Assembly: GCA_965203555.1 (NCBI GenBank)
Contig: CBDBCY010000004.1
Coordinates: forward strand, 640,001-704,000
DNA: 64,000 nucleotides
Direction: 5' to 3'
Source of the DNA: Acidimicrobiia bacterium
Lineage (GTDB): Bacteria; Actinomycetota; Acidimicrobiia; Spongiisociales; ZC4RG35
Positions 1 through 64,000 of the stretch are shown here, in pieces. The translations under genes were made by a program, and so were the position numbers. The notes beneath the pieces were generated by a model. It was not told the origin of the DNA and made no database searches. It saw only the letters and a program-made list of their open reading frames with translations. Position 1 is the stretch's first letter. Each line of letters starts with the position of its first letter.

Positions 1-2
1 TC

Positions 3-1436
3 GGCATCGAGGCCATCGCCACCGAGATGGACCGCGATGACCCCCTAATCAAGCTCAAGCGGGCCGAGGATCTTTACAAACGGGTCTTCTACGAGTACGG
101 AGACGACTCGGTGGCACAACTGGGAGGAGTCCATCTTGCCTGCGAGCAGGCCTCGAATCTCCTCACCAAGGTGCTGGAATGGGGGCGCCTGGCCGCCTAT
201 CTCGAGCAGTCCACCCGCTACATCGCCTACGACCAACCCCTGGGCGACAGCTACCGGTTCTTCCTTCCGCCCGAGATCGGGGATTCACCCCTGCGGGACG
301 GCTACGTGGCCATGATGAACCACCTGTTCGAGACCTACCGGGAGATGCGCCCGGTGATGATCGACTACTTCACCAAGCGCCATCCCCGCAGGAAAGGGGA
401 CCCGGCCTGGATACACCGGGCCGCCATCCGCGCCAAGGCCTTTGACTCCATCCGGGGGCTTCTCCCCGCCTCGACACTCTCCAACGTGGGAATCTACGCG
501 ACCGGCCAGGCGTATGAGATGGCTCTGATTCGGATGCAGTCTCACCCTCTACGAGAGGTTCGGGATTACGGAGCGATGATGCTCACCGAACTGCGCAAGG
601 TGATCCCCTCCTTCCTAACCCGGGTGGACCTCCCCGATCGGGGAATGCTCTGGAGCCATTATCTCGCCCAAACCAATTCCCGCCTCGAGGAGATAGCCGA
701 TCGCCTGGGTGGCCGCCCGGTTCCCGCCCCCGAGGTGACCCTCACCGACTGGGATCCGGACGCCGAGCGCAAACTGGCCGCCGCCGCCCTGTACAGCGTC
801 TCGGAACTCCCCGATGCCCAACTCCGCGAGAACGTGGACCGGATGTCATCCACCCAGATCACCGGGTTGATCACCTCCCTGGTGGGAGACCGCCGCAACC
901 GCCGTCACAAGCCGGGCAGGGCGCTCGAGCGAAGCTACTACCGATTCGACGTGGTGTGCGACTTCGGAGCATTCCGGGATCTCCAGCGCCACCGGATGAT
1001 GACCATCGAGTGGCAGCCGCTCACCACCCGCCTCGGCCACGAACGGCCCGAGGAGCTATCGGACGCCGGCTTGGATCGCCTCTGGGACCGGACGCTGGAA
1101 GACGCCGGGGAGTTCTATGAGCGGGCGCGGGACTCCCTGGGCCGCCATGTCGCCCAGTACGCTGCGCCCTTCGCCTATCACATCAGGTTCATGATGGAAA
1201 TGAACGCCCGCCAGGCCCTGCATCTGATCGAACTGCGCACCCAGCCGGCCGGACACCCCAATTACCGGCGGGTGTGCATAGAGATGCACCGCCAGATCGC
1301 CGAGGTGGCCGGCCACACCCGCATCGCCGACGCCTTCACGTTTCTGAATACCGAAGGAGTTGATCTGGAGAGACTGGATTCAGAACGTCGCGCCGCCCAA
1401 CGCACCCAAGGTCGCCAGTTGCAAATGGAGATATAG
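3..1436 (+). CDS. thyX: FAD-dependent thymidylate synthase, tandem-Thy1-domain type (5' end probably outside window)
   Basis: EYGDDSVAQLGG, YLEQSTRY and second-domain RDLQRHR / LIELRT motifs; the frame is open back to base 3. Confidence 0.85.
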   Translation, partial: GIEAIATEMDRDDPLIKLKRAEDLYKRVFYEYGDDSVAQLGGVHLACEQASNLLTKVLEWGRLAAYLEQSTRYIAYDQPLGDSYRFFLPPEIGDSPLRDGYVAMMNHLFETYREMRPVMIDYFTKRHPRRKGDPAWIHRAAIRAKAFDSIRGLLPASTLSNVGIYATGQAYEMALIRMQSHPLREVRDYGAMMLTELRKVIPSFLTRVDLPDRGMLWSHYLAQTNSRLEEIADRLGGRPVPAPEVTLTDWDPDAERKLAAAALYSVSELPDAQLRENVDRMSSTQITGLITSLVGDRRNRRHKPGRALERSYYRFDVVCDFGAFRDLQRHRMMTIEWQPLTTRLGHERPEELSDAGLDRLWDRTLEDAGEFYERARDSLGRHVAQYAAPFAYHIRFMMEMNARQALHLIELRTQPAGHPNYRRVCIEMHRQIAEVAGHTRIADAFTFLNTEGVDLERLDSERRAAQRTQGRQLQMEI

Positions 1437-1536
1437 ACCCCGTCCGGCAACATGTGTGAGCGGATGAACTGACAAGCGCTGGCAACTGAATACCAGTTAA
1501 CCTGTACACCGAGGGGAGCATGCGGGAAAGGCCACT

Positions 1537-2937
1537 ATGGACGGCATCGACAGCATAACGGTGCGTGACTACCGGTGTTTTGCCAACTCGCAGACCTCCC
1601 GCCTGGCGCCCCTGACGTTGCTCGTCGGAGACAACAATACCGGCAAGACCTCTCTGATGGCGATGCTCCGGGCCATGTCCCACATCGCCTGCGCCGACCG
1701 CGTGCCGGATTTCAAAGAGCCGCCCTATGACTTGGGGACCTTCGATGAGATCGTGCATCGCAGCGGCGCGCGGGGTGGCCCACCTGACAGGTTTGGCGCA
1801 ACCTTGGAGATTGCAGCCCAGACGAAAGATGGAAACACGGGCGCGGTGGTAATCGATGTCGACTTCGCCGATTATCAGTCGGCACCCGTGCCTGTACGGC
1901 GACATGTTTCACAAGGTGAGTGTTGGATCGAGCAGCGAATCAGGGATACGACAGGCACTCACACCAGCTACGGCACTCCACGCGGCGCTTGGGAGCATGT
2001 CCAAGCAGACAGTTACCGGTCTTCCTTCGTTGGGCACACCAACACGTTGCCGCCGATCGAAGTGGTGCTGTGGCTGCTGCGTCATGTGAAAATCGGACAC
2101 GAGGCGGAGTCGTCGCCAGAGCAGACCTTCGAACCTATCGGAGGCTCGCCGCCCATCTCATCCGACGACCTGGCACAGATCAAAGAAAACCTGGAGTATG
2201 CGCGCATGGGCGCCCAAAGAACAGACGGCGCGGGGATCAGGGGAGTGTTCGCAAGCGCTCCCGTGCGATCGCAGCCAAGGCGGACCTACGACCCGGCTCG
2301 GGCGACGTTGGAACCCGAGGGTGACTATGTACCGATGTATCTCGCCCAACTGGCATTACGCCAACCAGAAAGATGGGATTGGCTCAAGGGCCGACTTCAG
2401 GAGTTCGGAAACCAGGCCGGCCTCTTCACCGAGATCGAAGTGCATCGGCTCGGCAAGATCGAGAGCGCTCCCTTCCAGATTCGAATCCGAAAGTCCGGCA
2501 AGCGGCGCAAGGGACCCTTCCGCAACCTGGTCGACATGGGTTGCGGTTTGAGTCAGGCGCTTCCGATCATCACCGAACTGCTGCGCCACGACGGGCCACG
2601 GCTGATGCTGTTGCAGCAACCCGAGGCGCATTTGCATCCAGGCGCCGCGGCCGCGCTGGCCAGCCTCTTCTGCGAAACCGTAGCGAACTCCGAACATGGT
2701 CGGCAGATCGTCGTGGAGACTCACAGCGATTTCATCATCGACCGGGTAAGGACGTCCGTCAGAGACCGCGCCGCGGGCATTCAACCGGAGGACGTCTCGA
2801 TCCTGTACTTCGAGCGAAACGAGCAGGCCGTGAACATCCATTCCATCAGTGTGGATCGCCTCGGGAACATCGACGGCGCGCCCGTCGGCTATCGCCGGTT
2901 CTTCATGGATGAGTTGCGGCGTTCCATGTCAGCGTGA
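1537..2937 (+). CDS. AAA/ABC-type ATPase (AAA_15/AAA_21-like, DUF3696-type C-terminus)
   Basis: Walker A GDNNTGKT, signature-like DMGCGLSQ, Walker B region LLQQPEAHLHP, H-loop VETHSD. Confidence 0.85.
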   Translation: MDGIDSITVRDYRCFANSQTSRLAPLTLLVGDNNTGKTSLMAMLRAMSHIACADRVPDFKEPPYDLGTFDEIVHRSGARGGPPDRFGATLEIAAQTKDGNTGAVVIDVDFADYQSAPVPVRRHVSQGECWIEQRIRDTTGTHTSYGTPRGAWEHVQADSYRSSFVGHTNTLPPIEVVLWLLRHVKIGHEAESSPEQTFEPIGGSPPISSDDLAQIKENLEYARMGAQRTDGAGIRGVFASAPVRSQPRRTYDPARATLEPEGDYVPMYLAQLALRQPERWDWLKGRLQEFGNQAGLFTEIEVHRLGKIESAPFQIRIRKSGKRRKGPFRNLVDMGCGLSQALPIITELLRHDGPRLMLLQQPEAHLHPGAAAALASLFCETVANSEHGRQIVVETHSDFIIDRVRTSVRDRAAGIQPEDVSILYFERNEQAVNIHSISVDRLGNIDGAPVGYRRFFMDELRRSMSA

Positions 2938-3012
2938 GTGCGGCGCGCTCCAGAGAATCCCTGACCGACCGAAACAGTAGCCTCTTTGCGCCAAAGGCTT
3001 TGCCCTCGCTGA

Positions 3013-3234
3013 CTAACCCCCTCCGCCCAGGGGGATTCGCAGGACCAGATGGCCTTCCTCCACGGACCACTTGGCGGCGCCCACCAGCGAGTAGTCCAGG
3101 TAATCCTCCTCCGCCTGCTTGATGAACCGCCGCCGTTCCTCTCCGGCCACCGGCGGGAGCGAACGGTTACGAACCGCCTCGGCCCGCGCCTGGTACCGGG
3201 CGATCATCGCGTCAACATCGAGTTGGTCGGCCAC
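3013..3234 (-). CDS. small hypothetical protein (~73 aa)
   Basis: Protein-like composition VADQLDVDAMIARYQARAEAVRNRSLPPVAGEERRRFI; GTG start chosen inside ORF 3013..3396. Confidence 0.6.
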   Translation of the reverse strand: MADQLDVDAMIARYQARAEAVRNRSLPPVAGEERRRFIKQAEEDYLDYSLVGAAKWSVEEGHLVLRIPLGGGG

Positions 3235-3905
3235 AGTATCGTCAAGATTACCCCCGGCCGCATCACGGTTCGGCGGTGGAGAGGTACTGTCCTCCCCCGA
3301 AAGGCACCAAGACCGGGATAGCCCGCCGCGCCATTTGCGAACGCGAAACCCTTCCCAGGGGGCACTCACCATTCGGAAGCGCCAATCGAATCGCATCTTG
3401 CTCGGCGCTCAAACCGGCGGTTGCAGGCCCCTTGTGGACAAATTGTTCGGGTTGGGGCTTCGCGACCGAGGCGGGAAGCGGTTGGGTGGACGGCGGTAGC
3501 CCCACCACCGGCTTCCTCCAATTCGAGACACGCGGTCCTCTCCAGGATTTCTTTCAAGGGACGGCCGGAAGCGCCTTCGCGGATCGGATGTTCATGGTAG
3601 GTCCGCTTGGCATCGAGGTTCGCATCGCCTCGGTTACCGGTGCCTACTGCTCGTCATGATGTGGCTGGCGGCCCTGTGGCCGGAACACAACCCGTTCCCC
3701 GATGACCATCTTGATCTACGCCTTCGTATTGACCGGGGTCTACGCAATTGACGCCGGGCAGTGCCTCGGTTCGGCAGGAACTGGTCGGGGTCGTCCCTCA
3801 TGAGCAAAACACCGGTTCCTCGCATAGCCAAACCCCCTCAGGACGGCCTATCCCACCGGGTTCGGGAAGTGACGACACTCTCTGGACAGTCCACGGCGAC
3901 AGTGC

Positions 3906-3934
3906 TTGCAAAATAGCAGCACTAGCTGTACAAT
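3906..3934 (+). promoter_or_regulatory. sigma-A promoter for a leaderless TA transcript
   Basis: TTGCAA(3906-3911)-17 bp-TACAAT(3929-3934); ATG at 3942. Confidence 0.7.
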
Positions 3935-3941
3935 GCCTGCA

Positions 3942-4178
3942 ATGCCTGTATCCATCACGATCAGAAACGTTCCCAACGAGACTCGAGACGAACTCGCGGC
4001 CAGAGCGGCGCGGAGCGGACGTTCTCTACAGGAGTACCTCCGGCGGGAGCTGATCGCACTGGCGGACAAACCTGACATCGAGTCCTGGCTGGCTCGGGTT
4101 GAGAAGCGCGTTCAAACACACGGGTCGAAGCTTTCGGCAAGCGAAATCCTGGCTGACATTCATCACGGCCGGCGGTGA
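3942..4178 (+). CDS. FitA-like ribbon-helix-helix antitoxin (VapB)
   Basis: ITIRNVPNETRDELAARAARSGRSLQEYLR; GTGA overlap with the PIN gene. Confidence 0.85.
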   Translation: MPVSITIRNVPNETRDELAARAARSGRSLQEYLRRELIALADKPDIESWLARVEKRVQTHGSKLSASEILADIHHGRR

Positions 4179-4585
4179 GCGTCGTTCTTGATGCCTCTGT
4201 TCTGGTCTCCGCTCTGACCGATTCGGACCCCATGGGATCTTGGGCGAGGCAACATCTGCGTACACACCCGTTAGCAGCTCCTCACTTCATAACTGTGGAA
4301 GCCGCCAACGCCCTCCGACGGGCTCAGATGAGGGGTCGGATATCCCAGGATGTTGCCGCATCGGCTTATGCCGATCTGCTCCAAACTCCCTTGGAACTGT
4401 ATCCGTTCCGTCCTTTCGCCGATCGCGTCTGGGAGTTGCGTGAGACCGTCACCGCGTATGACGCCTGGTATGTGGCTCTGGCCGAAGCCCTCGGAACGCC
4501 CCTCGCTACGCTGGACAAGCGGCTCGCCAACGCGCCCGGCCCCACCTGCCGCTTCGAGACGCCGCCTTTCAGCCACTCGGCTTAA
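4175..4585 (+). CDS. vapC: PIN-domain toxin (VapC family)
   Basis: VVLDASVL, TAYDAWYVALAE and LATLDKRL PIN motifs. Confidence 0.9.
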   Translation: MSVVLDASVLVSALTDSDPMGSWARQHLRTHPLAAPHFITVEAANALRRAQMRGRISQDVAASAYADLLQTPLELYPFRPFADRVWELRETVTAYDAWYVALAEALGTPLATLDKRLANAPGPTCRFETPPFSHSA

Positions 4586-4875
4586 ACGCTCTCCGCTCGG
4601 CCGTGCCGCTGTTGTCGCCGAGGGGTAGCCGCCGAGAGACGCAGGAGGAACGCGGCCCGGTCGACGAAGCGCTCCGGGTCTCCTTGACGATTCCTCAAAG
4701 GCCCGGCAAGGTGGTGCTCTCCGGTCCACTATGGCATAGATGTCGCACAACACCTCCGTGATTGACAATCACAGCCGAATACGCAGATTTGCGCATCATC
4801 AACTCTGCTTGACCACCCAATAGCCAACTGACCCGCACATCGGTTGTCCCCAAAGCTGTGTGTATACTAAAGCAC

Positions 4876-5115
4876 ATGAGAATACACATACACCTGGATG
4901 ACGATCTCGTTGCGGACTTGGACCGCCGGGCAGGGCCTCGAAAACGAAGTGCGTTCATTGCGGCGCTGATACGTCGGGGGCTTGACGACGAGCGGAGATG
5001 GGACGACATCGAAGCCTCGCTCGGCACGATTGCGGACACGGGCCACGAGTGGGACAATGACCCCCGAGCCTGGGTACGGGCGCAGCGACAGAGCGACGAC
5101 CAACGAACCGGCTGA
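4876..5115 (+). CDS. CopG/RHH antitoxin (VapB)
   Basis: MRIHIHLDDDLVADLDRRAG..RSAFI; TATACT at 4863-4868 is 7 nt upstream (leaderless). Confidence 0.8.
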   Translation: MRIHIHLDDDLVADLDRRAGPRKRSAFIAALIRRGLDDERRWDDIEASLGTIADTGHEWDNDPRAWVRAQRQSDDQRTG

Positions 5116-5117
5116 GT

Positions 5118-5510
5118 GTGTCGAGGCTCCTGCTCGATTCCACCGTGTTGATCGACGCTCTGCGCGGACGTCCCGCAGTCGAACGTATCAGAGGACTTCG
5201 CCGGACCGGTGTCGAGCCATGGGTCTGTGCCATCTCGGTCGAGGAAATCTGGCGAGGCCTGCATCCCGAGGAGGAATCCACGGCCCGCCGACTCATTCGG
5301 GCATTACGCCCGGCCCCGCTGGGTTTCGCCGTGGCAGAACGTGCGGGCCGTTGGAGACACTTTTACGCGGAACGTGGAGTAATCCTGCACCAAGCGGATT
5401 GTCTCATCGCTTCGGCGGCTGTCGGAGTGGGTGCGGCCCTGGCCACCGCCAACCTCTCCGATTTCCCTATGCCGGAACTCGACCTTGAGCACTGGCCTGT
5501 CGGCAGGTAA
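5118..5510 (+). CDS. vapC: PIN-domain toxin (VapC family)
   Basis: LLLDSTVLID, ADCLIASAA, LATANLSDF. Confidence 0.9.
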   Translation: MSRLLLDSTVLIDALRGRPAVERIRGLRRTGVEPWVCAISVEEIWRGLHPEEESTARRLIRALRPAPLGFAVAERAGRWRHFYAERGVILHQADCLIASAAVGVGAALATANLSDFPMPELDLEHWPVGR

Positions 5511-5593
5511 CCAAATCTCGTCCAACCTACGGCGAATCGGCTACCGACTTGGCGCATCCTCGCTCTATCCCCTCCTTTCCCAGAGCGGTCCGA

Positions 5594-5764
5594 TCAGTCC
5601 GCATCCCGCAGGCAGCGATGTGGATGTGCCGCCCGTGGAGCAGTCAGCAAATCCACCCCACCCCCCGAAGCCAACAACCTCTCCTTGATTCTCGGCCCTT
5701 CCACTTGGCTCATCTCCAACAAGTCGCTGAACCGCGCCTTTGCCTCCTGCGCTTGCCAAGCCAT
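5594..5764 (-). pseudogene. Phd/YefM antitoxin with an in-frame internal deletion and no partner toxin
   Basis: MAWQAQEAKARFSDLLE..GP|RIKE aligns to 11331..11585 minus 28 aa. Confidence 0.75.
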
Positions 5765-5833
5765 ACCGGTCTCTTCTGAGGGTAGAGACAAGTCCTGACC
5801 GGTCATACAAGCGGGAAGACTTTGTATAACTCT

Positions 5834-5861
5834 ATTTCGCATAAATCAAGTTATGCTAGAG
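5834..5861. promoter_or_regulatory. dif-like 11-6-11 palindrome, or operator of the ATPase gene
   Basis: ATTTCGCATAA-ATCAAG-TTATGCTAGAG. Confidence 0.35.
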
Positions 5862-5886
5862 CAGCGGCGAACCGGCAGGGATTGAC

Positions 5887-7386
5887 ATGACCAAAAAACC
5901 TGCGAACGTGTACAACCGCGATGTCGAATGGGCCGATCTGACCGGATTTGCCACTGCGCCGGGACCGCGGTTGCGGCTAGGGATCGTGTATGGTCGGCGT
6001 CGCTTCGGCAAGAGCCACATACTGAGGGGATTGGTGGAGTCGGTCGGCGGAGTGTATCACCTCGCCCTTCAAGAAGAGTCCCGAACGGCGCTGGATCGGT
6101 TCGCGGCAACTCTGAGTCACCACCATCCCGGAACACCGCCCCTTCGCTTCGATGATTGGAGCGCCGCCCTGGGCTACGCGGTGACCATGCTGGGGGAACG
6201 CCGGCGCGGACCCCAGGTTCTGGTGCTGGACGAATACCCCTATCTGCGTCAGACCAGCCCGGAATTGGACTCGACCATCCAGGCGCTCATCGATGAGACC
6301 GCAGCCGGAAACCTGGGGTCGGATTGGCCGTCGCCGGTAGTTGTCATCCTGTGCGGTTCGGCTATGTCGGTGATGACCGCCATCCTCAGCGGGACCTCAC
6401 CCATGCGCGGACGGGCGGCGCTCGACATGCCGCTGGCGTCGTTCGACTACCGCCAAGCCCGGGGCTTCTGGGGCATCGACAACCCGGAGGCGGCCTTCGC
6501 CATCGACTCCATCGTGGGCGGCGCCGCCGGATACAAAGACCTGACCGCCGCCGTCGGCGCCCCTGCCCATCCCGACGAACTGGCTGACTGGCTGGCCTCC
6601 ACGGTCCTCAATCCCTCCCATGCCCTCTTCAGGGAGGACGAATACCTGCTGCGGGAAGACCCCCGGATCACCGCCGAGGCGCCCTACTACTCGCTGATGC
6701 AGGCCATCGCCCCGGGTCCCGTCTCCCAGGGACGGATCGCCGCCGCAGTGGGCCGGGCCCCGGGCGATATAGTCCATCACCTCAAGGTGATGACCACTGC
6801 CGGATTCGTAGTGCGCGACGACGACCTGCTGACCCTTCGGCGGCCCCTGTATCGCATCGCCGACCCCATCGTGCGCTTTCACCATCTAATCACCCGCCGT
6901 CACCGGGTGATGTTGGAGCAACGTCGAGCCGACGAAGTCTGGGCCATCGCGGCCCGGACCTACCGCTCCCAGGTGATCGGCCCGCATTTCGAGTCCCTCT
7001 GCCGCCACTGGGTCAACCGATACGCGAACTCCGCGACCTTGGGCGCCGCCATCGGCCCTGCCCACCGGGTCCGCATTAACGATCCCGGCCGTCGCAGGTC
7101 CTTCGAAATGGATATAGCCGCCCCCTCCGCCGAGGTGGACCAACCGGGACACCTGACGCTCCAAGTCGTGGGAGAGGCCAAGGCGACCCAACTCGAGCTC
7201 TCCGACCTTGCCCGACTGGACCGTCTCGCCCACCTGCTGGCCGAACGAGGTCGAGTATCCCTGTCCCCCACTCTGAAGCGTATGCTCTTCTCGCTGACAG
7301 GATTCGCCCCTCGCCTGATCGAGGCCTCCGATCAGCGCACCGATGTCGAACTGGTGGACCTCCACCGCCTCTACCACGGCGCCTGA
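5887..7386 (+). CDS. archaeal-type AAA ATPase with wHTH and C-terminal PD-(D/E)xK (DUF234-like) domain
   Basis: YNRDVE, YGRRRFGKS Walker A, VLDEYPY Walker B, ILCGS, YRIADP, EMDIAA..GEAK. Confidence 0.85.
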   Translation: MTKKPANVYNRDVEWADLTGFATAPGPRLRLGIVYGRRRFGKSHILRGLVESVGGVYHLALQEESRTALDRFAATLSHHHPGTPPLRFDDWSAALGYAVTMLGERRRGPQVLVLDEYPYLRQTSPELDSTIQALIDETAAGNLGSDWPSPVVVILCGSAMSVMTAILSGTSPMRGRAALDMPLASFDYRQARGFWGIDNPEAAFAIDSIVGGAAGYKDLTAAVGAPAHPDELADWLASTVLNPSHALFREDEYLLREDPRITAEAPYYSLMQAIAPGPVSQGRIAAAVGRAPGDIVHHLKVMTTAGFVVRDDDLLTLRRPLYRIADPIVRFHHLITRRHRVMLEQRRADEVWAIAARTYRSQVIGPHFESLCRHWVNRYANSATLGAAIGPAHRVRINDPGRRRSFEMDIAAPSAEVDQPGHLTLQVVGEAKATQLELSDLARLDRLAHLLAERGRVSLSPTLKRMLFSLTGFAPRLIEASDQRTDVELVDLHRLYHGA

Positions 7387-7478
7387 CACCAACAACCCAC
7401 CCCCACCCCGCGAAGAGTCCCTAACCGGGAAGGCAAGTTTGTGGAAGATGATCGGAATCGTCGGCTTACCATGAGAGC

Positions 7479-7824
7479 GTGATTCCAGAACCGGGTCTGA
7501 TCAGGGTGCGGAAGTGGATAGACGAACGCAACGCCAGGTTGCCTCCCCCGCGCCCAAGGCCTGATCCGTTACGAGATCGACCTCACCGACTGCGCCATCA
7601 CCATCCTCGAATGCCGACCCCCGTGTCGCGATGACATGGAACCCGATTGGACCCGCCACCCGATCTGTCGTTTCCGCTACACCAAGGTCCGGAACGAGTG
7701 GTCGCTCTATTGGAGAGACCGGAACCTGCGGTTCCACGAGTACGACCTGGTCCATCCCACACCGCTGATCGATGATCTGATCGCAGAAGTAGACCGAGAC
7801 CCGACCTGCATCTTCTGGGGCTGA
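7479..7824 (+). CDS. DUF3024 family protein (+1 frameshift in the C-run near 7545, probably a sequencing error)
   Basis: ITILECRPP..PICRFRY..WSLYWRDRNLRFHEY..EVDRDPTCIFWG; the N-terminus VIPEPGLIRVRKW lies in another frame. Confidence 0.75.
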
Positions 7825-7916
7825 TCGCCCAAAGCGACAAACGGAGCCGCCGCCAGCCGTCTCAGGGGTGGTTTTCGGTTGCACAGGCACTCACCCTCAA
7901 CGCATTCGATCCAGGG

Positions 7917-8139
7917 CTACTCCTCAAACTCGTGGGATGAAAAACCCAGTTGCGTGGCGTTTTCCCTGACCACCCTCACTATGCGATCATCGAACTTCTC
8001 GGCCTTGGCGTTCACTTCAAGCGAGATGGTGACCTCGCCAACCCGGCGGAGGTGGGTGACCACCTCTTTGAGAATGCCCTCCAGATCGCGAATGGCCCTG
8101 ACCGAATCCAGTTCAATCTCGCCGTAGAAACGGGTGAGT
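7917..8139 (-). pseudogene. C-terminal fragment of a DUF499 ATPase
   Basis: Reads LTRFYGEIELDSVRAIRDLEGILKEVVTHL..VTISLEVNA..VRVVRENATQLGFSSHEFEE*, resembling the usual DUF499 C-terminus; cut by the IS110 remnant. Confidence 0.65.
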
Positions 8140-8389
8140 GATTGAGGCGATGGCGTACGGTCTGCCCTGAGGAGGCTTGTATGGGACTAGTGCCGCATAA
8201 GGCGGCGAATGACGCTTCTGAGGTCATGCGGTGGGGATTGTCACCGGCTGCGATCAACAGGGTGGCGGCAGTGTCGGCGCCGACTCCTCGGGCAGCAAGC
8301 AGCGCCGGGTTGGCCTGGGCGCAGAGACGATGGATCTCGTCACGGTGGGTGTCAACCCCACCAAACACAATCCGGGTTTCTTCTGACAT
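8140..8389 (-). mobile_element. IS110-family transposase remnant (internally deleted, 3'-truncated)
   Basis: N-terminal GGVDTHRD joined directly to GVGADTAATLLIAAGDNP..FAALCGTSPIQASSG..RHRLN. Confidence 0.85.
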
Positions 8390-8625
8390 TGCCCTGCTCG
8401 CTCCTCTCAGATACAATTTCGTTCCTGTTCCCCTCTGACCCGAAAAAGCGGTAGACAGTCCACTCACGGTGGGCAGAGCAAAGCTCCTATCAGGTCACAT
8501 CCGCCCTGTCGGGGGGAACACCCCCCAGTCCGAAGGCGGGCCGACAGATCACCGAAAAGGCACCAAGCCAGATCCAGGCAGGGTCAGGCCCGCCCCGGAC
8601 CGGGGAACACCCCACCACTATGAGT
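8390..8625 (-). ncRNA. IS110 non-coding left end, candidate bridge RNA
   Basis: ~235 nt directly upstream of the transposase; stem GGTCCGGGGCGGGCC / GGCCCGCCTTCGGACT encloses an internal loop; second TGACC..CTGTC module; CATAGT -10-like hexamer at the outer end. Confidence 0.55.
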
Positions 8626-8938
8626 GGATTCAGGGTAAGGGAGTAGCGAGAAACCCCAGGTCAGAGGGCCAGTCAATAGACAGGAATAGTCAGGGAATAG
8701 TGATTCATCGATAGCATGCGGAAGAAAACTTTGCAGCTCCTTTAGGAATCGGTGGTTGATCCAGCCCAGAGAAGCCAGCGTTGGGATCGCTCCGCCGATC
8801 TCATCATCACGCAAATGCGGTTTCCACCTCTTGACTGCAACAGCCCCACGACCTCTACAATCAACCAACGAGCAACACCGTTAGGAGGCTGCTGATTATT
8901 CGGGAGTGATGTGACCTTCCAACCGGTAGGAGGTGGTT

Positions 8939-10492
8939 CTAATCCACTCTCAAATCCCCAGGGTCCGAGGCCGCCATCGCCGCGATCCGTTCCACCACCT
9001 TCCGGCGGGGCTCTGAACGAGTCCTCTCTTCAATCTTTTCGAATACTCCGGGATCTGCGCCCTCGATAATCGGAACCAGCCCCAGCACATCCTCCACTTT
9101 CGGCCATGCGGCGCCCCTCCCGGCGATCAGTCCGACCGCGACCGGCCACGGGTCATCTCCCGGATACGCCCACGGAGCCTCTCCCGCATCCTCGGCCGCC
9201 CATCGTTCTAGCCGCTCCCGGAAGGAGGAGCGGTCGGGCGACCGGTTTCCTCCAGAGTTCGGCTCGCCACTCACACAATTAAGAATCGCCGATCCCACAG
9301 CTTCGGCGAGAGCAGGGGGCACGGCATTGCCTATCTGCTGAAACTGGCGCGAGCGGGACCCGGCAAAACGGAACGAGTCAGGAAAGGTCTGGATGGGGGC
9401 CGCTTCCCGGACGGTCAAAGTCCGGTGCTGTTCCGGATGTATGTACCAGTACCCGTCCTTGGCGATATGCGCCGTGATCGATCGGGAAAGACCCGACCAG
9501 TCAAGGCGATTGTACTTGTCGTCGAAGATATCGTCCCGGTATCGCTTCACCGTCTCCGGCAGATCCGAATACAGTGTGTCGGATGTCAACAACTCGAACG
9601 CCTCGTGGTCATCTTCCCGGACAGCCCGGGTTGTATGGTCATACACCACGTCGAGGTCACCCTCGGTGCAGGAATTGCGTGCATTTCGGGCGAAACCACC
9701 GATGTCGGATTCGACATACGGCATGATCTCCGATCCGATCGGCGTGTCCGGCGCGATGTCGAGCACCGGCAGATCACCGATGGCATCCCGCACCGTTACC
9801 TGCCCCTCAGGATCGGGCCATTCGAACACAGTTCCCGTGCGAACTCCGACCACTATCAGTCGCTGGCGTGCTGTGGTACGCCATGAACCCAACTCTCAAC
9901 AATCCGGGCGTCCACCTCATATCCGGCGTTCTCCAACCGGCCGATCATCGCCCTGAGTACGATCATGTCATCGGCGAGCGCCATGTCGGGCACATTCTCC
10001 ATGAGAACCGCTCGTGGCCGGACGCGCTCCACGACTTCCAGGAAGGCTCGCCAGAGTTCCTTTCGCATATCGACCGAATCGCGAATCCCCAGATTTACAA
10101 GGCTCCTGATCTTCGACCGACCGGCTCTCGAAAAGGGTTGGCACGGCGGCCCGGCAGCAATCAGATCCACTTCGATGCCGTCGAACAGTTCCACCACCTC
10201 GTTACGAGACTCCTCCACCGCCAAGTCGAGGCCGAGGGCGAGAGCCGGGAAATTGTGAGCGTGACTCTCCAACGCCCATTCATCCGAATCCACGGAAAGC
10301 ACAACCCGGAACCCGGCCGCCTCCAGACCGCAACTCAGTCCACCGGCGCCGGAGAAAAGATCAACGGCAATCGGGAGGGTTGGACGACGCAGCCACGAAC
10401 GCCATTCCGCCCGCGACGGAGCATCGGGATGAAGAGCAAGACGCAACGGCTTCGTGGGCCGCGCCTTTAACCCCGAACCTGCGATCACTCAC
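8939..10492 (-). pseudogene. DNA (cytosine-5)-methyltransferase with a truncated MutY/HhH-GPD-like C-terminal extension; frameshifts near 10468 and 9868
   Basis: DLFSGAGG (I), GPPCQPFS (IV), MENV (VI), HGVPQH/RQR (VIII, split by the frameshift), RTLTVREAA (IX), QIGNAVPP (X). Confidence 0.85.
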
Positions 10493-10923
10493 TCGCGGAC
10501 CTCCCGTCGGGCATAGGACGAATCAAACCTTGGCATCGGCAATATCCGACCGGCAAGTGCTGGATATCGATGTGGAGAAACGTTGAGCATCACCGCATAC
10601 CGGGTTGGGACAGACTCATGTCCTGGGATATTCTACGATCCGCTGCCTCAAGAATGGGAGAACACCCGAACAGCCTGGCATCTGACACCGTGACCGATAG
10701 CAACCCGCAAAGTCCCCCACCGGGGCGAGGAGACAAACGCGACCATCCAGCATTTTCCGGGGAGACGGTACGGAAAAGCTACATTACCGGGAGTCAACTT
10801 CGTTTCGCTCGTGGCGCCCGAGGCGGGCTTTGTTGATGTCTCACGCCGGGCCGTGGGTCACCGATCAGGTAGGCCGTCCGGGGCTGAACGGCCGGTGGGC
10901 GTCACCGTCGTGTAACCCTCCTC

Positions 10924-11328
10924 TCAGGTGATGAACGGGTCCAGCACCTCCACTCCGAGTTGGCGAAAGTCCCGAATGTTGCGGGTGACGACCGTCAGTC
11001 CATGCACCTGGGCGGTGGCGGCGATCATCGCGTCCTCCAAGAGGGACCTCGGCCGGCCATGTTTGATCCGGGCCCAAACCCGGAAAGCCTCCGCATCCAT
11101 TGGCAGGACCCTGTGCGAGGAAAGCACCTGACCGAGCCACCTTTCCAGGTCCTCCGCCTTGGAATGATCCCTCTCCCGGCAGATCTCGATACCTGCCTGG
11201 ATTTCACCAACCGTCACCACCGAGAGATACAACCGATGTCCCGGAGTTGCACCTATCCATCGCAGGACCCCCGGATTCGGTCTGGGCCGGCGCAGTTCGG
11301 AAACGATGTTGGCATCGAGCAGGTACAC
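10924..11328 (-). CDS. vapC: PIN-domain toxin (VapC family)
   Basis: YLLDANIVSE, SVVTVGEI, DAMIAATA, TRNIRDF. Confidence 0.9.
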   Translation of the reverse strand: MYLLDANIVSELRRPRPNPGVLRWIGATPGHRLYLSVVTVGEIQAGIEICRERDHSKAEDLERWLGQVLSSHRVLPMDAEAFRVWARIKHGRPRSLLEDAMIAATAQVHGLTVVTRNIRDFRQLGVEVLDPFIT

Positions 11329-11330
11329 GA

Positions 11331-11585
11331 TCAATCCATTTCGGGGAGGGAACGATGGCGATGTCCCGCCCGAGGAGGAGTCAGCGATTCCGTCCTGCCC
11401 TCCGGCGCCAATAACCACTCCTTGATTCCCGGCCTCGCCCGTTGCTGTAGCTCCCACCACTCGCCCATCGCCACCAGGACGGCTGTCTCCACCCCCCGTT
11501 TTGTGACGATCTGCGGCCCTTCCACCTGGCTCTTCTCCAACATCTCACTGAACCGCGCTTTTGCCTCCTGCACCTGCCATGCCAT
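11331..11585 (-). CDS. Phd/YefM antitoxin
   Basis: WQVQEAKARFSEML..GPQIVTKRG..AVLV; immediately upstream of vapC. Confidence 0.9.
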   Translation of the reverse strand: MAWQVQEAKARFSEMLEKSQVEGPQIVTKRGVETAVLVAMGEWWELQQRARPGIKEWLLAPEGRTESLTPPRAGHRHRSLPEMD

Positions 11586-11607
11586 TCTTCGGCCCTCCTA
11601 ATCTCAC

Positions 11608-11627
11608 ACTAGTCATAAGACTAGTCA
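11608..11627. promoter_or_regulatory. tandem ACTAGTCAT palindromic operator of the phd-vapC operon
   Basis: ACTAGTCATaagACTAGTCAT; a related TGACCGGTCA palindrome lies upstream of the deleted antitoxin copy (~5796-5805). Confidence 0.5.
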
Positions 11628-11976
11628 TCGTACCTGCTGTCGGCTGAACCCAGACCCCTTGTAATAGATGGCGGTGTCCTCTTTGGACTCTGAATGCACT
11701 TAGTGCAAGGATGTGTCCACGTACAGGATCACTTCGTCGGTTCGGTTGGTCACCGACGACCTCCATTCCTGTTCCCGCGCCCTGCTCATCCGGCAGGTAC
11801 TCGATGACGGGCACCATCGGAACGCAATCGAAGCCTCTCACGATCCTGCGGCATGTTCGCTCCCGGCAAACAGGCGAACGGCGCAGACCTGGATCTTTCC
11901 CATCCCTAACTAAAGCGGATCATCTACCATTAACGCGACCACTCGCCAACCACCGCAATCAGTAGCATTTGGAGAA

Positions 11977-12933
11977 ATGGCCCCGGGATTGGAACGGACC
12001 AAGACTTCCAGCTATGTGATCTATGAATTGCTGGAGCTCGTCGAGAACGGGAGCATCCGGATTCCTCGTTTCCAGCGCGGGCAGCGGTGGGGGCCCGGTG
12101 ATGTCGTCAAGCTGTTCGACAACGTTTACAAAGGATACCCGGTGGGCACCCTGCTCCTGTGAAAGCGATCTGCTCCGGAGGCCGACGTGACGCTCGGCGG
12201 GATCCACATCCGGGCGGCGGAGCGCACGGATGTGCTGTGAGTGGTGGACGGCCAGCAACGTATCACCTCACTCGCCACCGTCCTACTGCCGACGGAAGGC
12301 ACGGAGGAAGCCAGACCTGCCCTCTTTTTCGACCTCCGCAGGGAGCGGTTTGGATGGAGACGCCGGGGCGGTCCAGAAGGCGACACCCCATCTACCAGTC
12401 CGGGAGGCGTACAAACTGCCTCGCGTGATGGCTTGGATGCAGGAGCGGAGTCTGGATGAGCATGGAACGGGCGTTCAAGCTGGCCGACCGGCTGCGAAAC
12501 TACCGCATCCCGACGTATGCGGTGGGAAACCGCGGTTGACGGGGATCTGGCCTCCCTGCGAGAGATATTCGATCGGATCAACACTTTCGGCAAACGAATG
12601 ACCCGCGCCGAGGTGTTCCACGCACTGACCGCCTCCGACCCACCGAAGGGACGGGACCTGCATTACCTCGCCGACCGGATTGCATCCAGGGGATGGGGGA
12701 TCACAAAAGACAGCACTCTGATGATATGTGTCCTGTCGATGGACGGCCCCGACGTGCTGCGCAACTTCCGCACCGAATTCGCCGGGGAGGCGGAGCGGCT
12801 GTCCAGCGCCATCGACCGAGCCGACGCCGCCATCGGACGCGCGGTCGACTTCCTGCAAGACGCTGGAGTCCCGCATCTCGATCTGGCGCCCTACCCGTAC
12901 CTCTTGGTGGGGTCGTTCGCCTTGGACAGGTAG
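11977..12933 (+). pseudogene. DUF262 (GmrS/ParB-like) protein with several stops and frameshifts
   Basis: IPRFQRGQRW, GYPVGTLLL*, L*VVDGQQRITSL, EIFDRINTFG. Confidence 0.85.
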
Positions 12934-12955
12934 AGCAGCGCCTCTTGATCGGATG

Positions 12956-13351
12956 TCACAGGATTTTGATGGCATGGCGCCGGACGCTGCGGAAGAACAT
13001 CGTGTCCCAGGATCGCAAATGTTCGGGCGGAGCGGCGTAGAGCGAAATCATGCTCTGGGTCAGGTACTCGTATCTCTCTCTCAACTTCTCCCGCAACTCG
13101 GGCAGGGCTCTCCACCGTCGATTACGGGGACTGTCCTCTTCAGCCAGCAGCATCAACAGGTCCAGGTCAGATTCGGCCTGCCAGTCCCCCCGCGCTCTCG
13201 AACCGTGCATCCAGACTTCCACCAGCCGGTCCCCGTACACCTCCCTGGCGACGCCGGCCACCGCCAATGCCGCCGACAGAGCGTCTTCGGCTGACGGCCA
13301 CGGGTCGGTCCCGTCCGCCAAAGGCTTCTCGGTGACAGCCGGCAGGGACAT
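12956..13351 (-). CDS. minimal nucleotidyltransferase (MNT), no adjacent HEPN gene
   Basis: HGSRARGDWQAESDLDLL motif. Confidence 0.85.
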   Translation of the reverse strand: MSLPAVTEKPLADGTDPWPSAEDALSAALAVAGVAREVYGDRLVEVWMHGSRARGDWQAESDLDLLMLLAEEDSPRNRRWRALPELREKLRERYEYLTQSMISLYAAPPEHLRSWDTMFFRSVRRHAIKIL

Positions 13352-13383
13352 GGGTACTCAGATTACCCGGAGTCCCGGGATGG

Positions 13384-15216
13384 CTACCACCAGCCTTTTT
13401 CTACCAGTAGTTTCTTGAGGTTGCGCTTGCGCCAGTGTTCGGTCCGCACCCACTCCATGAGGTACTTGAAGCGTTCGGGCACTCCGGCAGCCTCGGACAA
13501 TAGATGGATGCGCCCCATGAGATCGACCGCCGATTGGTAGGCGGAGTTCCTTTTCCGGTCTATCAGAGAGCTGACCTCCGCCTGGTATGCAGCCATCGAT
13601 TCAAGAGGGTGGGTGTCCTCGCGCGCCCTCGTCATCGACATCCGCATCTCCGGCCCGCATCCGAAGTCCGCAGCCGCCTCCCACGCCTCTTCCCGGCAGC
13701 CTTCGAGGAACAGTATCTTCACCAGGGCATCGGCATCCTTGGACACCACCGAAGGGTGCCTGGCGTCCGATTCGGGCTCGGGCGATGACAAACGGCCGCG
13801 AAGTTCTTCCACGCCGCGGCGGAACCAGTCCACGTCCGCCTGCGGACCCCTGTCCGATTCTTCCAGCAGACGGCGGTAGGTGGTCAACGACGGATGGGCG
13901 GCAAAGGCGTCCCAGTACAGAGACAACGCTTCCCGGTCCTCACCGCGTTTGCGCAGAGCCGCGGCGAGATAGTCGCGCAAATCGTCCCCGAACGACCATG
14001 GAGGGGGGTGGCCGCGCAGCCCTCGGCGAGCCCATTCGAGAGCCTCATCCTCCCGGCCGGCGTCGTCCAGGACACGACTGATCTCCCAGCAGGCACTTGG
14101 CCCTATCCCGTCGGCCTTATGCGCTTCGATGAGCGTATCGGGATCGTCGGTTGCCCGTGCCCAGCATCTCAGAGCCCGGTGGGACCAGTTGTTGAGGAGT
14201 GCGTCGCCGCGGTCCCGGCGGGAGGTTCGTTGTTCACTCTCCCGCTGACGGTCGATCAGACGCCGGTATTCGGCCAGGCCGGCCTCGCCCAACACCTCCG
14301 CGTAGGTCCACACCGCGCAGCCCAAGAACTCCCATTCCGGGGCTGATCCAAACTCCAGTTCCACCAGCCGGCGCGCCAGTTTGACCGGGTCGGGTTGGCC
14401 GGTGACGCAGGCCCGATAGTGAAGTTCGAGCAACCGCTCCGAGATGTCATCCACCCACCCTCCGATGTAGTTCACGTAACTGCAGGCTGCCGAAGCCAGC
14501 CGGCAGCCATAGTCGGTCAGTTCCATCACGGCCCTGCAATGGCCCTTTTCCAGCAGACTTTCGAGACCGTCCATCACCTGGTGTACGCCTGCCGTCCAGT
14601 CGTCGGCCTCGTGGTCGTGGACGAACGGTCCCCGAGGCGGCGCGAATGCCGAATCCAAACTCCGCCGCCAGGCCGCCGAATCGGGGACCCCTCCGGGTCC
14701 GGCGGCCGCCTCCGCCAGCAGTCGTTGCCGCAGTCCGACATCCGAGGAGGCCTGCTTCACGACGATTGCCACCAAACGGTGGAACGAGAGCCCATGAAGG
14801 TAATCCGACAACTGATCACGTTCGCGAGAACCTGATGCGGAGGACGTCACGGTCCTGGTCGGCTCGGGCCGGAACCGCTTCTCCGGCTCCTGCTCAGCGG
14901 GGTGGAGGGACAACGCCACCGCCACACAGTGTTTGCAAAATGATCCGTCCGCGGAGGCGGGACAGGTGCAGGACCAGCCGGGCCTGCCGCCGTCGACCCA
15001 CAATCTCACCAGGTACGGCACGGTGCCCAACACCACGACTTCAAGATGTCGGTCATCCCCGGCCGGACATCCAATCGCCTCTCGGAGACTGCGGTGGCTG
15101 CCTCGGCGGTATGACGTGGGCGTGGCGAGTTCTTTTATCACGGACGCGCTGAAAACCTGGGCCAGGGTGCGGGTGATCGAGGCTTCGTTACTGCCGGACT
15201 CGTCTTCCGTTTTCAA
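13384..15216 (-). CDS. SWIM zinc-finger protein with a helical-repeat C-terminus (DUF6880-like)
   Basis: WSCTCP..FCKHCVAVAL; TPR-like helices; C-terminal HWRKRNL; start overlaps the dnaE stop. Confidence 0.8.
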   Translation of the reverse strand: MKTEDESGSNEASITRTLAQVFSASVIKELATPTSYRRGSHRSLREAIGCPAGDDRHLEVVVLGTVPYLVRLWVDGGRPGWSCTCPASADGSFCKHCVAVALSLHPAEQEPEKRFRPEPTRTVTSSASGSRERDQLSDYLHGLSFHRLVAIVVKQASSDVGLRQRLLAEAAAGPGGVPDSAAWRRSLDSAFAPPRGPFVHDHEADDWTAGVHQVMDGLESLLEKGHCRAVMELTDYGCRLASAACSYVNYIGGWVDDISERLLELHYRACVTGQPDPVKLARRLVELEFGSAPEWEFLGCAVWTYAEVLGEAGLAEYRRLIDRQRESEQRTSRRDRGDALLNNWSHRALRCWARATDDPDTLIEAHKADGIGPSACWEISRVLDDAGREDEALEWARRGLRGHPPPWSFGDDLRDYLAAALRKRGEDREALSLYWDAFAAHPSLTTYRRLLEESDRGPQADVDWFRRGVEELRGRLSSPEPESDARHPSVVSKDADALVKILFLEGCREEAWEAAADFGCGPEMRMSMTRAREDTHPLESMAAYQAEVSSLIDRKRNSAYQSAVDLMGRIHLLSEAAGVPERFKYLMEWVRTEHWRKRNLKKLLVEKGWW

Positions 15217-18200
15217 GCCACTACCGAGTCGGCGCCCAGCAGTTCCCGGAGTTCGGTGACCATCTGCGCATCTCCGCTGACCTTTGGCTTGGAGGTGTAG
15301 ATGTGTTGGCCGCTCTCCCTGATGTGGAAGACCACCCGCTTGGCGCCCGGATGGCGACGCAGCACCGCGCCGAGTTTGTGAGCGTTGTCCCGTTCTCCTA
15401 TAAAATTCACGCTCAAGCTGATGTCCAGAGAAGGTGGCGCCTTCTTCAGCAACTCGAGGCGGGTGCAGATCAGTTGTACTTCATCTTCTCGCCGGTCCAC
15501 CCGGCCCCCGATCGCCACAATCTTATCCACCGCCAGGATGTCCTCATACCGCTCCACCATCTTTGGAAAGACCACCACCTCCACCTCACCGTCCATGTCC
15601 TCGATGGTCAGCACCATCATCCGGTCACCCTTGCGGGTCCACTTCACCGTCAGAGATGCGATCAGTCCGGCGATCTTCACCTTGGCCCCATCGGGATGGT
15701 TCTCCAATCCCGTGGTCGTCACATCGGCGGCCGCTCGAAGATCACGGGCTCTCTCCGCCAAGGGATGATCGGAGAGGTACAGTCCCAGCATTTCCTTCTC
15801 GAACCCCAGCCGCACCGACTTTTCCCACTGCCGGTCGGGCACGTCGGGAAGGGTGAGATCGGGCGATCCTCCACCGCCGAACAGTGAGAACTGGCCGGCC
15901 TGCTCCCTGCGACGGCGATCCACAACCGAATCGACAATCAGGGGAAGCACTTCCGTCAGGCCCCGGCGGGTATGTCCCAGGCTGTCGAAACCCCCCGCCT
16001 TCACCAGCGATTCCAGCGTGTTGCGTCGCAAGGCGTCCACCGCCACTTTCTCGCAGAAGTCCATAAAGCTTTGGAAGGACCCCTTTTCCCGGCGGGCTTC
16101 GATGATCTTTTGCGCCACCGACTCTCCCAGGTTGCGGATCGCCGAGAGCCCCACTCTGATGCTGCCCGAGTCAACCTGGTAGTCCAATCCGGAACCGTTG
16201 ACGTCCGGTACTTTGACCGACACTCCCATCCGTTTGCATTCCTTCAGATACATGGCGGTGCGGTCGCGGTTGCTCTTGGAAGAGGTGAGCAGGGCCGCCA
16301 TGTACTCGGCCGGATAATTCGCCTTCAGATAAGCGGTCTGGTAGGCGATCAGCCCGTAGCAGGCCGAGTGCGACTTGTTGAATCCGTACCCCGCAAAGTG
16401 GCTGATCAGATCGAACAACTCCCGGCCGGTCGAACGGTCATGTCCCTGAGCCGCGCAGCCTTCGACGAATTTCTCCTCCTCGGCGTCCATCACCGCCTTG
16501 ATCTTCTTGCCCATCGCTTTTCGGAGATTGTCGGCCTCCTCCATGGTGTAGCCCGCCATGGTGCGGGCGACCTCCATCACCTGCTCCTGGTAGACCAGGA
16601 TCTGGTAGGTGGGATCCAACACTTCGTTCAGCATCGGATGGAGCGGCTCCACCCGGGCCCTCCCGGTCTTGCGGTCGGCATAGAGAGTGTGCATGTTGGC
16701 GCCCATCGGACCGGGCCGGTAGAGCGCCACCAGCGCGACCACGTCGTCGAAACGATCGGGACGGAGCCGCTGGATGAGGATTCTCATCTGGTCGCCCTCC
16801 AGCTGGAACACCCCGATGGTCTCCGCAGCCTGCAGCAACTCGAATGTCTTGGGATCGTCGAGCGGAACCCGGTCGATGTCGGGCCGCGGTCTCCCCGACT
16901 CCTCCACCATGTCCAGGGTCCTTTCGATGGTGGACAGGTTTCTCAACCCCAGAAAGTCCATCTTCAGAAGGCCGAGTTCCTCCACCGCCCCCATCTCGTA
17001 CTGGGTGACCACCTCCGCTTCCCTGCCCTTTTGCTGGACAGGGACCAATTCGGTCATCGGAACCGGGGAGATCACCACCCCCGCGGCGTGGATGGAGTCC
17101 TGGCGGCGCAGACCCTCCAAGCCCCGGGCGGCGTCGATCACCTTGCGGGCGTCGGCGTCGCTGTTGTAGGCTTCTCGCAACCCCGCCGCATTGGCGTACC
17201 AGTCCTTCACGATGCCGTCGCTGCCGGCCTCAGGTGGATTCAGGCACTGGATCAGCGAAGCCTCCCTGCCGAGGATGGCCGGGGGCATCTGCTTGGCCAA
17301 CTGGTCTCCCACCCGGTACTCGAATCCGTACACCCGGGCGGCGTCGCGGATCGCCTGCTTTCCCTTGATGGTGGCGAAGGTGACGATCTGCGCCACGTGA
17401 TCGGAGCCGTACCGCTCCCGGACGTAGTCGATGATCTCCGACCTGAACCTCTCGTCGAAGTCCATGTCGATATCGGGCATCGCCGCCCTTCCGGGGTTCA
17501 GGAACCGCTCGAAGATGAGTCCGTACTCCAGCGGATCGATGTGAGTGATCTCCAGGCAGTAGGAGACCATGGAACCCGCCGCCGAGCCCCTGCCGGGCCC
17601 GGTGCGTATCCCTCGCTCCCGGGCCTCCCGTATCAAATCCCAGATGATCAGAAAGTAGGTCTGAAAGCCCATGTCCTCTATGACGCCCAGTTCGTAACGG
17701 ATTCGTTCGGAGACCGGCGCCGGGATGTGACCGTCGTACCTGCTGCGGGCGCCCTCCCGCACCAGGTGCTCCAGGTAGGAACTGTGGGTGTGGCCGGCCG
17801 GGGTGGGAAAGTCGGGAAGGAGCGTCTTTCCCATCTCCATGCGAACGTCCGCCCGTTCAGCGATCAGGAGGGTGTTGTCGCAGGCGCCGGGGTACAGGTC
17901 GGACGGGAACAGTCGTCGCATGGCTGAGGCCGATTTGAGGTAGAACTCCTGTGAACCGAACCGCAACCGGTCTTCGTCTTCGACATTGGAACCGGTGTTG
18001 ACGCACAGCAGCACGTCGTGAGCCTCCGCCTCGTCCGGATTGGTGTAGTGGGAATCGTTGGTGGCCAGCAGCGGCGCTCCCACCCGCTCGGACACTTTCA
18101 CCAATTCAGGCAGCAATCGTTGCTGTTCGGGCAGTCCGTGGTCCATGATCTCGATGAAGAAATTCTCTCGGCCGAATATGTCCTGGTAGTCGGAGGCGGC

Positions 18201-18717
18201 GCGGGCCGCGGCATCCGGGTCGAACACTCCCCGACTCCCGCCCTCTTCGCTGACCAGACCGGACACCAGATGGGAGGCGATCTCTCCGCTCATGCATCCC
18301 GAGGTGGCGATGATTCCCTCCGAGTGTGTCGACAGTAGTTCCCGGTCGGCGCGGGGTTTGTACCAGTAGCCGTCCAGGAAGGCCTTGCTGCTGATCTTGA
18401 TCAGGTTGTGATACCCAACGTCGTTGTAAGCCAGCAGCGTGATGTGATGGCGAACATTTTTTTCCCCGGTGGGACGATCGAACCGTGATCCGGGCGTCAG
18501 GTAGGCCTCCATCCCCAGAATGGGTTTGATTCCCGCCTTCCGCGCCGCCTGGTAGAACTCCACCGCCCCGTACAGAACGCCGTGGTCGGTCATCGCCACC
18601 GCCGGCTGCCGGTTGGCGCTCACTGCCGCCATGATCTCCCCCCACCCGTGAGGCGCCGTCCAACATGGAGTACTCGGTATGCAGATGAAGATGGGCGAAG
18701 CTGCCGTTTCGAGTCAT
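15213..18717 (-). CDS. dnaE: DNA polymerase III alpha subunit (frameshift in the G-run near 18640)
   Basis: FAHLHLHTEYSMLDG (upstream frame), TDHG, GRGSAAGS, PDIDMDF, FNKSHS, C-terminal OB fold. Confidence 0.97.
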
Positions 18718-19583
18718 CAGCCCAACAAACCTCCACTGGAAAAGATCGCCGCGCCCACCGCCAGTATCCCGACCGCCAGGGCCGAGAGGGTCAGCGCCGT
18801 GCCCCGGTGACCTTGCCGGCGCTGGGCCGACCACAAGAGTCCGATAAGCACCCCGGTGACTATTCCGCCCAGGTGAGCCTGCCAGGCGATATTGGGTATG
18901 AAGAGCGGGAGAGCGAAATTGATCGCCAGCAGTATTCCCAGTTGCGAGAGCACCCTCCTGCCGAAATGGGTGTGCCTCAATCGATAGGCGCCCGCCAACC
19001 ACACTCCGAACAACCCGAAAATGGCGCCTGAAGCTCCGATGGACAGAGAAACGGGATCGGAGAACCAATAGACGAACAGGCTCCCCCCGGCGGCGGAAGA
19101 CAGATACATCCCCAGAAAGGGAAGGGCGCCCGACTCTTTTTCGATCTGGGGACCGAACACGTACAGCGCCCACATGTTGAACAAAATGTGGAACATCGAC
19201 CCGTGGAGCAAAACCGCAGTGACCATCCTCCACCACTGCCCGGCGGCAACTCCCAAACCTATCTCCGGGAATCCTCCCAGCATGGCCAATTCTCTGATCA
19301 GCCGGGACTCCAGTTGGGGAAACAGCCAGGAGAGAAGATAGATCCCCGAAGTCAAAACCAGCAGGGTGGCGGTGGCCGCAGGAATCCCTGCCCGGCGCCT
19401 CACCGTTCGAATATTGCGTTGGGCCTGGCCGATGCAAGCGGGACATTTCTGCCCGACCGCCGCGTCGTATGAACAGGACGTGCAGATGGGACGGTCACAA
19501 CTGCTGCAAGCCAGGCGGGTTGGCCGACCGGGATGCCGGTAGCACGAAGGAACCGATAAGTCGGAGGACAAGACAACACCCAA
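18717..19583 (-). CDS. rhomboid intramembrane serine protease with an N-terminal Cys/His zinc-binding domain
   Basis: CYRHP..CSSCDRPICTSC; WWR, HILFNM, GASGAIFG, AHLGG. Confidence 0.9.
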   Translation of the reverse strand: MGVVLSSDLSVPSCYRHPGRPTRLACSSCDRPICTSCSYDAAVGQKCPACIGQAQRNIRTVRRRAGIPAATATLLVLTSGIYLLSWLFPQLESRLIRELAMLGGFPEIGLGVAAGQWWRMVTAVLLHGSMFHILFNMWALYVFGPQIEKESGALPFLGMYLSSAAGGSLFVYWFSDPVSLSIGASGAIFGLFGVWLAGAYRLRHTHFGRRVLSQLGILLAINFALPLFIPNIAWQAHLGGIVTGVLIGLLWSAQRRQGHRGTALTLSALAVGILAVGAAIFSSGGLLG

Positions 19584-19590
19584 AGTAAGG

Positions 19591-20560
19591 CTACCCGCCG
19601 CCCAATCGGCAGTCCATAGCTCGGCGGAGCTCTTCGGGAAGAGGAGAATGGTGATCCATCCGCCGGGAGGAGTCGGCGGGATGCCGGAAGGTCAACTCCG
19701 AGGCGTGCAGCCACATGCGATCCGCCGCCAGAGGATCAGGCCGGCCGCTGTAAAGCCGGTCTCCCACCACGGGGTGGCGGATCGAGGAAAAGTGCACCCT
19801 GATCTGATGGGTTCGACCGGTCTGCAGTTCCACCGCCAGAAAGGACAGGGGTGGATCGTCCCAGTAGTGGATGACCCGATAGCGAGTGAGGGCGTACTGG
19901 CCGCCCGCCAACACTGCTCGCTTACCTCTGCGGCGCGGATCAGGGCCGAGCGGGGCTTCGATCGCACCCCGGGAAGTCTCCATCACCCCGTGCACCAGGG
20001 CGAGGTAGCGGCGTTTGACCTCCCGCCGACGCAACGCGGCGCCCAGTCGGTCGTAGGCCGGCTGCGAAAGGGCGGTGACCAGCAAGCCGGACGTGTCCCG
20101 GTCCAGGCGATGCACAATCCCCCATCTGGCCGGCTGTCCCACTCCTTCGATCTGGGGGGAATCGGTGGAGCAGACCGGCAGCCAGGGTCCCCTGCTGTCC
20201 CGGCGCCACCGAACCGGGATGGGTGATCATCCCCACCGGTTTGACCACCACCGCCACATGCTCGTCCTCATACATCACCTCGAATTCGACCGGTTCAGGG
20301 CGAAGTTTTCGCTCGGGAGGATCGCCCAACCACAGCGAAGATCCCGCCTCCACCCTCTCCGCCGGTTTCAACCGCCCTTTTGCCGAACGGGCCAATCCCC
20401 CGTCGACTAGGCGGCGGGAGACTGAGCGGCTTACCCCCAACAGCGCCGAGACCACCCGATCTGCCCGTTCTCCCCCCAATCCCTCGGGCACCTTCCACTC
20501 CCGGAGCACATCCCTGGCCCGCCCGGGACTCCCAGCTTCAGCGTCAGGATCGGGCGGCAA
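19591..20560 (-). CDS. rluD: RluA/RluD pseudouridine synthase (frameshift in the C-run near 20157)
   Basis: S4-like N-terminus, YEDEHVAVVVKP, GIVHRLDRDTSG, GRTHQIRVH, LHA. Confidence 0.9.
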
Positions 20561-21038
20561 GAGTTTGACGAAAGGCGGACAGCAACACCAGACCCACTCC
20601 CACCGTCAGAGCAGTGTCCGCCATGTTGAACACCGGAAAATTGGGTATCTGAATCCAATCTACAACTTTCCCGTCCAAAAGACCCTCTCCCCTGGTGGCC
20701 CGGTCCACCAGGTTCCCCACCGCGCCTCCCATCACCAGGCCGAGACCGATCACTTCCGATCCGGGACGGGGCTTCCGAAGCGCCCAACCTATCACTCCCA
20801 CCGCTCCGGCGGCGGCAAGACCCAGCCACACCCCGGCGTTTTGAAACATGGAGAATGCCGAACCGGGGTTCTCCACGTAGGTGAACCACAGCACATCCGG
20901 TACTACTTCCAGGCGCTCGGCGTCAAAGCTGTTCTCGGCCCAGCGCTTGCTGATCTGGTCCACCGCCACCACCGTGGCGGCGGCCCCCACCGCCAAACCG
21001 AAGGTGGTGATCAGTTTCGGGCTGCGCACTCTATGCAA
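20544..21038 (-). CDS. lspA: lipoprotein signal peptidase
   Basis: DQISK, NPGSAFS, GGAVGNLVDR, VVDWI, FNMAD. Confidence 0.95.
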   Translation of the reverse strand: MHRVRSPKLITTFGLAVGAAATVVAVDQISKRWAENSFDAERLEVVPDVLWFTYVENPGSAFSMFQNAGVWLGLAAAGAVGVIGWALRKPRPGSEVIGLGLVMGGAVGNLVDRATRGEGLLDGKVVDWIQIPNFPVFNMADTALTVGVGLVLLSAFRQTLAARS

Positions 21039-21382
21039 CTATCGACGTAGGGAAGGTATCGGAGGCGGGCTACGGGAATCGGCCTGCCGCACATGTCGCA
21101 ATCGCCGTAGTCGTTGCGATCCATCTTGGCCAAAGCATAGTTCACCTTTTCCAGCAACAGACTGGCATTGCGCTCCAACGACATCTGGGTCTCGTAGTCG
21201 GTGGCGGCGGCGCCCGCCTCGGCGCTGGCGGGATCGGAACTTCGCTCACCGGCGCCCTCTGACATCCGGGCTTCCTCCATAGCCTGGCTGTAGCCACCTA
21301 TCCGCCCGACGATCCGTACCCGTTCGGCCTCCAGGCGAGCGCGAAGCTGGGAGATCGTCTTCTCATGTAGGACCCGGGCCAT
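21011..21382 (-). CDS. TraR/DksA C4 zinc-finger protein
   Basis: Coiled coil followed by YGDCDMCGRPIPVARL..P....CIEC. Confidence 0.85.
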   Translation of the reverse strand: MARVLHEKTISQLRARLEAERVRIVGRIGGYSQAMEEARMSEGAGERSSDPASAEAGAAATDYETQMSLERNASLLLEKVNYALAKMDRNDYGDCDMCGRPIPVARLRYLPYVDSCIECAARN

Positions 21383-21413
21383 CAATACTCCTCTCAATGC
21401 CCATTCACCGGCA

Positions 21414-21704
21414 TTAGAGATTATCGTGTCGCGGCGTCAATTCCACCTCTTTTCGACGGGTGGAATGTCCGGCTATCACCCGGGCCGCCATGCCCACCTC
21501 CCGGCTCAACAACCTCTCGACCGCACGGTTGGCCTTTCCCCGTTCGGGTGGAGCATTTACCCGTATCTTCACCGAGTCCCCGTACATCCCACCCACTTCG
21601 GTTCGAGACGCCCGCGGTGACACCCACACCCTCAGCCGGTACCTTCCGTTCACGGAACGGACCGCCGGCGACCAGCTTTCGGGAAAGGTCTGCCGGGTGG
21701 CCAT
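21414..21704 (-). CDS. DUF167 (UPF0235/YggU) protein
   Basis: VWVSPRASRTEV..VKIRVNAPPERGKAN..GHSTRRK. Confidence 0.85.
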   Translation of the reverse strand: MATRQTFPESWSPAVRSVNGRYRLRVWVSPRASRTEVGGMYGDSVKIRVNAPPERGKANRAVERLLSREVGMAARVIAGHSTRRKEVELTPRHDNL

Positions 21705-21750
21705 CTCGCAAATGTACCATTCAACTTTTCTACGCCATTTCCACCAGAAC

Positions 21751-24700
21751 ATGTCCACATCCAATTTCACCCGCATTGCCCCAAAAGTGCATTTTCCGGA
21801 ACTGGACGCCGAGGTGTCGGCGGTGTGGGAACGTACCGATGCCTTTGCGGAGTCGATCAGAAGCCGCCCGGCGGACCACGAGTACACCTTCTACGACGGG
21901 CCGCCGTTCACCACCGGTCGCCCTCATTACGGCCACATCCTGGCCGGAGTGATCAAGGACATAGTTCCCAGATACTGGACGATGCGAGGATACCGCATCG
22001 AACGCCGTTTCGGCTGGGACACCCATGGGCTTCCCATCGAGATGGAAGTGCAGGGACAGTTGGGTATCAGCGGTCCCCACCAGATCAACGAGCTGGGAGT
22101 GGACGAATTCAATGAGGCCTGCCGGGCAATGGTGGAGCGCACCACCGAGGAATGGGAAGAGGTCACCGCCCGCATCGGAAGGTGGGTGGACTTTCGCAAC
22201 GACTACAAGACCATGGACCCGGGGTTCATGGAGAGCGTGTGGTGGGTCTTCAGGCAACTTTTGGGACAAGGGGCTGATTTACCGGGACTTCAAGGTATTG
22301 CCCTACTCCTGGGCATGCTCCACGCCTCTTTCCAACTTCGAGTTGAACCTGGGCGGCTACCGGGATGTAGACGACCCTTCCATCACCGTCAAATTGAAAG
22401 TGACAGAAGGGCGCGGCCCCGTGCAGACCGGCGATTACCTACTTGTATGGACCACCACCCCCTGGACGCTGCCGGGGAACCTGGCGGTGGCGGTGGCGCC
22501 GGACCTGCAGTATTCCGCCATCCCCCACAACGGCGAACGTTACTGGGTGGTGGAGGAGTCGGTCGCTTCCCAATGGGATGATCCGCCCGCCCCCGTCGCC
22601 CGGGCCAGCGGCGCAGAGATGGTCGGGAGCCGCTATGAGCCTCCTTTCTCCTATTTTGAGCATCTGGGTTCGGAGGGAGGATTCGCGGTGCTGACATCTG
22701 AGGATGTGACCGCTGAAGAGGGAACCGGCCTGGTCCACATGGCGCCTGCCTACGGTGAGGCTGACTTCGACACATTCGCGGCCAACGGCCTCTCCTTGAT
22801 GGTGGATCCCATCGATGCGGAGGGTCGTTTTACCGAACAGGTGCCGGAGGTGGCGGGACAGAATGTGAAAGACGCCGACCGCATCCTGGTACGCCTCCTG
22901 AAAGAGTCGGGGAAACTGGTGCGCCATGAACGGATAGTGCACTCCTACCCCTTCTGCTACCGCACCGACACTCCACTGATGTACAAGGCCATTCCCACCT
23001 GGTTCGTGCGGGTTGCGCAGCTACGCGAAAGGCTGGTGGAACACAACAAGCTCATCCATTGGGTGCCCGGATACGTGGGAGAGCGGCGATTCGGGAACTG
23101 GTTGGGGGACGCCCGTGACTGGGCTATCAGCAGAAACCGCTACTGGGGATCCTGCATTCCGGTGTGGGAGTGCCAGACCTGCGGGCATCAGCATTGCATA
23201 GGGTCACTGGACGAACTGGAGCAACACTCCGGACAACGGCCCGACGACCTGCATAAACACGTGGTGGATCTGATCACCTTCCCCTGTCCCCACAACGGAT
23301 GCCGGGGCGCAATGCGCCGGGTTCCCGAGGTCCTGGACTGCTGGTTCGAGTCGGGATCCATGCCTTACGGACAGCACCACTATCCCTTTGAGAACCGTGA
23401 GCGATTCGAAAACAATTTCCCGGCCCACTTCATTGCCGAGGGACTCGATCAGACCCGCGGATGGTTCTACACGCTCCATATTCTGGCGGCGGCGCTGTTC
23501 GACCGGCCGGCCTTCTCCAATTGCGTGGTGAACGGGATGATCCTGGCCGCCGACGGACGGAAAATGTCCAAGCGCCTCAAGAACTATCCCGAGCCTCTGG
23601 CGGTACTGGACAAGTTCGGCGCCGATGCCCTGCGCGCCTACCTGATCAACTCCCCGGTGCTCCGAGCCGAGCCTCTTCGGTTCTCGGAAAGGGGCGTCAA
23701 AGAAGTGGTGCGCACCGTACTGCTCCCCCTGTGGAATACCTTTTCCTTCTTCACCACCTACGCCGAGGCGGACGGGATCGGGCTTTCCGACATCGCAGCC
23801 GCACCTCCGCCTGCGCAACGCCCCGCCCTTGACCGTTGGATACTGTCGATGCTCCAGAGCCTGGTCACCGAGGTGCGCCGCCAGATGGACGGTTACTACC
23901 TGTACGAGGTGGTACCCCCCATCCTCGGATTTATCGACCACCTGACCAACTGGTACGTCCGTGGATCGCGACGGCGGTTCTGGAGAAGTCGCGGCGAGGA
24001 CGACGCCGACAAACTGGCCGCTTTCGCCACTCTCTATGAAGTCCTGGTCACCTTCGCAGAGGTCCTGGCGCCGGTGCTGCCGTTCATAACCGAGAAGATC
24101 TACCAGACCCTGGTGGCCTCCTGCGACGATTCGGCAGCATCGAGCATCCATCTTCGCGACTTCCCCGAACCCCGACCCCACCGGATCGACCTCGAGTTGG
24201 AGGAGGGTATGGCCCTGGCCAGAACAGTGGTGAGACTCGCCCACGGGCTGCGCAAACAACACAACCTTCGGGTCCGCCAACCGCTCGGCGCCCTGACCGT
24301 GAATCTGGCCTCGGGGATACGCACCGAACTTCTCAGGATGCTGTCAGAACTGGTCACGAACGAAGTGAACGTCAGAGCCCTGCGGGTGGTAAGTGGAGAG
24401 AAATCGGTCGTGGAGCTTTCCGCCAAGGCAGATTTCCGTCGTCTCGGCCCCCGGTTGGGGTCCCGCACACCGCTGGTGGCCCGCGCCATCCAGGATCTGA
24501 GCAAGGACCAGGTCCAGGGTCTGTTGGACGGCAAGACCATCGAAGTGGCCGGGACCTCAATCACCGGCGACGACGTGGTGATACGTCGGCGGGCGCCGGA
24601 GGGTACCGCCATCGCCGTCGAGGACCACCTCACCGTAACCCTGGACATCAATCTCACCGAGGAATTGAGAACCGAGGGTGTGGCTCGGGAGATCACCGCC

Positions 24701-24943
24701 CGGCTCCAGCAGTTGCGGCGGGAGAGAAAACTGGCGGTGACCGACCGGGTTGCGGTGGCCTGGGAATCGCGCCACCCGGCGGTCATAACCGCCATGCAGG
24801 TTCACGGAAAGATGATCGCGTCGGAAATACTGGCGTCGGAATGGAAGAGGGGGGGCGGCGACACGGACCTGAAGGTGGGAAACTACTTCCTGTCGGTCAG
24901 CATGGCCGTCCTCGCCAAAGGGACCCCTGACGAAGTCGTTTAG
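21751..24943 (+). CDS. ileS: isoleucyl-tRNA synthetase, IleRS2 type (frameshift in the T-run near 22260)
   Basis: FYDGPPFTTGRPHYGH, GWDTHGLP, WTTTPWTLP, DWAISRNRYWG, KMSKR. Confidence 0.97.
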
Positions 24944-24947
24944 TCCT

Positions 24948-25481
24948 CTACAGAAGGCCGCGAATCTGAGAGGCGGCCTTATCCAACTCCTCCATGTGGT
25001 CGTCCATTGCGCCGGGCAGGCCGGTTACGGTCGATTTGACCACTGACATCACTATTCGGTAACGCTCGATCTCAGCCAGCATGAGTTGGGCGGCGCGCTC
25101 CCGTTTCCGGTCCAGTTCCCCCAACGGGATCCGAGGCGCCCCGGGCGTCTGCTCCCTCGGCGAGGACGCCGGGGCAGAGATGCCGGCGGCCTCGTTGCGA
25201 GCCGCGGCCACCAACTGGGATGCACTCTCCTGAGCTTCGTCGATGATCCGCCGCGCCTCGGCTCGGGCCTGCGACAGCGCCCGGGCCGACTCCTGGTTGT
25301 CGGCGGCTGGCGGCTTCCTCTTGATCTCGGCGATGATCCGGTCCCGTTCCGCCAAGAGCTCCTCGTACTCTTTCAGTGAAAGGGCCACTTCATCCAGGAA
25401 TTCATCCACGTCCTCAAGGTGATAGCCTCGCAAAGCAGTACGGAAGAACTTCTCTTGTATGTCGTCGGGAGTGAGGGGCAT
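24948..25481 (-). CDS. divIVA: DivIVA/Wag31 domain protein
   Basis: LTPDDIQEKFF...RGYHLEDVDEFLDEV followed by a coiled coil. Confidence 0.9.
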   Translation of the reverse strand: MPLTPDDIQEKFFRTALRGYHLEDVDEFLDEVALSLKEYEELLAERDRIIAEIKRKPPAADNQESARALSQARAEARRIIDEAQESASQLVAAARNEAAGISAPASSPREQTPGAPRIPLGELDRKRERAAQLMLAEIERYRIVMSVVKSTVTGLPGAMDDHMEELDKAASQIRGLL

Positions 25482-25590
25482 GTTTTTACCGATCTCTAGG
25501 TCAGTGACTCAGGTATGAATTATAAAAGGTCCAACAGTTCGGCCAACGACTTAGCAGACCCATTGCCGCGCCCGATCCTGCCCGAAGGGA

Positions 25591-25845
25591 TCAGCAGATA
25601 ATGCGTTCCAGGAGCATCACTGCTATCAGCAAGGCCACAGGAGAGAGATCAACACCTACCGTTCCTATCCGCACCGGTGGCAAAAAGCTGCGAAACGGCC
25701 TCAACAGCGGGTGCAAAACCCGGTTCAGAATCTCCTTGGCGCTGTGCAGGGGGTGACCTGTCGTGGTAGGGATCCAACTGAGCACCACCCAGATCAATAT
25801 CACCCAGACCACCAAGTCGAGCAACTGGCAGATCAAAAGGGCCAC
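25591..25845 (-). CDS. yggT: YggT family membrane protein
   Basis: VLSWIP..PLLRPFRSFLPP..GVDLS. Confidence 0.9.
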   Translation of the reverse strand: MALLICQLLDLVVWVILIWVVLSWIPTTTGHPLHSAKEILNRVLHPLLRPFRSFLPPVRIGTVGVDLSPVALLIAVMLLERIIC

Positions 25846-25871
25846 AATTCAACCCTCCGTTCCCTATTGTC

Positions 25872-26384
25872 TCAAATGCCGGTGGAGGCCGGCCACATTC
25901 CGATCTTGGCCAACCGGGCTTTTTCACTTTGGGAAACGGCTGCGCCGGGAGGCGTCACCAGCACCAATCCGTCACCCACCTGCAATACCTCACCCTGGTT
26001 GTAGCTGGTCAGACCGGCGGCGTAGTAAACCACGCCTTGCGCCATTTCTGTGTCGAGGAACCGAAGATCCAACATCACCGGAACGCCGGCCTTGTACCAA
26101 GAAGTGAGATGCGGACAATCCTGGAAACCATCTACCTGCAGGACCTCCGTCTCCACTTCCAGGGGCGTTGTGGAAAGACGTGGGGGCGACATCCGGGGGC
26201 GATCGGTTCGCAACACCGACGAGACCGTCTGTGTGTCGATGGGTCGATCGGAGATCAGACGCACGTTACCCGAAGTCGGAGCTCGGATCTCGGCTGAAGT
26301 GGAGGTGGGAGGAGGAGTCCAGGCGTCTTCGTCTTCCACCAAACCCAAGAAATCCCAGACCTTTCCCATAATGTTCTTGTTCAT
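25872..26384 (-). CDS. sepF: cell division protein SepF
   Basis: N-terminal amphipathic KVWDFLGL; C-terminal GVPVMLDL..YAAGL..VLVTP; conserved gene position. Confidence 0.85.
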   Translation of the reverse strand: MNKNIMGKVWDFLGLVEDEDAWTPPPTSTSAEIRAPTSGNVRLISDRPIDTQTVSSVLRTDRPRMSPPRLSTTPLEVETEVLQVDGFQDCPHLTSWYKAGVPVMLDLRFLDTEMAQGVVYYAAGLTSYNQGEVLQVGDGLVLVTPPGAAVSQSEKARLAKIGMWPASTGI

Positions 26385-27034
26385 GATCCTTCACCGAATA
26401 TTGCTCGACCCACCCGTACCATGGTAGCCCCCTCCTCGACAGCCACTTGGTAATCTTCCGTCATCCCCATCGACAATTCGGTCATGACGGAATACCGGCT
26501 CCGCAGTCCCTCCGACAATCGACGAAGCCGCCGAAAATAGGGCCGGGCCTCCTCGGGTTTTTCAACCTGGGGCGCCATGGCCATCAGTCCCCGCAAGTCC
26601 ACTCCCTCCTTCAGGAACGTCTCGACCATTTCCTCGACCTGATCGGGCGCCACTCCGTGCTTCTGAGGTTCGCAGCCGATATTCACCTGCGCCAGGGCCG
26701 CAACCGGATCGGGGATGTTTCTGCTCCAATACCTTGCCAATTTCACTCGGTCCATGGAGTGCAGGAGGTGAACCGAGGGGCGGACCAGCCTGACCTTGTT
26801 GGTTTGGAGGGGACCCACGAAGTGCCACCGTATGTCGGCGGGAAGCCGGCCCACTTTCCAGGACAGTTCCTGGGCCCGGTTCTCCCCGAAGTCTCTCACC
26901 CCCTCATCGTAAAGTCTCCTGATTCGTGACACGTCGCGGCCTTTGGTGATGACGATCAGCGTTACTTCCTCGGGCCTTCGGCCTGCCCTGACGGCAGCCT
27001 CGGCCACCTGTTCGGCGACCATGCCGTAGCTCAT
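26381..27034 (-). CDS. yggS: YggS family PLP homeostasis protein
   Basis: VITK, FGENRAQEL, WHFVGPLQTNK, LSMGMTEDY, VRVGRAIFG. Confidence 0.93.
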   Translation of the reverse strand: MSYGMVAEQVAEAAVRAGRRPEEVTLIVITKGRDVSRIRRLYDEGVRDFGENRAQELSWKVGRLPADIRWHFVGPLQTNKVRLVRPSVHLLHSMDRVKLARYWSRNIPDPVAALAQVNIGCEPQKHGVAPDQVEEMVETFLKEGVDLRGLMAMAPQVEKPEEARPYFRRLRRLSEGLRSRYSVMTELSMGMTEDYQVAVEEGATMVRVGRAIFGEGS

Positions 27035-27654
27035 GGCGCGATCCATCCTATGGCCGCCATTCTCCGGGGAGAAGCATTGCGACGATGCGAGAAACATCCC
27101 GGCTGGTGCAGGGTACAACGGTTCGCCCACCAGGTGGGGAGATCGCCCAATTGTTCGCCCAGCGCCCCTCCCAGGTTGACAGAGGTACGCCCCTGCCGAG
27201 AATGGGAAACCTGCCCGGGAAATCGGGCAGCCACCTCGGGCCCCACTTCGAAGCAGCAGGGTCCGATGAAGGGACCCACTGCCGCCCAGGAGGGGATGAT
27301 TCCCACTGACCGCATCGCCTCCATCAAGGATGTCACCACCCCGTCCACCACCCCCCGCCACCCGGCGTGAGCTGCCCCCACCGCTCCGGGTCCCCCCACC
27401 ACCACGGCCGCGCAGTCGGCCGCCATTACCGCCACAGGCAGACCCACGACCCTGGTGAACAGAGCGTCCGTCTCCGCCGTCACTCCGGCGGCCGTCACCT
27501 CAGCCACCCGGTTCCCATGCACCTGGCGCAGGGTGGCCCACTCCGGGGAGATACCCAACTCAGCGGAGACAACCGCCCTGCTGGATTGCCGGCGCTGGTC
27601 ACCATTGGCCGCCAGCGTGAAGGCTGCTCCGGGCCAGGACGGGGGTTGGATCAC
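27031..27654 (-). CDS. pgeF: PgeF/YfiH family protein
   Basis: QVHG, ADC, AAHAGWRG, GPFIGPCCFEVG, FSHR. Confidence 0.9.
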   Translation of the reverse strand: MIQPPSWPGAAFTLAANGDQRRQSSRAVVSAELGISPEWATLRQVHGNRVAEVTAAGVTAETDALFTRVVGLPVAVMAADCAAVVVGGPGAVGAAHAGWRGVVDGVVTSLMEAMRSVGIIPSWAAVGPFIGPCCFEVGPEVAARFPGQVSHSRQGRTSVNLGGALGEQLGDLPTWWANRCTLHQPGCFSHRRNASPRRMAAIGWIAP

Positions 27655-28727
27655 TTTCTCCTGGAGGAAGCGCTGGGGATGTCGAATACGATCCCAGAGC
27701 CGGGACTGCTGGAGCTGACGCCTGAAGACCTGGAGTCCGAGAGGGCCGACGCCGCCCTGCGAGCCGCTATGCGATCGAAACCGGCCGCTATCACGGTAAC
27801 TTGCATCTCCTCGCCCAAGGCGTCGTTGATGATGGCCCCAAATATGATGTTGGCTTCGTCGGAGGCCAACTCCGTGATGGTTTCGGCCGCCAGGTACGCC
27901 TCGTGGAGGGTCATTTCCCGTGATCCGGCCACCGACAGCAGTATTCCCGAGGCCCCGTCCATGCTGATCTCCAGCAGGGGACTGGAGATCGCCCGCTTGG
28001 CGGCCTGCAATGCACGGTCCTCGCCCCGCGCTTTCCCCACTCCCAGCACTGCGGAACCGCCGTCGGCCATGACCGTCTTCACATCGGCGAAGTCCACATT
28101 GATCAGACCGGTGGTGTTGATCAGGTTGGTTATTCCGGCCACGCCATCCATCAGCACCTCGTCGGCCAGCCGGAATGTCTCATTGATGGGCGCCGAGGGA
28201 TCGGCGACTTCCAGCAATCGGTCATTGGGAACAACCACCAGGGTGTCCACCTGTTCCCTGAGCTCACTGATCCCCCTCTCGGCAATGGATGACCTTACCC
28301 GACCCTCGAATCCGAACGGCCGGGTGACGATTCCAACCGTCAAAGCCCCCAGATTGCGGGCCACCTCCGCCACCACCGGCGCCGCCCCGGTGCCCGTGCC
28401 CCCGCCTTCACCGCAGGTGACGAACACCATGTCGGCGCCCCGGAGGATGTCCTCCATCTCGTCGCGATGAGCATCAGCCGCTTTGCGACCGACCTCCGGA
28501 TCGGCCCCCGCCCCCAGACCCTTGGTCAACTCTCCTCCGATCTCAAGTTTCACCATTGCGTCGGACGCCATAAGAGACTGGGCATCGGTATTCAATACCA
28601 CAAATTCCACTCCCTGCAAACCCGATTCGATCATGCGGTTAACCGCGTTGACCCCCGCTCCTCCCACCCCGATCACTTTCAAGACTGCCACGTACGCGCT
28701 GGCCGGCTCCCAGATGATGTCCTGCAT
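27651..28727 (-). CDS. ftsZ: cell division protein FtsZ
   Basis: GVGGAGVNAVNRM, GEGGGTGTG, INVDFADV. Confidence 0.98.
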   Translation of the reverse strand: MQDIIWEPASAYVAVLKVIGVGGAGVNAVNRMIESGLQGVEFVVLNTDAQSLMASDAMVKLEIGGELTKGLGAGADPEVGRKAADAHRDEMEDILRGADMVFVTCGEGGGTGTGAAPVVAEVARNLGALTVGIVTRPFGFEGRVRSSIAERGISELREQVDTLVVVPNDRLLEVADPSAPINETFRLADEVLMDGVAGITNLINTTGLINVDFADVKTVMADGGSAVLGVGKARGEDRALQAAKRAISSPLLEISMDGASGILLSVAGSREMTLHEAYLAAETITELASDEANIIFGAIINDALGEEMQVTVIAAGFDRIAARRAASALSDSRSSGVSSSSPGSGIVFDIPSASSRRK

Positions 28728-28761
28728 CAGAATTGCCCCCTTTGGAAGGAATTATTGAGGT

Positions 28762-28828
28762 TCAACTAGAAGGTTGATAGGTAAATCTGGAAAAGTCAAA
28801 TTGGAGAAGTCAATCTCAACTAGAAGGT
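28762..28828. promoter_or_regulatory. ftsZ upstream palindrome and direct repeats (candidate regulator sites)
   Basis: TCAAC-N6-GTTGA at 28762-28777; TCAACTAGAAGGT repeated at 28816; TGGA(A/G)AAGTCAA twice (28788, 28802). Confidence 0.55.
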
Positions 28829-30003
28829 GAGGTTACCGCTATCTCCGTATCGACACCTCGGTAAACCGCGGGCCTGAACGGAGACAGCAAATTGATTACC
28901 GAACCGGGATCAGTGTGATGGTCGATCAGCGCACCCAGCACCTTGGCCTTTTCTTCCAGGTCCGTGGCTCTTCCCAATCTTACGATCCGTCCCGCCACCT
29001 CGGCTGTGACCTGCCCTCCATGCACTTCCAGCGCCGTTGTTATCAGCAAATCTGATCGCAGGTGCTCCAAGAAGCTCAGAGCCGGTTGCAGACCCGGGTC
29101 AGTGAGATCCAACGGCGCGCCCGCCAGGCCGGTGACATGCGGCAGGTGTTCCTCCGAATCGACATCCAGCTCCACCCCGTCCGACGAAACGGCCCTCCAC
29201 CCCCTTCCGTCAAGGGCCCACGCCACCGGATAGCGCTCCTCCAACGCGATCCTTACGGTGCCGGGCCAGGCCTTCTCGATCTCCACGTCCGCTACCCACG
29301 GATCGGCCAGCAAGCCTTCCCGCAAGAGGTCCTCCTCAACCGACAACATCGGAACACCCTCGGCAACTCCCGTGTCCCGGAGAATCTGCATCGCCGATGA
29401 AGACACCTGGCCCGTCACCACCAGGTTTCTCACCGCCAGATACGGTGAGTTGGCCACCCAAAATCCAACTCCCACCGCGGCCATTACTCCCAGCAGCCAA
29501 ACCGCCCGCTTGAATGCCTTGCGCTCTTCTCTCTCTCTAACCCTTCGGGCGCGTTCGGCGATCCGAGGATCCATGTCGGCCCCCGTACCACTTCCTCTCT
29601 TCTTTTTGAACGAGGAGATGGTGGGACGCCTCTTTTTCTGGTCCTCTCCGCCGGTGGAATCGGAACCCGGCGGCGCCCCTGATTTCTTGCCTCTGCGGAA
29701 GAGCCGGCGGGTTTTGGAGCGGGTCCGGCGAGAGGCGGCCTGCTGACGGGTTCCGGATGCACCTGCGGGAAAAACCTCTGAGGGTCCCCCCGGTTCCCGC
29801 CGGGCGCCGCCGACCCCGACCCGGGGCGGGGTCGGCCGATCAAATGTTACGGGATGAAGATCTCCGGGCATCGTACTCCCGCCCTTTACGGGAACCCGAA
29901 CAACCGTCTCCCGGTCGTTGCTCGAAGAACGCGAACCGGCCCGTTTTCTCCATCGCCGATTCGGCTTCTTCGTTCCGGAGGTCTTCGGTTTCTTGTCTCT
30001 CAA
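28816..30003 (-). CDS. ftsQ: cell division protein FtsQ with a long basic N-terminal extension
   Basis: MDPRIAERAR, TM helix, POTRA (PWVADVEIEKAWPGTVRIALEERYPVA); between murB and ftsZ; start uncertain. Confidence 0.85.
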   Translation of the reverse strand: MRDKKPKTSGTKKPNRRWRKRAGSRSSSNDRETVVRVPVKGGSTMPGDLHPVTFDRPTPPRVGVGGARREPGGPSEVFPAGASGTRQQAASRRTRSKTRRLFRRGKKSGAPPGSDSTGGEDQKKRRPTISSFKKKRGSGTGADMDPRIAERARRVREREERKAFKRAVWLLGVMAAVGVGFWVANSPYLAVRNLVVTGQVSSSAMQILRDTGVAEGVPMLSVEEDLLREGLLADPWVADVEIEKAWPGTVRIALEERYPVAWALDGRGWRAVSSDGVELDVDSEEHLPHVTGLAGAPLDLTDPGLQPALSFLEHLRSDLLITTALEVHGGQVTAEVAGRIVRLGRATDLEEKAKVLGALIDHHTDPGSVINLLSPFRPAVYRGVDTEIAVTSPSS

Positions 30004-30007
30004 ACTG

Positions 30008-30916
30008 CTACCCCTTCGTTGGAAAACCGACAAATCTAATCTCCGGTTCCAGGTCAATGCCGGTGGCCTCCCGAACACTCCGACGCACCTTGGCGACCAG
30101 GCGGCGGACGTCCTCCGCGGTGGCGCCCCTGTCGGCCACAAAGAAGTTGGCGTGCTTCTCAGAAACCCGCACACGCCCTATCCGGGCGCCTTTGAGGCCC
30201 AGATCGTCAATGATCCGGCCGGCCGCATCGCCCGGGGGATTCTTGAACACGCTACCCGCGTTGAGGGTGCCTCCCGGCTGATGGAGACGCCGCCACCGAG
30301 TGATGTTCCGCATCCGGTCCAACCCCTGGGACTGCTCGCCCGATGTGAAGGCGAACCACGCCCTGGTGACCACCTGGAAAGGCTGAACCGCCGAAGTACG
30401 ATACCCCAGCCGCAACTGGGGAGGAGACACGCTCTGCAATTGCCCCGTGGACAAGTCGAATATCTCCACCTCCTTCAATACATCCACCATTTCCCAACCG
30501 TGACAGCCGGCGTTCTGGCACACGCCTCCACCAACCGTCCCCGGAATCCCCACCATGAATTCCAGTCCCAACCGACCCTCTCCCGCCGCCGAGCGAGCCA
30601 AACGGGGAAGGGGCACTCCTCCCCCCGCCTCGATCCGGTCCGTCTCATGCCTGATAGAGAGGAACTCCCCCACCAATCTGATCACCATCCCCGGGTAACC
30701 CTGGTCGGCAACAATCACATTGCTCCCTTTTCCCAGCACCAACACGCGGTCGTCGTCGCCTCCCACCCCGGCCTTCGCCAGCGCCCGGAGGTCGGCGAGA
30801 CTGCTCGCCTCGGCATACCAGCGGGCGGCGCCGCCCAGCTTGTAGGTGGTCAGCCCGTCAAGAGGAACATCCCTTCGCACCAAACCTCGATACGACAACC
30901 GGGACCAATCACTCAT
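30008..30916 (-). CDS. murB: UDP-N-acetylenolpyruvoylglucosamine reductase
   Basis: TTYKLGG, LGKGSNV, GIPGTVGG, NAGSVFKNP, KHANF. Confidence 0.95.
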   Translation of the reverse strand: MSDWSRLSYRGLVRRDVPLDGLTTYKLGGAARWYAEASSLADLRALAKAGVGGDDDRVLVLGKGSNVIVADQGYPGMVIRLVGEFLSIRHETDRIEAGGGVPLPRLARSAAGEGRLGLEFMVGIPGTVGGGVCQNAGCHGWEMVDVLKEVEIFDLSTGQLQSVSPPQLRLGYRTSAVQPFQVVTRAWFAFTSGEQSQGLDRMRNITRWRRLHQPGGTLNAGSVFKNPPGDAAGRIIDDLGLKGARIGRVRVSEKHANFFVADRGATAEDVRRLVAKVRRSVREATGIDLEPEIRFVGFPTKG

Positions 30917-32292
30917 CGACTTTGCTCCCGCCCGGCCAGAAGCGCCAAAAGTTCGGTGGGAACCATGGTGACGTCGCCTGCCCCCATGCTCACCACCAGG
31001 TCTCCCTCCTGCAACTGGGGCGCCACTCTTTCCGCCACCTCCGAGCGATGCGGATAGTACTGCACTGCCCTTCCCCCAGCCCGGCGGGCCGCCGCCGCCA
31101 CCAGTTCCCCGCTGATGCCCGGCTGAGGTTCCTCGCGGGCGCCGTAGACATCGGTGACGACCACTCGATCGGCCAGAGCCAACGCAGCACCCAGGCCAGT
31201 GAACATCTGGGCGGTCCGAGAGTAGAGGTGTGGTTGAAAGATGGCCCACAATCGGCGGCTGCCGGTCTCTTTCGCGGCCCGCAGGGTGGCAGCGATCTCG
31301 GACGGGTGATGGGCGTAGTCGTCTATGATGGTCACGCCCCCCACCACCCCGCGATGTTCATAGCGGCGTCGCACTCCCCGATAGCGGGCTACTCCATGAA
31401 CGGCCCGGCCCAGGTCCAACCCCAATTCTCCGCACAAAGCCAACGCTCCGGCCGCATTGCGGGCCATGTGAACTCCGGGAAAGGGAACTACGACCGGCCA
31501 CGACGAACCGTCCCTCGTCAGGCGAAACGAGACCCGACCCTTGCCCTCGGAAAGTTCGATGATCCTCCAGTGAGCCTCTTTAGAGAGGCCGAAACCCACA
31601 AGTTCCGCCCTCCGGGCCACCCGCCGGGCGCCCGGATCGTCGATTCCGGCCACCACCGGACCGTCCACTCCTCGCGCTACCCGGACAAAACTCGACTCCA
31701 GGTTGTCGACCGTCTCGAAGTGTTCCAGATGTTCAGCCTCAACATTGTTGATCACCAGGCCCTTGAGATTGACTACCTCGAAAGTGCGAAACGCCTCGTC
31801 CACCTCCAAGACCATCCACGGGTCCGAGCCCAAACCGGCATTGGTTCCCAATCCGAGGACATGCTCACCCACCACGAAACTGGGATCCTGCCCCGCCGCC
31901 CGGGCAGCCTCGACCAGCATGGCGGTGGAAGAAGTCTTTCCGTGAGTTCCGGTGGGACCTACAGTGGTGATCTCGGCGCTCAAGGCCTCCAGCAACCGGG
32001 GCCGCCTCCACACTATTACCCCCAACCGCCGGGCGGCCAGTACCTCGGGGTCCTGTTCGGGAACCGCCGAAGAGATCGCCACCAGGTCCGTGTCCCTCGA
32101 GATGCGATCCGGGCGGTGACCCGCCCACACCTCGACGCCGATGTCGGAAAGAGCGTCCAAGCGGGACGACCGGCGGATGTCCGATCCGGTCACGATCTTG
32201 TCCGACTCCGCCAGCAGTTTGGCCAGCCCGCTCATTCCCGCTCCCCCCACCCCCACCACATGGATCCTGATCATCCCATCCAGATCAAACAT
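30913..32292 (-). CDS. murC: UDP-N-acetylmuramate-L-alanine ligase
   Basis: GVGGAGMSGLA, GTHGKTSST, DDYAHHPSE, FQPHLYSRT. Confidence 0.95.
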   Translation of the reverse strand: MFDLDGMIRIHVVGVGGAGMSGLAKLLAESDKIVTGSDIRRSSRLDALSDIGVEVWAGHRPDRISRDTDLVAISSAVPEQDPEVLAARRLGVIVWRRPRLLEALSAEITTVGPTGTHGKTSSTAMLVEAARAAGQDPSFVVGEHVLGLGTNAGLGSDPWMVLEVDEAFRTFEVVNLKGLVINNVEAEHLEHFETVDNLESSFVRVARGVDGPVVAGIDDPGARRVARRAELVGFGLSKEAHWRIIELSEGKGRVSFRLTRDGSSWPVVVPFPGVHMARNAAGALALCGELGLDLGRAVHGVARYRGVRRRYEHRGVVGGVTIIDDYAHHPSEIAATLRAAKETGSRRLWAIFQPHLYSRTAQMFTGLGAALALADRVVVTDVYGAREEPQPGISGELVAAAARRAGGRAVQYYPHRSEVAERVAPQLQEGDLVVSMGAGDVTMVPTELLALLAGREQSR

Positions 32293-33364
32293 GTGCACAC
32301 CTCATTTCCTCGGCGATCTGTTGCGCAGCCAGGGGACGCGCCATCGCCAACGCCGCTTTCGCCATGGACTCCCGACGATCACGGTCGTACAGAAGACCTC
32401 TGACCACCGGACCCAATTCTTGCAGATCAGATTCGCTCACCGATATCGCCGCTCCCGCATCATCCAAGGCGGCGGCGTTCGCCGCCTGGTGGCTGGCTGA
32501 ACCGAACTCTCCGGGAACCAGAACCGAAGGCAAACCGACTGCGGTCAACTCGGCAACTCCCCCTCCGGCCCGGGCCACCACCAGATCGCATGCCGAATAG
32601 AACAGATCCATACGCTCTTCAAATCCCACCACCCTCCACCGAACGGGACTCGCCGACGCCTGCTCGGACATCTCGACGAAATGGGCGGCGCCGGTCAGAT
32701 GGACCACCTGGACAGGATCCTCCTTCCAGTCCCTCAACATCTGTTGGACACCCGAGTTGATGGCTGCCGCCCCCAAACTTCCCCCCATCACTCCCACCAC
32801 CGGAATCCCATCGGAGAGCCGGTAGTGGAAACGGGCCTGTTCCCGCAACCCGTCCCGATCCAACCCGGCGATGTCAGCCCGGATCGGGTTGCCCACCCAC
32901 TCGGCCCTCTTCAATCCACCAGTGTCGGGAAAGGAAGCAAAACTGCGGGTTGCCCACCTCTCCATGACTCGATTGGCCAACCCGGCCACCGCGTTCTGCT
33001 CCAAGAGAAAGAACGGGATTCCGTGGGAACGGGCGGCCCACCCTGCCGGCGCGGTCACATAACCTCCCGTGGCGAGCAGTACCTCGACGCGGCGCTCCAC
33101 CAGCGCTCGCCGGATCCGCAGGATGGCCGTCGAGACCTTCTGGGGAATGGTGAGGTTTCGAACCGTGATCCGGCGGGCCAGCCCCTGCAGGGGAACCGAC
33201 AGAAGACTGAACCCGGCCCGGGGCACTGCTGCTTCCTCCACACGATTTCCTCCGATGAACAACACCTCTTCGGACCGAACCCCCTGGGACACCAGCGCTT
33301 CGGCCACCGCCAGACCGGGATAGACGTGTCCGGCAGTTCCCGCGGCGGCGATCGCGAAGGTCAT
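32285..33364 (-). CDS. murG: lipid II GlcNAc transferase
   Basis: GTAGHVYP, GGYV, EQNAVAG, GNPIR, GGSLGA, HQAANA. Confidence 0.95.
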   Translation of the reverse strand: MTFAIAAAGTAGHVYPGLAVAEALVSQGVRSEEVLFIGGNRVEEAAVPRAGFSLLSVPLQGLARRITVRNLTIPQKVSTAILRIRRALVERRVEVLLATGGYVTAPAGWAARSHGIPFFLLEQNAVAGLANRVMERWATRSFASFPDTGGLKRAEWVGNPIRADIAGLDRDGLREQARFHYRLSDGIPVVGVMGGSLGAAAINSGVQQMLRDWKEDPVQVVHLTGAAHFVEMSEQASASPVRWRVVGFEERMDLFYSACDLVVARAGGGVAELTAVGLPSVLVPGEFGSASHQAANAAALDDAGAAISVSESDLQELGPVVRGLLYDRDRRESMAKAALAMARPLAAQQIAEEMRCAHV

Positions 33365-34533
33365 TTTCGTAATTTCACCGGATTGCCTCCCTGACGGGCC
33401 ACATTGAGGAGTACTCCCAAGGCGCCCATGTTCACCACCAGGGAAGACACGCCGTAGGAGATGAAAGGAAGGGTGATGCCGGTTATAGGCAGCCAACCCA
33501 CCACGCCCCCTACGTTGATCAAGCCTTGGAAGCCAAGCCAGGCCGTGATCCCCGCCGCCAGCATCTGACCGAAATGATCGGGGGCGCGTCGAGCCACCAT
33601 CCAGCCCAACACCACCAGCACCACGAACAACGTGATGACGAACAGACCTCCCAACAGCCCGATCTCCTCTCCGATGATGGCGAAGATAAAGTCGGTGTGA
33701 GCGTTGGGCAGGTAGAACCACCGCGCCCGGCTGTTACCCGGCCCGACCCCCCACAAACCTCCGGTCCCCAAGGCGACCCAGGACTGGATCAGCTGATATC
33801 CGGTGTCGGCCGCATCTCCCCAAGGATCAAGAAAACCCTTCAGCCGATCCAGGCGATAGGGGGCGATCACCGCCAGCAGGACGGAAGCTGCCAACCCCGC
33901 CACCGCGGACCCCACCATGTAGCCCATCGGGGCGCCGCCAACCCACAGCACCACAAAGGCGCAAATGGCGATCAGGATGGTGGTTCCGAAGTCAGGCTGC
34001 TGGAGCAACAGGAAACCGACGCTCCCAACCACCAGCATCACCGCGGAAATGTAGCTCTTGACGTCATCGAAAACGCCCCTTCCCCGCGAAATCAGGGAGG
34101 CCATCAGCACGATCACCGCAAACTTGGCGAGCTCGGAGGGCTCGAATCCCACTGAACCCACCCGCAGCCAGCGGGCGCTTCCTCCCACGCGGACTCCGAA
34201 CAGCAACACCATGAACAGCAGGACCAGCGCCCCTCCGAACAGGACATTGGCGTAGCGCTGGTACAACCGGTAGGGAACCCGGGATGTCACGATCAAGACC
34301 GCCGTTCCCAGTCCCACCCCCAGCAACTGTCTCATAAAGAAGTGATACTGGCCGTACTCCCAGTTTATCCCCACCGTCGAGGAAGCCGAGATGGTCGCGC
34401 CCAACCCGATGACCACCAGGGTGAACACCACCGTCCCGAACAGCAGGATGATCTGGGTATTGATCCGGTAGCGGGATGCGCTCTGGATTCTCTCGGCCCT
34501 GGCGCGGTAGATGGTGGTTACGTTGGTAGCCAT
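33361..34533 (-). CDS. ftsW: SEDS peptidoglycan polymerase FtsW
   Basis: GSARWL, EPSELAK, QPDFGT, LPNAHTDFIF, LPFISYG. Confidence 0.95.
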   Translation of the reverse strand: MATNVTTIYRARAERIQSASRYRINTQIILLFGTVVFTLVVIGLGATISASSTVGINWEYGQYHFFMRQLLGVGLGTAVLIVTSRVPYRLYQRYANVLFGGALVLLFMVLLFGVRVGGSARWLRVGSVGFEPSELAKFAVIVLMASLISRGRGVFDDVKSYISAVMLVVGSVGFLLLQQPDFGTTILIAICAFVVLWVGGAPMGYMVGSAVAGLAASVLLAVIAPYRLDRLKGFLDPWGDAADTGYQLIQSWVALGTGGLWGVGPGNSRARWFYLPNAHTDFIFAIIGEEIGLLGGLFVITLFVVLVVLGWMVARRAPDHFGQMLAAGITAWLGFQGLINVGGVVGWLPITGITLPFISYGVSSLVVNMGALGVLLNVARQGGNPVKLRK

Positions 34534-35841
34534 TCAGGTCCTTTCCCGGCTGCCGGACAGATCGGCCACGATCCGTCCAAACTGCTTGCCGCGGGCTTGA
34601 TAGGAGTCGAATTGGTCGAAAGAGGCGCAGCCGGGGGCCAGCAACACCACGTCATGCGGAAGGGCCATCTCCAAAGCCATCTCCACCGCATTCGACAGGG
34701 TCCCGGCGGGAGTCACCTTCCCCACAGGCCCAGCCTCGACCAACTCCGGGGAGGCGGCGCCTATGGAGACAACCGCCCTGACCGGGGCGGCCCTGGTCAG
34801 CGGAGACAAGTCCAGTCCCTTGTTGAGTCCCCCGGCGATCAGCACCACCGAGCGAAAAGAATTGATGGACGCCAGGGCCGCATGGGGATTGGTGGCCTTC
34901 GAATCATCCACAAACCGCACTCCACCGATCTCTCCGACCACCCGGCGTCGATGGGGGCCGGGAGAAAAGCCCCGTATCGCCGCCTCCACCGCCTTCTGCG
35001 AGGCCCCCATCCTGCGGGCTGCGGCAGCCGCGATCAACATGTCGGAAAGATAGGACGGATCGGTCACCGCCAGTTCATCGAGGGGGATTCGGGCGCCGCC
35101 CACCAGCAGATCGCCGCGATCCACTCCTCCCTCCCCCGTCTTCGAAGACGCCGACACTGCAACCAACCGGCTTCCGGCGCCACTCGTCGCCCGGGTGGCG
35201 CCCGGGTCGTCGGCGTTGAAGATCAACGTGTCGGCTTCGGTCTGAGACAGGTGTATGCGAGCTTTTGCGGCCAGGTACCGGTCCTGGGTCCCATGCCAGT
35301 CCAGGTGATCGGAGGCGACATTGACAATCACCGCCGTACGGGGGGCAAGCGTGCGCGTGAAGCGCAACTGGAAGCTGGACAGCTCCACCACCGCCCGCTC
35401 ATGATGGCTGCCGACCAAGTCGGAGAGCGGATCCCCAATGTTGCCCACCACCGGAACCTGCAGACCGGACAGGGCCAGCATCCTCCCGATCAGCAGAGCG
35501 ACGGTAGTCTTCCCGTTGGTGCCGGTTATGGCAGTCATCTCGGTTCGCAGTTCACGACCGGCCAACTCCACCTCACTCCACACCGGTTTTCCCGCCCCCA
35601 GCGCGTCCTGGATGGGCCGAGAACCTTCAGGGAACCCGGGGCTCGCGACCACCAGGTCGCAGTTCTCGACAAACTCCCGACGCCATCGACCGGTCACCGC
35701 CGACCACTGCGGCGTCCCGTTGCAGGAGGCCACCGCCTCGGGCCTGGCATCGTAAACCCTCACCCTCCATCCCAGTCCGGCCCCGATCCGGGCGGCGGCT
35801 CGCCCGGACACTCCGGCCCCCAACACCAGACACCGCTTCAC
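34534..35841 (-). CDS. murD: UDP-MurNAc-L-Ala-D-Glu ligase
   Basis: ASPG, ITGTNGKTT, ELSSFQL, DHLDWH, DDSKATN, PGCASFDQF. Confidence 0.95.
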   Translation of the reverse strand: MKRCLVLGAGVSGRAAARIGAGLGWRVRVYDARPEAVASCNGTPQWSAVTGRWRREFVENCDLVVASPGFPEGSRPIQDALGAGKPVWSEVELAGRELRTEMTAITGTNGKTTVALLIGRMLALSGLQVPVVGNIGDPLSDLVGSHHERAVVELSSFQLRFTRTLAPRTAVIVNVASDHLDWHGTQDRYLAAKARIHLSQTEADTLIFNADDPGATRATSGAGSRLVAVSASSKTGEGGVDRGDLLVGGARIPLDELAVTDPSYLSDMLIAAAAARRMGASQKAVEAAIRGFSPGPHRRRVVGEIGGVRFVDDSKATNPHAALASINSFRSVVLIAGGLNKGLDLSPLTRAAPVRAVVSIGAASPELVEAGPVGKVTPAGTLSNAVEMALEMALPHDVVLLAPGCASFDQFDSYQARGKQFGRIVADLSGSRERT

Positions 35842-36887
35842 AGCAACCCCTCCAGCGCCAGAAAGTCGGCATAGAAGATGCCCAAACCCAGCGATACACC
35901 CAGTCCGGCCAAGATCCAGAATCGAATCACCACCGTCGGCTCCTCCCAGCCGGCCAGGCTGAAATGGTGATGAAACGGGGCCATGCGAAACACCCGCCGA
36001 CCGGTGGTCCGGAAACTGACCACCTGGATGATCACCGACAGCGTCTCGGCCACAAACAGCCCGCCGATCACCATCAACAGCAATTGCGTGTTGGTCAGCA
36101 CCGCCAATGCGGCCAGCAGACCGCCGATGGCGTGGGAGCCGATGTCTCCCATTATCAGACGGGCCGGAGGGGCGTTCCACCACAAAAACCCCAGCAGCGC
36201 CCCGACCATGGCCGCCGCGATCGTCGCCAAGGCCAGTGGATCCACCGCCATGTAGATGTCGGCATGGCGGACCTGCCAGAAGGCGATCACCACGTAAGCG
36301 CCGAACATCAGCACGGCCGATCCGCCTGCCAGGCCGTCCATCCCGTCCGCCAGGTTGGCGCCGTTGGCCGCCCCGGTCAACATCACCAGCACCAACACCG
36401 TGAAGAGAGCGCCGAGTTCGATGCCCAGCGGCCGGGTGAAGGACAGTTCGGTGATCACCCCCGATCCCCGAGCGCTCCATACGAACAGGGCGGCCACCAC
36501 GATCTGGCCTCCGAATTTGGCTGCCTTTCGCAACCCGAGCGACCGGCGCCGTCGAGTTTTCACCAGATCATCGAAGAAACCGACCGCAGCCATTCCCACC
36601 AGGGCCACCAGACACAGGAACCCCCCCGTGGGAATGGTATTGAAGGTCACAGACAGCCCGTCTGCGACGTTGAAGCGGACGTAGGCAAGAAAGTAGGCTG
36701 CGACCGCGGCGGCCACGAACATGATCCCGCCCATGGTGGGAGTCCCCAGTTTGTGGCCGTGCGCGCCTTGAATCTCCTCTTGAATAAAGTCCCCGATGTT
36801 CAGCCGGCGCAGCACCTTGATCCCGTAGAAGGTGAGCACCAGGGACAGAACAAAGCCCACTGACGAACCCACCAGAAGGTTGATCAC
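35838..36887 (-). CDS. mraY: phospho-MurNAc-pentapeptide transferase
   Basis: GTPTMGG, GFFDD, NLADGMDGL, MGDIGS, FRMAPFHHHF. Confidence 0.95.
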   Translation of the reverse strand: MINLLVGSSVGFVLSLVLTFYGIKVLRRLNIGDFIQEEIQGAHGHKLGTPTMGGIMFVAAAVAAYFLAYVRFNVADGLSVTFNTIPTGGFLCLVALVGMAAVGFFDDLVKTRRRRSLGLRKAAKFGGQIVVAALFVWSARGSGVITELSFTRPLGIELGALFTVLVLVMLTGAANGANLADGMDGLAGGSAVLMFGAYVVIAFWQVRHADIYMAVDPLALATIAAAMVGALLGFLWWNAPPARLIMGDIGSHAIGGLLAALAVLTNTQLLLMVIGGLFVAETLSVIIQVVSFRTTGRRVFRMAPFHHHFSLAGWEEPTVVIRFWILAGLGVSLGLGIFYADFLALEGLL

Positions 36888-38356
36888 CTTCCCACCTTCC
36901 ACCGGGCCCCTTCGGTGATCCCCAACGCCTCCCTGGCGAACCGTCGGTCGTCAAAAGGTATGCGTTCGGTCCCGATTTCCTGGTAACGCTCGTGGCCCTT
37001 GCCCAGGATCAATACCACGTCACCCGGCCGAGCCCATCCCACTGTCGTGCGGATGGCCTGGGCGCGGTCCACCTCCACTGAGAATCCTCCGCCCTCTATA
37101 CCGGCGGACAGCTCGGCGAGAATCTCCAGCGGGTCCTCCGAACGCGGGTTGTCGGAGGTGAGCATGAGGAGATCGGCCGCCGCCGCCGCTCTGCCCATCT
37201 CCGCCCGTTTGCTCCGGTCGCGGTCCCCACCAGCCCCGATCACGGCTATCACCCGGCCGCGGGCTGCTTTCCGGGCGGCCTTGATCACCGCCGCGATCGC
37301 TCCGGGCGTGTGGGCGTAGTCGACCACCACCGCCGCCGGGCGATCGGCCACCACCTCGAATCGTCCATCCACCGGAGACATGGCCGCAATACCCGACGAG
37401 ATCTCGTTTGGCGAATATCCCATCGCCAGCGCGGCCGCCGCCGCCAGCAGGGCGTTGTTTCCGTTGTGAATTCCCCCCATGGAGGTCTCCACGGTGAAGC
37501 TGACTCCCGCCGCCCGGCAGGTAACCGCCGCTCCGGCAATACCTCGGTTCACCACCTCGCCTCTCACCTCGGCCTCGGCGCCCGTTCCGACGGTGGTGAC
37601 GGGAATCCTGCAACCCGCAGCCAACCTCCGGCCCCACTCATCATCGGTCCACACCACTGCCGCAGATGAGAATTCCGGCAAGAAGAGTCGCTCTTTGCTG
37701 CGGTAATAGTCCTCCTGGGTTCCGTGAAAGTCCAGGTGGTCGTGTCCCAGATTGGTGAAGACCGCCAACTCGAACCGAAGATGGTCCACTCTGCGCAACG
37801 CCAGCCCATGGGAGGAAACCTCCATCAAAGCCGTGTCCACCCCCTCGGCGCGCATGGTCGCCAACTGCCGTTGTACCTCGGAGGATTCCGGAGTGGTAAG
37901 CGAGGTGGGAACCGTCTTCCGGCCGATCCCGGCCCCCAGGGTGCCGATCACCCCGGTTCTGTGACCGGCGTTGCGGACCACGGACTCGATCATGTGCATC
38001 ACGGTTGTCTTTCCGTTGGTGCCGGTGACTCCCACCAGTCGAAGACTTCGGGAGGGATGGCCGTACACTTCGGCCGCGGCCCTCCGCAGAGCCTTCCTGC
38101 CGTCGGGGACCACTATCTGGGGGACCCGGTGGTCCACCGGCCGCTCGCAGATCACCGCCACCGCTCCCCGGGACACAGCCTCTTCGATGTAGTCGTGACC
38201 GTCGAAGCGATCCCCTCTCAACGCCACGAACACATCCCCCGCCCTCACCGTCCGGCTGTCGTGGCTCACCCCTTCGACCCGGATCCCTTCCCTGCCGCGC
38301 ACCGAGGCGCCCAGGCGTTCTGCCACCATTGCGACCGTCATCTCAGTAGTTCTCAC
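36884..38356 (-). CDS. murE: UDP-MurNAc-dipeptide:meso-DAP ligase
   Basis: GTNGKTT, MEVSSH, DYAHTP, DNPR (meso-DAP specificity motif), GKGHE. Confidence 0.95.
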   Translation of the reverse strand: MRTTEMTVAMVAERLGASVRGREGIRVEGVSHDSRTVRAGDVFVALRGDRFDGHDYIEEAVSRGAVAVICERPVDHRVPQIVVPDGRKALRRAAAEVYGHPSRSLRLVGVTGTNGKTTVMHMIESVVRNAGHRTGVIGTLGAGIGRKTVPTSLTTPESSEVQRQLATMRAEGVDTALMEVSSHGLALRRVDHLRFELAVFTNLGHDHLDFHGTQEDYYRSKERLFLPEFSSAAVVWTDDEWGRRLAAGCRIPVTTVGTGAEAEVRGEVVNRGIAGAAVTCRAAGVSFTVETSMGGIHNGNNALLAAAAALAMGYSPNEISSGIAAMSPVDGRFEVVADRPAAVVVDYAHTPGAIAAVIKAARKAARGRVIAVIGAGGDRDRSKRAEMGRAAAAADLLMLTSDNPRSEDPLEILAELSAGIEGGGFSVEVDRAQAIRTTVGWARPGDVVLILGKGHERYQEIGTERIPFDDRRFAREALGITEGARWKVGR

Positions 38357-40079
38357 TGGGGATCTCTCCCAATCTTCTCAGGGCGACTTCCATTATCTCG
38401 GAGAACACCGGAGCCGCAGCCGAACCACCGGTCCGGAATTCGGATCTGGTGGGTCCGTCCACCACCACCAAGACCACCACCTTGGGATCGTCCACCGGCG
38501 CCATTCCGATGAAGGAGGCGATGTTGAGTTCTTCGTCATATCCGTCGAAACCCAGCTTGGAAGAGGTTCCGGTCTTGCCTCCCACCTCGAATCCGGTGAC
38601 CGCAGCCTCCTGACCGGTTCCCTTGTTGACCGTGTCAGCCATCAGAAGACGCATGACGCGAGCTGTCTCCGGCTTGATCACCTGGCGCTGAACGATGTCG
38701 GAGACCGGACGAACCTGGCCGTCCACCCGCAGCGCCTTCACCAGGTGAGGCTGCACCCATATCCCGTCGTTGGCCACCGCCGCAAAGACGGACGCCATCT
38801 GAATAGGGGTGACCGCCACCGAATAGCCGATCGCTGCCGAGGTCAGACAGGTGCTGCAGGTGGGATCCAGGTTCAGCAACCCCTCGGCCTCTCCGGAGAA
38901 GTCCACGCCGGTGGGAACCCCCAGGCCGAAAGCGCTTATGTATTCGGACAGCATTCCCCTGGGCAGCCTCTGTTGAACCATGATGGTCCCCACGTTGGAG
39001 GACCGCACGAAAATGTCCGCCACCGTCAGATCCAGGGGCTCGTGAAAGGTGAAGTCGCGATAACACCCGTAGATCTCGTCATCGGGTTCCTCACAGGCCC
39101 GGGGAAAGACCTCGATCTCATAGGGAACTTGGGGAATCAGGTCGGATGCCCTCCAAATCCCACTGTCCAGCGCGGCGGCAATGGTGACCACCTTCTGGGT
39201 GGACCCGGGTTCGTACAGCCCGCGCACCGCGAAATTCGAATAGGGTGACCCGTCCTCGGAGATCCGTTCCTCGGGGTCGAAGCTCGGCACGCCCCCCATG
39301 GCCAGGATCTCTCCGGTCTCGGGATTGAGCGCCACCGCCCAACACTGCTCCGCCCCGGTTCGGGCCACTCCCGACCGGCAGGCTTCCATCACGCTGTATT
39401 GGAGCAGCAAATCCAAGGTGGTGAGGAGGTCGGACCCCCGGACGGCTTCGGTGATCTCACGCAATCCGGTGGGAATCTGACGACCCTTCACGTCCTGCTC
39501 GATCATCGCTCTCCCAGGCGCCCCGGCCAGATCGTCCTGGTAGTAATACTCCAATCCCTCGATGCCCACCCCGTCTATGTTCACCATTCCCAGCACATGG
39601 GACGCCACCGATGACGGATAGATGCGTTTGGATTCCGGCTCACTGTAGACGCCCGCAAACCCCATATTCATGATTTCCTCCACCGCATCCACCTCCAACT
39701 GGCGCTTGATATAGACAAAGTCGTCACCCGACTGAAGGTCTCTGGCCAGTTTCTCGACGTCGGCGCCCACTCGAAGTCCCACCTGTTGAGCGATCAACAC
39801 CGGATCTTCGATCTCTGAGGGGATCGCAAACAGGCTGGCCCCCAGAACGGTCAGGGCCAGCGCCTCCCCGTTCCGGTCGAATATCTCCCCCCGCTCCGGC
39901 AGCACTTCCTTTATGGAGAGGCGCTGTCGCAGGCCTCGCTGGGCGTAGCTGTCGTCCTCCACCACTTGCACGGTGTACATCTTGAACGCCATGGCAACCC
40001 AGGCCACCACCAACAATCCCCCCATCAGGGCCAGCCGTCTGGCTACCGAACGCGGGGCGGGGCCGGGCTGGTTCTCCAC
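38343..40079 (-). CDS. ftsI: class B penicillin-binding protein FtsI
   Basis: RGEIFDRNG, YEPGSTQK (SxxK), SSN, KTG. Confidence 0.93.
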   Translation of the reverse strand: MENQPGPAPRSVARRLALMGGLLVVAWVAMAFKMYTVQVVEDDSYAQRGLRQRLSIKEVLPERGEIFDRNGEALALTVLGASLFAIPSEIEDPVLIAQQVGLRVGADVEKLARDLQSGDDFVYIKRQLEVDAVEEIMNMGFAGVYSEPESKRIYPSSVASHVLGMVNIDGVGIEGLEYYYQDDLAGAPGRAMIEQDVKGRQIPTGLREITEAVRGSDLLTTLDLLLQYSVMEACRSGVARTGAEQCWAVALNPETGEILAMGGVPSFDPEERISEDGSPYSNFAVRGLYEPGSTQKVVTIAAALDSGIWRASDLIPQVPYEIEVFPRACEEPDDEIYGCYRDFTFHEPLDLTVADIFVRSSNVGTIMVQQRLPRGMLSEYISAFGLGVPTGVDFSGEAEGLLNLDPTCSTCLTSAAIGYSVAVTPIQMASVFAAVANDGIWVQPHLVKALRVDGQVRPVSDIVQRQVIKPETARVMRLLMADTVNKGTGQEAAVTGFEVGGKTGTSSKLGFDGYDEELNIASFIGMAPVDDPKVVVLVVVDGPTRSEFRTGGSAAAPVFSEIMEVALRRLGEIPSENY

Positions 40080-40081
40080 CT

Positions 40082-40471
40082 TTAGCCGGAAGGTTCGAAG
40101 CCCGGAATCACAGGCGCCACTCCGGGCACCCGAATGTGCACCACCTCGTCGGGATAGAACAGCCCCAACGGCTCGGCCAGGGAGGCCACCCGATCAGGAT
40201 TCTCGAGCCGGGCCACCTCCAGGCGGAGCAGGCGGTTTTGGATGGTCTCCTCCTCGATGCGGGCCTGCAATTCTGCCAGCCGAAAAGCTCCCTCGTCCAG
40301 GAGAGTGCGGCTCCACACCATTCCCAAGAATGTGGAGACGACCAGCACGATGAATGCGAACAGCATCAGAATCGCCGCGGGAGTCCGCCGCGAAGTGCTT
40401 GATCCCGCAGAAATGAGTCGCAGGGAAAAGCGATTCCCCGACGGGGAACCCGGCGCGGCGCGAGTAGTCAA
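40082..40471 (-). CDS. ftsL: cell division protein FtsL-like
   Basis: TM helix, coiled coil, LENPDRV..A..LGL; between rsmH and ftsI. Confidence 0.75.
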   Translation of the reverse strand: MTTRAAPGSPSGNRFSLRLISAGSSTSRRTPAAILMLFAFIVLVVSTFLGMVWSRTLLDEGAFRLAELQARIEEETIQNRLLRLEVARLENPDRVASLAEPLGLFYPDEVVHIRVPGVAPVIPGFEPSG

Positions 40472-41385
40472 GAGGCCAGCTTCTCCACCGCCCGCAGGCG
40501 AGCCGAGCGTGCCCGGCGATTGCGCGCCGTCTCCTGCCGATCGGGCCGGGCCGCTCCTTTGACCAACATCCTCAATTCCGGCGTCCGATCACATCCGCAC
40601 ACCGGCAGATCGGGTGGACAGGCGCATGCCTGCAAGCCTTCGGCAAACCGCCGTTTGACCAGACGATCCTCCAGGGAGTGGTAGGAAATGGTCACGCATC
40701 GGCCCTGGTGATCCAACAGCCGCAGAGCTGCCTCCAGTCCGCTGCTCACCGCCTCCAGTTCTTGATTGACCGCCATCCGAATGGCCTGGAAGGTGCGCCT
40801 GGCGGGATGCCCCTTGCGACGCAGGGCGGCAGGAACGGCCTCGGCGATCACCTCGGCAAGGGTCACAGTGTCATGCAAGGGGCGATTGGCCACGATCGCC
40901 CGGGCGATCCGACCGGCGGAGGGGTCCTCACCAAACTCCCGGATGGTCCCGGCCAGACGCCTCTCCTCCCAAGTGTTGACCACCTCTGCCGCCAACCTCG
41001 CCGAACGGGGATCCATCCTCATGTCGAGCGGGCCGCGTCGATGATACGAGAACCCGCGCTCCGGCTCGTCCAGTTGATCCGAAGAAAGACCGAAGTCGAA
41101 TAGAACACCGTTAATGGGAGCAAGGCCAGCCTGGTCGACAAGTATGTCCAGGTCGGCAAAGTTGCCTGATATGAAGTCGAATCCCAAAGTTGCCGCTCGT
41201 TCGGCTACCGCCGGATCCCGGTCAATTCCCATGATTCTTACGTTGGGTCCCATCACCTGTCGCAAACGTTGACTGTGACCGCCTCCTCCAAAAGTGGCGT
41301 CTATCAACGTTCCTCCCGGAAGGGGCTTGAAAAGCTCGCACACGAGGTCGGCCATGACCGGCTCGTGCCTGACACTATGGCTCAT
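40468..41385 (-). CDS. rsmH: 16S rRNA m4C1402 methyltransferase
   Basis: HEPVM, DATFGGGGHS, GPLDMRMD, SYHSLEDR, RARSARLR. Confidence 0.96.
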   Translation of the reverse strand: MSHSVRHEPVMADLVCELFKPLPGGTLIDATFGGGGHSQRLRQVMGPNVRIMGIDRDPAVAERAATLGFDFISGNFADLDILVDQAGLAPINGVLFDFGLSSDQLDEPERGFSYHRRGPLDMRMDPRSARLAAEVVNTWEERRLAGTIREFGEDPSAGRIARAIVANRPLHDTVTLAEVIAEAVPAALRRKGHPARRTFQAIRMAVNQELEAVSSGLEAALRLLDHQGRCVTISYHSLEDRLVKRRFAEGLQACACPPDLPVCGCDRTPELRMLVKGAARPDRQETARNRRARSARLRAVEKLAS

Positions 41386-41507
41386 AGCCGGCCCCCCGAA
41401 GAATCGGCGCCTAGTGGAAGCGGGCGGATTGGGGCCTTCATTAGCTCCAGGGAGCCGGCTATGAGCCATAACTGTTTCGGTCGTATCTCAATCCAGACCT
41501 TGGATCT

Positions 41508-41933
41508 TCACCTCTCTTCACGGTCAGCGAAGGAATGCTCTGCTTCTTTCAGGTGACGCTGGAAGGTAGGACTGCTCCAGACTTCGATCTCCTGATCCAC
41601 TCCCACCACTACCACTTCTCCCCCCGGCTCGATCCCGGCGTGTTCGCGAAGTTCGGACGTGACCATCAGACGGCCCTGGGAATCCATGGACTGCTGGTTG
41701 GCCGCGCCGAAGAACATCAACCGGCGAAACCTTCTGCCTGCAGGGGTTTCGCGGCTGTAACCCTGGCGCACCTCCGCAGCTCGTTGGTTCCAGCCGTCCT
41801 GGGAATAGATCACCAGGTGACCGTCCTGGCCCTTGGTGATCACGCAGGAGGGCGCCAGTTCGCCGCGGAAAGGCTTAGGCAACAACAATCTTCCTTTCTC
41901 GTCGACTGTGCGTTTGGTGGTTCCTAGAAACAT
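41508..41933 (-). CDS. mraZ: transcriptional regulator MraZ
   Basis: MFLG, DEKGRL and DSQGRL repeated motifs, IEVW. Confidence 0.93.
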   Translation of the reverse strand: MFLGTTKRTVDEKGRLLLPKPFRGELAPSCVITKGQDGHLVIYSQDGWNQRAAEVRQGYSRETPAGRRFRRLMFFGAANQQSMDSQGRLMVTSELREHAGIEPGGEVVVVGVDQEIEVWSSPTFQRHLKEAEHSFADREER

Positions 41934-41989
41934 GGGGCTTCGAAGCGGTACGGTCTTTGACTTGTTCAACCATCTTAGCGGGAATCTCC

Positions 41990-42053
41990 ATTATATACCA
42001 CTTTCCTCTACTCCAAGCATCTTTTCCCCCACTTTACTCCACCTTTTCACCAC
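41990..42053 (-). promoter_or_regulatory. dcw promoter with MraZ-binding GTGG repeats
   Basis: Minus-strand GTGG at 42050-53, 42039-42 and 42029-32 (10-11 bp period) and at 41998-42001, next to TATAAT (41990-95). Confidence 0.7.
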
Positions 42054-42233
42054 CGCGCGGCTTTTCGGGCTATAGGAATGTTGTTTTTCCCGCCACTTTG
42101 ACCCACTGCTCATCACCACCGCAGCGGCGGCGGACATTGGCGCCTCCTGGACAGAGCCATTTTCCGATGGGAGTAGTAGGACCTGCCAGCCCCAGCCGAA
42201 CCTTTGGACACGGCCGGGGCTTTCCTCCGGAAG

Positions 42234-42749
42234 CTACGCCGAGTCAGCCAGCAGGTACGGCTTCCACGAGGGGTCGACTCGATAGCCGGAACTTGTGTAC
42301 ACCCACCCAAACCGTCTCGGAGACCGGGGGGAGCGCCGTAGAGCGAAACCCACTTCATTCAATAGACGGTTGCCCTTTTTGATGTTGCACCGGCGACAGC
42401 ACGCCACCACGTTGTCCCAAGTGTGCGCCCCGCCCCGGGAACGAGGCACGACATGGTCGAGACTCTCTGCGGTGGCGCCACAGTACTGACAAATGTTGTC
42501 GTCCCTCCCGAAAACCGCCCGACGGGTGAGAGGGACGGTGCGGTGGTAGGGGACATTCACATAGTAATTCAATCTCACCACCGACGGCACCAGAAAGCTC
42601 TGCTCGGCAGAACGCCAACGCTCTTCCCTCACCTCCACGACGGTTGCCCGATTACGCCACACAAGCACCAGGGCGCGACGACAGCTCACCACCGAGAGAG
42701 GCTCGTACGTCGCGTTGAGAACAAGTGCTTTGGTCATAGTCTGTGCCAC
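42234..42749 (-). CDS. HNH endonuclease (McrA/Rv2469c-like)
   Basis: LVLNATYEPL, RD...CQYCG, LDHVVPRSRGG..WDNVVACCRRCN..KG. Confidence 0.9.
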   Translation of the reverse strand: MAQTMTKALVLNATYEPLSVVSCRRALVLVWRNRATVVEVREERWRSAEQSFLVPSVVRLNYYVNVPYHRTVPLTRRAVFGRDDNICQYCGATAESLDHVVPRSRGGAHTWDNVVACCRRCNIKKGNRLLNEVGFALRRSPRSPRRFGWVYTSSGYRVDPSWKPYLLADSA

Positions 42750-42825
42750 CGAATGTCAGACTAGAAAGCTACATACCCCGCCAAGGCGTCAATTACCTGG
42801 TTGGACACGAGTTAGGGGATGTTGC

Positions 42826-43335
42826 TCAGCTGGCCGCCCAAAACGGGTTGTCCCGGAAGTCCTCGTATACCCGCTGCAGCATCGTGCGGAAGGTCGCCCT
42901 GTTGAACTCGAAGTGCGACGCGTCGTCTTCAACCTCCTCCACCACTTTGCCCATAACCTCGATAAAGACGAACTGTCCGTTGCTCAAGGTGTCAATGATC
43001 GCCTTGCTTTGTGGATGAGGCGCCAGGATCGTGGTTCCAAAAGGATCGGCGAACAACCCCGCCTGGGCCAGATGCTGATCCAGATCACCTTCGCGACGCA
43101 GATACTTCCAGGCCCGCTGGATTCTCTGCAAAGACAGGCCGTTGTCGATCAGGCTCTTGATCACTCGCAAGGCCACCAGATCCTGCAAGTTGTAAATCCT
43201 CCGAACCCCCGGCCGGCCTCCGGTGCCCTTTATGGAAGGCTTGACCAGGGATACCCGATCCCAATATCTCAACTGGTTGTAGCTACAACCTGTGAACCTC
43301 ATCGCCTCCGACGAAGTAAATCCCTCTTCCGGCAT
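42826..43335 (-). CDS. MerR-family regulator (Rv1830-like)
   Basis: TGCSYNQLRYWD...LVKPSI..RRIYNLQDLVALRVIKSLIDNGLSLQRI. Confidence 0.85.
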   Translation of the reverse strand: MPEEGFTSSEAMRFTGCSYNQLRYWDRVSLVKPSIKGTGGRPGVRRIYNLQDLVALRVIKSLIDNGLSLQRIQRAWKYLRREGDLDQHLAQAGLFADPFGTTILAPHPQSKAIIDTLSNGQFVFIEVMGKVVEEVEDDASHFEFNRATFRTMLQRVYEDFRDNPFWAAS

Positions 43336-43366
43336 CCCTTTCACACCTCTTCGGCCCCAGGCCCGC

Positions 43367-43696
43367 TCAGCGGGGCCAGGACCCAAATCCGTTCGCCTTC
43401 GTGTCGCGATTCCCGCGGACACCCTTCCACTGAAGCTTGCTGCGCGCCCTCAGACCCTGAACGAGAAAAGTAGCAGCCACCACCATGACCACAAAGCCCG
43501 CGAGCGCGATCAACAACCGGGAGGTGAAGAAGATCAGCACGACCAGCATGCCTGCCGCCAGAAGCCCGGTGGGGATCACCGTGGCGGCTTTGCTCGAGTA
43601 GAGCAGCCTCTGCTGGTTTCCCTGAGTATCTTCTTCTTCGTAGAAGTGACTCTCGATCTCCTCGAGAATCCGCCGCTCTTCTTCGTTCAAAGGCAC
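43367..43696 (-). CDS. DUF3040 family membrane protein
   Basis: MPLNEEERRILEEIESHFYEE followed by two TM helices. Confidence 0.8.
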   Translation of the reverse strand: MPLNEEERRILEEIESHFYEEEDTQGNQQRLLYSSKAATVIPTGLLAAGMLVVLIFFTSRLLIALAGFVVMVVAATFLVQGLRARSKLQWKGVRGNRDTKANGFGSWPR

Positions 43697-43766
43697 TTTG
43701 GCCCAACCCTCCGGTACAACCGCTTCCGCTTATCAGTATATGGCCTCTCCGTACCCATTAGAGCCG

Positions 43767-44969
43767 TCATTGCCGGTTACTTTCATCAGCGACAGGTCTT
43801 AGCCGAGCCGGAAGCACCGCTTCGAATCCAAACCTGCGACGGAGACGGAACACCTCTTCCTCCAGCTTCTCCCATCGGTTCCCCCCATCCAAGTCCAGTT
43901 GCGGCAGGGCCGAGCCGTAGCTCAACCCTGCGGCCGAGATTCCCAGCAGGCGCACCCCTTTCCCGTCGAGACCCGCGCGATTGGCCAGATCCAACACCTC
44001 ACGATAGATGTCGATCGCCAGCCGGGTGGGGGTCTCTCTGGTATGGGATCTGGTGATCGTGGAGAAATCACTAAATCTCACCTTGAGAGTGATAGTTGAT
44101 GTCCAGGCTTGTGCATCCTGGAGTCGATCAGCCAGCCGTTCAGCTTGCCCTCTAAGTTTTACTTCCACTTCAGCACGACGGTGAAGGTCCTGTTCAAAGG
44201 TGTTTTCCACCGACAACGACACTCCAACAGAACGAGTCACTATGGGTCGAGGGTCGATCCCCGCCGCCAATCGCGTCAGATGCTCTGCCATAGCATTTCC
44301 CAATACCGGTTTCAGATGGTCCACAGGTATCTCAGCCAACTCCCCCACCGTGCGGATTCCCAGTCCTTTGAGCCGACGGGCAGTGGCCTCCCCCACTCCC
44401 CACAACCTCCGCACCGAAAGACTGTGAAGAAAATCCAGGCTCTCTTCGGAGCAAATGTACCGAAGGCCGTCGGGTTTGGCGTCTTCAGAGGCCAACTTGG
44501 CCAGAGTCTTGTTGACCGCGATCCCCACCGAAGCCGGCAGCCCCACTTGCCGGCGTATCTCTTCGCGCAGGACCCTCCCCACCTCGGTGACTGTCCGATA
44601 GTGGTGACGAAGGCCCGAGACATCGAGGAAAGCCTCGTCCACCGATAGCTTTTCCACCAGGGGTGTGAACGAAGAGAACACTTCGAACACTTCTTCCGAG
44701 ACACGTCCGTACAGGACATGATCTGCGGGAACCGTCAGCAACCCGGGGCACAGACGCCGAGCCTGGGCAACCGCCATCGCCGAACGAACTCCGTACCGGC
44801 GGGCCTCGTAGGATGCAGACGCCACCACCCCTCTTCGTCCGGTTCCTCCTACTGCCACCGCCTGTCCCACGAGTTCGGGATGGCGGCGACGCTCGACCTC
44901 CACGAAGAAGGCATCCATGTCCACATGGAGGATCGGTTCGGCGAATGCGGGGCGGATCATCCTCATCAC
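43767..44969 (-). CDS. dinB: DNA polymerase IV
   Basis: ILHVDMDAFF, ASYEAR, LSVDEAF, KLASEDAKPDG, VRLLG. Confidence 0.95.
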   Translation of the reverse strand: MMRMIRPAFAEPILHVDMDAFFVEVERRRHPELVGQAVAVGGTGRRGVVASASYEARRYGVRSAMAVAQARRLCPGLLTVPADHVLYGRVSEEVFEVFSSFTPLVEKLSVDEAFLDVSGLRHHYRTVTEVGRVLREEIRRQVGLPASVGIAVNKTLAKLASEDAKPDGLRYICSEESLDFLHSLSVRRLWGVGEATARRLKGLGIRTVGELAEIPVDHLKPVLGNAMAEHLTRLAAGIDPRPIVTRSVGVSLSVENTFEQDLHRRAEVEVKLRGQAERLADRLQDAQAWTSTITLKVRFSDFSTITRSHTRETPTRLAIDIYREVLDLANRAGLDGKGVRLLGISAAGLSYGSALPQLDLDGGNRWEKLEEEVFRLRRRFGFEAVLPARLRPVADESNRQ

Positions 44970-44994
44970 AGTACCCGATAAGCTGAGACGTAAT

Positions 44995-45597
44995 ATGGCC
45001 GAACTCGTTCATTTGGTGCGCCATGGCGAAGTCCACAATCCCCAGCACTTGGTTTATGCCTCACTGCCCGGATTCAGGCTGAGTCCCCGTGGTGTTCGCC
45101 AAACGCGGCAGGCTGCCCGGTACCTGGCTCGCCGACCCATTGCGGCGGTGTGGTCCTCACCGCTGACCAGGGCCCTGGAGACCGCAGAAAACCTCACGGC
45201 ACCTCACCGGGTGCAGGTGCAGGTGCTTTCCGACTTGGTGGAATGGAAACTCTTGGATCGATGGGCAGGTCACCGATGGGAACAGATACCCACGCTCTTT
45301 CCCGGGGAGGTCGAGGCCTATCTACGGCATCCCTCCGACCTGAGTTTCGCTCCCGAAACCCTGGCGGAACTGGCTGAGAGAATTGCGAACGCAGTTCAGA
45401 AAGTGGCGGCCTCCACCTGCGGAGGAGAGGTGGTGGTAGTAGGTCACCAGGACCCCATCCAAGCGGGGCGGTTGGCTTTGACCGGCCAGCCCCCTCACCG
45501 GTTGTTCCAGGATCGACCTGAACACTGCTCGGTGATCACCCTCCGTCCGGGGAATTCCTGGACGGAGATCGGAAAATGGGATCCGCCTAGCCGATAA
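44995..45597 (+). CDS. histidine phosphatase family protein
   Basis: [29 protein letters not shown]. Confidence 0.88.
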
Positions 45598-47650
45598 AGG
45601 CGTCGGCAAAGATCAAGGAGACGATCGTCATCACCTTGATCACGATGTTCATCGCCGGCCCCGAGGTGTCCTTGAAGGGATCACCCACCGTATCGCCGAT
45701 CACCGCCGCTTTATGAGCATCAGAGCCTTTTCCGCCCCGCGCTCCCGCCTCGATGTGCTTCTTGGCGTTGTCCCAGGCGCCCCCGGCGTTGGCCATGTAG
45801 ATGGCCAGCAGGAAACCGGTTACCAGCGCTCCAGCCAGAAAGCCACCCAGGGCGGAGGTGGAGATGAACCCGATTACCAGCGGCAAGGCCACCGCCAGCA
45901 CTCCGGGGAGCACCATCTCGCGCAGCGCCCCGCCGGTGGCGATGTCCACGCACCGGGCGTACTCGGCCCGAGCTTCCGGGCGCCCTTCTCTCAATCCCGG
46001 AATCTCCCGGAATTGGCGGCGTACCTCCTCGATCATGGTGAACGCCGCACGTCCCACCGCCGAGATGGTCAGGGCGGCGAACAGGAACGGGAACATCCCG
46101 CCCAGGAACAATCCGACGGTCACCTCGACGGAGACGATGTTGATCACATCCAGGCCCACCGCCTGCGTGAAGGTGGCGAACAACGCCAAGGCGGTGACCG
46201 CTGCCGAGCCGATGGCGAATCCCTTGGCAACGGCTGCGGTGGTGTTGCCCAGTGAATCCAGCGCATCGGTGGTCTCCCGGACTTCGGGAGGCAGATGGGC
46301 CATCTCGGCTATCCCCCCGGCGTTGTCGGCGATCGGACCATACGCGTCCACCGCGATGGTGATGCCCAAAGTGGCCAGCACCCCGATGGCCGCCACGGCC
46401 ACGCCGTAGATCCCTCCGACATCACCCAGTGCCCACTCTCCCGCCGCATACGCTCCTCCGATGCCGGCCGCAACCACCAGCACCGAATATGCCGCCGACT
46501 TCTTTCCCACCGCCACTCCGGCCAGCACCACGGTGGCCGGGCCGGTCTCAGCCTGCTGCGCGATGTCCTTCACCGCCCGGTAGTGGTCGGAGGTGTATAT
46601 CTCGGAGATTTTTCCGATCACAAAGCCCACGGCCAAGCCGATCACCACCGCCACCCACAAACCGAGAGGCCGAACGTCGGAGTTGCCTCCGAAGATCCAA
46701 AAAGAGACGCCCAGGATCCCCAACGCAGCCAACACCATGGAGGTGTTGGTTCCCCGATGCAGGGCCGAAGCCAGATCGGAAGCGCTTTTGGGCTTGACGA
46801 AGAAGGAACCGATTATGGACGCCAGCATGCCCACGGTCCCCACCGCCAGGGGAAAGACGATGGCCTCCAACTGGTAGGAGGCGTTGGCGAAAGCCAATGC
46901 GGCAAAGGCGATGGGCGCCACCAGCGATCCCACGTAGGACTCGAAGAGATCGGCGCCCATCCCCGCCACATCCCCGACGTTGTCTCCCACGTTGTCGGCG
47001 ATCACCGCCGGATTGCGAGGGTCGTCCTCGGGAATTCCCGCCTCGACTTTGCCCACCAGGTCTGCACCGACATCGGCCGCCTTGGTATAGATCCCCCCTC
47101 CGACGCGAGCAAACAGAGCGATCGACGATCCTCCCAAGCCGATAGCGGCCACGATTTCCACTCCACGGCCAAGATCCAGTCCCCCCACTTCCACAAACAC
47201 CAGATAGCCCAGCGCCACTCCCGCCAGACCCAGACCGGCCACCGTGAAACCCATCACGGCGCCGCCCCGAAAGGCAAGAGGCAATGCCCGCTGGACACCA
47301 CCCAGACGGGCCGCTTCGGCGGTGCGGGAATTGGCGGCGGTGGCAACTCTCATTCCCACAAAGCCGGCGGTGGCGGAGAGAGCCGCCCCGAACAGGTAGG
47401 CGATCGCCCGCAACCATCCGTCGTCCAGCACCAAGCCGATCAGGACAAACATGGCCAGCACAAATACCCCCAGCCATCGATACTCTCGCCGCAGGAAAGC
47501 CATCGCCCCCTCCCGGATGGCGCCGGCAATCTCCCGCATCCGGTCGTTCCCCATCGGAGCAGCCAGCACCTGCCGGGTGAACCACACCGCCAACAACAAC
47601 GCCGCCAGGGCCAGAACCAGGGCTGCGATCAAAAAGAATGACTGATCCAT
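45587..47650 (-). CDS. hppA: membrane pyrophosphatase, predicted K+-dependent Na+-pumping type
   Basis: [43 protein letters not shown]. Confidence 0.95.
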
Positions 47651-47807
47651 CAGGGGAACTACCTCTCTCTTGCGGGGGACCGGGCAGTCCCCTCCAACAC
47701 CGGAATCCAGTTTAGAAAGAGAGAGCCCGATCCTCTGTTTTCGACTCTTCTCAACCCAACGGAATGCCCATTAGGGCGTGTTGACGCTTTTGGGGTGGCG
47801 GACTGTT

Positions 47808-49022
47808 TCATTTTCGTTGTTTGATCGGGCGTCGGCGCGTGGGTCGGCGTCGGCGGTTCCGGTACTTAGGTCGGGGTGGGCGTCCCCATTGGGTGGGTGG
47901 TGGGCGGAGCCGGTAGGCGCCGGTTGTAGTGCGTTCAACCTGCCAGTCATTGTCGTGGACCTTGTGGTGGCATCTGCTGCACAGAAGACACATGTTGTCC
48001 AGGTTCGTGAGACCCCCGTCTTGCCAGTGGACGATGTGATGCGCCTGGCACCAGGAGGCCTTGGCGCCGCACCCCACACAGTGTTTGTCCCGGGCGACCA
48101 GCGCGGCCCGCTGGGAACCGCTGGCCGTCCGCCGGGCCCGTCCCACATCCAACGGCACCGACGAACCCGCAAAGACCGCCGGGAGGACCTGAGCGTCACA
48201 GGCCAACTGCCGCAGGGTACGGGCGGGCAGGGGGGTTCCGTTCTCCAGGCGAGGGTTGCCCAACTGTTGGCTGACCGCGTCATAGTCGGCGATCAACAAC
48301 AGGCGCACCCCCTGGGAACGACCGTCCCCTTCCCGAGTAAGGAGCTTGGCTATGGCGTCGGCCATCCGCTGACCCGCAGTAGCCCGATTCCTGGGATCTT
48401 CCTTGTGCCAGAGTTGGTTCATCATGTGAGACACCGCCGTCTCGACCCGGGCGCCGGTGACCGGGTCGAACCTCCCATAAAGAACGGTCATTCCGTCGTC
48501 CTGGTCGGTGGTGATCTTCGCGAACCGGCGGGAACGCTGATGCTCCAACTTCGACACACCATCATCTTGGGAGCGTTGTTGTTCGTGTTTGCGTACCGTC
48601 CGGGCGAACTTGTCAGGAGACTGGGAACGGGCACCGTCCAACAACTCGTCCTCGACAATGGCTCCCCTCTGATTGGCACCCGCCAAAATACGGGCGTTGT
48701 CAGCAGAGATCTCTCCCTTTAGGAAACCCTCCCGTGTCTTGGGCAGCTCCTCCAACCCCCGGGCGGTCTCCACCTCCGACCGGGCCTTCCGACGGCCCAA
48801 CAGCCCGTCCTCCCGCAAAATCGTTTCCACCTTCTCCGTTCCCTGGCGGCGGCGCAACTCCGACACCGCCTCAGCGCGGACCGCGGCGGCCTGGTTCTGG
48901 ACACAGATGGTGGACTGTATACGCTGTTTCAGTTCTTCAACCGACGCCTCCACCACCGGCATGGTGGGCGCCAGCAACTTGGCCAGGTTGGCGGACCGCC
49001 GACTGTCGACTGCTTGTTTCAT
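47808..49022 (-). CDS. DUF222 + HNH nuclease (REP13E12-like)
   Basis: GEISADNA, QRMADAI, LACDA, PLDVGRARR, RDKHCVGC..CQAHHIVHWQDGGLTNLDNMCLLCSRCHHKVH. Confidence 0.9.
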   Translation of the reverse strand: MKQAVDSRRSANLAKLLAPTMPVVEASVEELKQRIQSTICVQNQAAAVRAEAVSELRRRQGTEKVETILREDGLLGRRKARSEVETARGLEELPKTREGFLKGEISADNARILAGANQRGAIVEDELLDGARSQSPDKFARTVRKHEQQRSQDDGVSKLEHQRSRRFAKITTDQDDGMTVLYGRFDPVTGARVETAVSHMMNQLWHKEDPRNRATAGQRMADAIAKLLTREGDGRSQGVRLLLIADYDAVSQQLGNPRLENGTPLPARTLRQLACDAQVLPAVFAGSSVPLDVGRARRTASGSQRAALVARDKHCVGCGAKASWCQAHHIVHWQDGGLTNLDNMCLLCSRCHHKVHDNDWQVERTTTGAYRLRPPPTQWGRPPRPKYRNRRRRPTRRRPIKQRK

Positions 49023-49028
49023 GTGTAC

Positions 49029-49050
49029 AGTATGCAAAAGGGGTGTGACA
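49029..49050 (-). promoter_or_regulatory. RecA-NDp/PafBC-like leaderless promoter of the HNH gene
   Basis: TGTCAC-N10-CATACT-N6-ATG. Confidence 0.55.
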
Positions 49051-49441
49051 AAACATCGTGCATATCACTAAATTGTGAAAACAAACACTAAAACTTTCGC
49101 AACATCCACCTCATAGCTCGGTCGCTATCGAAAACACCCGACCCACGAGCGCTTGGTGACAGAAACCGGCCTCCCGGCCGGTCCACGTTCCTCGCTCTCA
49201 TCACCTCCACCTCATCAGCGGCACCCTACATAATGTGAACACGCCCTGTCACCCTTAGAGGGCCGCGCGGTTAGGGAGATCGCGATTGCCGCCCTCCAGC
49301 ACCCTGAACCATGCCTGTTCCGCAAAATACCTGGTCAACATCATGAACCGTCAAACCCCCCAAAGACTACGTTTTCGCAGGTCAGCACCTACCCACGCGA
49401 CCCCTAAGGATATGTCCAGATCGGGGCAGGGTAGCGCCGTC

Positions 49442-49463
49442 TGTCACACCCTCTTGCCATCCT
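49442..49463 (+). promoter_or_regulatory. second TGTCACACCC-type promoter, upstream of the lipoprotein gene
   Basis: TGTCAC-N10-CATCCT, same architecture as 49029-49050. Confidence 0.45.
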
Positions 49464-49563
49464 GTCAGGGTGTAAAAGAAGAGAGAGCAAAACAGGCTGG
49501 ATCACCATTAGGAGGTGGCGTGGTATCCGATGGGCGACCACGCTCCCAAGGAAGGAGCAGACC

Positions 49564-50190
49564 ATGAAGAAGCTACTGATAGTTGCCGCTCTTGCGGCCG
49601 CTGCTCTAGTCGGCGCTTGTGTCGAGGCGGATTCGCAGGACGCTTCAAGCAATGCAGTTGATCAGGACACGATCTCAAGCGAAACACCAACAACGACCAC
49701 GAGGCAAACGACGACGACCACCTCGCCGTATCTCATAAGAAACGGGTTGAAGATATGGACTCATTCCACCGAACGGTCACCGATCCCAATGCGGGAATTC
49801 GGCATCGTGGGCTACTGGCAAGTGGAAGTGCTCAGTGTCGTTGACAATGCCACACGCACTGTGCTGAGTGAGAACCAATTCAATGAGGCACCCCCTTCTG
49901 GCTGGAGGTACGCCCTGGTACAGGTAAGGTTGACAAACATAGATGAGGAGTTCCGCACTCCATGGCTGGAAGTTGATTTCAGCGCTTTGGCGAACGACGG
50001 AAAAGTGGGAACCGAGTGCAGTGAGGTCATTCCAGGCGAAGTGGACACTCTGCAAGAGATTCCGCCCGGGGGCAGCATTCAAGGTAATGTCTGCGTGGTA
50101 GTTCCTGCCGGTCAGTCCTTCCTGCTGATCACCGGTGGAGATGATATCTGGACGGATGTCGCGCCGAATCAATTCCATTCAACTCGCTGA
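49564..50190 (+). CDS. lipoprotein with a Thr-rich linker and DUF4352-like beta domain
   Basis: RBS AAGGAG, signal peptide with lipobox VGAC, PPGGSIQGNVCVVVP. Confidence 0.75.
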   Translation: MKKLLIVAALAAAALVGACVEADSQDASSNAVDQDTISSETPTTTTRQTTTTTSPYLIRNGLKIWTHSTERSPIPMREFGIVGYWQVEVLSVVDNATRTVLSENQFNEAPPSGWRYALVQVRLTNIDEEFRTPWLEVDFSALANDGKVGTECSEVIPGEVDTLQEIPPGGSIQGNVCVVVPAGQSFLLITGGDDIWTDVAPNQFHSTR

Positions 50191-50214
50191 CGAAGACTCG
50201 GCAATGGCAGGTTA

Positions 50215-50623
50215 TATCAGGCTCGATCCGGACTGACCCACCCTGGTCTTGCTGCGTCTGTGGATCACGCCAAGACGGTTGCTGCCCTGCTTACTGCAAG
50301 CGGGATCAAGGCCCGTGCAGTCAGCGGCTTACACCGGGGCAGCTGTCCGTCGTCGTGTGGTTAATGAGTTTCGAGAGGGAGAAGTGAAGGCACTCGTCAA
50401 CTATGCGGTGTTCCGGGAAGGGTTCGACGCTCCCAAGACTCGAGCTATCATCGTCGCCCGCCCGGTCTACAGTCCGAACCTCTACTTCCAGATGATCGGC
50501 CGGGGGCTGCGAGGAGTCGCCAACGGCGGCTATGACCGGTGTTTGATCCTCAACGTCGAGGACAATATCGAGAACTTCGAGGGGAGGCTCGCCTTCACAG
50601 AGCTCGAATGGCTTTGGGACTGA
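50215..50623 (+). pseudogene. C-terminal fragment of an SF2 DEAD/DEAH (Res-like) helicase
   Basis: SVDHAKTVAALL (other frame), LVNYAVFREGFDAP, YFQMIGRGLRG; no N-terminal ATPase domain. Confidence 0.8.
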
Positions 50624-50644
50624 CACAGAAACCTTGACGGAAGC

Positions 50645-50780
50645 GCAAGACTTCAGAACCCCGATAGGACCCGCCGTGTCTCGTCTGCTCTGTTTGCTTT
50701 CCGTCCCGAGGGAAAGCCTGCCAGCCTAACTGCAAGCGCGAGTCTTCACGTATTGCGGGAGGAATTAGGTCACGCAATAT
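50645..50780 (-). ncRNA. structured non-coding element, possibly an orphan IS110-type left end
   Basis: TATTGCG-N15-CGCAATA hairpin, closing stem AAGACT/AGTCTT, inner GCTTTCC/GGAAAGC hairpin. Confidence 0.3.
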
Positions 50781-50815
50781 AGGAGGAAATGGGTCACGCA
50801 ACGCTGCCGGCGGAT

Positions 50816-52564
50816 CTAAGCCGAGCTTCGCACGGACCGCAGGTGGGAAAGGAACCGGGTTCGGGACAGGGTGTTGAGCACGTCCTCGGGGGTCGCCCAG
50901 CCGCGGCGAGCGTTGGCCGCTCCGTAGGACATTCTTTTCAGTTCCGAAACATGGTGGGAGTCGGTGGAGATGACCAGCTTCACCCCCGCATCCACCGCCC
51001 GGCGGATCACCTCCGGGGAGGCGTCCAGACGATCCAGCGCACCGTTCACCTCCAACGCCACCCCCCGAGCCGCCATCTCTTCCAACACCGGCCCCAGTTC
51101 CAACTCGATGCCCGGACGCCGCCCCAGCATCCTGCCGGTCAGATGCCCGATGACCGAGACGGATGGATCGGCCACCGCCCGAAGGAGCCTGTCGGTCTGC
51201 TGTCGGGGGGTTAGGTCGTAGTGAGAATGGATGGAAGCCACGCACCAGTCAAAACCCAGACGAAAGTCGAGATCGTAATCCAGACTTCCGTCGGCGCCGA
51301 TGTTCAGTTCACACCCGAACAGCAACTCGATCTGCGGATGGCGTTTCCCCAGTTCCCTGATCTGTCTGCGGTGAGCACCCATCTGCTCCCGTGAGAGCCC
51401 GTTGATGGCCAGATCCTCTCCGTGGTCGGTGATGGCCACGTATTCCAGTCCGGCCCTGATCGCAGCCTGCACCATCTCGGCAGGCGAAGAGCGCCCGTCA
51501 CCTGATCGATCGGTGTGAAAGTGAAGATCTCCCCGGATCTCCCCAGCCGTCACCAACCGGGGAACCCGCCGTTCCAGGGCAGCTTCCACCTCCCCGGCAT
51601 CCTCTCGAATCTCCGGCGTAAGCCAGGTCATTCCCAGCGCCTCGTAGATTTGCTCCTCGGACTCCGAAGCCACCGGCCGGTCTTCCCCCTGGGGGAACAA
51701 TCCGTATTCGTTCAGCAACTGATCCTGGGCAATCGCCAACTGGCGAAGTCGCACATTGTGGGCCTTGGAACCGGTGAAGTACAGGACTGCTGCCCCAAAC
51801 TGGGAGGGAGCAACCACTCTCACATCCACTCCCAGCCCGCCTCTGGTAAGCACCGACGTCTTGGTCTTTCCCGAAAGAAGGGTCTCTTCAACCAGGGCAT
51901 GGGTCGACACCGACTTCATCACCTCAGCCCAGGCGGTGGGGTCCGCTGCCACCACCAGATCCACGTCAGCCACCGACTCTCGGAATCGGCGGGCGCTTCC
52001 GCAGATTTCCACCGCAGTCACACCTTCCAGCCGTCCGAGGTCATGGCGGAACGTCCTGGCGATCGGCAGAGCCCTGACCAGGGGAATACGCCGGTTCTTC
52101 CCCGCCAGACCCAGCCTTTCAACGGCCCGGGTTATCTTGGCCTCGCTGGTGGGGCCCAGGCCGGGCAGATCGCGAAGCTGCTGATGCCGCAGCGCCGACA
52201 GCAGATCGTCCAATGACTCCACTCCCAGTTCCCGCCGGATCATCTTTACCGTCTTGGGCCCCAGCCCCGGTATCCGAGTCAACTCCCGGAACGCGGGGGG
52301 GTATTTGGATCGCAGCCTCTCCAGCTTGGCCACCTGACCGGTGTCGGAGAATTCGACGATGGTGGAGGCAATGCTCTTGCCGATCCCCACAATCCCCAGG
52401 ATCTGCTTTACGTCCAATGCAGCCACCTCCCCTGTCTGGCTTTCCACTGCCCGCCGAGCCCGCTCGTAGGCCCGCACTTTGAAGGACTGTGGCGAACCCT
52501 CCTCCAGAGTGGCAAGTTCGATCAACTCGTCGAGCATTGCCAGTATCTGCCGGTTTGAGACCAT
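50816..52564 (-). CDS. polX: DNA polymerase X / PHP 3'-5' exonuclease
   Basis: GSARRFRESVADVDL, YFTGSKAHN, LNEYGL, PHP motifs HFHT, TDH, STDSH. Confidence 0.95.
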   Translation of the reverse strand: MVSNRQILAMLDELIELATLEEGSPQSFKVRAYERARRAVESQTGEVAALDVKQILGIVGIGKSIASTIVEFSDTGQVAKLERLRSKYPPAFRELTRIPGLGPKTVKMIRRELGVESLDDLLSALRHQQLRDLPGLGPTSEAKITRAVERLGLAGKNRRIPLVRALPIARTFRHDLGRLEGVTAVEICGSARRFRESVADVDLVVAADPTAWAEVMKSVSTHALVEETLLSGKTKTSVLTRGGLGVDVRVVAPSQFGAAVLYFTGSKAHNVRLRQLAIAQDQLLNEYGLFPQGEDRPVASESEEQIYEALGMTWLTPEIREDAGEVEAALERRVPRLVTAGEIRGDLHFHTDRSGDGRSSPAEMVQAAIRAGLEYVAITDHGEDLAINGLSREQMGAHRRQIRELGKRHPQIELLFGCELNIGADGSLDYDLDFRLGFDWCVASIHSHYDLTPRQQTDRLLRAVADPSVSVIGHLTGRMLGRRPGIELELGPVLEEMAARGVALEVNGALDRLDASPEVIRRAVDAGVKLVISTDSHHVSELKRMSYGAANARRGWATPEDVLNTLSRTRFLSHLRSVRSSA

Positions 52565-52655
52565 GAGGGAGAACCGTAACAGGGCCGACGATCACCGAAT
52601 CCTGCAAACGAAACCGGACTTTTCGGACCGCCTGAGCCCGATGGTCGCGGCGTTG

Positions 52656-53420
52656 CTACACCCAGATATTCATCGGGTACCCTATCGGGTCGATCTCACC
52701 GGCCCCCAGACATGTCGCCTTATCTCTGACAATACGACGGGCTGACCATGCAGCCGCCGCAGCGTCGAGCGCATCGTCGAGTACTGGAGCGGGCGGACCG
52801 GGTATTTCCGTAAACAGGGCAGCCTCGACAATGCTGGGAAAGTGTTCCTCCAATAGCTTCAGACGCTGGGCAACGCCGGCTTGGCGACTCTTGTGAAAGC
52901 GCATGGGCGCCCCGTGCATTTTCTGGAAGCTCAGTTCCGGATGCACTTCCGCAGCTTGAGGTCGAGCTTGGGAACTGAAGGCGGCCAAATTCGCCAGCGA
53001 TTCTCGTACATCCCGGATCTTTGGTAATAGGGCGTAACTCTGCCTGGTCAGCCCTTTGCCCATGTCCCGGACTGAGAGTTCCTGGGCTTCTTGGTAGGTG
53101 GTGGCGTCAAGAGCCCTCAAGGATGGAGCCGAAAACACGGAAGAGGTTCGATTAGGGGGTCCTTTCAAACATTCGCGAGCTTGCTGATCGGCGAGGCGAC
53201 CCGACTGGAGCGGCAATCCGATGGGAATGTCCACCCCGACAGCCAAAAGGCCCTCATCGCACGCATGGGTCCACAAGTCAGAAAACGACCCCCACACCGA
53301 AAACTCCACCTGGGATCTGGATGCCAGACTGGTGACAGCCATGATCCATGCACCCCCTCTCACCCCGTCCACGCCACCCACTCGGCCAGCAGGGCGATCT
53401 TTGGCTCGGTTAACAGTCAA
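52656..53420 (-). CDS. DUF429 family predicted nuclease (RNase H fold)
   Basis: GGVDG..W, VDIPIGL, SSVF, EVHPELSF, DDALDA. Confidence 0.85.
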   Translation of the reverse strand: MTVNRAKDRPAGRVGGVDGVRGGAWIMAVTSLASRSQVEFSVWGSFSDLWTHACDEGLLAVGVDIPIGLPLQSGRLADQQARECLKGPPNRTSSVFSAPSLRALDATTYQEAQELSVRDMGKGLTRQSYALLPKIRDVRESLANLAAFSSQARPQAAEVHPELSFQKMHGAPMRFHKSRQAGVAQRLKLLEEHFPSIVEAALFTEIPGPPAPVLDDALDAAAAAWSARRIVRDKATCLGAGEIDPIGYPMNIWV

Positions 53421-53435
53421 GACGACGATCCGTCG

Positions 53436-53567
53436 TTAAGCAGGCACAAGGGCACCGCATACACTGAGCACCACGCCGAGAATGGTCACCACTCCGATGA
53501 AAAGGACCCACCGGTGGATCTTCTTTATATAGTCGAATATTTCCTCGAGGCGGTCTTCGTCTAACAT
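53436..53567 (-). CDS. 43-aa single-pass membrane protein (below the ORF-track cutoff)
   Basis: RBS-like AAAGGGA; MLDEDRLEEIFDYIKKIHRWVLFIGVVTILGVVLSVCGALVPA*. Confidence 0.6.
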   Translation of the reverse strand: MLDEDRLEEIFDYIKKIHRWVLFIGVVTILGVVLSVCGALVPA

Positions 53568-53609
53568 TCTTTCCCTTTCGGCGGGCTTTGACGCGACGCC
53601 AAGCGTAGG

Positions 53610-54101
53610 CTAACCGAGCGCGAGGGACGCGACTGTCGCCGCCAGAAGCGACACCAAATCGGATGGATTGATCTCGATCTGCAGTCCGCGCTTGCCGGCG
53701 CTCACCCAGATGGCCGGGTAGGTCAAGGCGGATTCGTCTACCAGCACCGGCATCTTTCGGCGCTGCCCGAACGGGCTGATCCCGCCCGGTACGTAACCGG
53801 TGAGGCGGGAAGCCTCCCTGGGAGAAGCCAAACTCACCCGCCGTGCGCCGACCGTCTTGGCCAGCTTCTTTTCGCTGAGCCGGGCATCTGCCGGCGCCAA
53901 GCCCACCATTGGTTGATCGTCGGCGAACACCACCAGGGTCTTGAACAGGCGCTTCGGCGAGACGCCCAGTTGTTCGGCCACCGCCCTCCCGTAGTCCTCC
54001 ACCGCCGCGAAATCCACCCGGTAGGAGTGCAGCCGGAAGGAAACCCCGGCCTTCTGAAGGAAAGTGATTGCCCGGGTGCCGCCTTTGCTTCTGGCGCTCA
54101 T
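53610..54101 (-). CDS. ybaK: Cys-tRNA(Pro) deacylase
   Basis: T.A..FL, LFKTLV, TGYVPGGISPFGQR, VSAGKRGL. Confidence 0.92.
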   Translation of the reverse strand: MSARSKGGTRAITFLQKAGVSFRLHSYRVDFAAVEDYGRAVAEQLGVSPKRLFKTLVVFADDQPMVGLAPADARLSEKKLAKTVGARRVSLASPREASRLTGYVPGGISPFGQRRKMPVLVDESALTYPAIWVSAGKRGLQIEINPSDLVSLLAATVASLALG

Positions 54102-54484
54102 TGTCCCTCAGGGTAGGGAATGAATTCAGCGCGGGCTTGCGCGTAGATCCTGACGTCATTCCACAACCACAGCCGGACAGGCATCTGCGTTCTCACCGAC
54201 ACCACCCTCGATTCCGGACGACGATCCACCGGACACTTGCACCATACCAGCCCGGCCCCGTTGGCCTCGGCCATCCGGCGGGCGGCCTCCCGGGGAGTCG
54301 AGGTCATGGTAAAGGTGGCCGTAGCGGCCGCCAGCGCCGCCGCGTCAGCGGCGGTCTGAGCACGGGTTCGGGCGGACAGGACAGCCGTGACGTCCAGCAG
54401 GGCCACCGCCATGACCAGGATCATTCCCACCACCACCGGCGCCAGAACCGAGATCGCCCCTCGCTCGCCTCTCTCCTGCATCAT
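54098..54484 (-). CDS. TadE/TadG-like pseudopilin (Rv3654c family)
   Basis: ERGAISV + TM + RAQTAADAAALAAA..AEANGA..C.C. Confidence 0.85.
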   Translation of the reverse strand: MMQERGERGAISVLAPVVVGMILVMAVALLDVTAVLSARTRAQTAADAAALAAATATFTMTSTPREAARRMAEANGAGLVWCKCPVDRRPESRVVSVRTQMPVRLWLWNDVRIYAQARAEFIPYPEGQ

Positions 54485-54490
54485 CAGGCC

Positions 54491-54856
54491 TCACCCTTCC
54501 CTTTGCATCACGGCCCGACTGTTGAGAACCAGGGAGAATCGGTCCAGAAGCGGTGTTACGGGACGATAACGCATCGAGACCTCCACCCGCACCGCAGCAC
54601 CTACCACCGAGGCTGCGGTGACCTCGATCCGAACCTTGTCCGTCAACCCGGGCGAAAGAGCGCCGCGCACTGCCTGGGCCGCCCGGGCGGGATCGGGATG
54701 GGTGGCCGCCACCCGAGCGCCTTCTCGGGCAGCGGCCTCCATTTCGAGACGGGTTACAGCTATGAGGAACAATTCGGCCACCGCCACCAGCACCAACAGG
54801 ATGATGGGAAGCACCAGCACCGCCTCCACCGCCAGGGAACCCTTCTCGTCACGCAT
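54491..54856 (-). CDS. tadE: TadE family pseudopilin
   Basis: KGSLAVEAVLVLP..AAAREGARVAA. Confidence 0.85.
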   Translation of the reverse strand: MRDEKGSLAVEAVLVLPIILLVLVAVAELFLIAVTRLEMEAAAREGARVAATHPDPARAAQAVRGALSPGLTDKVRIEVTAASVVGAAVRVEVSMRYRPVTPLLDRFSLVLNSRAVMQREG

Positions 54857-54870
54857 CCATCTGCCCGGTT

Positions 54871-55083
54871 CTAGAACCCGAAGCCGATCTTGCCCTTGAC
54901 GAAGTCAAGCGCCTTGCGGAAAATGGATTCCAACAGATTGTCGCCCGAACCCTTCCTTATCCATTGCACCAACACGGTGGCCACCGCCACAACCGCCAGA
55001 ACCACCAGGATGTACTCCACGGTGCCCTGACCCCGCTGATCGCGGTCGAACCAGATCATCATCCTCGTCCACAGAGCCGTCAT
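54871..55083 (-). CDS. flp: Flp-type pilin (DUF4244-like)
   Basis: RGQGTVEY cleavage motif followed by a hydrophobic helix. Confidence 0.85.
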   Translation of the reverse strand: MTALWTRMMIWFDRDQRGQGTVEYILVVLAVVAVATVLVQWIRKGSGDNLLESIFRKALDFVKGKIGFGF

Positions 55084-55145
55084 TTGTCCAGACCTCCTTT
55101 GGTCTTTGTTCCCGGCGTCCGGCCGGGGCGGGGGGAAGGGGGATT

Positions 55146-55751
55146 TCATGGGCCTGCCAGCCCGGTCAGCATTTCGGCCACCCGGGAGACCACCGGGGGC
55201 CCCACCAGGACCAGCAGGAACCCGGGGACGATCAGCAGGGTGAGAGGAACCGCCAGAGTCACCGGCAGGGAGCGAATGCGGGAGAGAGCTTCCATCCGGG
55301 TCTGGTAGTGCAGGTTGTCCACATGGGTGGTCACCGCTCGCACCAGTGAACTTCCCGATGCTTGGGCGCCTGCCATCCTTCCGAACAATTCTCCCAGATG
55401 GCCGCCGCTGGACGCCAGTGCCCGGGCCAGACCGAACTGCCTGCTTTGTCGCAGCGTCTGTGAAACTTCCATCCGAAGTCGAGGGTGAGCTTCCCGGGCA
55501 GCCATCATCAGGGAATTGGCCAGAGACAGTCCTCCGGTGAGCGGAACCACCAGCAACCGGCCGAAGCGGATGACGTCGGCCACGTCGACCGGTCGCCGCC
55601 GGGTACGCACCCGGTGCACCAACCACCAGGCCATCGCCCCCGACAACGCCAACCACCACCAACGGAACGGCAAGGCCGCCGCCCCCAACAGAGCCCAATG
55701 GCCCCGGGCGCCGACCCCGATCGAGGTGATGCTCCTAGCGCCGGTTTTCAC
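55146..55751 (-). CDS. tadC: TadC-like type II secretion F protein
   Basis: LTGGLSLANSL..SGSSL..LPVTLAVPLTLLIVPGF. Confidence 0.75.
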   Translation of the reverse strand: MKTGARSITSIGVGARGHWALLGAAALPFRWWWLALSGAMAWWLVHRVRTRRRPVDVADVIRFGRLLVVPLTGGLSLANSLMMAAREAHPRLRMEVSQTLRQSRQFGLARALASSGGHLGELFGRMAGAQASGSSLVRAVTTHVDNLHYQTRMEALSRIRSLPVTLAVPLTLLIVPGFLLVLVGPPVVSRVAEMLTGLAGP

Positions 55752-56431
55752 GGCGTAGCTCTCTTTATCAGGATCAACATCACGGCTATCCCCAGACCCA
55801 GAAGCGTTATCCCCGATAGGGTCAAGAAGGCGGAGACGGGGCTGGCGGACATGCTTCGCGCCAAGTCGCCACTGAGGATCCGATAGACGATGACCAACAC
55901 CGGGATCCCCACCACCACCACTGCCGAGGTCCTTGCCTGAGCGGTGGCTGCCCTGCGTTCCTGCCGAAGCTCGTCCTCCTCCAACGCCAGTGCGGCGGCT
56001 GCATCGAAGACCTCCGCCACCCGCCCTCCGGTCCGATCCGCCACGCGCAGCGCCGCCGCTGTCAAGGCGCCGTGGACCGGCATGGCCTCGGACAAAGCGT
56101 CCGAGATCCGATCCAAGGAGGCGCCGGACGCCACCAGCCGCCGGACCGAACGGAAGTTGAGGCGGGTTGATCGCTGACCGGCCTCGGCTATGGCGGCGCG
56201 AACGCCCTGGCCGGCCCGAAGTTCACCAGCGACCCCCAGCAACACGTGCGCCTCCTCCGAGCATCCGCCCCTTTGGTTGCGGACCCGGCGAGCATCGACC
56301 AACACCAATCCCAGCAGCAGCACCGCCACCAGCCAGGGCTGCCACAACGTGGCGGCCACCAAGGCGGCGAGACGCCAGTCCATACCGGCTGTCAACGCCC
56401 ATCCCACCAGCAGCGGCGCAAGAGCGTTCAA
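55748..56431 (-). CDS. tadB: TadB-like type II secretion F protein
   Basis: AGELRAG, ADRTGG, ATAQARTSA..P. Confidence 0.8.
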   Translation of the reverse strand: MNALAPLLVGWALTAGMDWRLAALVAATLWQPWLVAVLLLGLVLVDARRVRNQRGGCSEEAHVLLGVAGELRAGQGVRAAIAEAGQRSTRLNFRSVRRLVASGASLDRISDALSEAMPVHGALTAAALRVADRTGGRVAEVFDAAAALALEEDELRQERRAATAQARTSAVVVVGIPVLVIVYRILSGDLARSMSASPVSAFLTLSGITLLGLGIAVMLILIKRATP

Positions 56432-57468
56432 TGTTTATCCCGATTGTGTTGGATGGTCGTCACCCGGCGACGGCCATCAGTTCTTTCCACCTGTATCACC
56501 ACGTCGATGGCGGAGCGAATCTGGGCGCGGATCGCTTCGGCTGCAAGGTTGCGGGATCCCATCAGCGCCAGGGTTTCCAGCCGCCACACGGCTTCGGCGG
56601 GGCTGTTGGCGTGCAGGGTGGACATGGACCCCGAATGTCCGGTGTTGAGAGCGTTGACCAGATCGAGCGCCTCGGGACCCCGCACCTCTCCCACCACTAT
56701 CCGGTCGGGTCGAAGACGAAGGGCGGAGCGAATCAACTGCTGGAGGCTGATCGCCCCGACTCCCTCGGAATTGGCGGGACGACCTTCCAGTCGCACCACG
56801 TGACCCCGCAATCGAAGTTCCGAAGCGTCCTCCACCACCACCACCCGTTCGGTGTCATCGATCAGGCCCGACAGGACATTGAGCAAAGTGGTCTTACCGG
56901 CGCCGGTTCCACCGGATACCAACAGGTTCCTGCGCTCCCTGACGATCGAGCGGAGTTCATCGGCCTGGTCGGGCGTGACCGACCCCAGTTTCACCAGGGC
57001 CTCCAGGTCCTGGGCCTGGGGCACGAACCGGCGCACCGCCACTATCGGGTGATCTACCGCCGCCGGCGGAATTATGGCGTGAATCCGGCTGCCGTCGGCC
57101 AGACGGGCGTCCACCATCGGAGAAGCCCGATCTATGCGCAGACCCAGCGGAGCTATCACTCTCTCCACGGCCGCGGTGACGGCCTGATCGGTTCCGAATG
57201 AGATGTCTGTCTTCTGCAGTCGTCCAGCCCTTTCCACCCAGACTTCGTTGGGAGAGTTGACCAGCACATCGGTGACATCGGGTTCACGCAGCAACTCCTC
57301 CAGCGGCCCCAATCCGATCAGCGAATCCACCACCTGCTTTACGATGCCGGGTGGCGCCAGCGGGGCTTCGGTCGCCACCATCCTTCGGACGTGTTGGGTC
57401 AGACTGGCCCGGTCGGTGGGGAAATCGGACAGCAGGACCGTGTCTACCAGCCGGTCGATCAGAGCCAT
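56428..57468 (-). CDS. tadA: TadA/CpaF pilus assembly ATPase
   Basis: GLGPLE, DARLADGSR, GGTGAGKTT, LRLRPDRIVVGEVRG, NTGH. Confidence 0.95.
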   Translation of the reverse strand: MALIDRLVDTVLLSDFPTDRASLTQHVRRMVATEAPLAPPGIVKQVVDSLIGLGPLEELLREPDVTDVLVNSPNEVWVERAGRLQKTDISFGTDQAVTAAVERVIAPLGLRIDRASPMVDARLADGSRIHAIIPPAAVDHPIVAVRRFVPQAQDLEALVKLGSVTPDQADELRSIVRERRNLLVSGGTGAGKTTLLNVLSGLIDDTERVVVVEDASELRLRGHVVRLEGRPANSEGVGAISLQQLIRSALRLRPDRIVVGEVRGPEALDLVNALNTGHSGSMSTLHANSPAEAVWRLETLALMGSRNLAAEAIRAQIRSAIDVVIQVERTDGRRRVTTIQHNRDKH

Positions 57469-58025
57469 GACACGCTCCACGCTTTCTCCCACGCCCGGGT
57501 CCACCGCCGGGGAGGAAAATTCATCCCCGAAAGCATGTGATGGATGTGGGATCTGCCCAAGGGAGGCAGGAGAATCCCCCGGACCCGGGGCGTCGGACCG
57601 TGAGAAGTCGCCTGATAGACCGCCGGGCTGGTCACGGAAGGATAAAGAAAGCCGGGCAGGAGTGGAACAACCGGTACTACCGGCGTCTCCCCCACACTGG
57701 TGGGGAGGTCGAAAGAGGAACCCAGGCGGAACACCACCGCCGGCCAACCCGCCACCAAGGCCTCCACGACCTCGGCAGTCTCCAAGACGCTCACCGACCC
57801 GTTGGGAAGCACCGCCACACCCGCTCGGCGGGGACGCAAATCAGCCAGCCTGGGTTGGGAGTCCACCAGCTTGGCCAGAGATGTCGATCCCGGATAGGTG
57901 GTGGCTTCCTGGTCGAGATCCACCACCAGCGCCGTTCCCCGGGCAGCGGCCAGGCCGAGAGGCGCCAGCGCATGCAACACCGGATCCATGCCGCATCGCA
58001 CCGCCAGCACCCGATGACGCCACAC
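57459..58025 (-). CDS. degenerate Ssd/CpaE(MinD)-like protein heading the tad operon
   Basis: ALVVDLD motif and gene position; no intact Walker A; start uncertain. Confidence 0.55.
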   Translation of the reverse strand: MWRHRVLAVRCGMDPVLHALAPLGLAAARGTALVVDLDQEATTYPGSTSLAKLVDSQPRLADLRPRRAGVAVLPNGSVSVLETAEVVEALVAGWPAVVFRLGSSFDLPTSVGETPVVPVVPLLPGFLYPSVTSPAVYQATSHGPTPRVRGILLPPLGRSHIHHMLSGMNFPPRRWTRAWEKAWSVSWL

Positions 58026-58045
58026 TCTGGAAGAACTGCGATTGA

Positions 58046-58068
58046 ATAACACTGTCATACACTGTTAT
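58046..58068. promoter_or_regulatory. operator-like repeat upstream of the tad operon
   Basis: ATAACACTGTCATACACTGTTAT: ACACTGT direct repeat (10 bp period) inside an ATAACA/TGTTAT inverted repeat. Confidence 0.5.
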
Positions 58069-58137
58069 CTATCGCAAAGGGGAGAGGCTACCTGCAGACG
58101 GGAGTTTCTTTCGCGGACTTCCCCCCGGCCGTGTGGA

Positions 58138-58608
58138 CTAGGTGAGCTGGGAAACCGCCCGGACCGAGCCGCCGGCGCTCATTATTTCCCGGATAGGATC
58201 CATCAACACCTCGGCGGTGGCCGAAAGCAAAGTAGCCAGCGTCGAACGACTTATCAGAATCGGGAGGGTGACGGAGACCAGGGTGGAGCGGTCCAGGCTT
58301 CCCACCACCCAACTGTCATCCACCACCTTCACCGCTTCGGAGACCGGGCGGACGGAGACCACCGCATCGACTCCTTCCCGCAAGACTTCCCCCATCGAAT
58401 GGAACACCTGTAGCGCCCCCGGCGATTTACCGGGATCGGATGAGAACGCCACCGCCCGCACCCCCGCCGGCGCCTCCTTCATGCTCTGGCGGACTGCACG
58501 GGCGTCGATCATTACCGTACCCTGCCGCAGCGACACCAGGGGAGGGAAGAACACCATCAACCCCTCAAAGGAGCGCAGACCGGAGGAAGGCGGCAGGATT
58601 GGGGACAT
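58138..58608 (-). CDS. degenerate IspD-like protein
   Basis: AVVSVRPVSEAVKVVD..VVGSLDRSTLVSV..P resembles the IspD beta-arm; no LAAG/RxxxxK motif. Confidence 0.5.
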   Translation of the reverse strand: MSPILPPSSGLRSFEGLMVFFPPLVSLRQGTVMIDARAVRQSMKEAPAGVRAVAFSSDPGKSPGALQVFHSMGEVLREGVDAVVSVRPVSEAVKVVDDSWVVGSLDRSTLVSVTLPILISRSTLATLLSATAEVLMDPIREIMSAGGSVRAVSQLT

Positions 58609-58653
58609 GGTCACCTCGGCGCGGCTTGAGTCATCTACCCTACCTATGGGCTG

Positions 58654-59352
58654 ATGAAAAACCACGGAGGTCGGGCGGCAGGAATACTACTGGCAGGAGG
58701 GAAAGGGTCCCGCGCCCGATTCTCGGGCAACAAGGCCTACATCGACGTTGTCGGCGCCCCTATGATCAGCCACTCGCTCAGAACCTTGGATCGCTCCCCG
58801 TGGGTGGTCGAACTGGTGCTGGTTATCAGACCCCAGGATCGGCAGTTGGCCGAGAAGGTGGTTGAGCAATCGGGGATCAGCACGCCGTGGAAAATGGTGA
58901 GCGGGGGCGCGTCTCGCCATCGTAGCGAATTCCGTGGATTGGAGGCCCTGTCCGACCGGATCCGCAACGGGGGACTCGATCTGGTGGCTATTCATGACGG
59001 CGCCCGACCCTTCTTGAGTGAAAGCCTGCTGGAGGAATTGTTCCGGCTTGCGAATCGTCATGGCGGCGCGGTACCCACCATGACGATGGAAAGCCCTGCC
59101 TTCGGCGTGTCTGAGCGAGGTGACCTGATGGGCCTGACAGGTGACCGGCTGCATCGGGCGCAGACCCCCCAGGTTTTTTGGGCATCGGAACTATTGGCCG
59201 CCTATCACCTCGCCCGGGAAGCGGGATTCGAGGGGGTGGACACCGCCGAGACAGTGGAACGGTTCTCAGATTTGAAGATGAGGGCAGTGCCCGGCGATCC
59301 TGCCAATCTCAAACTCACCTTCCCCGAGGATTTTCAGGCACAGAACATTTAA
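58654..59352 (+). CDS. ispD: 2-C-methyl-D-erythritol 4-phosphate cytidylyltransferase (IspD/TarI)
   Basis: LAGGKGSR...NK, GGASRHRS, IHDGARPF, AQTPQ, NLKLTFPED. Confidence 0.9.
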   Translation: MKNHGGRAAGILLAGGKGSRARFSGNKAYIDVVGAPMISHSLRTLDRSPWVVELVLVIRPQDRQLAEKVVEQSGISTPWKMVSGGASRHRSEFRGLEALSDRIRNGGLDLVAIHDGARPFLSESLLEELFRLANRHGGAVPTMTMESPAFGVSERGDLMGLTGDRLHRAQTPQVFWASELLAAYHLAREAGFEGVDTAETVERFSDLKMRAVPGDPANLKLTFPEDFQAQNI

Positions 59353-59416
59353 GTGCCGCTGCAGCCATCCTCCTTCGGCTTTGTCTCACAGTCGGTGCGC
59401 CGCCGGGGATCGGATC

Positions 59417-59917
59417 TCAGTGACCGCCCCGTTTGACGCCGCCGTACTTCATCCGGGTGTCGCTCATGGCCGCGGCCCGGATGGTGTCGTCGCGGATACC
59501 CGCATCCACCACCTCTCCTATGAACAGAGTGTGCGTTCCCATATCCCAGGCGTATCGAACCTGGCAGTCCATGTAGGCGATGGCGTCCTCGAAGACGGGC
59601 GCTCCGGTCTTTCCGATCCTTACCGGGCGGTCATTGAGGGTCATACCTCTCCGTACGGCCGGTTTCGAGAATTTTACGAACACCCGCTTGTCGGCTGGAT
59701 CCCACAAGTTGACCGTGAAACTCCCTCCTGCACTGATCAGCCGATGGGTTACCGCGCTGTTGTCGACCCCGATACCGATCAGAACCGGTTCCATGGACAG
59801 TTGGGTGATCCAGGAGGTGGTCATTCCGTTCCAGGTCTCACCCGAGGCGGATCCCACCAGAGCCAGTGCATTGGGAATCTTCCAAGTGACCTTGTTTAGC
59901 AGTTGGTTTGAAAGCAT
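59417..59917 (-). CDS. flavin reductase family protein
   Basis: NGMTTSWITQLSMEP, TGAPV, GTHTLFIGEV, YGG. Confidence 0.9.
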   Translation of the reverse strand: MLSNQLLNKVTWKIPNALALVGSASGETWNGMTTSWITQLSMEPVLIGIGVDNSAVTHRLISAGGSFTVNLWDPADKRVFVKFSKPAVRRGMTLNDRPVRIGKTGAPVFEDAIAYMDCQVRYAWDMGTHTLFIGEVVDAGIRDDTIRAAAMSDTRMKYGGVKRGGH

Positions 59918-59937
59918 GTGTTGTATTCTGGCAGACT

Positions 59938-60423
59938 GTGCGGGTTTTGGTTTGCACTTCGGGTGTGCTTCAGGCACCGCCGGTCATCGATATTTGTGCT
60001 TCACTGGTGGGCGAAAGAGGAAAAGTTGTGATCCTCACGGTGGTCCAGGTACCCCGATCCCTGCTCAGCAAGTTCCGGCGCAAGCCACGCTCCTTCCTTT
60101 TCGAAACCCCCGAGGAGAATCCCCACCACGCCTCGGCTGAAGAGGAAGACTACATCCGCGAGCGTGGAGAGCGGGCGGTAGCCACCCTGGCAAGCGGTTT
60201 CCGGGCGGCGGGGATCGACCCGGAACTGTCCTATGTGGCCGGCCACGACTTGGCGGGGGCGATCGTTGCCCAAGCCGAGAAGATGCATGCCGACCTCATC
60301 GTCATGGGCGCCACCCGCCAGTTCTTCGAACCCGACGTGTGGTCGTCGGTGACCGCCCGGGTCAGCCGAATCTGCGAACGTCCCCTGCTGCTGATGCCCA
60401 CCAAAGGCCGCAATCCACCTTAA
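59938..60423 (+). CDS. universal stress protein
   Basis: RVLVCTSG, ILTVVQVP, AIVAQAEKMHADLIVMG, SSVTARV..PLLL. Confidence 0.85.
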   Translation: MRVLVCTSGVLQAPPVIDICASLVGERGKVVILTVVQVPRSLLSKFRRKPRSFLFETPEENPHHASAEEEDYIRERGERAVATLASGFRAAGIDPELSYVAGHDLAGAIVAQAEKMHADLIVMGATRQFFEPDVWSSVTARVSRICERPLLLMPTKGRNPP

Positions 60424-60429
60424 GACATT

Positions 60430-60698
60430 CTCGGCCCCGACGTCGACCGGGGACAACACCTGCCAAAGCCCAAAGGTCAGGGGCACCGCTGCGACCGCCG
60501 TCCTCTTAATTTTGGGATTCCCTCCCGACCCGCCGCCTCCTTGCCACCGCCGAAGTCCGGATGCGTGCAGGACTATCCGAAACCGAAGGTTCTGTCGTCG
60601 GCCAGCAGCCCTGTCTCGGGGAAAGACGGTTGAGATTCTTCTCCCCGAAACCAGGGCCATCTGATGAGGGCGGTCCGGACCGCACACCACATGTTTGT
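60430..60698 (-). ncRNA. candidate structured sRNA (Ms1/6S-like?)
   Basis: Promoter TTGTCT-17-CATATT (60733-60705); long hairpin 60608-60657; long-range GACCGCC/GGCGGTC pairing (60669-75 with 60493-99). Confidence 0.45.
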
Positions 60699-60804
60699 CT
60701 ATCCAATATGCGATGCCCCTGGGACAAAGACAAGGATTTCCAATGGTTTCGAAGGAGGATTTTTCGCGACTCTCTCTTCTCTCAATCATTGCCAAAGGAG
60801 AAAT

Positions 60805-61605
60805 TCAGGCAACACCCCGGCCTTGATTGATCGCTTGGCGCATATCCGCCGCCGCCGCCGCCGCATCAGGAGCGGTGGTGATGGCCCGAGAACTGTTGAT
60901 GATCAATCCCCGTCCCCGGGAGTTGAGCCCCGCCTGCAATGCCTCTTGCAGATCGCCGCCCTGGGCGCCGACTCCGGGAGCCAGAAAAGTCATATCACCT
61001 GCCAGTCGACGAGCCACACGCAGATCGTCGGGACGGGTGGCGCCCATCACCAGCAAGCAGTTACCCAGCACGTTCCACTCCCGCGCAACCATACGCGCCA
61101 CCCGCTGCCAGAGGGGCTCTCCCTCCACCGTCACGGTCTGCAGATCATCGGCGCCCGGATTGGAGGTGCGGCACAGGATGATGCAGCCCCGGTCCGCCCG
61201 CTCCAGGAACGGGAGGAGGGCGTCTTTTCCCAACCACGGGTTGAGAGTTACCGCGTCGAATCCCAGTTGGTCGAAGAGAAACCGCGCATAAGCCTCGCTG
61301 GTGGAACCGATGTCGGCGCGTTTGGCGTCTCCGATCACCGGGACATCCGGATGGCGAGAAGCCAGATAATCCATGATCTTCTCCAAAGAGGCGATCCCGG
61401 CAGAGCCTCGCGCTTCGTAGAAGGCCAGATTGGGTTTGAAGGCGCAGACATAATGATGGGTCTGGGAAATCACCCGCCGACCCCACTCGAACAACGGGTC
61501 GCCGCCGTCGCCCAGCAACAACCCCGGGGCGGGGTCCAAACCCACACACAGCAGGCTTTGAGTATCTTCCATCCGAGCGTTGAGCCGCTCCTCGAACCCG
61601 CCCAT
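60805..61605 (-). CDS. pyrF: orotidine-5'-phosphate decarboxylase
   Basis: LCVGLDP, FKPNLAFYE, DAKRADIGST, RTSNPG, PGVGAQGG, NSSRAI. Confidence 0.95.
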   Translation of the reverse strand: MGGFEERLNARMEDTQSLLCVGLDPAPGLLLGDGGDPLFEWGRRVISQTHHYVCAFKPNLAFYEARGSAGIASLEKIMDYLASRHPDVPVIGDAKRADIGSTSEAYARFLFDQLGFDAVTLNPWLGKDALLPFLERADRGCIILCRTSNPGADDLQTVTVEGEPLWQRVARMVAREWNVLGNCLLVMGATRPDDLRVARRLAGDMTFLAPGVGAQGGDLQEALQAGLNSRGRGLIINSSRAITTAPDAAAAAADMRQAINQGRGVA

Positions 61606-62238
61606 CTACACCGACCCCCATCCGCGAGGATCCGCCCACCACCGGCGCGCCTCATCCAGCGCCTGCGGCGGGAATTCTTCGCGGCCCGACGCCGCATCCA
61701 GCAACTCCAGGAACGGGACCAACAGGGAAAACTCCACACCGGCTTTCCGGAAAGCCGAAAACGTGTCACGGAACCCGTACCCGGCCACCGCCAGGCAAAT
61801 CGTCACCTCGGCGCCTGCCTGACGGAGAGCCCTGACAGCCTGCAGGCTGGAGCCGCCGGTGGTGACCGCATCCTCCACCAGCGCCACCCGTCTTCCACTG
61901 ACGTCCGCCCCTTCCACCGCCCTTCCCCGACCGTACTCCTTGGCCTTTTTGCGGACGAAGCAGGAAGGCAGATTCGCCGCGTAGGCCACGGCCGCACTGT
62001 GGGGAACGCCTCCCACTGCCACCCCGGCCACCACCTCCGGCGCCGAACCGTGTACAACCAGTCTTTCCAACAGCCCGTCGATCACGGTCTTCCATGCGGG
62101 AGGAGAAGCCAGCAGCCGCCGGATGTCCATATAGACCGGAGAGCGGATTCCCGAGGCGAAGGTGATGGGCGCCTCGGGTGACGGGATCAGCACCCCCGCC
62201 TCCAGCAGGGCATCGGCAGCCTTTTCGGCGCTGGTCAT
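61606..62238 (-). CDS. pyrE: orotate phosphoribosyltransferase
   Basis: FASGIRSPVYMD, VRKKAKEYG, VEDAVTTGGS. Confidence 0.93.
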   Translation of the reverse strand: MTSAEKAADALLEAGVLIPSPEAPITFASGIRSPVYMDIRRLLASPPAWKTVIDGLLERLVVHGSAPEVVAGVAVGGVPHSAAVAYAANLPSCFVRKKAKEYGRGRAVEGADVSGRRVALVEDAVTTGGSSLQAVRALRQAGAEVTICLAVAGYGFRDTFSAFRKAGVEFSLLVPFLELLDAASGREEFPPQALDEARRWWADPRGWGSV

Positions 62239-63347
62239 CACAGCCTGGCCGCCTCCGACAGGATCAGAGCCGGCGCCATGGGACCGCGAAACACCATCGC
62301 GCTCCAGTACTGAACGACCCCCGCCCCCCGATCCACAAAGGCCTGGTAGCCGGCCCCGTCCAAAACTCCGCCGCAGCCCACGATCGCCCATTCAGTACCC
62401 GACTCCCGGCGGGCCACCGCCAATTCCTCCACCACCCGCAGCGCCCGAGGATGGAGAGATGCGCCCCCCACCCCCACGCCGATCCTCGAGTCCGAAATCT
62501 TCGCGGGGGCGGTGTTGGTGGCCACGATCGCCTCGGCACCGCCCTCCACGGCAGCTCGGGCCAGCGATCCGTACCGCCCCGCCCCGACATCGGGACCCAC
62601 CTTCACCCACAATGCGGTCTCCTCCGGTAGCTCATCGCGAATCGCCCGGCACAAGCGAGCCACCTCTTCGGGAAGGGCCGCATGGGCATACCCCTGCGGA
62701 ACATTGGGACAGCTGATGTTCACCGTCATCCAGGAAGGACGAAGTCCGGCTTGCAGGAATCGGCGAACCGCCCACACTGTGCCGTCGTCACGGCGAACCG
62801 GATCGGTTTGGTCGGGATCGGAGGCGATGCTGATCCCGTAGACATCGGGGAGCGCATCCGATCGTTCGGCCAGAAAGGCCGCCGCGGCCGCCGCCCCGGG
62901 GTTCCGGAGGCCGACTCGATTCATCAGGTTACGGCCCCCGGTGTCCCGCCACAGCAGGCGCCCGGTATTGCCCAACCTCGGCCGGGGAGTAAACGATCCC
63001 ATCTCCACCGGCCCCACCAAGGCGGGAACCGACCTCCACCCCGCAATGATGTTGCGACCATCTCCAACCGCCCGAAGCGCCGCCTGTTCGGTGGCGAATC
63101 CGTCACCCTTCACCAGCCCGGCCGCCAGAATGAGAGGAGAGCCGAGACTGACCCGACCGACCTGTACCGAGGAATGAAAGCGCCTCCGGTAGGCCGCCGC
63201 AGCCCTGCAAAGGCCCACCCGCCGATCAAGCAACCCCAGTTGTCGAACGACCAGTCGATGGGCCTGGTCGGCGGACCGGGCAAACAGGATCCGGCGCCAC
63301 ACCCGGTAGACGGCCTCGGCGGCGCCCAGTTCAAGAACTGTCGGCAT
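62238..63347 (-). CDS. pyrD: dihydroorotate dehydrogenase (divergent)
   Basis: LAAGLVK, GSFTPRPRLGN, NRVGLRNPG, NISCPN, VKVGPD, ATNT, VGCGGV. Confidence 0.85.
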   Translation of the reverse strand: MPTVLELGAAEAVYRVWRRILFARSADQAHRLVVRQLGLLDRRVGLCRAAAAYRRRFHSSVQVGRVSLGSPLILAAGLVKGDGFATEQAALRAVGDGRNIIAGWRSVPALVGPVEMGSFTPRPRLGNTGRLLWRDTGGRNLMNRVGLRNPGAAAAAAFLAERSDALPDVYGISIASDPDQTDPVRRDDGTVWAVRRFLQAGLRPSWMTVNISCPNVPQGYAHAALPEEVARLCRAIRDELPEETALWVKVGPDVGAGRYGSLARAAVEGGAEAIVATNTAPAKISDSRIGVGVGGASLHPRALRVVEELAVARRESGTEWAIVGCGGVLDGAGYQAFVDRGAGVVQYWSAMVFRGPMAPALILSEAARL

Positions 63348-64000
63348 ACAGATTCACACCGAATCCCGGCGGCGCCAATACTTCGCCGTCCTCGAAAACC
63401 ACCCTTCCCCGGATCACGACTCTACGAACCACTCCCCACACTTCCATTCCCGAAAACGGCGTCCAGCCACAGAGAGTGTAGAGGTCGTCGGCGCCGATCA
63501 CGCGACGGGCCCCCGTGTCCAACATCGTGTGGGTATCGACCGGGCGGGGTGGCAGGCCGAAGATGCGGCGGGGCGCGACCGAGACCAACTCCACGGCCCG
63601 CTCCCTGGTCAGCCGGCCCTCCCGGACCGCGGTGAACAGCAGAGGAATGGTGGTTTCCAGTCCCGGAACCCCGAAAGGGGTGGGAGAACCCAGCTTCTCA
63701 TCCCAGGTGTGGGGGGCGTGATCGGACTCGACCACGTCTATCACTTTGTCCCTGATCCCCGCCCACAGTGCGTCCCGATCCTTGGCAGTCCCCAGCGCAG
63801 GCTTCATCATGGCCCGGGGACCCAACGCCGACAGGTCCCCCTCGGTGAGGAACAGGTGATGAGGGCATACCCCGGCGGTGACCTGCGTTCCCCGCCGCTT
63901 GTGCTCGGTCACCTCCGCTACCGCCCGGGCGGTGTCGATGTGGCAGAGATGCCCGCGCTTTTTGTGCCGGGCCAGCGACTCCAGGAACCGTCCGACCATC
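63331..64000 (-). CDS. pyrC: dihydroorotase (5' part outside window)
   Basis: HLCHI, VCPHHL, MKPAL, SDHAPH, GVPGLET. Confidence 0.9.
   Translation of the reverse strand, partial: MVGRFLESLARHKKRGHLCHIDTARAVAEVTEHKRRGTQVTAGVCPHHLFLTEGDLSALGPRAMMKPALGTAKDRDALWAGIRDKVIDVVESDHAPHTWDEKLGSPTPFGVPGLETTIPLLFTAVREGRLTRERAVELVSVAPRRIFGLPPRPVDTHTMLDTGARRVIGADDLYTLCGWTPFSGMEVWGVVRRVVIRGRVVFEDGEVLAPPGFGVNLYADSS

Follow-up and report, generated by a model that had tools for sequence, protein, structure and literature searches.

Within the 64,000-nt stretch of DNA analyzed here (the window), a 381-nt gap (60424–60804) separates the convergent genes for a universal stress protein (USP) and orotidine-5'-phosphate (OMP) decarboxylase. 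The gap holds a minus-strand promoter, a series of hairpins on the same strand, and a GC-rich palindrome beside the USP gene (Table 1). No ORF in the gap is conserved: the open frames of orthologous loci differ in frame and sequence, and a small-protein reading is rejected. The palindrome, whose sequence varies among orthologs of the USP–pyrF copy, is probably a terminator hairpin of USP, of the RNA described below, or of both; a terminator scan of the gap found no U-tailed terminator. The sole RNA library containing the organism is stored as contigs only, and these cover portions of the USP and pyrF genes while leaving the gap uncovered, which makes them uninformative on transcription either way.

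Table 1. Features of the USP–pyrF region (window positions; helix numbers refer to the covariation analysis)
Feature	Position	Strand	Basis
USP gene, flank	59908–60423	+	Pfam Usp, E 1.1e-09
GC-rich palindrome CCCCGGTCGACGTCGGGG, beginning 12 nt past the USP stop codon	60435–60452		Located in sequence
Structured RNA, type A, about 195–200 nt; predicted start near 60698; conserved part ends ...GGGAAUCCCAAAAUUAAG at 60505	60500–60702	-	R1 match and covariation; transcription predicted
Invariant G-rich tail GGAGGCGGCGGGUCGGGAGGG, then small hairpin Pe (GGG-AAU-CCC)	60514–60540	-	Helix 8
Helix P5, CGGAUAG...CAUCCG, with conserved CCUGC loop on top	60558–60579	-	Helix 7
Conserved AGCCGACGAC block with short helix Pd (CCGA/UCGG)	60583–60602	-	Helix 6, 79.8% paired, the weakest support
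Helix Pc, the ~20-bp hairpin	60607–60658	-	Fold and helices 4–5
Helices Pa and Pb; outer Pa (C)AUG.UGGUG/CAUCA.(G)AUG	60658–60693	-	Fold and helices 1–3
TGTCCC-N10-CATATT, PafBC/RecA-NDp-type; −26 at 60721–60726, −10 at 60705–60710	60705–60726	-	Motif match
−35-like hexamer TTGTCT, 17 nt from −10; family consensus TTGAC	60728–60733	-	TTG kept in type-A upstream regions
GTCGCGAAAAA motif, ~30 nt upstream of the −35-like hexamer	60760–60770	-	Located; equals type-B left terminal inverted repeat
pyrF, OMP decarboxylase, flank; 5' of the RNA, same strand	60805–61605	-	Pfam OMPdecase, E 2e-31

A preliminary description of the gap had listed these elements from a single sequence and read them as a promoter-driven structured RNA. 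Every sequence feature it named is present on the minus strand, exact to the base: TTGTCT and CATATT with their 17-nt spacer, the ~20-bp hairpin (arms 60658–60637 and 60626–60607), the small hairpins AACC-TTC-GGTT (60591–60581) and CGGAT/ATCCG (within P5), and the GC hairpin. On one sequence alone, these features are within chance. The minimum free energy of −78.4 kcal/mol gives z = −1.48, with 16 of 200 shuffles folding as well, and a promoter/terminator consensus scan returned 0 sites in the gap, where the hexamers score only 8/12 and the scan is too strict. Comparison lifts the features above chance, because the helices covary and, in 43 of the 45 distinct type-A loci, the promoter core (GTC-N12–14-A-N3-T) keeps a constant distance.

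A repeat family with elements of 180–260 nt has 49 copies in this 3.4-Mb genome, and the gap holds one of them. BLAST within the genome gave 13 matches, the locus itself counted, and profile iteration brought the number to 49; by crude gene calls, 45 copies are clear of predicted genes, and all are intergenic or nearly so. Among the 47 copies that were classed, 12 are type A, the gap copy included, and the G-rich tail is the only part common to types A and B at the covariance-model level. Searched with the type-A covariance model R1, all 17 genomes of the genus contain copies (95 in total, 1–12 per genome), and 150 further genomes from the order yield none. The model matches the gap copy at G000:C4:700500-700702(-) with 74.6 bits (E 2.3e-17), and its start at window position 60702 agrees with the start near 60698 proposed in the preliminary description. 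Type B is likewise present in 17 of 17 genomes of the genus, with 2 to 24 BLAST hits each, and the family as a whole spans one genus-level group and one further Acidimicrobiia record. Members of this genus-level group are uncultivated, sponge- and coral-associated Acidimicrobiia.

The orthologous USP–pyrF copy is retained by 12 of 16 sister species and occurs in truncated form in a further one, with 71–80% identity in the seven genomes in which the whole locus aligns colinearly. The site is empty in G006 and G011, and in G009 the gap is occupied instead by IS3-family and IS110-family transposase genes.

The type-A structure, set by hand from eight orthologs, comprises 204 R1 positions and 41 pairs in five separate local helices, without a rod closing the 5' and 3' ends. 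In the alignment, 88.8% of cells are paired versus 77.0% in shuffles, none of 500 shuffles reaches the observed value, and 34 of 41 pairs are changed on both sides (slid controls, 34–53% paired), counts that come from a model-fitted alignment biased toward structure and from related copies, for which the shuffle control overstates significance. Compensatory change is visible in individual helices. In Pa/Pb, pair 13–46 is CG 12 times and GC 12 times, and pair 25–39 is GC 17 times and CG 8 times; the inner hairpin Pb reads GCGGU-CCGG-ACCGC (60683–60670), with an invariant UCCGGA at its top. Pc is free to vary in sequence between copies while its pairing is kept: all 15 of its pairs show changes in both partners, and its two helices have 84.7% and 91.0% of cells paired. 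P5 shows compensatory changes in 8 of 9 pairs (89.7% of cells paired), and the region of the G-rich tail holds 21 invariant or near-invariant alignment columns. In type B, the sole helix documented is the first hairpin, in which a crude register search finds 6 or more of the 7 pairs retained by 26 of 31 copies. The earlier proposal of a non-coding structured element with its own minus-strand promoter is supported.

Longer-range pairings fared differently. The preliminary description had also proposed a stem between GACCGCC (60675–60669) and GGCGGTC (60499–60493); both segments exist, but their pairing is unsupported, as GACCGC is the 3' arm of the covarying local hairpin (columns 25–39) and the downstream partner varies among orthologs. 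A long-range helix between AGCCGACGAC and the G-rich tail is rejected: it pairs 73.8% of cells, which is just the mean of the shuffles, and 354 of the 500 do as well. Consensus structures from RNAalifold on MAFFT alignments were poor or incorrect; in one instance the invariant UCCGGAC was joined to GUCGGGA, a pairing beyond test because neither side varies.

The helices also carry a strand signal. Type A has 68 G-U cells versus 28 A-C cells, the first hairpin of type B has 20 versus 8, and the promoter points the same way. G-T wobble is tolerated in single-stranded DNA too, so this bias alone does not prove an RNA.

[quoted passage not shown] In the portions of the literature consulted, the PafBC/RecA-NDp motif reads tGTCgg(N10)tA(N3)T, with GTC near-invariant at −27 to −25, and PafBC promoters are described as lacking a −35 element (PMC8635444). 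The gap promoter meets the form tGTCnn(N10)nA(N3)T and deviates by a conserved −35-like TTG(A/T)C; across the family, the bases after GTC at −26 are CC, AC, or TC where mycobacteria have GG, and the first −10 base is C, not T. Farther upstream, GTCGCGAA is near-invariant among orthologous copies, and a GT[CA]G[CT]G[AG]A motif precedes 16 of 45 distinct type-A loci. Type-B copies pair this left-hand motif with TTTTCGCGA(C/G) at their other end.

The same promoter type recurs at repair genes. Under a loose motif pattern with 267 intergenic matches genome-wide, it lies 35 nt upstream of recA in this genome (TGTCACAGCGGTTCTATAGCTT), where it reads TGTCAC, and precedes genes for an SMC/RecN-like ATPase, a DEAD+UvrD helicase, DnaB, a DinG-like helicase, a PD-(D/E)XK nuclease, and RecR. 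It also stands upstream of 25 of 26 DUF222-HNH ("13E12-type") genes, there with an unusual CATAYT −10. The recA and DUF222-HNH promoters of this genome are without the −35-like element. For M. tuberculosis, 13E12 genes are reported to be damage-induced and to carry RecA_NDp (PMC3381160).

The arrangement shares the bipartite GTC −26, N10, and −10 of PafBC promoters in M. smegmatis and M. tuberculosis and, as in mycobacteria, is found before recA, repair, and 13E12-type HNH genes. It differs in serving a non-coding product, in reading TGTC(C/A/T)C instead of TGTCGG, in a −10 that starts with C, and in the conserved −35-like TTG.

Taken together, these observations make it probable that the gap is a conserved copy of a many-copy, undescribed family of structured small-RNA genes that is DNA-damage-linked and MITE-like; the best reading also ties the family loosely to DUF222-HNH elements. 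The gap copy would be a minus-strand small-RNA gene of about 195–200 nt, extending from about 60698 to about 60505, and an old, positionally conserved member of a family dispersed in one genus-level Acidimicrobiia group. Each copy's promoter combines the −35-like TTG(A/T)C with a PafBC-type −26 TGTCnC and a −10 CAnAnT. Given this composition, the housekeeping RNA polymerase holoenzyme most likely transcribes the RNA, with a PafBC-like activator boosting it after DNA damage alongside recA, repair helicases, and DUF222-HNH nuclease genes. Two adjacent WYL-domain ORFs of 315 and 417 aa (C4:2618597 and C4:2619532) are candidates for PafBC by domain only.

The RNA is predicted to fold into five local helices (Pa/Pb, Pc, Pd, P5, and Pe), and the invariant single-stranded UCCGGA loop, the CCUGC loop, and the G-rich tail would be likely contacts for protein or nucleic acid. 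The family itself behaves like a non-autonomous mobile element: its copy number varies, its sites are filled or empty between species, and type-B copies carry terminal inverted repeats. Sequence comparison establishes the family, its conservation, its covarying structure, and a promoter motif shared with repair and HNH genes; from these we infer transcription, damage induction, and action in trans.

It is also conceivable, though rather unlikely, that the family is a purely selfish, MITE-like DNA repeat whose hairpins work as DNA—single-stranded or cruciform structures recognized by a nuclease or transposase, for instance—with any transcript incidental and no host function. The range of copy numbers per genome in both types would suit such a repeat, as would sites occupied in only some of the species (of two type-B copies, one has an empty counterpart site in 4 of 5 sister genomes and the other in 3 of 5). 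Type-B copies are bracketed by inverted repeats (GT[CT]G[CT]GAAAA ... TTTTC[GA]C[GA]A, seen by eye), draft contigs often terminate inside the repeat, and 11 of the 49 copies lie ≤500 nt from a DUF222-HNH gene. The gap copy, however, is retained in most sister species with its promoter intact and its stems changed yet still paired, which argues for selection on this copy itself. The complete promoter conserved at nearly all type-A loci likewise speaks against a purely selfish element; no target-site duplication is definable at the empty type-B sites, where spacers are too diverged, and the gap copy carries the left-hand motif GTCGCGAAAAA only.

Correia, ERIC, and BOX elements are promoter-bearing or structured MITEs or intergenic repeats. 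The present family resembles them in being short, non-coding, and intergenic, in its variable copy number and filled or empty sites, and, for type B, in its inverted ends. It is set apart by a complete inward-facing promoter followed by a five-helix fold, by covariation of that fold even at one orthologous locus across 12 species, and by the lack of a detected target-site duplication.

A more doubtful reading is that the RNA serves the DUF222-HNH nucleases as a nucleic-acid partner, be it scaffold, guide, antidote, or homing aid, by analogy with HEARO/omega RNAs. HEARO, or omega RNA, is an HNH-endonuclease-associated RNA that serves IscB, a RuvC+HNH protein. Like it, the present RNA is structured, a few hundred nucleotides long, present in many copies, and often found beside an HNH nuclease gene. 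The shared promoter type, CATAYT −10 included, would fit a partnership, as would proximity: 11 of the 26 DUF222-HNH genes lie ≤500 nt from a copy, where about 0.4 would be estimated by chance. In six cases, a type-A copy and an HNH gene are arranged as a unit [RNA ->][<- HNH gene], 92–109 nt apart; each of two type-B copies lies upstream of an HNH gene and is oriented like it, and a TTTTCACAAC motif upstream of HNH genes mirrors the repeat ends.

The linkage is nevertheless loose. In this genome 38 of 49 copies, the gap copy among them, stand alone, and of the 23 type-A copies in five other genomes, a single one adjoins a DUF222 gene. Numbers of RNA and DUF222 do not track (4 type-A copies and 2 DUF222 matches in G004, 2 and 5 in G007). 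The neighboring DUF222+HNH protein is without RuvC and scores 35.3 bits with the guided_IscB model against a cut-off of 175, and the family, unlike HEARO, has no Rfam match. No guide-like, freely variable single-stranded segment was seen in the RNA, whose variable part is a paired hairpin. A sequence search of the PDB found no relative of the DUF222-HNH protein, and its AlphaFold2 model (mean pLDDT 59.8, pTM 0.41) is too poor for a fold search. That the RNA is co-induced with these nucleases by DNA damage from the same promoter type, and guides, scaffolds, or restrains them, is a tentative proposal that we hold improbable.

The family also invites comparison with the REP13E12/DUF222-HNH units of mycobacteria, which it resembles as a dispersed, damage-promoter-bearing actinobacterial repeat family. 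Six type-A and several type-B copies here are physically joined to DUF222-HNH genes; the element is a non-coding companion, not the nuclease gene, and most copies are alone. The literature consulted on DUF222-HNH, REP13E12, and PafBC/RecA-NDp contains no description of such an RNA or of an RNA companion.

We regard as very unlikely that the element is a cis-acting part of its neighbors and not an independent gene, be it a long pyrF 3' UTR or terminator region or a landing pad for mobile elements. The element does follow pyrF immediately on the same strand, convergent genes flank 15 of the 49 copies and divergent genes only 4 (hand count), and the transposase genes in the G009 gap would suit a landing pad; but copies occur beside unrelated genes in all orientations, each with its own conserved promoter, and there is no U-tailed terminator.

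The RNA-polymerase-binding RNAs Ms1 and 6S offer the remaining comparison. Ms1 is a single, positionally conserved gene whose RNA binds the RNA polymerase core and folds into a rod that its 5' and 3' ends close; 6S RNA is a long helix with a central bubble. The preliminary description had favored a divergent relative of these, partly from short stretches said to follow the Ms1 order, which no result supports. Although the gap RNA is alike in size (about 200 nt), in having its own promoter, and in being non-coding, this kinship is disfavored and scarcely credible: the RNA is multicopy in variable number, branched into local helices without an end-to-end rod or central bubble, devoid of support for the proposed long-range stems, and confined to one genus-level group and one further record, and neither Ms1 nor 6S matches even at E ≤ 10. 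Rfam searches returned 0 gathering-score matches in the whole window, in keeping with the earlier view that the element belongs to no Rfam family, and at E ≤ 10 only the chance matches SMCR2_1 and isrG in 60300–60900. The 6S model RF00013 has no match genome-wide, so the role may be vacant, although it also misses an actinobacterial (Corynebacterium) control and is therefore uninformative.

Returning to the small-RNA gene family as the preferred reading, its interest would lie in two directions. According to a 2019 PafBC paper, small RNAs had until then not been linked to the way mycobacteria respond to DNA damage (PMC6789036); if transcribed as proposed, the family would be a small-RNA family wired to a PafBC-type response. 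As a companion to DUF222-HNH (13E12) repeat genes, it would also be the first non-coding one described. Were the partner reading true, the long-unexplained REP13E12 family would be an RNA-dependent nuclease system. The reach is narrow—uncultivated sponge and coral symbionts of one genus-level group and one related record—and within it the covariance model allows 49 loci here and 95 type-A loci across the genus to be annotated as one family, where each would otherwise stand as a separate unexplained intergenic structure.

The gap between the universal stress protein (USP) gene and pyrF holds one copy of an undescribed repeat family that recurs across the source genome (G000), in which the window spans C4:640001-704000. 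With the gap as query, a search of G000 returned 13 matches including the locus itself, the others at 70–86% identity; nhmmer recovered 11 copies. Iterating the profile five times raised the count to 49 (108–260 nt), and 45 of these overlap no gene under crude gene calls. All copies are built alike: GT[CT]G[CT]G leads into an A-tract, TTGAC and TGTCnCA come next, CAYAYTG stands ~10 nt after TGTCnCA and is followed by AAACA(C/U), and the first of the hairpins (around GGUCCG) precedes variable ones and a G-rich 3′ block. The 47 copies assigned to classes comprise 12 type A, 18 B1, 12 B2, and 5 others. Type A, which includes the window copy, is long and carries the tail GGCGGGUCGGGAGGG.

The hexamers and spacer, long and small hairpins, GACCGCC/GGCGGTC, and palindrome noticed in the preliminary description are all present on the minus strand where it placed them. 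Judged on the single sequence, these features are unremarkable. The 194-nt RNA has a predicted fold of −78.4 kcal/mol (z = −1.48 vs. dinucleotide shuffles), 16 of 200 such shuffles fold as well, and a promoter/terminator consensus scan reported none.

Features of the USP–pyrF locus and of the DUF222-HNH gene in the window
Feature	Position	Strand	Remark
Gap between convergent genes	60424-60804		381 nt
Universal stress protein (USP) gene	59908-60423	+	
pyrF	60805-61605	-	
TTGTCT hexamer	60733-28	-	followed by 17-nt spacer
CATATT hexamer	60710-05	-	
TGTCCC-AGGGGCATCG-CATATT	60726-60705	-	PafBC-type layout
Long hairpin, two arms	60658-37 and 60626-07	-	
GACCGCC; GGCGGTC	60675-69; 60499-93	-	
GC palindrome	60452-35	-	
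DUF222-HNH gene	47808-49037	-	11.5 kb from RNA; promoter TGTCACACCCCTTTTGCATACT, ATG within ~6 nt

Type-A copies share a covarying fold of five helices. Because consensus structures from MAFFT and RNAalifold were poor, the structure was written by hand, using individual folds and visible compensatory changes in eight orthologous copies; the resulting covariance model (R1) has 204 positions and 41 pairs. Run against 62 loci, R1 matched 24 type-A sequences of full length and a single truncated copy; on type-B copies its match was confined to the G-rich tail. In the R1 alignment, standard pairs fill 88.8% of cells; the shuffled value is 77.0%, and none of 500 shuffles attains the observed one. 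Both partners vary in 34 of the 41 pairs, bearing out in relatives the structured element first proposed. These numbers lean toward the structure, as the model guided the alignment and the copies share ancestry. Sliding the partners by 1–3 columns lowers pairing to 34–53%. Covariation is clear at pair 13–46 (CG in 12, GC in 12) and pair 25–39 (GC in 17, CG in 8). G–U cells outnumber A–C cells in type A (68 vs. 28) and in the type-B first hairpin (20 vs. 8), an excess that fits the window minus strand as the folded strand. The long-range GACCGCC/GGCGGTC stem did not hold: it is incompatible with the local hairpin that covaries, and the orthologs do not conserve its partner. A candidate long-range helix of AGCCGACGAC with the G-rich tail showed no covariation and was rejected.

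The RNA genes also have a conserved promoter of DNA-damage type, common to recA and the DUF222-HNH genes, which encode 13E12-type nucleases. A conserved TGTCnC lies exactly 10 nt 5′ of the −10, and TGTCCC-N10-CATATT of the window copy has the layout of PafBC (RecA-NDp) promoters; passages of PMC8635444 give their motif as tGTCgg(N10)tA(N3)T, with PafB reading GTC near −26 and the housekeeping sigma factor reading the −10. Across many genomes, 43 of 45 distinct sequences upstream of type-A copies keep GTC-N12-14-A-N3-T, with constant spacing to the RNA. In G000, TGTCNN-N10-NANNNT matches at 267 intergenic sites. Repair-gene sites, drawn from matches with AC, CC, or GC after TGTC, include one 35 nt upstream of recA (TGTCACAGCGGTTCTATAGCTT) and others 5′ of genes for an SMC/RecN-like ATPase, a 1775-aa DEAD+UvrD helicase, DnaB, a DinG-like exonuclease-helicase, a PD-(D/E)XK nuclease, and RecR. 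The motif also precedes 25 of the 26 DUF222-HNH genes as TGTCACACCCC...TGCATACT, ~6 nt 5′ of the ATG, and G000 contains two adjacent WYL-domain frames, candidates for PafB and PafC. Unlike the recA and HNH-gene promoters of G000, those of the RNA genes also keep a −35-like TTG(A/T)C, from which we infer a promoter that may fire without an activator and be boosted by one.

Elsewhere on the same contig (C4), TGTCCC-N10-AAATTT at C4:319334 (+), 15 nt 5′ of a proteasomal ATPase (Mpa/ARC-like) gene, may link the damage motif to a Pup-proteasome locus. Within the window, a PafBC-type motif, TGTCACACCCTCTTGCCATCCT, at 49442-49463 (+) lies 101 nt 5′ of ORF 49564-50190 (208 aa, no Pfam match), which is divergent from the DUF222-HNH gene; ~12 further TGTCACACC(C) sites in G000 have either a gene without a known family or no called gene downstream.

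We consider it fairly probable that these elements are a family of damage-linked small RNA genes with MITE-like spread. On the sequence evidence, transcription of the window copy would begin at ~60698, its RNA level would be raised by damage, and the RNA would act through invariant single-stranded parts—the UCCGGA loop, the CCUGC loop, and the G-rich tail. The RNA libraries examined do not cover the gap.

The USP–pyrF copy has persisted for long, and other copies have been gained and lost. R1 detects 12 copies in G000 and 95 within the genus (17 of 17 genomes, 1–12 each); a sample of 150 other genomes of the order, which may include genome G021, yielded none. The USP–pyrF copy is full length in 12 of 16 sister genomes of the genus, truncated in G012, and missing in G006 (73-nt gap) and G011 (60-nt gap); in G009 the gap is 3.8 kb (L075, G009:C1:43000-48600), and IS3-family (HTH_Tnp_1 + rve) and IS110-family transposase genes replace the RNA gene. 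Seven sisters (G001-G004, G007, G008, G010) align colinearly over the whole locus at 71–80% identity. Among orthologous copies, promoter blocks, loops, and tail are invariant, and the long hairpin varies in sequence with pairing kept. No conserved protein was found among the orthologs, whose longest ORFs share neither reading frame nor sequence, in agreement with the gap's original description as non-coding. A pattern scan of public genomes returned at least 80 loci; 26 of the 80 matches listed are full-length R1 matches, from records titled as Acidimicrobiia or Acidimicrobiaceae MAGs, plain "bacterium" MAGs, and one "Candidatus Spongiisociaceae bacterium." Spongiisociaceae is a family of the class Acidimicrobiia. 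That 5.05-Mb record (L098) has one full-length type-A match (79.6 bits) among the matches listed, which suggests that the family reaches past the genus, whether through inheritance or through symbiont-to-symbiont transfer.

Type B is likewise present in 17 of 17 genus genomes (2–24 BLAST matches each), with many matches at contig ends of draft assemblies. For the first tested type-B copy of G000, the orthologous spacer is empty in four of five sister genomes; the second is absent in three of five and present in two. The empty spacers are 30–90 nt and too diverged to reveal target duplication. Such gain and loss is compatible with a selfish DNA repeat without RNA function, a reading that we hold unlikely alongside the kept pairing and invariant promoter blocks of the orthologs.

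The family's link to DUF222-HNH genes is loose, and a role as partner RNA of these nucleases is doubtful indeed. Twelve proteins flanking copies form one cluster with DUF222 and HNH domains, 11 of the 26 DUF222 matches in G000 have a copy no more than 500 nt away, and six type-A copies form the unit [RNA ->][<- nuclease gene], 92–109 nt apart (other arrangements differ); TTTTCACAAC 5′ of nuclease genes mirrors GTTGTGAAAA at the type-B left end. Standalone copies make up 38 of the 49 in G000, the window copy included, 1 of 23 type-A copies in five other genomes adjoins a DUF222 match, and the number of RNA copies in a genome does not follow its number of DUF222 matches. Mycobacterium tuberculosis 13E12 (DUF222-HNH) genes are described in passages of PMC3381160 as DNA-damage-induced and carrying RecA_NDp or LexA sites. 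The promoter position of the DUF222-HNH gene in the window suggests a leaderless mRNA. A PDB search with the nuclease found no sequence relative, and its AlphaFold2 model (pLDDT 59.8) was too poor for use. A conserved non-coding stretch of 60–200 nt with TTTAGTGTTTGTTTTCACAACTTAGTGAT lies upstream of many DUF222-HNH genes (C4, e.g., 135729, 1262558, 2305478, and 687808); some of these stretches also hold pieces, TTCTGTCACC... and GGTGGGTCGGGTG, with the look of a collapsed RNA element.

Kinship with Ms1 or 6S RNA, an identity initially proposed for this structured, promoter-bearing locus, is highly improbable: Rfam 15 gave no gathering-score match across the whole window and only two chance matches at E ≤ 10 in 60300-60900. 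The 6S model (RF00013) had no match in the whole of G000, a result of little weight since it also misses a Corynebacterium control. We give as little credence to a cis-element reading. The 49 copies lie between convergent genes (15), between co-oriented genes (19 pointing the same way, 11 against), or between divergent genes (4). Most B2 copies are followed, 15–25 nt past the G-rich tail, by the doubled motif TTTTCGCG(A/G)G-ATAGNG-N5-TTTTCGCG(A/G)G (e.g., type-B loci L031, L033, and L042), and of the 101 occurrences of TTTTCGCG in G000, 34 have a copy no farther than 150 nt away.
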